A stretch of 63,126 bases of DNA, the filler included, from Ministeria vibrans ATCC 50519 (Eukaryota > Protista > Filasterea): assembly GCA_943704425.1 (NCBI GenBank). It is 10 parts of 10 records of this genome, joined end to end, with 100 filler letters (N's around TTAATTAATTAA, not from the genome) between each part and the next. Parts side by side here need not be neighbours in the genome. Positions count along the whole stretch, not along the records: positions 27,099 to 34,992 come from CALSCP010000857.1; 9 more parts are not named here. One strand, 5' to 3'. A model generated the notes under the pieces. That model was not told the DNA's origin. It was given only the letters and a program-made list of their open reading frames with translations, and searched no databases. Positions 1 through 63,126 of this stretch are shown piece after piece. The position numbers were made by a program, and so were the translations under genes. The stretch's first letter is position 1. Each line of letters starts with the position of its first letter.

Positions 1-45
<45 letters not shown>

Positions 46-232
46 AGTGATAGAGAGAGAGAAACAAAGTGATAGAGAGAGAGAAACAAAGTGATAGAGA
101 GAGAAACAAAGTGATAGAGAGAGAGAAACAGAGAGACAGAGACAAAGACATAGAGGAGAAAGAAACAAAGTTATAGAGAGAGGAGGGAGAAAGAAACAAA
201 GTGATAGAAAGAAAAAGAGAGAGGAGAGAAAG
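1..232. repeat. (GA)n microsatellite with repeated AAACAAAGTGAT core (intronic in ATIC)
   Basis: Direct inspection: gagagaaacaaagtgatagagag units of about 21-23 bp. Confidence 0.9.
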
Positions 233-272
233 ACTAGGTCAGAGAGACACTTCGCATCCACCAACTCCTCAC

Positions 273-1742
273 CTGTTTGTTCTGTGACACAATGTTCGCA
301 AAAAGTTCGCGAGTGACTCGGCGCGAATTGCGCGTCTGCGTGAGCTGCAGGCCGGCGACCTCGCGCATCTCAGTGGAAGGTGGCGTAAAAGTCGGGTCCA
401 TTGCAAGCAGCGTGTACTTCCCACCCTTCTTCTTCTGCAAAATGGCCAGGGCGTCGGCCGAGTAGCCAGGCGCAATGACTCCGTCGCTCACCTCGCGCGA
501 AATGATACGCGCCGTGCTCTCGTCGCATTCGTCCGAAAGGGCGATCCAGTCGCCAAAGCTGCTCATGCGGTCGGCACCGCGTGCACGTGCATAGGCAGTC
601 GCAAGCGGAGACAGTCCCTCTCGTTCGCTCTCCGGAATCATGCACAGGACTGCCTCCTCCGCTGTCAAGGTGTTCGCCACTGCTGCGCCCGCCGGACTCA
701 CGTGCTTGAACGAGGCAGCGGCAGGAAGCGACAACGCCTCCTTCAGCTCCTGCACAAGCTGAAACGCATTGAGTGCATCCAGCATGTTGATGTAGCCAGG
801 CGCATGGTTCACCACGCGGATGGGCAGCTGCGTCGCACTCGACGCAAGCGACAGCGTCACGTCCGCATGGCTTTGATGCGGATTAGTGCCATACCTCAGC
901 GGCATGGTGGTGGACGCATTCGGCAGCGTTGTGCGCAAATACGTGCTAATGTGGAAGTCGTAGCGTGCCGTGTGCACAAACGCCTTGACCGACAGTTGCT
1001 GGCGCAGATCGGCCGCGGCGGCCGCCTCAAGGGTGGCTGCACTCTCGGCGTACTCAGCAACCGCTTCATAATCGCTTGGGTCACACACCACAACGACCCG
1101 CTCGAGGTTCTTGGCAGCAGCGCGCAGCAGAGTCACCCCACCGATGTCGATGTTCTCCACCGCGTCCGTAAGGGAGCAGTCGGGGCGCGAAACGGTCTTT
1201 TCAAAGGGGTACAGGTTGCATACAACATAGTCAATGTAGTCGTAGCCGCGCGCCGTCATATCAGCCTCATCCCTTTCCGTATGACGCGCCAAAATCCCTA
1301 GAGTAATAATCAATAATAATAATTATTATTATTATTATTATTATGATGATGGATGAGTTTTCTTTTCATGTTGGAAAACATCGCGAAAGAAATCAAACGA
1401 TACCTCCATGCACGGCGGGGTGGAGAGTCTTGACACGTCCTCCGAGCATCTCGGGCGCATTCGTCAAGTCGGAAACCTCCCTAGACACGAGCGAGCAAGT
1501 GTCATGTTGTCTGGGCGCATGTCATCCCATCCCCTTACTTGATCGGAATGCCAGCGTCGCCGACCATCTTGGCCGTGCCCCCCGAGCCACAGAGTGACAC
1601 GCCCGCCTCGTGAAGGCGCTTGGCAAACGGAACCAGGCCAGTTTTGTCGGAAACGGAAAGAATCGCTGTTGGAAAGTGTCAGAGAAAAACAAAGTAGATG
1701 ACAACAAGACAAATCGCATGAGAGATTCCTACCAATAGGCAT
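273..1742 (-). CDS. ATIC: Bifunctional AICAR transformylase/IMP cyclohydrolase (PurH/ADE16-17), multi-exon, 3' end off contig
   Basis: Spliced N-terminus [21 protein letters not shown]...[81 protein letters not shown] introns; ATG at 1742. Confidence 0.96.
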
Positions 1743-1966
1743 GATGATTGAGTCAATTTCAAGTGAAAGTGCGATGAATGGGATCAAAAAAACTCTGTCA
1801 ATTGACTCAAATATCGCTCAACGATCAATTCAGTCTTATCATTTAAAATATTTTCGTACCTCTCGAATATGAATAAAGTCAAACTCATCCCCACAAGGAA
1901 AATCATCAACTCTTTTCTCACAATAAAGAATATCCTATTCAGGTTTCAGCACCATCGTACTACCCT
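1743..1966. promoter_or_regulatory. Putative bidirectional promoter between ATIC and ADE1
   Basis: 224-bp AT-rich interval between two divergent start codons. Function inferred from geometry only. Confidence 0.6.
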
Positions 1967-2639
1967 ATGGCACTTCTGATCAGCGAGTGCCCCGATTTGA
2001 AGCTGCTGGCGCGCGGCAAGGTTGGGTGTGACATGTCGCTCTCGTGTCCGACTCCCGCGTTGCCTGTAGGTCCGGGACATCTATGAGATTGACGACGACC
2101 GCCTGCTCTTTGTCACGACCGACCGCATCTCCGCCTTTGATGTGGTACGACGCGCAAAGTCACTTTCGATTATTATTATATTATGATGGGCTCAATGCAT
2201 TGTTCGCGCAGGTGATGAAAAACGGTATTCCCAACAAGGGGAAGGTTCTCAATGCCATCAGTCTGTTCTGGTTTGATCAGCTCAGCGACATCTGCGAGAA
2301 CCACCTGATTACGGCTAATGTCGATGAGATGTACGACCTTTGCTGCGTCTGCCGCTCACTCACCGTTTGCACAGGCCACTTGCCGTACAGCAGTACCGCG
2401 ACCAACTCGAGGGACGCGCCTTGCTTGTCCGCAGACTACAAATGCTCCCTGTCGAGGTACAGCGACTGTTGCCCGAGGAGTGTGCGTGTGGCGTTCTTGA
2501 AGGTCCACTGGTGTTGTTTTGTTCCTGCAGGCCATCATTCGGGGGTACATCACTGGATCAGCCTGGAAGGAATACAAAGCAAAGGGTAAGTCGTTGTGGT
2601 TGTCGAAGCTTGTGTATGTGTGTGTGTGTGTGTCTTTGT

Positions 2640-2723
<84 letters not shown>

Positions 2724-3706
2724 TGTATGTGTATGTGAATGCGTGTGTCTTTGTCTTTGTGGTGTGTGACTTTGTCTTTGTGGTGTATGTCTTTGTCTTT
2801 GTGGTGTATGTCTTTGTCTTTGTGGTGTGTGTCTTTGTCTTTGTGGTGTGTGTGTACCTGTCCATTAATGCGTTGACTCCTTGTTGAGTGTGTCTGGACT
2901 GTTTGCAGTTGCGCATTGGCTTTCTTTCCTCCCCCTCTCTCTTTCTCTATCACTTTGTTTTTCTTTCCACCCACGATTCAGCTCTCGCTTTTTTTTTCTC
3001 TCGCTCTGTCAAACCGTGATTGGGATGTGTAGGGACGGTCTGTGATATGGAAATGCCCAAGGGACTAGTGGAGTGTGCAAAACTAGAAGCGCCTCTTTAC
3101 TCTCCGAGCACCAAAGCCGAAGTGGGCGACCACGGTACATAGAAGGGCCACATACATGCCTTGTGTGAACTCACTCCATGTGTCTAGATGAAAACATTCA
3201 TCCGTCGGTTGCTGCACAAATACTGGGTGAGGAACGAGCTGCCAGCGTTGCTGCCACTGCCTTGGCCATCTATGTACGAGCGCGCGACATTGCCGAGCAG
3301 CGTGGCGTCATCATTGCAGACACCAAATTTGAGTTTGGAATCAACCCGGTCAGAACCACCTTCCTGCGAAACACACTCGCAACTCACATTCACACTGCAG
3401 GCGACAGGCGCGCTGACACTGGCCGACGAGGCTCTCACACCCGACTGTAGTCGGTTTTGGCTGCGCGAAAAGTACTGTGCTGGCCAAGCGCAGGAATCGC
3501 TCGACAAACAATTTGTGCGCAATCATTTGGCGCAGAGCAGCGACTTTCAAACCATCCTCGGCAATCTTAGCGCCCTCAAGACCGCCTTTGCGCAGAGCTC
3601 AGACGCCACGCCCCACTCGGTCGCTATGCTTGGTATTGTCCTTCCATCCGACATTGTCGTGGCAACCGAAAAGATCTACGACACTGTATTGAACATGTTC
3701 AAGTAA
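1967..3706 (+). CDS. ADE1: Monofunctional SAICAR synthetase (PurC/ADE1 type), multi-exon
   Basis: Spliced [96 protein letters not shown]; TAA at 3706. Confidence 0.95.
2612..2855. repeat. (TG)n microsatellite plus 21-bp minisatellite GTCTTTGTCTTTGTGGTGTRT in an ADE1 intron
   Basis: Direct inspection. Confidence 0.9.
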
Positions 3707-4051
3707 ACCGAAAGAGATGCAACATCCATCACAACACCAACGATGTGGCTATCGTATATCTCAAGAACCACATTGCTACACGAATTTCTTTACTCTGTTC
3801 TTTTACGTCTTGTGGATTTTACAATGTTATTTTACGTCTTGTGGAATACACCAATCTGTTTTACAAGTCGGATGAGTGTTCGGTCGCATCAGACAAGCTC
3901 ACTGCCTCCGCCAGTGTACTCTGCAGCACTCCATAGTCTGTAGAAGTGAATGTCTGTCGCCTCTGCTTCTCAGCGACTTTGTCTGCAACACAAAAAAAAC
4001 CAAAAAAAAAAAAAAAAAAAAAAAAAGTTACAAACCTTAATCTCCTTAATC

Positions 4052-4151
4052 NNNNNNNNNNNNNNNNNNNNNNNNNNNNNNNNNNNNNNNNNNNNTTAAT
4101 TAATTAANNNNNNNNNNNNNNNNNNNNNNNNNNNNNNNNNNNNNNNNNNNN
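4052..4151. other. Artificial contig linker N44-TTAATTAATTAA-N44; also at ~26999-27098, 34993-35092, 38081-38180, 46654-46753, 51355-51454, 53541-53640, 59266-59365, 61406-61505
   Basis: The same 12-mer, with stops in all six frames and flanked by N runs, occurs nine times. Confidence 0.97.
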
Positions 4152-4567
4152 GAAGAAAGAAACAAAGTGATAGAGAGAGAAGAAAGAAACAAAGTGATAG
4201 AGAGAGAAGAAAGAAACAAAGTGATAGAGAGAGAAGAAAGAAACAAAGTGATAGAGAGAGAAGAAAGAAACAAAGTGATAGAGAGAGGAGAAAGAAACGA
4301 AGTGATAGAGAGAGAAGAAAGAAACAAAGTGATAGAGAGAGGAGAAAGAAACAAAGTGATAGAGAGAGGAGAAAGAAACAAAGTGATAGAGAGAGAAGAA
4401 AGAAACAAAGTGATAGAGAGAGAAGAAAGAAACAAAGTGATAGGGAGAGAAGAAAGAAACAAAGTGATAGAGAGAGGAGAAAGAAACAAAGTGATAGAGA
4501 GAGGAGAAAGAAACAAAGTGATAAAGAGAGGAGAAAGAAACAAAGTGATAGAGAGAGGAGAAAGAAC
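4152..4567. repeat. 27-bp tandem minisatellite (AGAAAGAAACAAAGTGATAGAGAGAGR), ~15 copies
   Basis: Direct inspection; gives the spurious ORF IEREERNKV x n. Confidence 0.95.
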
Positions 4568-4597
4568 AAATGAGATTGTTGAATTTGGTTTCGTTAG

Positions 4598-5791
4598 CGA
4601 CTGGAACAGTTTTCTCATGCGCGATTGAGAGCGGAATACCTTGTGGGTGTTTCGTCACTTTTAAAGTCGCTGCACGTACGAAATGCCGCAAGAAAATTTG
4701 TCCAAACAGTAAGAGATGTGAAAGAGAAATGATAGGCACACATACAACAGTACATGCTTATATACAAGTGTTATAATTATGACATGCAGCCGCTTGTCAA
4801 GAGTGACCCACGAATGACCCACATTTCAAATTGTGATGTGATCCTAACCCTAACCTTAATACCCCTAGCACATTGGCTCCTCTCCCTTCCTATGCGTCCA
4901 TCTGCGTCGTTCCGACTCCTTTGACCCGTCCGTCCGCAAAAACATATGTGCCCACCTCCTCCGCCCGTCCAAGCGCACTCCTCTCTCTTCCCGTCACATT
5001 GAGTGGTGTTATGATGTTCTCGATGAGTTTCGTGTCGTTGCAATTATTAACTCCCTCAAATCCCAATATAACCTCAAAAAGGTGTATTTGGCCACAAATT
5101 CACACTATAAAGTAAGACTCAATAACTATTTTATTAATAATTAAGTAATGTCTTCTTCTTCTTCTTCTAAATTGGAAACGTTTTTTTCTTCTTTTTCTTC
5201 TAATAAATTTACGTTCACTCATTTGTTTTATTTTTTATTGCTTTTATAGATTGAATTGGGAATTTATCAGAAGAATTTTTCTCCAGTGACTTATCAACAA
5301 GAGGTAAAAGTAACCATTACTAGTTGTATTTTATTATACTAATGCGGTTTGAAAGTGATAAAAATACTCAATTGTCAACATATGAATCATCTCACTCTCT
5401 CTCATTCTGTGTTTCAGAGTGCTCTGGTTCAGTCTCATCAGACGCACTCTCTCTATGTGGCTCTGGTTGAACAACAAATCTGTGAAATGAGCTCAGTTTT
5501 CATTGGAAGTCAAACCAGTTCCTTTTCCTATCAAATTGCATTTTCTCGCTTAGCAAATGGTCAGTTCATGATAATAATAACATAATTATACATAATAACA
5601 ATAATTATTAACAATAATAACAATAATAATAATTTGTGTTCTTATTGTTCTTCTTAGGGAATGGAAATAATTATTATTTTCGTGATTTCGTCGATTCGAA
5701 ATGGACTCAAAATTCAATAACAGAAAACACAGTAAGAAAGAATGAGATAAAAAATGAAAACTATTTAAACATCATTACTCAAAATATGTGA
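4598..5791 (+). CDS. GDP-fucose protein O-fucosyltransferase family (POFUT2-like) 3' portion, 5 exons; 5' end off contig
   Basis: Manual splicing gives RLEQFSHARLRAEYL...RKFVQT|HIGSSPFLCVHLRRSD...KKVYLATNSHYK|IELGIYQKNFSPVTYQQE|...YVALVEQQICEMSSVFIGSQTSSFSYQIAFSR. These match the O-FucT motifs HLRRxD, VYLATx and EQxIC...FIGS..SSFS. Mostly absent from the ORF track. Confidence 0.8.
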
Positions 5792-7398
5792 ATCCAACAA
5801 AAAATAATAACGTCATGATTATAATTAATAATAATAATAATTATTATTATTATTATTATTAATTAGAAGAAGAAGAAGAATACAACCCATTTATTAATGA
5901 TAATTAATTAGATTTGTTCGATTGCGAATCAAATGCCAAACCCTAAAACTGGTTATGAAATTCACTTGAAGGTAAAAAAGAAGAATAATAAATCATTGTT
6001 GTTAATGTTTTCTTCACTGTTTTGAGATAACTAAACCAATGTTATTTGATAGTGTAAAGAGGACAAAACCATTTCAAAGATTGAATTTGCGAGTTTTGGA
6101 AGTCCAAACGTAAAAATTAAGAAAGACACAAACAAAATGAGAGATGACACAATTATATTGATTGTGTGCCATTTTTAGGGAGTTTGTGGATCATTTTTAA
6201 AGACGGATTGTCATATGAGCGAGTCGCTCTCAATTGTGCAAAAACACTGTTTAAAGTAACTCTATTCAAACAAAAAGGGTTTTTTGTTCTGATTTTTGTT
6301 TTATTTTGGGTTTAGTCGAAAAGAGTGTTTTGTGAGATTTTCCGATTTTCTACGAGAAAAACCGCTCTTTCAGTGTTTCATCAAAGGATCTTACTCCATT
6401 GCCGTGCAGGCTATTTGTACCCATCTGTAGACTAAACGAACCACTCATTATTATAATAATTAGAAGAAGAAGAANNNNNNNNNNNNNNNNNNNNNNNNNN
6501 NNNNNNNNNNNNNNNNNNNNNNNNNNNNNNNNNNNNNNNNNNNNNNNNNNNNNNNNNNNNNNNNNNNNNNNNNNNNNNNNNNNNNNNNNNNNNNNNNNNN
6601 NNNNNNNNNNNNNNNNNNNNNNNNNNNNNNNNNNNNNNNNNNNNNNNNNNNNNNNNNNNNNNNNNNNNNNNNNNNNNNNNNNNNNNNNNNNNNNNNNNNN
6701 NNNNNNNNNNNNNNNNNNNNNNNNNNNNNNNNNNNNNNNNNNNNNNNNNNNNNNNNNNNNNNNNNNNNNNNNNNNNNNNNNNNNNNNNNNNNNNNNNNNN
6801 NNNNNNNNNNNNNNNNNNNNNNNNNNNNNNNNNNNNNNNNNNNNNNNNNNNNNNNNNNNNNNNNNNNNNNNNNNNNNNNNNNNNNNNNNNNNNNNNNNNN
6901 NNNNNNNNNNNNNNAGTTGTTGTTGTTGTTGTTGTTGTTGTTGTGGCTGTGGGATGGCTGCGCACGCCCGACACCGGAACGTGTCGACCGACGCGCCGGC
7001 GGGGATGTTGAAGCGCGCAAAGGCTGGGCCCGCCATGCCCCAGCTGATGCAGGTGGTGCCCGTGATGAGTGCGTTGCAGCGCAGCAGTAGCAATTATAAT
7101 AATTATAAGAACAATACTAATTTCATTACAAAATCAATACAATACATTAATTTCTAATAACAATCATAACAATATAATTACTGTCAATAATAAGAAAATA
7201 CGATCGTCAAACAATGTAACATCTGTTCAGGCACAAAAAAAGCCGTCCTGAATTTGCTCTCGTTGCAAACTGCATGAGATAAATCAGTGAATAATAATAA
7301 TAATAATTATTATTATTTTTATTATTATTAATTTTGTTATTGCGCCATTGAAATTTTATTTGAAATTGTAACTTTTTACTTTACACACTTTTTTTGCG

Positions 7399-9380
7399 AT
7401 GCTCAATGACTCCACCTGGGACGCCGGGCTGGACACCACAAACGTCAATGAGAAGACAGCGTTGGTGACGCCCAAGCGCGCGGTGTACAAGCGGCGCTGG
7501 TGGGTCTTGTTTGTGTTGTCGCTCGTCTCATTCATCCAGAGTCTCTTCTGGATCACATTCTCGCCGGACAAGGCGGAAGTCATCAAGCTGTATGGCTGGT
7601 CAGACTTCCAGATCACTCTTCTGGCTGCATGGGGCCCGCTGGGCTTCCTTGTTGCTGGCTTTCTTGCCCCATTGATCATCAAGCGATATGGATTGCGCGC
7701 CAGTGAGTTTTTTGATCATGAGACCGATCTCGTTTGTCACTCACTCACTCACACACACTCGCACGGCTCTCCGTGCTTTCCCCCTCAGGCATCACGATCT
7801 CAGCTGGCATGATGTTCCTGGGCGCGACCATCCGCTGCTTTACGGACCGTCCGCCAGCGGCTCTGTACGTCGCAAACGCAGCGCAGATCATCAACTCCTT
7901 TGCCGGTCCCTTTGTCCTCTCCACGCCGACCATGCTGAGCGAAGAGTGGTTTCCGGTGCACGAGCGCACCACAAGCACTGCCATCGCCGTCATGGCCAAC
8001 TGGGGCGGTCAGGCGTTTGGCTTTCTCTTTGCGCTGCCCGTCAAGACGACGCACGACTTCCAGCTGCTGCTCTACAGCGAAGCAGGCCTCGCTGCCGTCG
8101 TCCTTGCCATTGCGCTCGCCGACCACTTCTTCCCCGCACGCCCCCCGACGCCCCCGTCTGAGTCAGAGGAGCTCAACGGCCCTCTCGGCTCCAACCCGTC
8201 CTTCTCAATGCTTGCCGATATGCGTCTGCTCCTCTCCAACCCCTCCTTCCTACTCATGGTACCACCGATTCCCGACCCGACCACAAAAAAAAAGCCTCTC
8301 TGATAGTCTAGTATGCGTATGATAGGTGCTTGTGTACGGGATCACGTCAGGCACGTTTGGCGGGTGGAGTGGAGTTCTCGATGTGATTCTCGACCCTTTG
8401 GGCTACTCACAGTCCGTGGCCGCCTGGCTTGGGTTTGCGTCGACCATGGTCTCCATTGTGGGGGGCATTGCGGCCGGGTACTATGCTGATCGGATGCTCT
8501 TGCGCACAGGTAGCGGGGAGAGAAACACAAGAGAGAGAGAGAGCGAGAGAGCGAGAGAGACAACCAACCAACAAACCAACCAAGCGATACATGCACACAC
8601 ATACACATACACCACTCACCCCACCCTCTTTGTCTCCTCACATCTTACAGGCTTCCGTGTTGCAATGATGTTCCTGTTCTTGCTCAGCACCATCTGCTTT
8701 ACCTGGTTTGCGCTCGTCGCCAACGGCATTCTCCCGGCAAACCTTCCTTCCCTTTACATCAGTACTTGTCTCGGCGCCTTTGCCATCAACTCCTCTGCCG
8801 CCATGTTCTACGAGGGTGTTGTTGAACAGACCTATCCCGCCCATGCCTTTTTTTCTACAAACATGCTTGTTTTTGCCTTTAATGGTATGTTTCTCTCACT
8901 TGGTCACCGAAACTGACTCTGACGTTACTCACTCTCTTTCTCCTATTCACACTCACACATCTCTCTCTCTCTCGCTCTTTCTTTCTTTCTTTATTCTTTC
9001 TTCCGTGTGTTCTAGTCATCAGTGCGATCTACAATCTGCTGGGGAGCAAAGTGCCCCCTCAAGTGATGAACCTTCTTCTGCCCATTTCCAGTGCTTTGGC
9101 CGTTGTTCTTATTTTCTTTATGCGCGAACGTCGCGAGCGCAGTACGATTGATCTGAATGATTCACACTCGACCAAACGTCGCCATGTGGATAACGTCATT
9201 GATGTCACTGCATATGATGATTCGATCTTGGTCACGCCTGCTCTCAATGACTCGTACAATATCAACACCACTGATATGATGACGAGTGCGATTGTGTCGG
9301 ATGGAGACGATGATGATGGGGAAGACGCCCTCTTTGATAGGGTTCAGCCCCAGTCCCGTCTCGATACCACTTGTAACTGA
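7399..9380 (+). CDS. MFS transporter, SLC49 (DIRC2/FLVCR-like) family, multi-exon
   Basis: VYKRRWWVLF...QSLFWITFSP, ITLLAAWGP, LSEEWFPVHERTTSTAI, FPARPPTPPS, FYEGVVEQTYP; about 12 hydrophobic segments; N-terminal EKTALV dileucine-like signal. Confidence 0.88.
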
Positions 9381-9776
9381 TTATTGAAATTATTACTCGT
9401 TAATATGAATTCTCAATATTCATATTACTATTCTATTCTATTTACCTTAGTTCCATTCCTATCATCATCTGAGCACTCTCTACTCATATCATATAATACG
9501 TCGTGACAATTGAAATATTGAATTCAAGCATCAATAACAATTATAGGCTTACAACATGGGTGTCAGCTCAGTGAGTGGGCTGAATCAACAAAACTGGAAC
9601 AACAAACTGACTTAGTTCTTCAGTTGTGATCAGTCTTCTAATTCTTATTCATGAATAAATGGGTTGTATTCTTCTTCTTAATTCTTATTCAATATTCTTT
9701 CTCGCCTTTCACTTCTCCCCTTCAATCGCCTTGCCTTGCTCTCTCCCCTCTCGTGTCTCGGTGAGTGCTCTCGGTC

Positions 9777-11212
9777 ATGCCTCGTCCCGGGGCGTGCTCG
9801 CGCAATCGGACGGACGACTTCCTCAACTGCCGCCGCCAACTGTAAGCAGCTGTGCGCCCCCTCCTGCCGCCTGCTCCCCTTCCACCTGACTTCCCGCCTC
9901 TCGCAAGCAACAAGCGTGCTTTATATGCTCCAGATCCTTTTGTTTTGCTTTGCCATATCCTCTCTCAACATTCTGTCGTTGCAGTTCGTCGTCGCACGCG
10001 AGTTCCCGAGGGAGTGCCGGCGACAAAGGCGCGCGAAAGGCATCGTCCCGGTCCCTAGGACGGCTTGGATCCAAGGGAAAGTCGCGGCGCGGCGGCTACA
10101 ACCCGCTGCCGACGGGTGCGGACGACGACGACGACTTTGACGATTTCGACGACGCCATTACGAGCGAACGAGCCGCCCTTGTGGGTCGATCGCCCGCCGA
10201 CGGTTCCTCGGCAAGACACTCCTCGGGTCAGCTGCGCGACACCCGCGTGGACGTCGAGCCTTTGGCGCCACAGGTGAAAACTCTCCTGCTCATATGGAAA
10301 TTCAAAAATAACTCAACCTTTTCTGAGCTCACAGTGGGTTGACCGAGTGCAAGATGCCCGGTTTCAAATGGAGGCATTGCGCTCCAAGATGGACGCACTC
10401 GCAGAAATGCACGACGATCACCGTAAGACACAACAGACAACACACACAACAACAACACACTCACTTTGTGTGTCTGACTGCGTATAGTCAATCGACCGGA
10501 ATTGGAAGAGACAGCGCAGCAACACACAATCGAGATTGCCACACAGGAAATCACCGATGGCATGCGCACTTGTCAGCGATGTATTGCGCAAATCCGCCCG
10601 CAAAACACAATGACAAATGCCAAAGAGACACAAATGATCAAAAACGCACAGAGTGCGCTTGCACGTCAACTGCAGTCCCTCTCAAGCGCACTTCGCACTG
10701 CCCAAAATGTCTATTTGGAAAATGTTAGTTCGCGTGCGGTTCGTTTGGGCTCAAATGTCCCGTTAAGTGACTCAATTTTTGACCCGAGAGCAGATCAAAT
10801 CAACAAAAACCGCTCAACGGTATGTACACACACAACTGCACTACAGAAAAACACAGAGAATTCTCAATTGGTTTGCTTTTTTAAGGGGTTTAATGAGACA
10901 CAAACACAAAGAATGGCAGATCAGAGCGAGCTGATTGGGACGCGCGACAAAGAAGTGACTGAAATTGTGCGCTCAATCGAACAACTGCAGAGCATTTTTC
11001 GCGATTTGGGCCAACTGATTGTCGATCAGGGGACAGTTTTGGACCGAATTGACTATAACATTGAGATGACCAGTCAGAGTGTCACAATTGCTCATTCGGA
11101 ACTCACAAAGGCCGAAAAATATCAGAAATCGGGTCTGAAAAAGAAGATTATTCTCATTCTGAGTGCGCTCATTGCAATTTTGTTGCTTGCTATTCTTTTT
11201 CGCAAACTGTAA
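9777..11212 (+). CDS. STX16: Syntaxin-16/Tlg2-like Qa-SNARE, multi-exon
   Basis: N-peptide SRNRTDDFLNCR, Habc region (PQ|WVD...HDDH|LNRPELEET...IEIATQEIT), SNARE motif RDKEVTEIVRSIEQLQSIFRDLGQLIVDQGTVLDRIDYNIE, C-terminal TM. Confidence 0.9.
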
Positions 11213-12102
11213 CACACACACACGCACACACACATACATACATACAAACAAAAGAAAAAATCACAAATGTTGTACGAGTAAAAACAATCAAACTATAAAG
11301 CTAAATCAAGACATTCTATTGAGAATGCATTGACAAGAATTCCACAAAAATGACTTCCTTGATAACACTCCCTATCAAAAAAGGGCTCAGATCAAATGTT
11401 ATTTGATCAAAGCGGAGTAGAGCGGTAGCAAAAACTGTAATGTTGAAGCGGGAACTTACGGAACGTGATCCAAATGAATTTGATCGAAGAGAGATAACGG
11501 AACGCGATCAAAATTACCCCTTGGCCTTGATCACTTTTTTTGTTTGCCCTCGCTCCAGTCCCTCAACATATATAAAGTAAGCCTTCCCGCGTTGCAGCTG
11601 AGCGGGATACACCAAGCCCCCGACGGCATGTCGCGCAGGTGGTCCAGCTAGGCCGGACCCCTTTTGCTGTCGAAGAAATGTCGGGTCGATTCGACCTTCA
11701 TTCGACCTTCATTCGACCGCCCGCAAAAAAAAAAAAAAAAAAAAAAATTCCCCCTTCCCTCTCGACCAATATGCAGTCCGGCGAGAAAATCCAATCGAAA
11801 AGGACCCGTTTCTTTATTGTTTCAACCATTGGACCCAACGATGCACAGAAAGAGTGCTCGTAAAAGCAAAACAGGTCTCTTCTCGCTTAAAACTTTTTTT
11901 TGTTTTGTCAAACACAAACATTGTTGCAAGTTTGTTGCGACAAGAGCAAAAGGAATGCGAGTCAAGGGAGACAATGCTCCTTCCTTTCATCAATGCATGC
12001 AGCCGATTCGTAGACAATTTTATCCCCAGCTCCCTTTAAAGTCTCTCGGCCGTTTTTTTTTTCTCTTTTTTTAGCCGCACATCAAAACGCCCTCGCCGCC
12101 TC

Positions 12103-14648
12103 ATGAAAAGCGCAAAGCTGTCAACAACCCAAAAGAAGCACGCCAAGGATGTGTTTGATGCCCACGACGAGGACAAGGACGGAAAGCTGGAGTTGGATGA
12201 ACTCATTTTGGCGTTCACGACGCTGAAAATTCCCAACGCGAAGAAGCAGGCGATTGAACTAGTGAAGCAAAACGAAGACGACGATGGTCTGGCTACAGTA
12301 GACTGGTACACGTTTTTGTTGGGAGTGATGGCAATTGGAATCGATTCAGTTGAGGGCGATGGCGCGGGAGAAAGCTCCCCAAAAGGTCCGCAGCACGACC
12401 TCGCCAAAGCGCAAAGAGCGGGCCAAATGAGCGTCATTGGACGCCGTGGGAGTGCCCAATCTGTAAAGCGCAGCACCAGTGGAATCAACAGTCGCTTTTC
12501 TCGCGTTCGCGAAGTGGGTCGAGGCGGATTTGGTGTCACGTACATTGCAAAAGATGGCGAGTGTCTCGACAAGCTTGTCCTGTGCAAAGTAAGACTGTGT
12601 CTCCATGCCACGCCTTTAACTTTATGCTTTTTGAATTGTTGTTTCATAGTATCTGCACAAGGTTGACTCCGATTCTCTTCGTCTTTTTCGCCAAGAAGCA
12701 GAGAAGGTAATATTTTTTAAAACTTGATAATAATTACCGTTTGTTCCGCAAATCAAAACAACACAATAATAGTAGAATAAAATTATAATAACGACTATAC
12801 ACTTTTGTTTTTGTCTCTATTTTGCAGCTTCTTCAGCTGGACCACCGCAACATCCCCAAAGTGTTGGCGTATTTTGAGATGGAGAAGGAGAAGGAATTTC
12901 TACTTGTGATGGACTATATTGATGGCAAAAACTTGGCACAAGTGGTCGAAGAGAGCGGACCAATGCCCGAGGCACAGGTGCTCGAGACCATTATGACCAT
13001 GTGTAATGTGCTTCAGTATGTCCATTCTCAAGTAAGTTCCACTTTTTGCTTATAGAGAAAATAGAGAGGTGTTGTCCAAAATAATTATTAACATGACTGT
13101 CTTTTCTTTCAGAGCATTATTCATCGCGATGTGAAAGCAGAGAATATTATGCAGTCCAAGTCGGGCCGACTGTATCTGGTCGACTTTGGAGCGTGTGGGG
13201 CAGCCAAGGGCGGAATGGCCTCGACGGTCATTGGCACTCCCGGCTACCTTCCGCCCGAGATTGCGCAGGGCTGTGCCACGTACGAATCCGACTTTTTCAG
13301 CCTGGGTGCGTGTGCGCTGTTTCTGCTCACCAAGAAACACCCGCATCAGCTGCTTGGCGGGGTGTCGCGCAGCGGTGCGCGTGGCAGCGACCATCCGTTC
13401 AGCAAGGCCCTGGGTGCTCTCAAGAGCGCGGGCACAGTGAGCCAGTCGATGCACGACCTGCTTGACGCCATGCTGCAGCCCAACCCCAGCAAGCGCCGTG
13501 TGCAGCTGCAGGCCCATCCCTCGGGCGTGCTCAGCTCTAGCCCAACCAACTCAGAAGCGTCCTTGTCAGGCGATGAGAGTGCCGAGGCTCTCAAAGCGCG
13601 CCTCAACGCCGAGATTTCACGAGACGACTTTGCCGAGCGCGTTCTGTCGCTCAAGTCGACGGACACGCAGGACACGGCGGCCGCCGCGTACATCTCAGCG
13701 GGAGACGTGTCGCCCAACGTGCAAGAGTGCGAAGTGCGCGTGTGCACGTACCTCTTCAAGTTTATCTTGGTCCAGGTGGACGTCATCAAGTCCATTGTCG
13801 AGGGCATCAGCAAGAAGATGATTGAGGCGCTCAACCGCAAAACCGCCGATGCGACGGGCGGCAAGACCATCGACGTGCGTCTCGAGGGAGTCGTCAACGA
13901 CGCCATGCGCATGTTTCTACAGGCAGCCCATCGCTACGCGCACCTTCACGCACAACGCGTCGACGTGGAAACGCTCCACCAGATGCGCTTTGCGCTGATG
14001 TACATGTCGTGCCAGAAATCGATGGCTGAGGTGCGCGAAGCAGCCGCCAAGCTGATCCAGGCGGTGCTCACGAACAGCCTGAGCGGTCCTCAGATGCTGC
14101 GCTGGCACATGCAGCGCGACGACTTCCTGGACGAGGTCAAAGGTGCGGGATGCACCAACGAGGAGCGGAGCATTGCCGAGAAGTTCTGCACGCTGGGCGA
14201 CATTACCCCCAACGTGGTCGACTGCAAGGTGAGCGAGTGCACGGCGCGCTTCAACTTTGTGCACGAGTCGGCGAGCGTCCTTATTGGCGTGGTGGTGCGC
14301 CAGATGAACGAGTCGGTGGACAGTTCGCTGGCGGAGGTGCTGGGCAAGCGCAACGTCCTCGAGATCAACGACAAGGCATGCTGTGCCGACGCCTACCGCA
14401 TCTTTGTGCAGGCGCTGCACCACTTCACGCACGTCAACGAAATCAACGACCCCAAGAAGCTTCACTCCATGCGCACTGCGCTTGTCATTGAGGCGTCGCA
14501 CAAGGCCACGCAAGAAGTACGCGACGGTGCAGTGGCGCTTCTAGAGCAACTCGTTGCGCGCGCACAGGGCGACAAGAAGCAGCAGGCACAGGACACGCTG
14601 ACCATGGCAGCACGCAAGAAGAAGAAGGACGAATGTTGTGTCATGTAA
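12103..14648 (+). CDS. EF-hand + Ser/Thr kinase (bacterial Pkn2-like) + duplicated unknown domain + polybasic CaaX; 4 exons
   Basis: EF loop DEDKDGKLELDE; GRGGFGVTY, LCK, RQEAEK, HRDVKAEN, DFG, GTPGYLPPE; two ~155-aa repeats starting RDDF; ends RKKKKDECCVM*. Confidence 0.85.
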
Positions 14649-14884
14649 TGACTAATGCGAGTGCGAGAAAGAGACTGAGAGAGAATAGAGTCGAGACTGA
14701 GAGTGATTGACGTGCGACTGAGAGAATATAGTCTGATGTTTGTTAAAAAAACAACTCACCAATCGATAATACCGAGTTCGTAGTCTTACTCCTTTATTGT
14801 TTTAATAAATAGTACAACACACACACATACACACACACAATCGATTGCTTTCTTTTTAGTACACAATTAGTCATTGCTTTTCTG

Positions 14885-14955
14885 CTACTTCCGCTCCAAA
14901 TGCATTCGCGCCCGTCTCAATTGCGTTGCTGCTCCATCGCCGATCATCTAACGTT

Positions 14956-14999
<44 letters not shown>

Positions 15000-15326
15000 T
15001 AAAACATCAACACCCTTTTCCCTTCTTTTGTGTTCTTCTTCTTACTTGTTGAACTTGGTCGACTGAGAGAGCCGGAAGATTGTCCAAACGCGAGTCGGAT
15101 ATGAGTTTGAGTGGATGTTCCGAGTCTGTTCCCGCCAGAATTCCCGAAAGGCGTTTGCTGCCACGCAAAGCAGATTGTAAAGTGTACAAGCGATAGATGT
15201 TCCACGCGACAAAGACATTGGGACCCGGGAGAATTGAGAGAGAGGCAGTGAAGGGAACGGCACACGCCCAGAGAACCAGTCGCCTCTGCAAAAGAGTATG
15301 TCATCTCTCGTCACTCTCACTCTCTT

Positions 15327-15360
<34 letters not shown>

Positions 15361-15852
15361 TTTCTCTCACGCGTGCATCTTACCCTATGGATGCTCTGCG
15401 TGGTGTCGAGGGTTCGCATGAGACGCTCAACAATCTCAGCGGAGGCGTCTGATTCCGGATGGACAAGCTCGACAGTGCGCTCGCCGTGCCCGACGCGGCT
15501 TGGGACTTCCTTGAGCGCATGCTCCCACGGATCGATGCGGTCCAGGCCGCTCAGCGCCCTTTGGTGCACCTTGTACCTCCATGTTCCTGTGCGCGATCGC
15601 GAAGGGAAGCGCCCACGAGAGCGGGACGGGAGGATCGCGCAAAATTAGCTGCCACATCGAAATCAACTGCTCCTTACCCTCCTTGGCCTGTGCCAGCTCT
15701 TTCCATTCGCCTTCAAACCTATGCAACAGCCACTGGACGGCTCTGCGTGCAAGGTTTCCAGTGGGTTCGCCCTTGACTGCATTTGCTTCTTTTTCAATGA
15801 ATAGAGTCATCGATTGGCCCCTCAGCGGCATCACCCATAGTCGAAAGTGCAT
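14885..15852 (-). CDS. Mitochondrial K+/H+ exchange-related protein (Mit_KHE1/YDL183C-like), multi-exon
   Basis: MHFRLWVMPL...WKELAQAKEG|TWRYKVHQRALSGLDRIDPWEHALKEVP...IHR|RRLVLWACAVPFTASLSILPGPNVFVAWNIYRLY...ALRGSKRL. Confidence 0.75.
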
Positions 15853-16116
15853 GTCGCAAGTGAGCTCTTCAAAAGGAGAGGGCCCCACGAAGCGATGGAA
15901 AACAATTGAACGGGCAATCAAAATATTTTATTCAAAAAGGTAAGTTTTCATGTTCCGACACTCCTCCAATTACTCTGTAACACACGCCAGTGCGACCAAT
16001 TTCATTGGGCCTTTCTCTCAATCAATCATTTTGTAAGCGTCTTTGTTACTTTTCTACATATTTCTATCTGCTGTACACCAAAGCTACCCGAGTCAAAACA
16101 AACTGAAACACTTGTC

Positions 16117-16331
16117 TCACATTGTATTGTAATACTCCCCAAACACTGCCCAATTGTGTTGCGTGAGAACTCTTATGTCACGCACTAGAGCACCGAGTTC
16201 CTCTGCAACACATTCAATGGGGCTGGTGGAACTCACTTTGGCGGTCTGTTCCAAATGTGCTCGCGCGTGCCTGAGCACCAGTGGACGCGCTGCTCCTTCT
16301 CCCGTCACTCCCTACACACACACACGCACAC

Positions 16332-16412
<81 letters not shown>

Positions 16413-19248
16413 ACAAAGACACACACACACCACAAAGACACACACACACACACGTTTCGTTATTTCCTCGATATATCACATCATCATGAATTATCATTTT
16501 ACCTGTGTAAAAAGATTAGTGAGAATGCGAGTAAGCACAGGTGCAAGAGGTTCTTGAGGCAGTGCCGCGAGAGCACACTTCAGTGCAACTAGTGCAGTCT
16601 CATCGGCAGATTGACTTGGATGAACCAACAGCGTCTCTTTGAGCTTGTCCAGGAAGAGACGACGCTCGCGGGCCGGGCGCAATCCTTCAAGGGCACTGAG
16701 TCCGGTGGCCGCAAGTGTGGCCACCGTGACAAGCAATTGGAACTGTGTGTGAGCGCTGCGCAGTCGCATTCGGTCGAGCCAAAGGGACTCGGGCACGCGC
16801 GCATCGTCAGCAGGCACACCCGACACAACCATGTCAAGCACCCCCGCAGCAACCACATACCGCACCTCCTTCGCCCCTCCCTCTGCACTACCCTGCGCCG
16901 CCCGCATAGAGTGTACCCACTCGCGCGTGACTCTGAGTGACAGAACACCGCTCTCTATTAGACGCGCAATCTGCGCCTGTTCATACTCGGCCGCGTGAGC
17001 CAACAGCAACGGCCGTGACTCGCGCAGCCGGTGCTCCGCCATATCCACACGCATCTCCTCCAGTAATTCCATCAGCACGCGCCACCTCCCCACCACACTA
17101 CTGTATGTCGCGCTGTCAAGCAGCAGTGTCTTGAGAGCACTGTCACGCACGGGAGCACACACCTCAAGCATCCGCTCGACACAGTAGCGCATAAGCTGTC
17201 CACAGTCCAAACAACCGTGTCGTTGCTGCTGTTCAATCAACGCACTATCCAAATGCTCACAAAGTCCATCGCGAGCACTCGCAGGCGACACATCCACAAG
17301 ACCACTGCGGAGTGTGTCCACCAGTGACAAGACACCGCGCGTGTCCCCCCGAGCCAACTGCTCTTCAAACTGCACCCAGAACGCACGCGTCACACCCTCA
17401 CGCACTCGCTCCTCCAAACCCACCTCGCCCTGTTGCGCCGCCTTTTTCTCGTGGCGCAACGTGAAGCCTGGATTCACAGCAACTTCGTGTGCAATCGCCA
17501 TCTTCTCATTGCCACACTGCAGCGCTCGCAGAGCACTTAGTGTTTCCTCACTCATCCGCATTGTCATGTCCACGGCGTCGTTCTCTACTTCCTTTTGCTC
17601 TTTTTCTTCCATCGTTTCAAGCAGTGTACCCCTGAGCTCTTCTTCGATGACCTGCTGTCGCTGCTGCTCAAGCAAAAGCCGGCGCTTTTCAAAGGCACAC
17701 TCGGTCTGGCGCACTGTCTCGCGCACTGCCTGCTCGCCGCCCAGTCGTCCAATGCGCTTGCGCAGAGCACTCAGTTGACTCTGGATGTGCGGGTGCCACT
17801 CGGCGGCAGCTGCGTCGTTGCTAGCCGTCGTGAGCTGAAGCAGTCCGAGTTCGACGTGATGAGCCATCAGCGACTGCACTAGATCGTTTGCGTCGCTGTT
17901 GCGCCAGTGAGTAAAACGCGCCAGATACGAATGCCAGGCACACACAAAGCTAGTGGCATCGAACCGGTGACTCGCAAACAAGTGTGCAAGATGTGTTGCT
18001 GTGACACGTAGGAGACGCGCAGAGGTGCGTGATGGTTGCGACATGACTTCGTTGGGATGTGACACAATGAGTGTCGCTGTAAGCAACTGCTTGGCGCGTT
18101 TGAAGGTGTCGGTCGTCGCCGCTGTTGTTGCTGTTGTAGTTGTTGTTGTTGCTATTGTTGCCGTGTTTGTGTTGTTGCTTGTGTCAGCAATGAGTTTGAC
18201 GAGCGTGTGAGCAGCTTCGACTACCGAGCGAGAGTTAATCAGCTGGGCCATGTCGTCAAAGGTGCGTTGCTGAAACACATCAAGGCGCGACAGCGAGCGC
18301 ACGGCACACCGGAGACGCCACCAGCGTTGGAGCGTCGTCGCCGCAGTGGTGCAATCGGCAATGGATGGAAAGAGAAACGGGCTGACGTCAAGTGGCGGGA
18401 GGATCGTCGGTGAGCTAAGAGACGCTACACAATACAATATTCATATTATGTCGATGATGATGATGATGATGATGTACGACTAAAACATACGACGCTTGGT
18501 GGAGAGAAGAGACGAACCCAGCGCCATGGCCTGTGCGCGCTCGACGGTGGCTCGCGACCGCAGCTGCCGCCGTCGGAGAATGCGGCTGCGCTGCATGGCA
18601 GCATTTTCAAGGGACGCTTCGAGTTGGGCGCGCGCGTGCGTCGTCGCTTCGTGGCCGGCTGAGCGGAAGGAATCCATGCGCTCTTTCATGGCAGTGTGCC
18701 TATGCATAGGAGGGTGGGTCAGTGGCGCGAGTCAGCCGGCTCCGTCCGGACCGTTGAGTGAGCCGTTCGCGTCGATGACGCAAAAGTTCTTCCCGTCGAA
18801 GTTCAGCGCGTTTCATACGGTCCAAACGACTGTCGTCGACGCGCGACGCGCGTTCCAGTCGTTCCTAGAGACAGTTGTTTTGAATGTTGTCATCAGGAAA
18901 AGAAAGTGACAGAGCAGACAGACTTGAGGAACAGCAAAGTGAGCAAGTTCAATTGAACTCCCGCAGTTTCGCACAGTTGTACTGTGATCGGGGTGGTACG
19001 TCGCTCTGAAAGAACACGGATGTACACTGCAAACGCACATACCTCAATGTGACTGGGTAGAGTGGACGGGACAGCTAGTTCGGACGCAGGGAGGACAAAC
19101 GCGCAAGAAGAGGTGCTCTATGAATAATATTGCGTTACTTTTTGCTCACGAGCCGAAATGCGGTGAAAATGACGGTGAAACGGATTCAGTGTACCTCTAC
19201 GTGAGTTTGAATGGGGCAAACTTGGTCGAGGTTGTCTTCAAAATCCAT
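16117..19248 (-). CDS. T-complex protein 11 (TCP11/SOK1) family protein; 5' exons tentative
   Basis: IAHEVAVNPGF, VREGVTRAFW, CAPVRD, MRVDMAEHRL...EYEQ, VPESLWLDRMRL, HNWAVFGEYY; IQ-like LQRWWR. The start at 19248 (MDFEDN) is inferred. Confidence 0.85.
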
Positions 19249-19768
19249 TTTTTTATCTTTTGGGCTTGACGAGTATTCTCTATAGTACAGATAGAGTAAA
19301 GTGTTCTCCTCCTGAGAATGTGAAGTGGGTGTGCTTCTCGTGCATAAGCATGTGCCTTACTGTTAGTCAAGAAAGCTGTTGGGCTTGCCTTGAGTGAAAA
19401 TGGCGATGCGTGTGGAGAGAGGAAAGGGCAAAAAATAGTGAGCGGAAGATCAAAGAACTAAAGAATACCTTCAGAATACCCATAAAGTCCATATTAGCGT
19501 ATTCAGGAATCTGTCACTCAATCAGGGGGTCTATCGACTATCACTCGTGCATGGGCTTTCGTTGGGCTATTGCTTGTTTCGGACTGAAAGGTAGAAGCCT
19601 AGGTCGATCCACTTTCACTTTGAAGACGAGCCAGCGAGGCCATTTGGTCCGTTTGGCAATTGAGTCACTTGAGTCATTTGAGTCTGGAGTGCGAACACTG
19701 CCATTCGGTCCAACTATCAAGTTTCAACTTTGTGCTTTAATTGAAGTGAATCAAATTATTCACTAATT

Positions 19769-21887
19769 ATGATGCACAGTTTGGTCGTCTGCCTCCTCGC
19801 CAGCATGGTGGGTGTTGGGCGTGCCCAGATGCATGCGCCGACCGACCTGCGCGTCGATGCCATGCCCTGTCCGGCGTCTGCGGCGTCTCTGTCGCCCGTC
19901 TTCTCCTGGCGCCTCTCTGCCGTCTCTGCCGCCCAACCGGCTTCCTGGCACATCGTCGTGCGCGATGCCCTCTTGCGTGATGTCGTCTGGGACTCCCAAC
20001 AGCAGGTTAATCGTTCGTGTCGCTTTCCTTTTTTTTGCTGAACTTGAACTGTTTTTTTTTTGTTGCTGTTGTTGTTGTTGATGTTGTGTTTGACAGGTCT
20101 CAGAAACCACTCACCACGCGCGTACCGTGTACGCCGGGGCGCCGCTGCGTTCAGGGTCGCGCTACACGTGGACTGTGGCATGTCTCAGCGACGATTCCGT
20201 CTCTGTGTCCTCGAGCGAAGGGGTTTTCTATACGCCCTTGCAAGACGTACTATCACAGATCAATTGATTTATTTGTTTTCTTCTTATTATTTGTTTGTGT
20301 TCTTCTACTTAGAAAGACTGGGCGTCTTCGGAGTGGGTCGCGGGAAACGCCACAGACACACCTGCGATACGCTCGCCGAACAATCTGTTCCGCTCAACGT
20401 TTCACCTGAGCGGCTCTCTCCCGCCCATTGCCAATGCACGCGTCTACTCGGCCGGTCTGGGTTACCACCACCTGTTTGTGAATGGGAAGCGTATCAGTGA
20501 TGTTATGCTTCAGCCTGGCTGGACCAAATACGAAACGGTATACAAACATGTATATTGTTATTAATAATAATTTTACTCTATTTTAGCGTGTTGAGTACGT
20601 GACCAACGACGTGACGCATGCCATCTCAAGCGGCAGTGACAATACGGTGGGAGTAATGCTGGGCATTGGCTGGCGCGATTCTTCGCAGTACAAGAACAAC
20701 GACCACTCGCCTGCGCCCACTACCGAGCGCTGTCTGCGTCTAGTTGTTGTCATCGACTTCACTGACGGCACTCAGAAGAGCTTCTCGGAGACTTCTGCGT
20801 CGACGTGGCGCACCCATGCGGGACCTGTCGTAAGCGATTCGCTCTACAACGGCGAGGCGTACGACGCGCGTCTGGAAATCGCCGACTGGGCTCTGCCGTC
20901 GGGCGGTGGCGGGTGGCCGCCTGCCACAGCCGTCACTGGGCCCTCGGGCGCCCTCCACCCGCTCACCCAGTTTCCTGTTTCGGTCTCGCAAACGCTTAAG
21001 CCTATCCACGTGATGAATTTTGAGGAGGGAAAGTACATCTTTGACTTTGGCAAAAACTTTGCGGGGGTGTGCACTCTGCGCGTCAAAGGCCCCGCCGGCA
21101 CTAGTGTCACTCTGCGCTATGCCGAGATTCTCGATGACAAGACACACACCGAGATCTTCACAGGGAACTTGCGCTCGGCCAAGGCCACAGACACGTATAT
21201 TCTAAAGGGTGCCGCGCAGGGGGAGGAATACACGCCCTTCTTCACGCAGCATGGTTTCCGCTTTGTCGAGGTATACACATAATTTATGTTGTGAAATTTG
21301 TTTGTGTGTCTAAAATGTAGCCTGTTTGAAGGTGACGGGCTACCCTGGCATCCCCACGAGCGAGTCCCTTCTAGGCTTGCACTTCCACACTGCGGCTCCG
21401 CAGCGCGGTGACGTGATCTTTCACGGTGGCAGTGCGCCTGTCCTCAACACTATCCACTCGGCCATTGTGTGGGGTCAGCGCTCAAACCTTATGAGTGTCC
21501 CGACCGACGTACTGTCTCTTTTACCTTGTATGTGTGTGTGTGAAAAGCTCATGTGTGTATGTGTGTGTGTGTGTAGTGCGATCAACGCGACGAGCGCTTG
21601 GGTTGGATGGGCGACGCATCACTCTCCTCTGAGCTCATTGGACTCAACTTTGACTCTGCTGCTCTCTACCGTAAATTCATTGCAGACATTCGCGATGAAC
21701 AAGTTAGAAGCACAATTTAGGATACCTTGTCTCTCTATGTGATACTGAGACTCGTTCTTGTTTCGACCCCCCGCTCCTCCTCCTCCTTCTTTAGGATTCA
21801 GACGGGTCTGTTCCCGATGTCGTTCCATTTGTGCGCTATGGGTCACGTCCCGCTGATCCTGCATGGGGCGCAGCCTATCCTCAGGTA

Positions 21888-21956
<69 letters not shown>

Positions 21957-22460
21957 TTTTATTATAATTATTAATTTATTATAATTTTATTGTTCTTTGT
22001 ATTTCCTGGTTTGGCGTAATAATAATTTTTATTATTTATTTTATTATAATTTATTGTTCTTTGTATTAATGTATTTTCCTGGTTTGGCGTTTTAATATTG
22101 ATGATTGTGTTGGTTTCCTAATCTTAGCTTGTGTACACTCTTTTGGTGTACTACGGTGACTCTGAGACTGCTTCGGAGCATCTGCTTAATCTTGTGTCGT
22201 ACATTGAGTTCCTCGAGGAAAAGGTCAAACAGACGGGACTGGAGAAGATGTTCTCAAACTACGGGTAAGAATCACATGAGAAACTTGATTCTTTTTCTCT
22301 CTCTACTCTGTCTTTCCATCTTTATTCCTCTACTACTTTTTTATCATTATATTTCTTAATCACTTTCCTTCTCTATCATGCTTTCTCTGTTTCTATTTCT
22401 CTCTCTTACCATCACACTTTGTTTCTCTCTCTCTCTCTCTCAAACTCTCTTTCTCTCAAA

Positions 22461-22491
<31 letters not shown>

Positions 22492-24284
22492 ACTTTCAAA
22501 CTCTCTCAAACTTTCAAACTCTGTCTCTGTCTCTCTCTCTCTCAAACTTTCAAACTCTCTCAAACTTTCAAACTCTCTCTCNNNNNNTTTCAAACTCTCT
22601 CAGTGACTGGTGTCCCCCTCCGCCTGCGCCAAAGATGCTCTCGGCTGAGCTGAGTGCCTTCAATTACCTTGTCAATGTGCAACAGGTTGCGTTTATTGCG
22701 TCCCGTGTGGGTCGCAGTGATATTGCCAAGCAGATGAACACGCTTGCGGAGCAGGTGCGCACCAACTTCAAAAGTGCCTTTTACCACAATGGGACGTATG
22801 TGAGTGGAATCCAAGCCGAAGTGTCTCTTCCACTCTTCCTGCACAACGTCAACACTCCCTCCGAATACGCGTCGCTGCTTGATTCGCTTGTGCATGACAT
22901 TGAAACAACCCACAAGGGCCATTTGACCGGTGGTATCAGTGGCACCAAGTTCATGATGCTTGCATTGCCCGAGTGGGGTCGGGCCGATGTGGCTCTTTCG
23001 GTGGCGGAGAAGAACGACTACCCCAGCTGGGGCTACATGATGTACAACACGCTGGAGCCCGCCACGACCATCTGGGAGCTTATGGATGCGCCGCAGGAGG
23101 GCAACGGCATGAACAGTCGCAATCATCATGTGAGGGATAGAAAGAGAGGCGCCTCGCTACTCATTTCTTTTTTCTTGTTTTGTGGCAGATGTGGTCCTCT
23201 GTCGGACTGACCTTTTACGAGAACTTTTTGGGATTGCGTCCTGACACTGAACGTCGTTTTGGGTATGTCGACTCGATTATGACGCCGGGAACAGTCGCTG
23301 GACTCACTGGTGGTAAACACAATCAACGCTAAAAATATTAATAATTTATTATGTTAACGATTGTGTCTTATCGTGTTTCATTTCTCTTCAGCAAGTGGGT
23401 ATGTGAACACTGCACATGGAAACGTGTCGTTGTCGTGGGAGCGCAGTGGCGGACGCCAGTGTGGCCGTGCGGCCGAGGGACAGACCATGACGTTGTCGTG
23501 CGGTGCGCGCGGTGGGGTCATTTCGCGTGTGCTGTTTGCGTCATTTGGACAGCCTGTCGGCTCGTGTGGCAGTGCAGTGGAACACGAGTCGTGTCACGAT
23601 GGTGTTGTGTCGCGTGTGCGTGTGGAGCGGGCGTGTGTTGGCAAACAGGAGTGCCAGGTTGAGGCCCAGGGGAGTGTTATGGGAACATGTGAGGGTGGTG
23701 CAGTGGAGCGCCGCTGGATGGCGGCCGAGGTGGAGTGCAGCGAGAACGCCGAGTCGCTCTCGGTCAGCACTGGTATTCCCATTGGCGCCGAGACCACTGT
23801 GGTGTTCCCGTCGATTGCAGCCGCTAACATGAGCATTACAGCCAATGGCCACACAGTGTGGGCGAACGGCGCATTCGTGCCGGGCACCGCTGGTGTGCTC
23901 TCGGGCACTGCCGATGCCACCAAGCACACCGTGTCGCTTCGCACCTCCTCAGGTGCATTCACCTTCGTCTCCAGTGGCACCAGTGCTCCAGCTACTCTTT
24001 GTGCTCATGGTGCCTCCAACGAAACCCTCACCCTTGAGTGTCCCGCCTCAACCACCATCAGTCGCATTGAGTTCGCGTCGTACGGCCTCCCCTCCGACTG
24101 CAGTGTCCTCTCCTCTCGTCGACATCCCCGCGTCCATGCTGCTGCCGCCCGCAATGCCTTTGAGCGCCACTGTCTTGGTCGTTCCTCTTGTCGTGTTGTC
24201 CCTGCCAAGGATATCTTTGTGTCGGGTCCCCTTTTTGAGTCTACTGAGTCTCTTTCAGCCGTCGTTCGTGCCATTTGCGCGTAA
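19769..24284 (+). CDS. Secreted alpha-L-rhamnosidase (GH78) with two SUEL/Gal-lectin domains, multi-exon
   Basis: Signal peptide; SLYNGEAYDARLE, YIFDFGKNFAG, LRYAEIL, NLRSAKATDTY, FTQHGFRFVE, SVPTD|CDQRDERLGWMGD, DPAWG, DWCPP, YPSWGYM, ATTIWE, MNSRNHH; lectin motifs FASFG/FASYG with the Cys pattern. Confidence 0.93.
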
Positions 24285-24372
24285 ATCCAAAACACAAGAC
24301 ACTCAATGAACTCAAAAAACAACAATAGCAAAAGAGTGGTTTTACACAATACATTACATTTTGAAAGAATGC

Positions 24373-26138
24373 TCAAGTGGGAAAGGCAAAGGAGGAGGAG
24401 ACCCACTCTCCGTGTGATTTGTTGTTTTCCGGGTTGTCCACTCTGTTCTTTTCCCACAGAGTGTTGGCGGACAGTCCGTTTTTGATAATGGGAGAAGACT
24501 AAAACGGAAACAGTGAGTGAGCCATTGAGTGAGTGAATAAGTAAGATTGGGTGAGTGAGTAAATAAGTGAGTCGGTGGGTGAATCAGTGAGTAAATAAAT
24601 CAGTCAGTCAGTCAGTTCGTGAGCGAGTACGTGAATGAACAAGTCTATATTTACCTTGAGAACAATATCTTCGTCGGAGAGAACGATAGAGAGAGAATTT
24701 CCATCAATTGTACCCTGGCAAAGAAGATCAAAAAGTGTTAATAAGTGGCACGCTCAGTGAGATTGAGGCACAGTCACATGAACGACAGTCTTTTTAAAAA
24801 GTACTTTTTCTCAACACAAAAAAATAAGCAAAAAAAAAGGGGGGGAGGGTTACCGGATCAACTGAGCCCTTGAGTGTGACAATGCGTGGTAGACCATACA
24901 TAATATCGTCTTCGTTGTCCGTCGGTGGTTTCCATCCGCCCGTTTTCTTCTGAAAATGCACAGCAGACACACAAAATCAGTGACTGAAACTGCCCATATT
25001 ATACATATCATATATAGATAATACTTTAGGCGCCCGCGCTTCGTCTTCGTTGCTTGAGCGCCGTTGAGGCGCAAAGTTACGAATCATGTCCTATAAAAAA
25101 AGGAGGGATACCCAACAACACACAAGTTCAATTTGCAACGGCACATATATACGACAGAATGGATTTGTGGTACTTTGACGGCAGAACGTGAGGGTTGCGA
25201 GTTGTGGGGGGGATCTTCAATGCTGGAAAGAGAGGGGCGACTGTCGGGAGTGGTGCTGCCCGTGAGGATATTGGTGAGACGGCGCATGAAGGGCACTGCT
25301 GCGGGTGCTTCGTAGACGTATTCGGTGGAGGTGTTGACAACCGTGTGGGCTTTGGTCATGGTTGCAAATGGCGACGTTGCCTCGTCCGCGGCCGGCTCTG
25401 TCGAGGACGAGTGAATGAGGCGTGCGCTGGAGTGGACTGACTTTGAACTGAGGCTTTGCGTGTCGCCGTCGTCGTCCGTGCGCGTCCGCAGCGAGCCGTC
25501 CGCCCCCTGGTCGAGGCGCTGCTCCTCGCTCTCGTCGTGAATCCAGTTGGGCGTCTCCACCGTCGCATTTCGCTTGCTGCGAACCTGTATCACACCGGGT
25601 TCAGTACCTGCGCCGGACAGCGACGCGACGAGCCCTCCTCCTTACCCGTTCCATTTTGCTCATTTCCGGACTGGCCATTTTCTGTGTCTCTTCTGCGCAC
25701 CAAACGATCAGCTCCAAGTCATACTCAACCGCTCCACACCACCGGCTTACCTTCCCACACGAGAATCTCAGGGGTCTTTGCGGGTGCCTTGCTGCGCTTC
25801 GTCGACGGATCTCTGTGCGGTGGTGGTTAGCTGATAGCGCAATGGCTTTTTATAGCACAGGTGCGATACGGACCTTCTCGCCGCTTTGCAGATGAGCCAG
25901 ATGATGACAGCCATTCCGACAACAAAGACAAGGCCGCCAATGCTGGCGCCAACGGCAACGGTCGCTGTTTCGCGTCGAGACACAGTCAGTCAGTGCGATT
26001 GGGATATGACACGATAATGATGATATGATATGGGTCGTGTGACCACTTACCATCACTGCTCAGGGCCTCGCTGGGGTGCGCCGCCAGGACGACAAGGACG
26101 ATCGGAGCCCCGATGGCTGCTGACGCGACTATCCGCAT
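24373..26138 (-). CDS. Single-pass membrane protein with signal peptide, very short ectodomain and long disordered tail (about 9 exons, manually spliced)
   Basis: MRIVASAAIGAPIVLVVLAAHPSEA-LSSD|ATVAVGASIGGLVFVVGMAVIIWLICKAARR... followed by phase-compatible GT-AG exons ending ...SSSFAFPT*. Confidence 0.6.
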
Positions 26139-27098
26139 CAAAAATTAAAATTATTGCTGCTCAGGTCTTCAGGAAATCAATCATGGAATCAGACGTGAAT
26201 GAAGAATCAATTTGCAGTGATGATCTCCTTAAATTTCTTTTTTTGGGGGGAGGGGGGGTCTATGACTCGATTGTTTGTTTGTTGTTGGTACTTGGAAGGC
26301 TGGGCAAGTGGGGCGTGCGTGTTGTCTTTGTACTTCTTTTCATTCATGTTTTTAAAGTAACTTTCGAAGTAGTTCCTTCTTTAAGTAGCTTGTCCAGTAC
26401 CCTGTCTTCTTATCAGACTCCTTTGTACTTTGTACGGAGTACGACGTACGAATCAGCGAGCAATCAAACGAATGAAGCGAATGAAATATAATAAAGCACA
26501 AGTTGTTGTTGTGAGCTCATTCGATTGTATTTTTATTCAGTCAGATTTCGTGCCGGTACAGTGCGCTGTCCGGGATTCAGTTGCTATCATGTTGTCGCAT
26601 AATAAACTCGGTTGATCTGTGAGTAAAGAGTGGAAGTCAACAAAAATAATTATTGATTCAATTTATAAGTCAAAGTTTTTGTGCTCTAGCTCACCAGCAC
26701 AAACTTTGTAAGCCAATTATGTGCCGCAGGAATGCGATACAACCCGTCGTGAAGACGATGAAAAATCTCCAAATGCGGTAAACGAGAAAAATACCGCTCT
26801 ATTTTGGTGAGTGTCTCGAATTTGTATGCATCGTTAAACATGAACGGATCTCACACAATGCGAGTTCTCGTGTAAGCAACTGTCGCACACGCTGGTGCTG
26901 CTGGGCGATGTACAGTGCACATTATGATGCCAAGTGCAGTGCTATCTCAGTTGAGCTGTATCACTTTTTTTTTTTTTTTTGAAAACCTAGAGGATGAANN
27001 NNNNNNNNNNNNNNNNNNNNNNNNNNNNNNNNNNNNNNNNNNTTAATTAATTAANNNNNNNNNNNNNNNNNNNNNNNNNNNNNNNNNNNNNNNNNNNN

Positions 27099-27207
27099 AC
27101 CAGCTTGATCTGCACATACTGAATACCAAAGGTTGCGGGACGCTGGAGCGACGTGGCGCCGCCCGTGCCGTAAATCGAGTTGCTAATCTCAAACTTGACG
27201 CGGCACT
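27099..27207 (+). repeat. 109-bp exact terminal direct repeat of the contig (second copy 34884-34992)
   Basis: accagcttgatctgcacatac...aaacttgacgcggcact is present at both contig ends. Confidence 0.97.
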
Positions 27208-29256
27208 GACCCTGGCCGTTGGTCGAGTGGCATGCGGCACGCGTGAGCGAGCCGTCCGTGTCCGATTCGGTCATATCGATCCAAGCGTCGGTGACACCCT
27301 CGCGCACGAGAACCTGCATGCCAACGCCCTGGGCACTGAGATCGTCCACGGAGTAGTGGTCAAAGTCGATGACAATGGTGAGCACCTGGAAGACACCACC
27401 AAGATCGAAGTGGAGCGAGCGCGACTGGGGTGCGTTGGGCGCATCACTGCATGCCACGTTACCGTTGGTGGTGCAGCGAGTGCCTGCCCAGTAGCTGGGA
27501 AGCGCGGCAGTGTTTGAGATAGCGATGGACTTGGCGCCAGCATTGCTATCGGTGCTCTTAGCGGATGTAAGGAAGTAGGTGGCGATGTTGGTGCCCATGG
27601 CCCAGTTGGTGGCTGAAGCGCTGCTAGCCACAAAGCTCATCACGTCCGTGGCGGTGGCGAGGAGGTACCCGTTGGCGGCACGGTTGAAAAGGAACACGTT
27701 TGTGGCGCTCGCAAAGGCAGCACTTTCGGCCGGGCCTGTGGTCGCCTCGAGGTCCCACCAAAAGGTAGGGTCGTTGACGAACCAATCGTCGGAGTTGCCA
27801 ACCACAATGGCGTTGGCGGGCTTTGACGCATCGTAAGCGATAGTCTCGTTGGCGTTGTTGTGGAGCGTGCAAAAGTCCTGTGTGCCGAGGTCGGCGAGGC
27901 TATCGGCCGCCTGGAAGGCACCCGGCTCAAAGGTCTGCTCGACGCCAAAATTGAAGAAGCCAGTGCCGAAGGAAAGACCCGTGTAGATGCCGGCGTCGCC
28001 ACCGACGTTGATCAAGTTCCACACCTCGCTGTTCGGCACGTACTCGCCGGTGTTCAGGTCGATGATGGCGAAGAGGATGGTGAAAAAATTCTCGCCGTCC
28101 TGCGCGTCGTTTGAGACGGTTCCGAGTTGGAAGCGGACATCACGGGTGGGGAGCGCAGGGCGCAGCGTGTTCATGGTGATGTTCTCGATTTGCTCGTTGA
28201 GGGCTACCGCCAGTGGCGACGTGGTAGGGCGGTTGGTGAAGACGAGGCGGACCCACTGGCACACGTCGGCGATGTACGAGTTGACGGTGACGGTGGACTC
28301 GAGGCCGTGAAGTTCGGCCGAGTTGAGGCTCGCCTCCTGGAAGCGGTACAGGTTGAGGTAGCTGCTGGCACCGGAAACCTTGAAGGCCCGGTTGCGGAAG
28401 ACGGGACGCTCGTTGTCGTATTCGTCAATCCAAAACTCGGTTGTGGCGCGCGCGCGAAGCGGGATCGGCGTACCAATGGCGAACTTGTTGGGGAGTGCGG
28501 CAGGCTTGAAGTAGTCGAGCGAGAGAACGTCCCATTCAACATCAGACACAAACATGTGACCATCGGGGAGCGTGTAGGTGGCACGGAACTCGTAGTTGGT
28601 GTGCGACGTAAAAAGACGCGCCAGCTTGAAGCTGATGATCGAGGCACTCTGTTGGGCGGTCGTGAGTGTTTCAATGAGCGAAGCGGCCATGCTGGAGACG
28701 GGTGTCCAAGTGTTAGGCACATGGGTGGCCTGCTCCTGGACGGGGTTGCGGCGGAACTGAAAGTCGAAGACACCAGTGGAGGGGACCGAGCTAGACTTGA
28801 CGACGGTGACGGTGTACTCCGAGTTCTGGTGAGCCTCGCGACGCTTTTGCACGTCACTACCGCTGGTAGGCACGGCGGGCTTTTGAGCGAAGAGAGCCTT
28901 GTTGCAGGTGAGCTCGGAGGCCGGTGGGCACACCGCCTGCGAACAGTAACACTGGTTTCCGTCGAAACAGAGAGTGGTGGAGCAGTCGACAACCTGATCA
29001 ATGTGGAACTCAAAGGCCGCGTCTGTGGCAGCCACCTCAAAGTTGAAGATGGTGTCGACGGTGACAAGAATGGTCATCTGGATTTCGGTGGTCATTCCGG
29101 TGCACATGGCGTGCCTGTCAGAGAAAATATACAACGATCGTATCAATTTGTAATTCATTCTTCATTTCTCACTTACGTGGGCGCACCCTGGACGGTGTAA
29201 ATGAGGTCCTTGTCCACTTGCATGCGAAGGTCTGCCGCGTTGGAGCAGGCAGTCAC
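27099..29256 (-). CDS. Laminin-like protein, 5' part (unknown N-terminal region + first part of LN domain); continues at 34883 through the contig's terminal overlap
   Basis: Exon 29256-29177, then an exon from 29114. LN-like SYWAG...SLHFDLGGVFQVLTIVIDF; ends YVQIKL, identical to the start of the 34900 ORF. Confidence 0.85.
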
Positions 29257-29458
29257 CTAGCCATAAGTACAGGATAAAAGCGAGAAAAAGTTATAAGAAT
29301 GATGATAATGAACAAGCTGTCTCTCGGATAATATCCATCCCCTTTACAAAACAAGGACCGTGCGGAGACAAAAATACAGAACCCCATAATTATGAATTAT
29401 GGTGTTGTTGTACACGACGGGCGGGCTGAACAATCAGCAATAGGCCTGCTCTGTGCCC

Positions 29459-29491
<33 letters not shown>

Positions 29492-30067
29492 GTTATCAAA
29501 TGTGCCGATTATTGGTCGGACTGTCGCTCTTCTCGCACTCTGAGGAAAGAAACCAGTGCCCAAGTCGACTGGAGTTGTCGAGCGAGGTGAAAGAGAGACA
29601 CAGCAAGAAGTTACAAAAAAAAAGTAGGAATTTTTTTTGGCGCTGATTGAAAGACAAACTATTGATTATTAATTGCACATTATTTGTTACAATATCGCAA
29701 GCGCCAAGCGGACGCGACTTACGTCTACACTCTACAGACTTGAGACTACATACGACAGACGAGCACCGCGCCGCTCGCCCGTCCGTGCGCATAATACGTA
29801 CTCCTTTTACTTTCAATAAGACCAATCAATGTCCAATAGTAAATTTGATAATAATAAATATAATAATAATTATTATATTTCGTCGTTTCCCTGACTCGAT
29901 TAAATCACTCGAAGTTCTTGAATCTTGAACTGAGTCCACGAGATAACCTCAATTGATTGACAATGAAGTGCTTTTCAGTATAAAAGTGTGTGAAATAAAG
30001 TAGACTTTTTTTATAACTCTCCTCGCACACACTCTCCTCTCTCTCTCTTCTCTCACGTAAAAATAAC

Positions 30068-33000
30068 TTAGTTGGTGATGACGACGTTGAACTTGTTGGT
30101 CACAAGCGACATGTTGAGCACCTGCTGAACGGCGGCACCGCCAGCGTCGCTTCCGGGCAGGGTGACGAGCTGCAGGGCGCCCTTGAAACCGTCAAAGGCC
30201 GGGTCGCTGTTGATGTTGACGGCGGAACCGACCAGAGTGGGCACGGTACCAAGGTCAATGGTGGTGAACGAGCCGCTTACCGACGCCGAGCTGGAGATGA
30301 TGAGCGTCGTACGGTCGGCGTTGTACACGTTGATGGTACCCACCAATGAAGGACTGCTCGTCCACGAGATCTCCACCACATACCAGATGTTCGCGAGGAG
30401 ACCCGTCGTGGGCACCGAGGCGACACCAGTGCCGGAGCCGGCGTCGAACGAGAAGGCGAGCGAACTGCCACCCGAGGTGAAGCTCAGCTTGATGAAGTCG
30501 TTGATGCGGCGCGCGCTAAAGATAGTGCCGCTGACAAACGAGGTGACCTTGAAGCGGGCGCTGTAGGTCGAGCCTGCACTGGCGGTGGTAGCACGCGTGA
30601 TCAGCGTGTTCTCCACACGGAGACGTCCGGTGCCCGAGAACGTGCCGGTCTGCACCAACGTGCTCGAGGTACAGGTGGCGCCGGCCCAGCCCGAGGCGCA
30701 CGCACAAGTAAAGCCGACCGAGGTCTGGGTGCAGGTGCCACCGTTCTTGCAAGGAACACCAGCGCACGCGCCAATCACCAGAATTTCGAGCGCCAGAAGA
30801 CGCGCCGAGAGCGAATCCGTCTCAGTCTTGGTGCTGTACGTCGCAGCGGCGTCCACCTGACTGAGGAAGGTCGATGTGATCGCGGTCGACGTCATGTAGT
30901 TGGTCGACAGGTCCGTGTTGGTGTTGTCCACGCGTGTGTTCACGCTGGCCAGGTCGCTGGTGAGCGACGCCACATTGTTGGTGTTCGAGGTCACCTGGGT
31001 TTGCACAGTGCCCACCGTGGTGGTGAGGGCGGCAAGATCGCTGGTGAGCGACGCGACAGAGTTGGTGTTGCTCGTGACGCTTGTCTGGAGGGCTGTGATG
31101 GACGCCTCGTTTGCGGTAAGACGCAGGGCACCGGCACTCACAGCCATTGAGTTGGCGACCACGCGGTTGTCGAGAGACGACACGGTAACCATGGTGGCGT
31201 AGGTGGCGGCCACGCTCGAAGAGAGTGCGCTGATCTCGTTAGTGCGAAGAACGCTTTCTTGGGTGATTGCAGCGGTGTTGGAAGTTCCCACGCTAGCCGC
31301 CAACAGAATGGCCGCAGCGTTATCCGCAATCAAAACGGTGTTCGCGTCCACGTCAGTGCGCAGATTGGCAGCAAAAATGGTCGTGTCGCTGTTGAATGTC
31401 GTCTGTGTCGTCCACAATGCCATGTTTGAAGCCTCGTTGTCAGTGATAGTCTGCTGCAACTGCAGCACCGTGGCCTCGAGCAGATCGGCCTCGTTCGTGA
31501 GAATCACGATGTCGTCTTGCACTGCTGAAATCGACGCGTCTTGGACACCCTGGGCCGTCTGAATGCTGTCAATGTCCGCGCTGTTCTGCATGACTGTCGA
31601 CTCCTGGGCGGCAACCTTGGCCTCGGCGGCCACAATGCGAGCGTCAAAGGTGTCCACCTTGACTGACAAAGCATCAACCTCGGCCGTGAGAGCAATGTTG
31701 CTCGCCTCAATCGCATCGATGGTCGAGTTGATCTGAATGACGGTTTCCTCAAGAGGCTCCACCACGGCGTACACGTCAAGAACACATTGAGGGCAAGGCT
31801 CACACTCGACGTAGCGAGCATCGTTGGTCAAGCCCAAGGGCGAGTATGAGCCCGCAACGGCCTTGTAGCCACGAGAGCAAGTGCGGCAGGTGCGTCCCTC
31901 GTAGCCAGTTTGGCACGAGCAGGTGTAGTCACCCTCAAGACCGGCGCCCGTCGTGGCGCAGGTATCGTCAACAATGCCAGTACCGGCGTTACCAACGGAG
32001 CGCCCGTTGCAGTCACAGTCGAAGCACTTGAGCGACTTGCCGCCCGCACCGAGAACGAAGCCGTCCTCGACGACGGTGCCGAGATCCAGAGTCACGCCGG
32101 TGTCGCGGCGCACGGCGCTGCCGTAGGTGCCGCTGGCGCACAGCTGACATTTGTCACCCTCGGTGTTTCCAAGGCAGTTGTCGCAAATCTCCATGCCAGA
32201 GCTGTGCTGGCAGTTGAGCGTGGCAATGGTAAAGTTAACGTTGACGTTGCAGTCGCACGGGATGCATTCGCTGAATGAGTTGCACTCGCCGAGGGCGCTG
32301 CCACCGGCACCGGGCATCTCGCACACGGTGGGCGTGCCAAAGTACACCTGGTTGTTGCACGAGTTGCACGACGCACCCAAGTACGTCTTGAGACCGTCCG
32401 CGGGACGCTCGTCGGGGCAGTTACACACACGCTCGCCGGCAACATGATCGTAAAAGCACGAGCGGTCGGGGGCACCGGGCTGTTGTTGTTCGCAGAAGAG
32501 AGGGCCGCCAAGGCGCGTCTCGGTGACGGTAATGTCGACGCCGAGGTTGAGGTCACCAGTGAGCAGGTTAGCGCCAGTGTGGTGGTAGCAGTTGCCCTTG
32601 CAAGGCTCGCACGAGATGGAGGCGGACGGGTCGCCAGAGTAGGCGGGAGCGCATGTCTGGCAACGGAAGCCCGACTCGTTGTTGTTGCAGGTACACTCAC
32701 CGGTAGTCTCGGCACACTGAGAGTTTCCGCCAAAGCACCAGCCAGCGCAAGGCGAGCAGTCGTCAGCGAGCGTCTGCGACGCGCATCCGGATGGATTGGG
32801 CGAGAGGGCGCACGACGAGCACACGTCCAAGCTGACGGTAGGGTCGACCATAAGGTGACGGAAGTAGTTCGCCTGGCACTGTTCGCAGTTGAAGCCGGTG
32901 GTAAAGCCACCGCAGCTCTTGCACTCGCCAGTCCATTGGTCACAAATACCCTCGCCCGTGGCGGGATCTTCCTGCGAGTGGCCATTGCAGTTGCACGCAG

Positions 33001-34992
33001 TGCACGAAAGCTCGCGAGCGGGGTCGGTGTCGGCGATGGCAGCGGCCGCCACAATGTTGGCCAACGTGGCGGGGGTACGGGCGAAGCTCGGGAGACACAC
33101 GTCGCAGCGACCCAGATCGCCGTTAGTGGTACTGTCCTGGCAGGTAGACGCGTCGCACCATCCGGTGGCGTTGCACGTCGACGAGTGAGTGAAGCAGCGG
33201 AGCGAGCAGGGTGTGCACTGCTGTCCGTTCAGGCCGTTGCCGGGTGTCGACCAGTAGTTGGTCATGCATGACTCGCAGTTCTCGCCCTCGACACCATGTG
33301 CCGCGAGACAGAGTGGGGTGCAGTCGCCGCCGACGGGGTTGCACACCTCGAGGCCGTTGGTCAGGGTAATGTGACCGTTGCAGTTGCATGGCTGGCAGTC
33401 GTCGGTGAGATCGACGGCACAGTCACCGCCGGCGATGGAGCCGCTGACGCACGGACGGAAGAATCCCGCATCGCACGTCTCGCAGTTGGGACCGTTGGTG
33501 TTGCCCTGGCAGTTAAGCGAGCCCACCGACGGGTAGTCGTCGCAGTGGCCGCCGGTCTGGTGGCAGACGGTAGCATGACCGTTGCAAGCGCAAGCAAGGC
33601 ACTCGCGCTTGACACCACCGGCGCTCTCCTCGGCCGTTCCCTCGGCGTTCCAGTAGCCGAGCTCACACGACTCGCAGTTGTCACCAGTGGTGTGCTCATT
33701 TGCATCGCAAGTGCAGACACCCGTGGTCGGCGAACAAACAGAGTCCTGGTTACACGAGATGGTGCCGGCGACGGCCGTGTCAAAGTACGAGGCGTAGGTC
33801 GTGAGCTCGCCGTGCTGGTTGCAGGCACAGGCACTGCAGGCGTTGGCGAGCGGTGCCGAAGAAAGACGCCAGAAGTTAGGCTGGCAAATGGCGCACGAAG
33901 AGCCCTGAGTGTTGTCCTGGCACACATCCTCGGCGTTGGTGCCGTCGAACATGCAGTCGCCGCCCACTGGTGAGCATGTTGCCGAGTGGCTGTTGCAAGC
34001 ACACTCGCTACACACGAGGCCGTTCAGCGCGTTGCCGGTGCTGCTCCAGTAGCCGACCTCGCAGTCCTGGCAGTGGGTGCCGGTGGCATGGTGAGCGGGG
34101 TTGCAGAAGCAACCGCAACCATCCTGGTTGCACACTCCGTTGTTCTGGGCGGGGTCGTCGTGGCCGTTGCACGAGCACGCCTCGCACGTCTCGGCGAGAC
34201 AGCTCGGGTTGAGGATGGGGTTGCAAAGGTTGCGGCAAAAGCCAGCAACACAGTTCTCACAGTTATCACCCATGGTGTTGGTGCTGGCAGCGCACACGCA
34301 CACACCGGTGGACACATCGCAACCACGCGTGGTGTCGGCAGGGGTAAGCGAGCCCTGGATGGACCACGTATCGTGTCCGTGGCACTCGCACGCAAGGCAC
34401 GGGCCTCCGTTCGGGAAGAAGACTTTGAAAATCTCGGTCCAGTCACCGTTGGGGTCGATGAAGGCGCCGTTGATGCCGTCGTACAGGTAGAAGTTGTTAC
34501 CGATCGAGTCGGTCGTGGCCTCAGGCAGCAGAGGACCGTCGCACATGAAGCGAGCGGTGCTCAGGAACATGCCGGTCGTTGGGTTGCTGAAGGGCTTGTT
34601 GCACGTGGTGGTGGGATTGGTATCGCCCGTGGAGGGGCGGGGCACGTCATTCCAGGGGTTCTCCCAGTAGTTTCCCTTGCACTCACCGCAGTGGTCACCG
34701 GCGGTGAAATGCTGGCAGGTCTCGATGCGCGAGGGAATGTTGGTGCCAGACTCGTTCAGGATGCACACACCTGTCTCGGCATCGCAAGACTCAGACTGGC
34801 CGTTGCAGATGCAGTAGGCATTGACAAACATATCGGAGATGCCGAAGTACTGAAGGTCGGGTGAGAGGGTCACCTCAAACTGCACCAGCTTGATCTGCAC
34901 ATACTGAATACCAAAGGTTGCGGGACGCTGGAGCGACGTGGCGCCGCCCGTGCCGTAAATCGAGTTGCTAATCTCAAACTTGACGCGGCACT
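30068..34992 (-). CDS. Laminin-like protein, 3' part: end of LN, ~13 laminin-EGF repeats, ~335-aa coiled coil, EGF, laminin-G
   Basis: YFGISDMFVNAYCICNGQ (LN/LE junction), repeated CxCNGH...C...T.G..C..C..G[FY], CEPCPQC preceding heptads, CAGVPCKNGGTC EGF, LamG motifs WYVVEI...TLVGS...GFKGAL. Confidence 0.9.
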
Positions 34993-35440
34993 NNNNNNNN
35001 NNNNNNNNNNNNNNNNNNNNNNNNNNNNNNNNNNNNTTAATTAATTAANNNNNNNNNNNNNNNNNNNNNNNNNNNNNNNNNNNNNNNNNNNNTTTTTTTT
35101 TTTTTTTTTTTTTTTTGGGATGTGGTTCACAAGAGAGCACGCAGGACTCCGCTGCTGCTCTCGGTCTTCGCAAGACCGTCTGCACACACATCCATGAGAC
35201 AACTACATACCTGAGAAGCTCCAAAAAAAAAGGCAGCTCAATAATCAAATATCAAATCTCAAAAACGATTTTCCATTCGAACATACTTTGAACAATCAGC
35301 AAAAGAAATCATGGAAAACCTTAACAGCATACAACCATATTATTTTAAACGGTTAGTACGACAGTCACGTAGTAGTCAGATAAAGTAGAGTAATTTTTTT
35401 TTGGTATTAAAAATTATGGTGATTTGTACACAGGAGTCAG

Positions 35441-37458
35441 TCAGAAAAAGTCACTGGCCTGCATGGAGTGGCGACCGCGCGAGCGACCCGGCTCGCCCAG
35501 CTTGATCTTCTTCTTAATCTGAGGGGTACGGAAGGGTTTGAGCACACCGCGTTCGGGCTTCTTCTCGGGGGTGAACGCGGGGGATGTCTTGTCAACGCTG
35601 AGAGACGCCAGAAAGTTCTAAGGGGCGATCAGATAGTAAGCAATGTGCATGTGTGTGTGTGTGATAGAGCAACGTACCTGAGATTTGTTGCTCTTCAAGC
35701 TGATTCGGACACGTTTCTTGCCAGCGGGAGTGCCCTGGGGAGTGACAAGTCCACTGGCGTCCATCTCAACCGTCTCCTTCTTTGCGACTGCCTCGGGTTC
35801 CTTCTTCTCTTTCACCTCCTTTGTCTCCTTCTTCTCCTCCTTTGTCTCCTTCTTCTCTTTCTTTCCACCCTTCTTCTCTACCACCTCCTTCGTCTCTTTC
35901 ACCTCTTTCTTGGCCTCCTTCGTCTCCTTCTTCTCTTTCACCTCCTTCACCTCTTTCTTTCCCTCCTTCGTTTCCTTCATCTCTTTCTTTCCCTCCTTCG
36001 CCTCCTTTTCTTTCACCTCCTTCACAACAGCCACTTTTGTCTCCTTCTTGTTCTTCTCCACATTCACCTTCACCTTCTTCGTCTTTGTCTCCTCCTTCTC
36101 CTCCTCCTCCACCACTCTGCGCTTCTTTCCCTTGACCTCCTTGACCTCCTTCTTTGCCTTCTTCTTCGTGTGCCTCTCCACTATCCTCTCCTCTTCCCCG
36201 TCCTCCTCGTCCTCCTCGTCCTCGTCCTCGTCCTCCTCCCGCACCCGCTTCAACTCCGCCCCTGTCGCACTAATGCCCCCCTCCCTCAGCAACTCTCGTC
36301 GCAGCTTGTACAGCAGTGTTCGGTTCGCCTCAACAGTCCCCTCTGCGTCCTCTGCCCCTTCAAGCAACAGCTCACCAATCTGCACTGCGCTCAGGGTCAC
36401 TCGCTCCTTCTTCTCCTCCTCTTCCTCCTCGTCGTCGTCGTCCTCTTGTTGTGGTTTCTCAACCGCCCGTCTGATGACGTTGTCGGCAACACGCAAAAAG
36501 AGTGTGCGGTTGCGCGTACGTTGCAGCAGCGACACAAACGGCTCAAGCAGTGTCCGTGCGACGGCGGCCGATGGACGCGTCCGGCTGTCGCTCCCACTGC
36601 GCACCGCCGCCTCAAATTCCTCCCAAAACGAATCAGTCAGGTGGTAGCGCAGTCCATCGGGCACAGACTGATCGTCGACAGACAGCGGAATGTCCGAGAG
36701 TGCCTTGAGGAAGGCACTGAGCGTGAGCGCGTCCCAACCACGCTGAGAGCAAAACGTGAACATGTGGCGCAGCGACAGACGCACCAGCAGATAGTACTTG
36801 TCCATGCGGAGTCGATCAATGCCATGCCACTCACGACGGAGCTCCTGCAAATACGAACGAAACCACACAACAGCACTGCACACGCAATGCAATCCGTCGT
36901 GTCAGTGTCCCTCTTCACCTCTCGTCTCTTCGTCTTCACTACCTGTCGGTGTTTTGAAACACATTGATCAACTGGGCGAGATTGTCGGCAACCTCACGCT
37001 GCACAGGCGGCTTGTCCGAGTGCCACATGCAGTAGAAGAGAGCCTGGAGAGAACACAGAGAGGGAGAAAAAAAAGATTTTGAAACAGTCAGTATTTCCAA
37101 TCAAACGTGTGAAAAGAGTCGTCGTATCGGCACGCCCCGATAAACACGGTAAAACACAGAATCGGAGAGGGGGTCTTCAAAGGGGAAAGGGGGAGGAAAA
37201 GGCGGGGGGAGGGAGAGTTGGGCGGGAAAGAGCAAAGGCACACTTTTACACGTGTGAACGACAAGACGAGGCTCGCGCGGAGCAACGTACACCGCATCGT
37301 ACCTTCCACAACTTATCGCAGTCGGACGAGGGCAAACCGGCCGCCGAAGCTTCGCCTTTGCGCGCCAACCATGATCGGAGTTTCCGAAGGGTCTTGTTGC
37401 GCGTTCGCGTCTCGTTGGCTGCCAGCTTGCGTGCAATGTTGCTGTACACAACGTCCAT
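35441..37458 (-). CDS. RRP1: Ribosomal RNA processing protein RRP1/Nop52, multi-exon, KE-rich tail
   Basis: IARKLAANETRTRNKTLRKLRSW, DKLWK|ALFYCMWHSDKP, REWHGIDRLRMDKYYLLVR, PDGLRYH, KKRVRISL, C-terminal ASDFF*. Confidence 0.9.
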
Positions 37459-37809
37459 CCTGTTTTATTCACTCCGAACCAAATAATTAATAATGAAAAA
37501 TGGTCAGTATGTTCAAAAATCTATTTTGTAAATGAAATTCAAAGGATACAGTGAGTGTGAGTTCACCGCTACCCCTCCCCTCTCCGATCCCTCGTCTTTT
37601 TTGTCCATCAATCATCTTACTCATCACACTCGTCACTCCGTCCTACTGACGAACAGTGATACCCAGACAGTCAGTTACAAGTCACAAACTGTGTGTGTGC
37701 AAAAACTGTGAGCTATTATCATAATAGCTTTGAATAATATTTTGATCTTTCTTTCATTAATTCATTTTTTCTTCTTCTCCTTCTTTTTTGAGCGCAGTCC
37801 CGAATAGAG

Positions 37810-37994
37810 ATGCGCTTTGCTGGGATCGCTGTTGCGATCGCACTTGTGTGCATTTCAAGATGCTCGGCTCTGCTGAACATCAACCAGATGCAGTCGTCGC
37901 TCGATGCGAACTTCAACCTGACAGTCAGCGGTGGCAATCCGCTCAACTTTGGCTACTCTGTCACCATCCAGAACGCCTCCGACTCCTCCAAATG
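37810..37994 (+). CDS. First exon of a secreted/membrane protein resembling an integrin alpha N-terminus (fragment)
   Basis: Signal peptide, then ...NFNLTVSGGNPLNFGYSVTIQNASDSSKW|GT, resembling the first FG-GAP blade (FGYSV...W-LLVGAP). The rest is off contig. Confidence 0.5.
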
Positions 37995-38321
37995 GTACCG
38001 CCGCCCTTTACCAACCCACTCCTTCCCCTTGGCCTGCTTTCCTGCATTTGCTATCGTCGATGCGTCTTTTTTTTTTTTTTNNNNNNNNNNNNNNNNNNNN
38101 NNNNNNNNNNNNNNNNNNNNNNNNTTAATTAATTAANNNNNNNNNNNNNNNNNNNNNNNNNNNNNNNNNNNNNNNNNNNNATTACACGTCGCCGTGAACG
38201 CTTTGACCAGGCTGGCAAAGAACAGAAAGAAAGGCGTGCCCTCCATAAACAGTAAATATTAACATGGACACACATCCGTGATCTGTGAAATTCATATTAT
38301 GTTGCCCTTCGATTACATGCA

Positions 38322-38968
38322 GGGTAAAGGACCAGGAGGCGGGTCTCGTGCGGCTTGGTCGCCTAAGTGCTGCAGAGGAGGAAAAGAAACGTAAGAAGGA
38401 GCAGGCCAAAGCGACCATGGGCGCGAGACTGGCGGTCGACTCCACCGCGATGAAACCAGTTGTCGCAGCCTCTGGACCGCCTCGCCATCGTGGTCCATCG
38501 GCGGCGGTGGTGAAAGCGATCCAGGGTGCTACATCGTCCACCGAGGTCACATCCTCTGATGCTGACAATGACAACCCCACCAACGCCCACCAGGAAGGGC
38601 TCTTGGCGCACGGCCTTGGGCTTTCTCGAACCCGCCGTAAGGTGGTAGAGAGAATGTCAAGAGAGGCTGCGGCCATGGCCGACGTTGTGCATGTTGCGCT
38701 CTCTGATATGTCTAGAGAGCAGGAGAAATTGTACAATGCGCAGCAGAAAGCGCATGAAGCACAACAAGAAACGAACCACCTACTCCGACTGTTGCTTGCT
38801 TCGCAGGGCGTCGCTCTTCCCCCGATGACGACTGCTTCAACGACAACGACTACAACTACGACGAGCCAGCCAAGCGGTACACCTGATGAAAGCCATGACG
38901 ACGTCGAAGACGACGATGGCGACTATAACAACTTCGACGATGGTGATAGTCACGGCGAGCACGCCTAA
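38322..38968 (+). CDS. 3' exon of a probable Harbinger accessory (Myb/SANT-type partner) protein
   Basis: Charged low-complexity region and coiled-coil end (REQEKLYNAQQKAHEAQQETNHLLRLLL), convergent with the transposase. The DNA-binding domain is not visible. Confidence 0.5.
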
Positions 38969-39027
38969 CTTGATACGATGTTGCTTAAGTTGTTCAACTT
39001 GCAACCGTACGGAGGTGTACATTACTA

Positions 39028-40438
39028 TTACAATGACTGCGACGTCCAATACTTGCCAAGCTTAAAATACTCCGTGAGAGTGGGCGTGGTCGTGCCAAAC
39101 CGAGCACTAATAACACTGCCATCTGCAAACAGAAGCAAAGTATTCAACTATAAGATTATACATCGACGGAACGCTAATGCATGCGAGGGGATTACTGTAA
39201 CTTACACAAGATTGTGTGAGCATTGGTTAATAGTACCGCGGTTACAAGTTTGTTGCCAACGTCATGAGGGCGCCCCAATGACCGCAGGAAGTTCGGCAGG
39301 TAGAAGCCTTGCCAAAGCTTCAAAAGAAGAACAATCAAATGTACTATTATGTAACAATCGCATTTTGACTCTTGCTTCCATCCTTACTTGCGATTTCATC
39401 TTTCCAAACATCTGCTCGACGCTAATGCGGCCCGAAGAGTGCTCATGATTGAAGGCGCGTTGAGTATCGTTAAGTGCTGGCGCGTAGGGAGTCACAAACA
39501 CGTCGTTTGAGGCAAACACTGCATCAGCGAAGACGACAAATCGTGGCAAGCTCTCGCCGTCGGGGCACCAGAGGCGGTAGAGCATGTCCGAAAGTCCGCA
39601 CATCCTCACAATCCCTGGATCATTGTAGTTACCAGGATGTGCACAGCTGTAGTATGCAATGATCCCGTCGAGTGTCGTCACCTACGCTTCGTGCGGAAAT
39701 GTGCACGGCGCCAGCGTTAATTTGCAATTTGGCTGTTATCGGGTTCCTTACCGCTAGGTTGTTCGTTGCATGCTCCCTGTGCTTATAGTTGAAACAAACT
39801 TGCTCCGTCTCCTTGCTGACAAAATCTTTTGCGAGGCGGTTAGGTTGCCCCATTTTGAAGACGACACCGTCGGCAGCCCCAACGACTCGGCAGTGGGATC
39901 CGCGAGGGCCCGTGTAGGGAATGTAGCTCGCGTTCTCGTAGACTGTGTCGGCAAGTTGGTCCAGGTGACCAGCATCATCGGCGTAGCGCAAATAATCGCC
40001 CTCTAGTATGTTGCTGAAGCCAGTGGCGATGTGGTCAAGAAGAGCGTTGCGAGCGTAACTACATGTCGCGTAGTCGAGGCTGTAAGACGTCGCCAGCGCC
40101 TGTAGACTCGCCCCGTGAGAAAAATGCTCGAGAAGCATACACATCGCATCTCCTGCACTGACATAGTGTCTTTCCGGAAGCGAAATCCAGTCGGGCAAGC
40201 CGAATACGGTGGTGAGCTTTTCGATATCTTCAGGCGCGAATTTCAAATGCTCATTGGCTTCAACATCCAAGTTGAGAAGCCCGTGGTGAGTGCTCTCCCG
40301 TGTACGACGTGCGACGGTACGTATGGCCTGTTCAAAGCTCGCGCGGTCCATCGCCATCCACTGGTCTTCGGTGAAGCGCCCGTCAAGTCCCGAGATCATC
40401 ACATCAAAAAACATCTCGGCCAACTCGCTTTTTCCCAT
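39028..40438 (-). CDS. Harbinger/HARBI1-like DDE transposase, 395 aa, 3 introns (39682-39751, 39318-39387, 39123-39205)
   Basis: VVGAADG, FNYKHREH, PGNYND, VFADAVF, QRAFNHEHSSGRISVEQMFG, LLTNAHTILYG...RFGTTTPTLTEYF. Exon lengths sum to 1188 nt in frame. Confidence 0.88.
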
Positions 40439-40788
40439 TTTGAGGATATCAACGCACGAGAGGTAGTCACTGGCACACACTGCAGCACGTTGGTGGACAA
40501 GGAGAAAAAATGAAGCTCCAAAGGAAGTGGGACAAAGTTGAACAAAAAGTTGATTTTCATTGCGTATAACACCTTTTTCGGTGCCTAAAAAAAACGAAAA
40601 ATAAATAGACAAATCAGCTCGCGCCAGTTGTCCTAGGCGAATTGGGTCATTGAATGAGTGACTGTGGAAGCAAAATCGCGGAAATTTGTAAAAATTCCAA
40701 AATTGACTCGATAGCGTATGGTCTTGAGTGAAAGTGACTGAATTGTGTTTCACAGTTTGTTTTTTTTTTCCCACTCTTTCTTTGTAAC

Positions 40789-41431
40789 ATGGCGTGGTCA
40801 GACTCTGCGTGCGACCAATTCTTTCACATCGCATCGGAGGGCGACACGAGAGTGTCGGGAAGCGCAGCAGTCGCCTTCTTTGGGCGCTCTGGACTGCACG
40901 CCACGAAACTGGCGCAGGTACGACGCTACACGCACTCAGAGGGGACGCTGCACCCGCATACCCATGGGCCGTGTGTCTGTTTTGGCAGCTGTGGACAGAC
41001 GCCGACCGGGAGCACGAGGGATCGCTTGACAGCGCTGGATTCAGACGGATGCTGCGCTCTGTCGCACTTGTCCAGCACAACCTGCCGGCCGACGCTGCTC
41101 GTACGACACCCCCCCCACACACATTCACACACCCACACACACATGCACTCTCGAGCCGCATCATTCTCTTGTTCATTCGCTGTTTGACGTAACGCAAACA
41201 AGTGTTTGAAATAGGAAGTGCACTGCAAAATCGCAATCTTATTTGAATTGTATTGTTAGACGTCCCTCTGCCATCCCTGGAGGGAATTCAATTGGACGAA
41301 CCAAGCGGAACAGTCTCCATTGTGACTATTCCACGGTCATCAGACGGCCTCTTCACAGACGACTCATTGTCAACAGCCATATCAGACTCGTACTTACAAT
41401 AACAATCATGACAACAACAATAATAATAATG

Positions 41432-41467
<36 letters not shown>

Positions 41468-43255
41468 ATACTAATAATTATAATCATAATAATAACAATG
41501 TAATAAAACATACGTGAATCGTTTGCAGCGAACGTGCCCATCGCTGGGTTGAGTTTTGCGATCTCCATCCCACAGAGGGAAAGATCTCTGGTATGGACTA
41601 TTTGACTCGAACACCAAAATAAATAATAATGATAATAATTAATAATAATAATAATTATAATTATTATGATAATAATTAATTATTATTATTTTGCAGGGGA
41701 CAAAGCTCTGTCGTTCTTTCAACAAAGCCAACTTCCAAATGCAGAGCTTGCGCAAATTTGGGCACTCGCTGACATGGACAAGGACGGGTCGTTGACCTTT
41801 GCCGAGTTTTGCATTGCAATGCATCTCACCATTGTCCGCCTGAGCACAGGCAATGCGATTCCCGCCACACTCTCAAGCACACTCATGGCCTCGGCAAATG
41901 GGACGGTTAGCGCCAGAGCGTCAACGACCGCCCCAAATGCTCCCATCATCAACTCCACGACCCTTGCCATTATGATACCCGAGCTTGCCGACGACCCCTT
42001 CCTCGAAGGCGAAGACATCCCCATTGTCGACGAGCACGGCCAGCCGCTCGCCGTGCTGCCCCATGAACAGGCGACACCCATCCATAGTGGTGGCGACTCT
42101 GCCTGGCCACCCACTGCGCTGCCCACTGAAGACGGCTATTCCATTGGCTCGGCTCTGCAAGCACGGACACAGGCATCGCAGCCGCCTTCGGAAATGTTTT
42201 GGCGTCGAGCCAGCAACGCAAGCGGGCACATGCACGGTGCCACCGACGACAGCAGCACAGCCGACAACGATGACATCGTCAACGGTGGCACCGACATTTT
42301 CTTGCGCGGCGTCTCCTTCAGCACCCCTGCTGACATCAGTGATCTCGACCCGTATGCTCCTGACGCACTCTCTCCTATCGATCCCTCGGCGGAGCAACCC
42401 TCACTGGAGGAAAACAACCAACCATTTTCTGCCATCCCCGAGGTCAGTGCAGTGCGCCCTCGCGGCTCCATTGATGCCTCTGCGCAGCGCCACGCGCGGA
42501 GACGCTCGAAAGGGAAGCAGCCAGCGACCGTCAAGGATGTTGTTAGCACCGCGAGCTCGCGTCCCGAGTCCATTGCTAGCAGCGTCATGCCTGATCATCT
42601 CACGCATGTGCCCAAGACCAGTGGCCAGCCCGAGCGGACCCTTGCACAAGTCGAGAGTGAGTTCCCGCCGCTTGCTACGCCGGTGAACAACGCAAGTCTG
42701 GTGCCAGCGATACCGGAGACCGCCGACGATCGCAATCACCAGCTGCTCCACCAACTTATGCTGAGTGACCATGGTGAGCAAGGACGAAAGCGGCGGCAGA
42801 AGGAACTGGAACAGCTTGAGACGAGCGGACCCACCGACGAGGAGACGACACCCTCGAGCGCACTGCAACTGTACGACTCGGCGGGGGGAGTCGGCCAAGC
42901 TCTCGCACGCACGCCCGAAAACGAAGCCAATCTGAGACTACTGGCCTACAAGCGCCGCCGCGGCTGTGCCACCCTCATCTTTGGCTCAAAATTGTACATT
43001 TTTGGCGGGCAAAGTCGTGTGCTGGAGCACATTGACATTGTCCCGGTAACGCTGGTGGAGCGCTACGATCCGACAACACGCCAGTGGTCGTCGCTGCCTT
43101 CCCTGCGTGTTCCTCGTCTCGGTGCGACTGTGGCCGCTGTGGGCAAGACTATTTATTGCATTGGAGGCTTTGACGGACAGCGCTACCTAAACAGTGTTGA
43201 GCGATTTAACCCCCAGTTGCAAATGTGGGAGGTGATTTCATCCATCATGAAATAA
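40789..43255 (+). CDS. EH-EH-linker-Kelch protein, multi-exon; C-terminus possibly incomplete
   Basis: EH1: VSGSAAVAFFGRSGLHATKLAQ|LWTDADREHEGSL. EH2: GKISG|DKALSFFQQSQLPNAELAQIWALADMDKDGSLTFAEFCIAMHL. Kelch: LYIFGG...VERYDP...W, IYCIGGFDGQRYLNSVERFNP...WE. Confidence 0.82.
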
Positions 43256-43383
43256 GTTATTATACAGAAACAGTCTTTTAATTGGTACAAAGAGGAGCGA
43301 TTTAATGTGTGTAGGTGTGTAGAGAGAAGATAAATGAGGGGAGAGGAGAGGAGAGGAGAGGAGAGGAGAGGAGAGGAGAGGAA

Positions 43384-43442
<59 letters not shown>

Positions 43443-43478
43443 AGTGATAGAGAGAACACAGTGATAGAGAGAGTGAAC

Positions 43479-43669
43479 TCATGAGAAGAAGTACTCTGAT
43501 TTGCGGACCTCTTCGAGGTTTAACGTGCCACGTGACGGAAGAGGTGGCAAACGGGGCGTATAGAAGGATGAATTGCCACCAAAACAAGCATGAAGTTGGT
43601 CCTGTAGCTCTTGAGCAAGACGTTCAACAACTCCGCTCTAAAGAAGGAATTAATGACAATTGTATAACA

Positions 43670-43722
<53 letters not shown>

Positions 43723-44610
43723 CAGTATTGTGTTATGATATGTGTGAGTGCGTGTGTGTGTGTCAGACAAGAATTATATATTTCACCACTTACAGAGTGT
43801 AATACGTAGAACTGCTCGCGAGTGTGATATGAGAGACGGTCGACGTCACATGCGTGGGTCCAGTAGGAGTCGTGAACGGTCGCAATGTCAATATCTTCCT
43901 TCTCGCATTCAAGGGCCGTCATGTACAGATGAGTCGAGTCGAGCGAGTGAATGAAGTTGGGGGCAAAACCGGACTTCTGACGCCCTTTGTCGATGGCACC
44001 CTCTTCCTGAGAAGGGAGAGAGAGAAAGGGAGAGAAAGAAGAGAGAGAGAAAGGAGGGGGAAAGAAACGAAGCAACGTGATAGAAAGAAAGGAGAAAAAA
44101 AAACAAAGTGATAAAGGGAGAGAGAGAGAGAGAGAGAAACAAAGAGATAAAGAGAGGGTGAGGGTGAAAAAAATACGAGAATCGGCACAAGCGACAATTA
44201 ACAAAGATGTAAACAAGGCGACATACGTGCTGATACGGCTGGGCAACGCAGAATCCAAGTGGAGTGTGCCACATGAGACGCATGTTGTGTTTGGTGAAAA
44301 TTGCTCCTGTCTTCTTCAGCCACACTTGCAGTTCGTGTGCGTGCGTGAACAACTCCTGCAGAATCCTAAAAATATCCGAAGCAATCGCACTGCTTGCCTG
44401 GCGCTAAAAACGGAATAAGATGAGCGACAAGAGGAATAAAGACAGAGCAAATGGCAAGTCACGTACCAGCGAGTCACCGTGGAGGAAGCCCTGAAGCTGC
44501 CCGGCGACCTGCTTGCGCGCCCCGTACATGGTCACACCGTACACGTTGGTCATGATAGTTTGCTTGACAACCTAATAAACGGGAATTGAGAGGGGTGAGA
44601 GAAAAAAAGG

Positions 44611-44708
<98 letters not shown>

Positions 44709-46600
44709 ACAAAGTGATAGAGAGAGAGAGTACGAAAGAGAGAGTGGAAGTGTTTGATTGCGTTACAGATCGAGTGATGAAATTTGCGAGGACGGCGCCG
44801 TGATCAGTTTTTGAGAGGGAGCTGATTAGTAGCCGTGCGACTTCGCTGTACACATCGCAGGGCTTGTCGGCTGGTAAAACGTTCACAGCCTTGGCACCGC
44901 GCACATCGCCACCGAGCCCAGCGTAATGCTGTAATCCGTTGCACGAGCCGTCGATTTGGACAGGGATAGAGGATCTGGTCAGAGCGTACAAGTGGCAGCG
45001 AGTAAGTCAGAGAGAGTCAGAGAGAGAGAGAAAACAAAGTGATAGAAAGAGAAAGTGATAGAGAGAGAATGTAAAAGAGAGAGAAAGTGATAGAGAGAAA
45101 GAAACAATGTGAAAGAGAGAGAGAAAAACACAAAGTGATAGAGAGAAATAAAGTGATATAGAGAAAGTGATCGAGAGAAACGAAAGTGATAGAGAGAGAA
45201 AAACAAAGTGAGAAACAAAGCCGATAGAGAGAGAAAATTCAATGTCCGTACTTGTAGAGTTCAGGGCCTTCGGGATGAATGAGTGCGGAATAGAGATCAG
45301 TCGCGACGGCGAGTGCCTGAAAGGGCATCTCGGCGGTCTTCCACCAGCGGCAGTGCTCGTGGTCGCCCCACGGATCCAGTGCCGCCGCGCGCACCATGTC
45401 AAAAGTGTTATCGAGGAATCTAATGCGCGCGTCGTAGCTGCCCTTCTCGGCACCAGAGCCGTACGAGTTCGTCATATGGACCTTGAGCCAGTGTAGTCCT
45501 CGCTTGCCCAGTGGCTTGGCTCGCCCAAACTGCATCAGCGCTGAGAAGAACAACATAGGAGTGATTCAGTATAGTTATTTTCAATACGTGCGAAGGCACG
45601 AATCCTCTCTATATCTGTTTCTGTGCGCGCACCTCGACTATGATCGCCGCCCGTGTGGGTCAGGATGTGGCTCAGCGAGTAAGCACGGCCGCGGAAGTCG
45701 GCCGTGTGTGGGACGTAGAAGGGCTGGTGAAGGAGCTTCGTCGCCATGTCCAGTCGCCGAGTGATATCATCCACGAGAGGTCGGTCAAGCCAGTCCTGTT
45801 GGATAATACGGTCCCGGGTCTCGTACTCATACGGAAAGTGCACTCCGTAGAGTTTCATGTTGCGCTGTTTCTTGCACATCTCATAAAACTCGAGGGCTTC
45901 AGGTGACCCAAAATTTTTGAGATTTTCGCGGATCAGCTCCATCTCAGGATCATGTCGGATCTTGGGCTACACACAATCAAAAGGAAGTGTGTGTGCGTGT
46001 GTGTGAATTTGTGAAAGAAAGAGTTAAAACAGCAAGATGGAGAGAAACAAAGTGACAGAGAGGAAGAAAAAGTAATGGAGAGAGAAACCAAGTGACAGAA
46101 AGCAAGAAGGAAAGTGACAAGGAGAGAGAAACAAAAGTGACAGAAAGGAAAGGAAGAAACAAAGTAACAGGGAAATAATTAAAGAAAATGGGCCATACCA
46201 CGTCAAAACGGCTGCCGCCTTCGTTAAAAACGTGCAGCAGTGCCTGGTAAACGTGAGGGTTGACGCGCCACGCCACGTTCTGCAGAATCGAAAGTCCTCT
46301 CAGAGCACGCGCAGCGCGTTCAGGGTCTTGTGGGGTGACGATTTCGTTTCGTACCAGCTCGCCTAAAAAAAAAACAACAACAAAAAAACCCAAGCAAATG
46401 CGTTGAGGGAAGTAACTCTCCTTATGTCCCCCTGTCGTGCATTTGGGTTTTAGTCGTACTTCCAGAACCAGCAGAGTTCAAAATGTGTCCTCCCACAAAG
46501 CTTGAAGACCATGGGACGGGCTTTACAAGCATCGGCTCCATAAGCTTTTCCTCAATGGCAAAACTTTTAAGCCGGTCATGTCTTCCCACGCTGATAGTAT
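43479..46600 (-). CDS. POLRMT: Mitochondrial single-subunit (T7-like) RNA polymerase, 5' end off contig
   Basis: DFRGRAY, GLHWLKVH, PVQIDGSCNGLQHYA, VKQTIMTNVYGVT, WHTPLG, FAPNFIHSLDSTH, VHDSYWTH, C-terminal EVRKSEYFFS*; many introns. Confidence 0.95.
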
Positions 46601-46986
46601 TCGACTGGAAGGGTCAAACAATGCAAAATTAGACCAAAACGAAGAAAAAAAAANNNNNNNNNNNNNNNNNNNNNNNNNNNNNNNNNNNNNNNNNNNNTTA
46701 ATTAATTAANNNNNNNNNNNNNNNNNNNNNNNNNNNNNNNNNNNNNNNNNNNNAAAAAAAAAAAACTCTTCATTTCTCTCCCTTCTCTCTGCCTCTCTCT
46801 CTCCGCCGGGAACGCCTGTTTTGCTGCTCTGCTCCTTCAATCATGCCCAGCGGCCTTGTGTGAGCCCTCCCCGCGCCCCTCCCCCGCCCCTGTCGCTCCA
46901 GACCCGTCGTTTGGCTCCGGCGGTTTTTAATAGCCCTCGTTCAATGACGCAAACCTGATTGCCTTGTCTCCTCTGCGCTCCTTTAG

Positions 46987-48409
46987 AACTCTCCTACAAG
47001 ACCGTTTGCCGGCTACCCATTGGTAAACTGGAGTTTCAACAGTTCTGCGAGTACACCCCCTACTTGATGAAGCCCATGGAGCTCCAGACCAAAATCGTAA
47101 GCAAACCCTCTTATACCAAAAAAAAAAAAAAAAAAAAAAACGTTGCGCGGAAGGCGTGATGCTGCATCAAAGAGGCTCGAGAACCAAAAATGCCCAGAAA
47201 CCCCTCTTGCGTCGCTTCTTTTCGCGCTATTTCTCTTCCTTTGCTGCTCAAACGTATGCTTCAGCCAGCTTTGTTGTTTCTCTTTTCCTTTTTTTCTTTT
47301 TCTTTTTTTTGTGAAAGGGAAACCCAAAAAAGTCAAAATCCTCTCACAAAAGGTCGCTCATCCCTCACATCCCTCGCTCGCCCCTCCTGCTTCCCTCACG
47401 CACACCCCCCTCTCTCCTTCTCGCCATGGTATGCCCCTCCCTTCTCTCCTTCTTAAGCATTTGCGTCCCTCATATCTCTTCTCATTCCAAAAAAACTCGC
47501 AAAACTCGCAAAACTCTCCGCGTCTCTCCACCGCCGCCCGTCCTGTTTGCCGCACCGCCTCTTTTGGACCCCAGTCTTCCTCTGCGGCTGTTCTACCGCA
47601 TGCCTTCCCTGCAGAACTTTTCAATTGCCGCACAATAACCAAATTGTTTTCCCTTCTTGTCAAAACTTCTGTCATCATCATATCTCTATCGTGCGTGTCG
47701 TTTTCATGAAGCGACTGTGCACTTTCAATCAATCATATAGTTTATCACCTTTGAGTGTGTATGTGTGCGTGTGCCACTTTTATTTTGTATCCTTACTCAT
47801 TTTTCATATCTTTTTGTGTATGGCTTCATCTTTCTCTTGTGCAGGCAAAATTCCACATTGCAGTGGACACAGAGCGAGGGAAAATTGCACACGGGATTGT
47901 AAACACCCTTCTTTCACCGCTTCACGTACGTCTAATTTGGCTAAAACGAAGAACGAGCAGGAAGGAACTCATTTTTTGCATCTCTTCAAAATAGGCTGAT
48001 TTGGCGCATCTGCCGAGCGACGAGGTGGATCGCCTTGTAAATGTGATTGAGGGTGCGTCCGAGTACCCGTCGGATATTTTCCAGTCGCTGTTCGACCGCA
48101 ACGATGAGTTTTTGCAAGGACTGCCCTTTGCACAGTTTCAGGTGTCGCCCTGGTTCTCGCGTTACCTCCAGTGGATGTGGCTGCAGAAGATTCCCATTGA
48201 CAAGGACCGCATCCGCCTATACCGTGTACTGGGCAAGGGCGGTTTTGGCGAGGTGTACGCATGTCAGAAGCGCGACACGGGCATGATGTACGCCGTCAAG
48301 TGTCTCGACAAGAAGCGCATCAAGAAGAAGAAGGCTGAGTCGCTCGCGTGGAACGAGCGCGATCTCCTTGAGTCCATTGACTCTAGATTCGTCTGTGGCC
48401 TTAAGGTAT

Positions 48410-48474
<65 letters not shown>

Positions 48475-50089
48475 NNNNNNNNNNNNNNNNNNNNNNNNNN
48501 NNNNNNNNNNNNNNNNNNNNNNNNNNNNNNNNNNNNNNNNNNNNNNNGCGGGCCGTCTCTATCACGCTCTTTCTTTCTCTCTCCTTTCTCATTCTCTATC
48601 GCTGTCTGACTCTTTTTTTTTGTCTTCTCTCGCGCGGTAGTATGCCTATGAAATGAAGGATGCGCTGTGCATGGTGCTTGATCTTATGGGCGGTGGTGAC
48701 TTGCAGTACCATTTGCGTCAACAAGTATATAGCAACAACGCTCAATCAATTTTTATGGTGGTGTTAACATACGTTGTGTGTGTTCTCGTGTCTTCTTTTG
48801 TAGGGCACATTCAATGAGGAACGAACGAGATTTTACGCAGCCGAAATGACATTAGGTCTCCAGCACATCCACAAAGCTGGTGTTGTATACAGGTCCGTAT
48901 TGGGTGTTGGCGTTCTTGAGTTGTTGTCTGTCTACTCACACTGTTTTGTTTTTGGTGGTGGGTGTAGAGATATGAAACCGGAGAACATGCTGGTGGACAA
49001 GCAGGGCCACTTGCGGATCAGCGATCTGGGTCTGGCGGTGCGGATCAATAAGAAGAAGGGCTACAGCAAAGGGCGCGTGGGCACTCCGGGGTATATGGCT
49101 CCCGAGGTCATCCGCGGCGAGCACTACGGCTTTGGCGTCGATTGGTGGGGCCTCGGCTGTTGCATTTACGATATGCTTGAGGGCCACGGTCCCTTCCGCA
49201 AGAACAGGGAAAAGGTCAAGCTTGAGAAGCTCCAGAAACGTGCTCTCGAGGGCGAAATTCTCTTCTCCGACCGCTTTTCACCCGCCGCAAAAGACATTGC
49301 CAGCCAGGTAACTCGTTCAAATTATATATTGTTGTCTTTCCCTTTTCGGTATCCTCACACACAAGAATACGTCGTTTCCATTCTATAGTTTCTGATTCGC
49401 GATCCCGCACAGCGATTGGGCGTGCGCAAGAAGGGCGGCCATCGCGAAATCCATAATCATCCTTTCTTCGCTGAGATTGACTGGGCCCGTCTCGAGGCGG
49501 GCGTCGTCACTCCCCCCTTCATCCCCAGCGTAATATTATTAATATTTTTTTGTACATCCTTTTTACATTCTCTTGCATTTTTTTCACCTTTTTTTAGCAA
49601 AACACTGTGAACGCAAAGGACGTGCTGGATATTGACCGGTTCGACTCGATCAAGGACGTCAAGCTGACGAGCACAGACACGGAGCTGTACGCTCGCTTCC
49701 CCGTTGTCGTGTCCAAGTGCTGGCAGCAAGAGATGGTCGACACTGTCTTCAACGAGCTCAACCCGTTTGACCCGCAGGACTTGCCATACGAGCTGGATCC
49801 GGCCAACACGGAAGAGGCGCCCAAGACACGCACAGGTCTGATGGGTCTGCTTCTGGGCAAGGGTGGTCCCAAGAAGGACCCCAACAAGCCCCCACTGACG
49901 TTCAGCGCGCCCTCGCGCGACACCCCAGCGCCCTCCAAGGTCGTCATGGGCTCGCCTCCATCCTCGCCTAGTAGCCGGCAGCCCGCTGTGACCCACTCCA
50001 CCAACCTCACCACTGAGGTCTCCTCTGTCTCGGCCACCACTCCTGCCTCCGAGGCCCCTCCCACTCCCACTCCCGAGGACTCAAAGTGA
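46987..50089 (+). CDS. G protein-coupled receptor kinase (GRK4/5/6-like: RH domain + kinase, no PH); start codon unresolved
   Basis: LPIGKLEFQQFC (RH), [95 protein letters not shown]. Confidence 0.93.
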
Positions 50090-50746
50090 TCCCACTTCAC
50101 ATCACAACTAGAGAGAAAACTGAGAGTAGTCTGTGTGTTTCGTATGTCTGTGTGATTTCCCCCTTTTTTCTTTTATGCGTGTAACGGACAAACTGAGAGA
50201 GTTGAGCCAAGTGTGTTTTGTAAAATGATACCCCCTCCTCCCCCTCTACCCCAAATTTGCGTGTTTGTTTTGTGTGTCTCTCTCTCATTTTTTGTTTGTT
50301 TCCTTACACTCCATCCCGTTTTGCTTCTTTCTCCTTTTAATGATCCCTTTCTCTTCGTTTCCCCCTTCTCTCTTTAAACACAATAAAAGAACTCTAATTG
50401 AAAAGCCAAATCAGTTCGAACGTAAGTTTTATCGTAATATATGTTTATATTGAATGAGTGTAACAGTGAGAAAAAAGGGAGTGTGATAGATTCAGGGACG
50501 GGTCTTCATCACTTTTGCACCTCTCAATTTTCTTTCTTCTGTACGTCTTGGAGGAAAATGAAACAAACTGATAGAAGAAAGTTACATTTTGTTACTTTCT
50601 TCTCAATCACTTTGTAACTTTCTTCTATCAGTTTGTTTCATTTTCCTCCATCACTTTGTTTCACTTCTTTACCACTTTGATATTTTCTTCAATCACTTTG
50701 TTACTTTCTACTCTATCACTTTGTTACTTTCTCCCCTATCACTTTG

Positions 50747-50790
<44 letters not shown>

Positions 50791-50801
50791 TCTAAGAGTA
50801 G

Positions 50802-51200
50802 TTACATAAGAAAAAGATTCGGGTAGAAGCGCAGTCCCTCTACAGTGTCATCGCGACAGAGGGCGCCAGTGCGCTCAGCAAGGAACAGCTGTTCACGCGC
50901 CACTGTGAACGAGACACGCAGAAGGGAGGCAAGTTGGGCCGGAGACAGAGACGCAAAACCACTGCTCATAGGACTCTTGTTTTTGTCTTGTTGTTGTTGT
51001 TGTTGTTGATCGTTGAGTATTTCCAGAATGCGACTGATTGTGTCTGATTCGTCGTGTGATCGCAACTGTAACAAAACAAATGAATTGTTTTTGCAACCAT
51101 TTTTAATTATCAAGGTACCTCAATGACTAATACTCCACTTTCAAACTTTGTGAGTTTGACTGGTAAATTAAGCTCATCAAATAACCCGCACGCTTTGCGC
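50802..51200 (-). CDS. VPS36: ESCRT-II subunit VPS36/EAP45, last two exons
   Basis: KACGLFDELNLPVKLTKFESGVLVIE|LRSHD...AREQLFLAERTGALCRDDTVEGLRFYPNLF. Confidence 0.9.
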
Positions 51201-51247
51201 TAAGAGAACAAGACATACACAAACGTATCACACACGAACACACAAAG

Positions 51248-51354
<107 letters not shown>

Positions 51355-52109
51355 NNNNNNNNNNNNNNNNNNNNNNNNNNNNNNNNNNNNNNNNNNNNTT
51401 AATTAATTAANNNNNNNNNNNNNNNNNNNNNNNNNNNNNNNNNNNNNNNNNNNNGAAAGTAACACGCAAGCCACAAACATAACCATCGCTATAAGCTCAC
51501 ACTCACACGACAGCATACCACCAATGTCAGCAGAGCACAACAAACGCCAAAGTCGCAGCCACTAACCCTAACCCTAACCCTAACCTCCCTCCAGTCCAAC
51601 CAGTGGTGCAAACTGTGGGGCGCGTGTGAGTCGTCTGAGGTCTTCGTTCTGCAAGAGGTTTAGCTCGTCGTACTTCCCTGACGGCAGCACGATCGTTGCT
51701 TGGCCAAAGTCCATCGCACTCCTCACAGCCTGAACGTACACGTTCCGCAGGGCTCCCACACGTAGGTCCCGCAGGAACACTCGCTGCCACACGGCGCGTG
51801 CCTTGCCGTACCTCTCCTTGATCCCTGCCGAGATTGACTGGGCGAGCCTGAGTCTGAAGAAAAGAAATGGAGAATAGAGAGCTTACTCAATGTCAAAACA
51901 AGACAATATACAAAACAAAGAGCAGCACAATACTTCCGCGGTAGACTTCCAGACGAGAATGTCCCGAAAGAAGCCCATAGACCCACTGATATTATTATCT
52001 TTCTAACCTTTTAAATATAAATGTTCTATAAATGATCAAATTTCTCTTTCTCTCGTTTCACTTCTCTTCTTTCTTCTCTTTCTCTCTTTCTAAAATCGAA
52101 AATTAATGA

Positions 52110-53540
52110 TCAAAAGTCATCGAAACGATCGACCAGGCGCGAACGCGAGAGAAGTCCGCTCTTCTCAGTGACACGATCGTCTGTCTCGTCCACACTGGTC
52201 GTGTTTACGCCCGCAATGGTCTCAGCCACAGCCGGGCGCCCCGCCCGCTGCGTCACGGCCAAGAGCAACTGGTGCGTGCGACGCACCGCAATGAGAGCGC
52301 ACAGCAGGAGAGTGGCACACAACACAATCGCAACAATGTTGTTGGTCGACATGAATCCGGTCGAGCCCGACAGTGGCGACAGTGCACTCACAGGCTCGTG
52401 GTTTTCGCTCCAAACCACACGCACAGGCGACGACTGGTCGGCGTGCGCCAGCCACTCAGTCTCCGCCAACAGTGTACGCTCCGGCGTCACCTCGGTGCTA
52501 TTGTGGTCTGCCCAGAGCGTTGCGTACAAACGTGCCACGAGTGACGCAGCCGACACTCGGTCGTTGCCATGGACCGCAATGGTCAGGTCTGGGTAGCCAC
52601 CGTCGACCGAGTCGACCGTCACCTGGAAGTGACGGTGGTCCACTTGAAGCAGACGCACCAGCTCGCTTTCGACGGCAAGCGCACACCGTTCACGAGCCGC
52701 CGTTGCGTCATTGGCATCGAGCAGCGCCAGACGGCGACGCAACTTGATGTGTTGCACACTGGCACGCACCGTCGAGAGAGTCACACCCACCATGTCAAAC
52801 TCCCAATGCATACTAGTGGGCATGGCGTTGCCCGCCACATCCTTGACGTCGTACACTGTCATGCGCACCGTCGCACCCTCCACCTTCGCCCAGGGCACTG
52901 CTGCCCCAAACTCCACCAGTACACTGCGGCCCTGACACACCACCAGCAGTTCGTTGGTGCCCGTCGACTTCCATTCGTACTTGGCACCGCCGATGGTCGA
53001 CGCGGCCGTCACCGCGAACCCATATGGGGTGCGACAATCAATGGGCTCGTCAAAGGTAATGCTCACACTCTTGCCAGGACTGTACTTGCCGTCGGCAGGC
53101 TCGGCAAAGTGGCCAAAGACACGCGGAGCCTGGCGGTCAATGGTGCCACGCACGACATGCGACGACTGCTCGTTGATGCCCGGCGGAGGCTGAGCCATGT
53201 TGGCCGGCTTGCACAGCGTACGCAAACGCAAGTCGTAGGTGCCGTCGGGAATGCTCGCCACGTCCCAGTACACCACAGCATAGCCAAACATGGATTGGAG
53301 TGACGCAAGTCCGCCTTCGGTCGGCAGCGTCGCTGTCTCATCCGCCATGACCATCGTCGCGGGACTCCACAGTGCACCGCCCACCACACGGTACTCGAGC
53401 ACCACATTGGTAATGCGTGTGCCGTCTGCCTTCCACGACTGCTCCACCACGTTCTTGTTAAGCGCCACCACGCGCAACTGGTTCTTGTGCTTGTTCTGCC
53501 AGTCTCCCTTCTCCGCCGTGTGCGTGTTCACCGTGAACGT
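52110..53540 (-). CDS. C-terminal part of a large intronless type-I surface protein with Ig-like (Big/SbsA-like) domains
   Basis: WDVASIPDGTYDLRLRTLC, IDRQAPRVFG...PADG, ITFDEPIDC, VKDVAGN; TM IVAIVLCATLLLCALIAV followed by RR. Confidence 0.7.
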   Translation of the reverse strand, partial: TFTVNTHTAEKGDWQNKHKNQLRVVALNKNVVEQSWKADGTRITNVVLEYRVVGGALWSPATMVMADETATLPTEGGLASLQSMFGYAVVYWDVASIPDGTYDLRLRTLCKPANMAQPPPGINEQSSHVVRGTIDRQAPRVFGHFAEPADGKYSPGKSVSITFDEPIDCRTPYGFAVTAASTIGGAKYEWKSTGTNELLVVCQGRSVLVEFGAAVPWAKVEGATVRMTVYDVKDVAGNAMPTSMHWEFDMVGVTLSTVRASVQHIKLRRRLALLDANDATAARERCALAVESELVRLLQVDHRHFQVTVDSVDGGYPDLTIAVHGNDRVSAASLVARLYATLWADHNSTEVTPERTLLAETEWLAHADQSSPVRVVWSENHEPVSALSPLSGSTGFMSTNNIVAIVLCATLLLCALIAVRRTHQLLLAVTQRAGRPAVAETIAGVNTTSVDETDDRVTEKSGLLSRSRLVDRFDDF

Positions 53541-53640
53541 NNNNNNNNNNNNNNNNNNNNNNNNNNNNNNNNNNNNNNNNNNNNTTAATTAATTAANNNN
53601 NNNNNNNNNNNNNNNNNNNNNNNNNNNNNNNNNNNNNNNN

Positions 53641-56293
<2,653 letters not shown>

Positions 56294-56361
56294 GACCGAA
56301 TCAAAAATATGATTAGTATGATAATAATTTAATTTCATTCATCAATGCTTATAGTTTCACA

Positions 56362-56448
<87 letters not shown>

Positions 56449-56703
56449 TATTATGATTGTTGACCAAACAAACAAAGGAAGCAAAGTCAACTACCACCAC
56501 ACTACCACTGACTTGCGTGTTCCTTTCTTTCCACCTATAGTCCTATACGCCTATTGCCTAAACAGTGTTAAGTGCACCTGCAAACTTAAAGCAAAGAGTA
56601 TAATTATGTATAATTATGTTTTAATACTCAAAGAATGCACTGTAAAAGAGGGGGAAAATATATTGTAAAATTTACTCAAAAAAAGGTACATCTACAAAAA
56701 AAT

Positions 56704-57729
56704 TTACATTCCTAAGTCGGTCTCAACAAGCAACAAGAGCTGCGAAGCAACGTCGGCCATGGAGGGCCGAGCAGTGTGGTCGTGCGCCCAACCGGCGTGC
56801 ATCAGGGCCGTGTACTCGGCCGTGGCGCCGTGTAGAAGCCCATTGTCTGTGGCTGGACGTCGACCCGACATGATGGCTTGCGGGATCTCGTAAAAAGGTA
56901 TCTCAGCGTAGGGTACGGTCCGAGTCGCAATCTCATACATGATCACCGAAAAGGAATACACATCGGCAGCCGCAGTGAACTCTCCTCCTTCCATGACCTC
57001 GGGAGCTACATAATAAATAATAAGAATAAGAATATTAAAATAAGTAACAATAATAATGACCTTCCCCCCACCCTCCCTCTCCCTTTGCTTACCCTGCCAC
57101 AAAAGTGATCCCACACCAACAGTCGTGCTCCCTGATTCAGCGTCGACTAATGGCTCACGCAATGCATCGGTAACCCCTGCAGACAACATCTCGCGCGCTC
57201 GTGTCTGACTGTGTCCGGCCGCAACGACAGTCGCCAGCTTGGACGATCCAAAGTCTGCCACTTTCACTGTCCAGTGCTTGTCCACAAGCAAATTTTCCGC
57301 TTTGAGATCCCGATGTAGGCAGGGCGGCGCACGCGAGTGCAGAAAGCGCACGCCACGCGCCGCATCCAACGCAAAGCGCAGCCGCAAATCCCAACTCAAC
57401 TCCGTCGCACTGTCATCCAACACACTGCGCAGTGATCCCTTTTCCATGTACTCTAGCACTAGGAAGGGCACTTGGTTGTCGCGTCCCACACCACTTCCGT
57501 AGAAGTGGACCAGATTCGCATGGCGCAACGACCGCAAAAACTCAACTTCACGCTGAAATAGCCCTCGCGATTGTGCATCAAACTCAAGCACAGCCTCAAC
57601 AAGCTATCAAAAGCAAAACGTATGTAACCAAGATAATTAGACAAAATGTGCGATACCTGCTTGACTGCAACGTCCTTTCCAGCCCACGTCCCACGAAACA
57701 CATCTAGAACAAACAACACTATAAGGCAC

Positions 57730-57821
<92 letters not shown>

Positions 57822-59068
57822 TGGTGCTTCTTTCTCCTCTCTATCGCTTCGTTTCTTTCTCCTCCTTTTTCTCAATTTGTTTGTTTCTTTCTCCGTCATT
57901 TCTCTCTAGGCGTACTGTAATGAGGAGTGCGAGACCCACGCCAATGCCAACATACAGCGACTGATGACTCACAATAACAATGCATTGTTTGGCAGAAGGG
58001 CCGTGGCAGCCATGATGGCAGGACGGGTCGCAGGGGAGACAAAGCGCACCATCCGCAAGTGAATAGGATTGATAGTGCGTGTCGAGAGGACACTCAGGGA
58101 TGCACGATGGCCCAAGACCCGCCACAAAGAACGACCAGTACGTCCCGTTGCACACACACGCCGGTTGGTTCACTCCACTTGCCGCTGTGACCATTTCGCA
58201 TCGGCCGTGTGTGCCACACTAAAACGACACGACAAAATAATAATAAGAAAATAATATATAATATTAATAATAATAACAATAATAATAAGTATAATAATTA
58301 TAATAATAATAATAATACTAAATTTATTATTATTCTTATTATCATCATTATATTTTTGATTCAATTATGTTATAATTATATAGACTAACTGGAACGGGTG
58401 CGCAGGAAATGATTTCTTGGCATTTCGATCCACTGCGCCCAGTCGCACAGCAGTCGATGGGCCGCGGACCAGAGCAGCCCATCGTCGAGTAAAACTAAGT
58501 AGTGAGAGTGCGTGTGTGTAAGAAAAGAGGGACGGGAGAAAGAAACAAAGTGATTAAGAGTCTGTCAGGCCCACTGGAGGAGTACCTGTGATTCTGTTGT
58601 GCCATTGAAACACTCTCTATTGCACACGGAACACACTGGAAACTCTCCAAAAGTGCCCGCAGGACAAAACGGACCGGGAAAATTCACTCCTTGAAATGCC
58701 GTTACAATAGCAGTCCCGACAATCTGGGAGAGTAACAAGAGAAACAAAGTGTTTAAAGTAATAAATGAACTACTTTTCTATAGTCGTACGGATGGAAGTT
58801 GAACAAGTGGATTGAAAGAAATATCAATCACTGACATTGGAATGTATTCGCCATTGCTATAGACTGAGGTCCATCCATAAAATGACGAAATCGTCAAGTT
58901 ATTGTAGCTAAAATAATAAATAATTAAGAAATCAGTGAGTATGATTGTCATGTCCGTGTGTTGCTGGGCAGACCTTAAATCAACGGTATTCAATTTTGAG
59001 AGACTGTTGAACGATTGCAGGGCGTTAATTTCGTTTGAGCGTAATAACATTCGCTCAATATTGCCACA
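56704..59068 (-). CDS. Receptor kinase: LRR + furin-like Cys-rich ectodomain, TM, TKL-group kinase; 5' end off contig
   Basis: LRSNEINALQSFNSLSKLNTVDLSYNNL, CIPECP...CLPCDPSCHHGCHGPSAKQC, TM LYVGIGVGLALLIT, VAVK, LHRDLKAENLL, DFG, GSLLWQAPE, DVYSF. Confidence 0.85.
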
Positions 59069-59174
59069 CTATAAAAGAATTTAGAATTTAGTAACAACAA
59101 CAATAAAAAGAGAAAAATATTATAATCGTAATAAAAATTATAATAATAATAAATTATTAATAATAATAATAATG

Positions 59175-59265
<91 letters not shown>

Positions 59266-59365
59266 NNNNNNNNNNNNNNNNNNNNNNNNNNNNNNNNNNN
59301 NNNNNNNNNTTAATTAATTAANNNNNNNNNNNNNNNNNNNNNNNNNNNNNNNNNNNNNNNNNNNN

Positions 59366-59408
<43 letters not shown>

Positions 59409-59591
59409 AAGTGATAGAAAGAGAGAGAGAGAGACAAAGTGATAGAAAGAGAGAGAGAGCCAAAGTGATAGAAAGAGAGAGAGAGAGCCAAAGAAGGGGG
59501 AAAAGAAACAAAGTGATGAGAGTACGAGAGAAAACATGTCCTTAGAGAAAGATTCACAACTGATGGGAAGAGACGAAAAAAAAAAGTCTAC

Positions 59592-61210
59592 CTTTCCTTT
59601 GAGTGCCGGCACAATTCCACTGAGTGCCCTTAGAGTGAGTTGCACCAGTGAATCATCACTGTCCTCTAACCCCTCACACACCTACAAAAAAAAAAAGAAC
59701 AATCAATATTATTATTAATTTTATTATAATTTTCTTGGTTACTTTGGGAAGAAGATCATCGGTCAGTTGCTCACTCGTCAAAAAAGGTACAAAACTGTCC
59801 AAATGCGACAAAAGTGTAATCCGAACATTTCTACACACAAAAAATAGAAAGCCAGATCTTCAGTTGTTTTGTCTATAGATTTCTCTCTTTCTGAAAAGGG
59901 TTTTACCGATCGTGAATGGAAAAGAGTTTGAGAATCTGAGGAACCACTTCAGATTTGTAGTCGGTCAGTGGCAAAATTCCACCTTTGTCCCTACACACAG
60001 CAACACATCGTTAAAACACACTCGCTGGCTCCGTTTCTTTGTGTTGTTTCTTTTTTTATACTTTGGTTTGAGGAGAGTGTCAAAGAGTGGCTGTGCAAGA
60101 GGATCGGTGAGAAAGGAGTGAGAGAGAAGTTTCGGAAGAAGCAAATGAGAGACAGCGGAAGTGGGAAGAACGGGTAGTTGCTGGAGAAGCGACTGGTAGA
60201 GAGACGCTGAGCCATTCGGATTAGGGTTAGGATTAGGGTTCGAGTGCGCGGAGAGTGCTTTGAGTGTGGTGAGCAGCGGTGAGCCCGTAAAGTACGCTGA
60301 GTTCAGTGCCACACTCATTGCCTGTCGTTCTTTTGCCTATCACAACAAATCAATGATTATATTTGCATCGAACTTATCATCTTGTCTGGACCTTCTTTTG
60401 ACCAAACGCAGATTTGACCCACTGCGCAAAGTGTTTCAAGGACTCCAAATCAGAGTCGGATGTGTTCTCTCGCGCGTGCACAGCAGACCAAATACGCTCA
60501 ACCAGCGACGCAAATGCAAATGCGTCTCGTGCAAACACACTCCCTTCCATTTTCTACAAAATACAATAAATATATATATATGAACTTTAAATTAATTATG
60601 ATTATAAACAACGAAGAACGTCTTTTCCAAGTATTATTTAGTATGAACCACAAATAAAAAGTACAATTATAGTCATAAAATATTTTGATGATTGTACGTT
60701 TCCTTCGGGAACTTTTGCTGTTTCGTCTTGAGATTGGACGATGCTCGCGAGCAGATCCGACGTACAGTCTTCGTCACGCAGTGCACAATCAAATGAGCCC
60801 AACTACATTAAAAATACAATAAGAAGAAGGGTCGTAACGCGTCATTCATTGATTACCCTCCACCCGCCATCGGAAGGATTCACAAATATGGACTCGAGAC
60901 AGACATTATTGTGAACCACTTTGCAATTGGAATGCAAAAAGGACAGTGCAGTGCACAGTCGGTAGAGACCAACACAAATCTGTCGGCAAAAAAAGAAGCA
61001 TAGTCAGTCGAGCATGCACAGAGGAACGGTGTGTCGCGCTTGTACTTCGGCAACGGAGAGCGACTGAAGCACATCACTGAGCGGCACACAGGCTTCGGTG
61101 CAAAGACGCGCCGTGGTCAGACTGCTCTCCGAGCCACTGGTGGCCGGCTTGTCGTCGCTGTCGCTCAGCAAGTATCGCAGAATGGCAGGATGGCGGAGGA
61201 TCTTAAGCCA
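59592..61210 (-). CDS. SCYL3: SCY1-like pseudokinase with HEAT repeats (SCYL3/PACE-1-like), internal fragment
   Basis: WLKILRHPAILRYL, LQSLSVAE|ICVGLYRLCTALSFLHSNCKVVHNNVCLESIFV, LLPKVCEGLEDSDDSLVQLTLRALSGIV. Confidence 0.85.
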
Positions 61211-61505
61211 CTGTCACACCACAGACACACCACAGACACACCACAAAGAAACACACACACACACACCACAAAGACACACACACACACCACAAAGACACAC
61301 ACACACACACACACACCACAAAGACACACACACACACATTGAGAGGAGACCAAATATAACATAAGGAGAGATGAGCCGTTTTTCGTCAGTGGTTCTCTGC
61401 GCCCANNNNNNNNNNNNNNNNNNNNNNNNNNNNNNNNNNNNNNNNNNNNTTAATTAATTAANNNNNNNNNNNNNNNNNNNNNNNNNNNNNNNNNNNNNNN
61501 NNNNN

Positions 61506-61684
<179 letters not shown>

Positions 61685-61870
61685 CAAAGGAGAAAGAACA
61701 AAGTGATAGAGAGAGAAAGAGAGAGAAAGTGATGGAGAGAGACAGTGATGGAGAGAGAAAGTGATAGAGAGAAAAAGTGATAGAGAGACCCGAGTGGTAG
61801 AGAGACAAAAACAAAGTGAGAGAGAAGCAAAAAGAGGCACAAACAAACAAGAAACCCAAAAAAATCTTAC

Positions 61871-63115
61871 TTGGAAAGAAGTGACAAGGTTGACGAGGAA
61901 AGGAAAAGTGACAGCCGAGAGAATCTTGTTCTCGTTGATCGAGTGCTCCACTTGCTTCAGTCGCACCACTTTGGCCTTCTTCAGCACTTTGATAGCAACA
62001 AAATCACCCGTCGCGTTATCCTGGCCTAAAATCACTCGACCAAACGATCCCGTGCCCAACGTGTTCAACTTTGTAAAGTCATTCCACCCTTTGCCATCCT
62101 GTGCGTGTGCGTGAGAGAGAAAAAAGAGACAATCAAGGTGAGCACACACACACAACACTGCCTTGTTGCTGGTGTTGGCCAGCGACAGGACACACCGCCC
62201 AGCACAGCGACGGCCTTCTATCGACACTATCAGACGCGTGGAGGTCTCATACAACCCTTAACGCGAACGAAAGAGGCACTCCAAGGAACATAGCAATGCA
62301 AACGGTCACTCACGAACCGATGAGTCTCTCTTGACGTCAAACCGAAGATAACGACGCCTGTCGCGCAATATCAAACGGAAGAAGAGGCCACAAGTAACCC
62401 CCCTGCGCACATGCAGCCAGCCGGCGTGCCGCCCACGAGCAGTGGGAAACCGTCGCGGTTTGTTAAGGAGAATAGCCACAAAAAAAAGGTATTATTTAGA
62501 TTCGAAGAAAACACTTGAATCTCCAAGTGAAATCAGAGGGGTTGATGAGGCAGCGAGAGGTTCGTGAGAGTATCGCAATGGACATAGGGCGGAGAGTGCG
62601 CGGCGCAAAGGAGGGCGGGAAAAGCCGTTTTGAGCCGTTTTGGGTTGACAGAGTGTCGAAAATAAATGAAACGGACAAGTGGGCGGCAGGAATGGAGGCA
62701 CAGGGGGGCGCAGACAAACGGTTGGGCAGTGTAGGTGGGCGGAGCGGGCGAGAATGCAGGGGCAACAGCACAAGCGGTAACGGATGTTCAAAAAGAGGAG
62801 AAAAAAAAACGGTTGACGTCACTGGAAGGAGTGACAGGAGCAATATGGGGAGGTCCAGGGGAGTGGACAGAGCCATACGGGGGCTCTGTACACTCGCGGG
62901 GGCATGAGGTGGCGCTGGAAGGCCCTGGAGAGCCCACTTGGGACTGCAGGAGATCCACAAAACGATAAAAAGAACCCTCGCGCCATCTAGGAAGACCCGG
63001 CGGCCCTCTGGCCGTGCCCCACCGAACACACCATACTACATAGTGTCGTGTACCTCGTTCTTAGCGCCGTATTTCGCAGAGAAGTCCATTTTGGCCTTTT
63101 GTAAGAATCCGGCAA
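61871..63115 (-). CDS. PRKACA: cAMP-dependent protein kinase catalytic subunit, two internal exons (63054-63115; 61871-62098)
   Basis: VAGFLQKAKMDF... and TLGTGSFGRV...AIKVLKKAKVVRLKQVEHSINENKILSAVTFPFLVNL. Confidence 0.93.
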
Positions 63116-63126
63116 CTAAAAAAAAA

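Follow-up and report, generated by a model that had tools for sequence, protein, structure and literature searches.

Laminin, which stands at the root of basement membranes and epithelia, is regarded as an animal innovation (PMC4582122, PMC3308698). From unicellular relatives of animals, reports so far describe laminin-related genes only and not the full arrangement. A sequence-only reading of a DNA window of 63,126 nucleotides from the Ministeria vibrans ATCC 50519 assembly had claimed a complete laminin-chain-like architecture in an apparently non-animal genome. This raises the question whether the gene is real, whether its product is built and assembled like a laminin chain, and whether it is a laminin by descent. 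Our main reading is that most of one strongly codon-biased gene of a marine eukaryote lies on the piece and encodes a 2,391-amino-acid secreted glycoprotein built like a laminin chain, identical copies of which would zip into a homo-oligomeric stalk; to this explanation as a whole we assign a probability of about 0.6. Membership of the laminin family is unproven.

Gene structure and expression

The Ministeria vibrans gene lies on the minus strand of the piece derived from CALSCP010000857.1 (positions 27,099 to 34,992), where all elements named by the sequence-only reading were found. A single open frame of 1,640 amino acids extends from 34990 down to the stop codon at 30068-30070. Three independent RNA assemblies gave the full protein of 2,363 or 2,391 amino acids, and spliced, polyadenylated full-length contigs were present in three RNA data sets: L001 (SRR6471170), L010 (JGI 3300040761) and X12. 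The gene is genuine, spliced, polyadenylated and expressed, and transcription of the protein is abundant. Residue numbers refer to the full-length protein P0003 (2,391 amino acids); searches used exon pieces or transcript-derived proteins as queries, and the joined translation of the window served only for coordinates and differences relative to P0003.

The two ends of the piece overlap by 109 nt with 100% identity, and because 27099-27207 duplicates 34884-34992, exon 3 resumes at 34885. Its first part (27099-29113, residues 116-786, 100% tblastn match to P0001) encodes an orphan region of about 540 amino acids and most of an LN-like β-rich domain. The order of the gene in the piece is circularly permuted, and closure of the circle across a 29-nt A-run is putative; the Logan contig of the source run halts within this A-run from either side. 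Splicing and polyadenylation of the gene led us to discard a viral or plasmid origin of the apparent circle.

Intron 2 (29114-29175, minus strand), an AT-rich stretch of the form GTAAGT...AG, is skipped by a 62-nt joint in the transcript contigs X13, X6 and X12. Exon 2 (29176-29256, minus strand, residues 89-115), located by tblastn with P0001 and blastn with L001 and L010, has an AG acceptor immediately upstream, where the transcripts join exon 1: the match of X13, X6 and X12 ends at 29257 and is followed by letters encoding ...LRSNVEKIVT. Exon 1 itself (residues 1-88) was encoded nowhere in the piece by the same tblastn and blastn searches, and the signal peptide that it carries, MKSVMLAFTAALLVGSAQA, comes from transcripts only. 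The claimed completeness of the architecture thus applies to the domain order, which is real and collinear, but not to the piece, from which 88 residues with the signal peptide are missing. Likewise, the 2,303-amino-acid protein proposed earlier equals residues 89-2391 once the overlapping ends are joined, and lacks residues 1-88.

Downstream of the stop codon, a 3' UTR of about 80 nt (29988-30067, minus strand) leads to a poly(A) site near 29987, as indicated by transcript contigs ending at 29988-29995 and by a non-templated T-run of X6 at 29987. A spacer recognised by its composition (29258-29987, minus strand, AT-rich), untranscribed or intronic and covered by no RNA contig, connects exon 2 with the gene's 3' end in the piece. 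A tandem-repeat scan located the A-run at 29463-29491 and an AT-rich microsatellite at 29835-29877; Rfam and tandem-repeat scans of the spacer gave nothing further. At least 6.9 kb of coding sequence lie within one exon, and two introns are known. The 5' transcript ends showed no spliced leader.

The LE rod and its cysteine clasp

Tandem eight-cysteine LE repeats, as expected of a laminin chain, occupy residues 811-1820 (31784-34813, minus strand). The earlier count of about 13 agrees with the cysteine pattern, which places unit starts at residues 811, 952, 1023, 1081, 1139, 1218, 1286, 1346, 1417, 1499, 1548, 1663 and 1743, while Pfam recognises 11 LE stretches (EGF_laminin, PF00053, E=1.7e-35; EGF_LMN_ATRN, PF24973, E=2e-29). 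BLASTP aligned the array to a genuine laminin β with E=3e-25, and LE1 bears the laminin/netrin-type tail ...NYWENPWN. The array is interrupted by two unrelated inserts at residues 881-949 and 1552-1660; no match to the laminin IV families PF00052 or PF21199 was found in the LE rod, whereas the control laminin β scored 1.5e-33.

The rod ends in CEPCPQC (residues 1814-1820, 31784-31804, minus strand). A C.PC..C pattern occurs exactly once each in P0003, in its relative P0002 and in the genuine laminin β, every time at the border between LE repeats and coiled coil, where laminin β reads CEPCHPC. When hhalign was applied across this junction, only the preceding LE half was aligned and the clasp itself was not. 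The shared position of the clasp bears on two readings of the protein. The first places it within the laminin family proper, inherited or transferred from an animal or holozoan, with a highly diverged, self-associating LN head and the homotrimeric "proto-laminin" state suggested by the sequence-only reading; the clasp and the collinear order of LN-position domain, LE1, LE array, clasp, coiled coil and LG argue for it, but the missing laminin IV domain does not. According to the second, a lectin-like jelly-roll head of discoidin or CBM type was combined by domain shuffling in a protist, independently of laminin, with common LE and EGF modules, a generic coil and LamG into a surface adhesin or cell-covering protein, and the clasp would be one of several coincidences.

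Coiled coil and predicted oligomeric state

The clasp is followed, as had been noticed earlier, by a long heptad region of 335 amino acids (residues 1821-2155, 30779-31783, minus strand), a succession also characteristic of laminin chains. Spectral power at a period of 3.5 was 2.3 compared to 0.21±0.21 in shuffled sequences, a value reached by 0 of 5,000 shuffles. There are 17 unbroken heptads with V or I at position a and L or I at position d, and the 308 residues 1821-2128 of P0001 contain only 1 Pro and 3 Gly. A direct repeat of 84 nt (repeat D3, 30925-31069) encodes 28 amino acids; one copy is skipped in contig X13 and missing from P0001, which represents another strain or allele, and this indel has the length of exactly 4 heptads.

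The modelling of a trimer, suggested by the sequence-only reading as a check, yielded a parallel, in-register coil. The three-copy models reached ipSAE values of 0.68, 0.68 and 0.69 (best control 0.00) at pLDDT 78-86, with in-register contacts across residues 1820-2132, same-residue pairs such as 1972-1972 among them, and at least 82% of contacts common to the runs. The ipSAE mark, calibrated on two copies and microbial proteins (reached by 21 of 30 solved homomers and 0 of 23 solved monomers), is only roughly applicable here; modelling covered three copies only, and long amphipathic helices are readily placed side by side by the model. With these qualifications, the prediction for the heptad region is self-association into a three-stranded coil whose chains run parallel and in register.

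As the coil contains 3% K+R and 38% S/T/N/Q, it lacks the charge pattern on which a chain-selective heterotrimer would depend, and only one chain type was found in the organism. The uncharged coil and the homotrimer model point to homo-oligomers. Pfam Laminin_I/II gave no match, which speaks against membership of the laminin family, and the composition unlike that of laminin fits an assembly by shuffling.

The EGF-LamG end and a membrane-anchored relative

The coil is followed by one Notch-type EGF (residues 2160-2191, 30671-30766, minus strand), to which Pfam hEGF responds weakly and phmmer against the PDB assigns Notch1 (best single repeat 1.8e-5, whole protein 4.9e-19). A single LamG (LNS) domain then extends over residues ~2195-2391 (30071-30661, minus strand) up to the stop codon. 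The pair had been predicted correctly: Laminin_G_2 (PF02210) scores near its cut-off of 22.9 bits, with 23.4 bits in the window copy and 22.7 bits in P0001, and the PDB sequence search returned neurexin-1α EGF+LNS (7e-12), pikachurin (5e-7), agrin (3e-6) and laminin α2 LG (2e-3). The domain hence belongs to the LamG/LNS superfamily, but one LamG after one EGF takes the place of the five tandem LG domains of α chains. This counts against a true laminin, and the closer resemblance to neurexin, pikachurin and agrin than to laminin LG suits convergence.

P0002, a relative with 32% identity from the LN-like domain through the coiled coil, carries a transmembrane helix in place of EGF-LamG. This membrane anchor fits a location of the C-terminus at the cell surface, as judged from the sequence; the topology of P0002 is uncertain because as assembled it has no signal peptide (an in-frame stop precedes the ATG in L002).

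The N-terminal head

The head combines the orphan region with a β-rich domain of about 170-240 amino acids, mostly encoded at 27101-27541 (minus strand). The last strand of this domain and the LE1 next to it belong to the laminin/netrin LN-LE1 type. The domain end (residues 752-810, last strand YFGISDMFVNAY) lies at 34814-34992 (minus strand), and the LN-type end motif reported earlier, YFGISDMFVNAYCICNG, was recovered at residues 799-815 (34799-34849, minus strand), including CICNG. The junction follows the pattern Y-Y-x-φ-x-D-φ-x-V-x-G-x-C-x-C-x-G-H together with the P-W tail of LE1. In phmmer searches of the PDB it matched netrin-4 (4wnx, E=2e-7, alignment beginning at the last LN strand), netrin-1, laminin α5 and laminin β1 (2e-7 to 2e-2), and hhalign aligned 63 columns with laminin β/γ (probability 96.4%, E=1.2e-9). 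Both this alignment, which includes the LE1-specific ...Y-x-x-x-P-W tail, and a W...φxφDLGGxFxφ motif in the body, resembling an LN/discoidin core, speak for the laminin-family reading.

The body of the domain behaves differently. Pfam Laminin_N (PF00055) gave no match at E<=1 with whole P0001, P0003 or P0002, nor at E<=10 with the domain alone of either family member, while the control laminin β scored 4e-75. A profile of the body found no PDB sequence at E<=10; Smith-Waterman z values against true LN domains ranged from -0.6 to 1.2, compared to 18.8 for a true LN pair, and the β-rich core of about 170 amino acids is shorter than the ~235-250 of LN. The earlier assignment of an LN domain thus stands for the last strand and LE1, but the body of ~170-240 amino acids matches no LN model, and sequence comparison does not establish the head as a genuine LN domain.

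AlphaFold2 models built from a two-sequence alignment reached pLDDT 30.8 for residues 560-1010 and pLDDT 40.1 with pTM 0.44 for residues 640-885. At values this low the models do not allow a fold to be assigned, and the Foldseek results serve as a lead: the top match was the laminin β1 LN-LE1-4 structure 4aqs (E=1.8e-3, TM 0.34, partly driven by LE1), and carbohydrate-binding modules (CBMs), neuropilin b1 and the EphA4 ligand-binding domain were also returned. Language-model neighbours of the head were F5/8-type-C+LE proteins (0.85) as much as netrin-G (0.84), and protein-atlas neighbours of both head regions all remained below 0.9. The N-terminal 790 amino acids, the least conserved part of the protein, had 0 matches among 1.84 billion representative proteins, their own cluster included, and the first part of exon 3 had no match in Pfam, the PDB or the same 1.84 billion proteins. 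A word-indexed search with alignment A1 returned nothing, and residues 640-1140 of P0001 retrieved P0001 alone at E<=10; because P0002 was missed, a blank from such a search carries little weight. With no recognisable relatives for the head, any role assigned to it is guesswork.

Taken together, true membership of the laminin family appears doubtful: the junction, the first Foldseek match and the domain order favour it, but it has to accommodate the unrecognised and short head body and the poor models. Convergent shuffling is a possible explanation that falls short of an even chance. It accounts for an N-terminus without relatives and for the mixed neighbours of the head; it is disfavoured because an LN-type last strand, an LE1-type tail and a C.PC..C clasp, all at laminin positions, are three independent coincidences hard to obtain by shuffling alone.

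Origin of the gene

The domains are typical of animals, the piece carries no marker gene, and genuine animal laminin transcripts (L006, L003) occur in environmental data, so the contig could stem from an animal, host or contaminant, and the gene be a diverged laminin or netrin relative. We regard this as highly improbable. At least 6.9 kb of coding sequence in one exon, with two known introns of which one measures 62 nt, and a GC3 of 77% beside a spacer of 39% GC argue against it; such a compositional pattern is not expected in marine animals. No animal protein matched residues 752-1251 at E<=1e-3 among 5.8 billion clusters, and Laminin_N and laminin IV, retained by animal laminins, are missing. 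Furthermore, the sequence occurs in sequencing runs filed under five organism labels as well as in poly(A) metatranscriptomes of marine origin, with up to 0.96 of its sampled words recovered. Gene structure and composition make a non-animal source likely, but the claim of a non-animal genome is unproven. That the protein is a true laminin-chain homologue with a diverged LN head, forming homotrimers in a marine protist outside animals and possibly outside Holozoa, seems unlikely to us.

Proposed assembly and significance

The gene product is probably a laminin-like, homo-oligomeric surface or matrix protein. Identical chains would zip parallel and in register via the uncharged coiled coil; according to the model three chains are most likely and two possible. 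Disulfides at the clasp would lock the chains, and LE arms of ~35 nm would splay from a stalk of ~50 nm, each with a large globular head at its tip. The EGF-LamG end is a putative binder of a cell-surface glycan or receptor, and the heads may face outwards and bind one another or other molecules.

An apparently non-animal protein shows the whole laminin-chain order, has the LN-LE1 junction and the clasp motif in common with laminin, and seems to self-assemble. An LN fold in the head, if demonstrated, would push the origin of laminin back and open it to tests in a culturable unicell; any other fold would make the protein a clear example of convergence on a cross-shaped matrix design. In both cases it represents a new protein family, marked by a large head of orphan sequence. 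As a true homologue, the single-chain homotrimer would offer an extant model of the state ancestral to the α/β/γ heterotrimer, or else the gene would be an animal matrix gene passed to a protist.

Comparison with known systems

The view of laminin as an animal innovation, also taken by the sequence-only reading, needs a qualifier, as laminin-like genes of choanoflagellates are mentioned in passages of PMC5395295 and PMC3516229 that cite Fahey & Degnan 2012. The gain of Laminin_N has been placed at Choanozoa (PMC6792448). Hynes stated that in choanoflagellates the domains do not stand in the arrangement known from animals (PMC3308698), and Adams & Brancaccio detected no secreted laminin in choanoflagellates (PMC4582122). 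A literature search for laminin domains in phytoplankton found nothing relevant. The choanoflagellate genes and the Ministeria gene share laminin domains in a non-animal setting; the choanoflagellate LN is recognisable by Pfam, whereas the Ministeria protein has the arrangement but no recognisable LN.

Netrins (netrin-4, 4wnx; netrin-1) provide the best solved-structure match (E=2e-7) over the last LN strand and LE1-LE2; in contrast, they have three LE repeats followed by an NTR domain, and the body of the Ministeria head is unaligned to them. Neurexin-1α, pikachurin and agrin share EGF + LNS/LG with the C-terminal 239 amino acids (best matches, 7e-12 to 3e-6), but possess several EGF-LamG modules and neither LE rod nor coiled coil.

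For laminin β, a complete animal mRNA from a JGI metatranscriptome (L006:481-5853) served as comparator; L009, an intron-bearing animal LN gene on a metagenome contig that appeared in one local tblastn, was left out of the comparisons. Both proteins are secreted and have 13 LE repeats. As in laminin β/γ, an N-terminal globular domain is directly followed by LE1 with the Y-x-x-x-P-W tail, and a single C-x-P-C-x-x-C marks the border to a long heptad coiled coil. Unlike β/γ chains, the Ministeria protein has a head that Laminin_N does not recognise (control 4e-75), no laminin IV/LF in the rod and no β-knob, and it adds a C-terminal EGF-LamG and the ~540-amino-acid orphan region in front; its coil is uncharged (3% K+R vs 17% in laminin β) and half as long. 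With laminin α it shares a coiled coil followed by a laminin-G type domain at the presumed cell-binding end, although EGF and one LamG stand against five tandem LG domains, and L4 and Laminin_I/II are absent. Whereas laminin assembles as an α/β/γ heterotrimer, the Ministeria protein is predicted to be a homo-oligomer.

Gene layout and transcripts

The laminin-like gene was located by translation on the minus strand of the usable piece 27099-34992 (record CALSCP010000857.1). One open frame, from 34990 to the stop codon at 30068-30070, encodes 1,640 amino acids and is followed on the same strand by an AT-rich stretch (39% GC versus ~61% in the coding parts). Past this stretch lie an 81-nt exon (exon 2, 29256-29176), a 62-nt intron (GTAAGT...AG) and a second open frame that extends from 29113 to the piece edge at 27099, all on the minus strand. 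The piece ends share a 109-nt stretch with 100% identity (27099-27207 and 34884-34992). The second frame therefore passes directly into the first, and the contig is circularly permuted with a 7,785-nt period. The 2,303-aa protein of the sequence-only reading is the frame joined across this overlap.

A word-indexed protein search identified P0001 (2,363 aa, contig L001) with 100% identity over the query region and P0002 (2,302 aa, contig L002) with 35% identity; a cluster look-up added P0003 (2,391 aa, contig L010) from a JGI metatranscriptome, to which residue numbers refer. Four substitutions separate P0003 from the window translation, and P0001 also lacks 28 residues relative to it. Contigs of four runs were aligned to the piece. 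The 62-nt intron is spliced out in three RNA assemblies; in these, sequence encoding ...LRSNVEKIVT, the end of exon 1, adjoins exon 2 upstream at 29257, and the 3' ends lie at 29988-29995, one carrying a poly(A) tail. Exon 1 (L010:1-333) carries the 5' UTR together with the first 88 residues, among them the signal peptide MKSVMLAFTAALLVGSAQA, and comparison of transcripts and proteins with 27099-34992 located it nowhere in the piece. The gene is real, whereas the piece contains only part of it.

In the probable source run, the corresponding Logan contig (7,801 nt) breaks off on both sides within a 29-nt A-run (29463-29491), so that the link closing the circle lacks independent confirmation. 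Its k-mer depth of 57, versus 27-44 in neighbouring contigs, does not settle copy number. The end overlap and the A-run break may reflect a tandem array, a real circle or a false join or assembly artefact. The AT-rich region also contains a microsatellite-like element of ATAATAATAAAT units (29835-29877), which matches short stretches in several other source-run contigs and shows a local depth spike of 685 versus 57. The plus strand of 30068-34992 carries many long antisense ORFs (up to 292 aa), wholly within the GC-rich coding region and without support; these are most likely by-products of composition.

Domain architecture

Pfam searches detected laminin-type EGF (LE) repeats (EGF_laminin, 1.7e-35; EGF_LMN_ATRN, 2e-29), and the cysteine pattern resolved 13 LE units followed by C1814-E-P-C-P-Q-C1820. 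In a PDB sequence search the C-terminal 239 residues matched Notch EGF repeats, the EGF+LNS pair matched neurexin-1α (7e-12), pikachurin (5e-7) and agrin (3e-6), and the LamG part alone matched an LG domain of laminin α2 (2e-3); Pfam Laminin_G_2 scored 23.4 bits versus a cut-off of 22.9. Together, the Pfam, cysteine-pattern and PDB matches make the LE, EGF and LamG assignments secure. The LN-type end motif, the ~13 LE repeats, the CEPCPQC motif leading into a heptad-like stretch and the single EGF and LamG domains noticed from the DNA alone are confirmed as an architecture far beyond chance. The first ~790 residues had no Pfam match. Residues 21-560 of P0003 (window 27542-29256 plus exon 1, which lies outside the piece) form an orphan N-terminal region of ~540 aa, to which neither Pfam, the PDB nor the protein library offered a match; even P0002 cannot be aligned here, its alignment beginning at residue 568.

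The head and the LN domain

The head, i.e. the part preceding LE1, had been read as a laminin N-terminal (LN) domain, a reading supported for its end. When residues 601-1014 were searched against PDB sequences, the best matches were LN-LE fragments of netrin-4 (2e-7), netrin-1, laminin α5, netrin-G1 and laminin β1, the netrin-4 alignment starting at LQYFGISDMFVNAYCICNG versus FMHYAVYDFIVKGSCFCNGHADQC in netrin-4. As positive control served a genuine animal laminin β mRNA from a metagenome scan (L006:481-5853, JGI Ga0187748_1055425), a complete, intron-less chain of 1,790 aa with Laminin_N (4e-75), LAMININ_IV_B and 13 LE repeats by Pfam. When a P0003+P0002 profile was compared by hhalign with this chain and a laminin γ-like fragment (L003), the last LN strand and LE1 aligned with a probability of 96.4% (E=1.2e-9), taking in ...NYWENPWN versus ...GYNDLPWR. 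L008 is a fragment of L006. A metagenome contig, L009 (JAAUYM010071383.1), carries a GC-rich, intron-bearing animal gene whose exons include LN and LE; it matched in a single local tblastn and was left out of the comparisons.

The body of the head behaves differently: Pfam Laminin_N gave no match at E<=10, and a profile of the body alone retrieved no PDB sequence at E<=10. Smith-Waterman z-scores against true LN domains ranged from -0.6 to 1.2, versus 18.8 for a true LN pair and 10.7 for P0003 versus P0002, and the β-rich core is shorter than that of an LN domain. Two AlphaFold2 models reached pLDDT values of 30.8 and 40.1. With the latter, Foldseek ranked LN-LE1-4 of laminin β1 first (E=1.8e-3, TM 0.34), followed by CBMs, neuropilin b1, the EphA4 ligand-binding domain and netrins; protein-atlas neighbours were F5/8-C+LE proteins and netrin-G, both scoring <0.9. 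Our reading is a galactose-binding-type jelly roll at the LN position, joined to LE1 in the LN manner. The chances that it is a diverged LN domain are about even, the alternative being a different member of this fold class.

Clasp and coiled coil

The cysteine motif C-x-P-C-x-x-C, here termed clasp, occurs exactly once per protein in P0003 (CEPCPQC, 1814), P0002 (CKPCPSC, 1544) and laminin β (CEPCHPC, 1179), in all three at the border of the last LE and the coiled coil. P0002 stems from another organism (GC3 42% versus 77%); its identity over the LN-like domain and LE rod is 32%, and it keeps the same inserts. Its coil spans ~700 aa, and it further has an Asn-rich spacer and, at the C-terminus, a transmembrane helix in place of EGF-LamG. 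That a membrane anchor stands where LamG would be suggests a cell-proximal C-terminus. This relative is represented by contigs L002 and L011 and by proteins P0002 and P0004-P0006; as assembled, it shows no signal peptide and has an in-frame stop upstream of its ATG.

Behind the clasp, residues 1821-2155 comprise 17 unbroken heptads with V/I at a and L/I at d, stutters interrupting later segments. Power at period 3.5 was 2.3 versus 0.21±0.21 in shuffles, a value reached by none of 5,000, and the 308 residues 1821-2128 of P0001 hold one proline and three glycines. Within the coil, strains or alleles differ in length by 84 nt (28 aa): in a direct repeat at 30925-31069, run X13 and P0001 skip 30954-31037. 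This difference equals exactly four heptads, so that the register is kept.

A joint fold of three copies of residues 1812-2135 was modelled alongside three controls. The model reached ipSAE values of 0.68, 0.68 and 0.69 versus 0.00 for the best control and pLDDT values of 78-86, and the runs had at least 82% of their contacts in common. Contacts recur at 3-4 spacing over 1820-2132 and link equivalent residues of the different chains, which in the model makes the coil parallel and in register. In a calibration of the tool on microbial proteins, the mark was reached by 21 of the 30 solved homomers but by none of the 23 monomers; as two copies were used, it applies only roughly to the three-copy fold. 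The model supports self-association of the heptad region, whereas the strand number of the proposed homotrimer is not fixed by it. Two R-h-x-x-h-E motifs, RIVAAE at 1869 (R at g) and RLLALE at 2148, are candidate trimerisation motifs. The coil consists of 38% S/T/N/Q and only 3% K+R, compared with 17% K+R in the laminin β coil, a composition more in keeping with a homo-oligomer than with a chain-selective heterotrimer. The chain is probably homo-oligomeric.

Occurrence and probable non-animal origin

Sequencing runs under five organism labels (2011-2025) contain 0.95-1.00 of the sampled words of the stretch; of marine poly(A) metatranscriptomes, one contains 0.96 and five more contain small shares. 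The gene has 6.9 kb of coding sequence in a single exon, only two known introns and a GC3 of 77% beside an AT-rich spacer, and residues 752-1251 searched against 5.8 billion clusters gave no animal relative above threshold. These features argue against an animal source, and we put the probability of a non-animal source at about 0.9; that the source lies outside Holozoa as well is rather more likely than not. Measured against choanoflagellate intron density, the intron poverty speaks, more weakly, against a choanoflagellate as well.

Comparison with known laminins

In neither choanoflagellates nor Capsaspora did Adams and Brancaccio find a secreted laminin, and they describe laminin as a metazoan innovation (PMC4582122); according to Hynes, choanoflagellates have LamNT and LamG domains without the arrangement seen in animals (PMC3308698). 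LamininNT was found restricted to animals and choanoflagellates by Leclère and Rentzsch (PMC3516229), and López-Escardó et al. map the gain of Laminin_N to Choanozoa (PMC6792448). A passage in Fidler et al., citing Fahey and Degnan 2012, has the laminin architecture appear in choanoflagellates (PMC5395295). Because the method of those surveys does not recognise this protein as an LN protein, they would have missed it. The interpretation as a proto-laminin is partly supported: membership in the laminin family, polymerisation via the head and receptor binding are candidate properties, and the chain is laminin-like in layout. Genuine laminin β (L006) likewise has 13 LE repeats and a single clasp at the LE/coil border.
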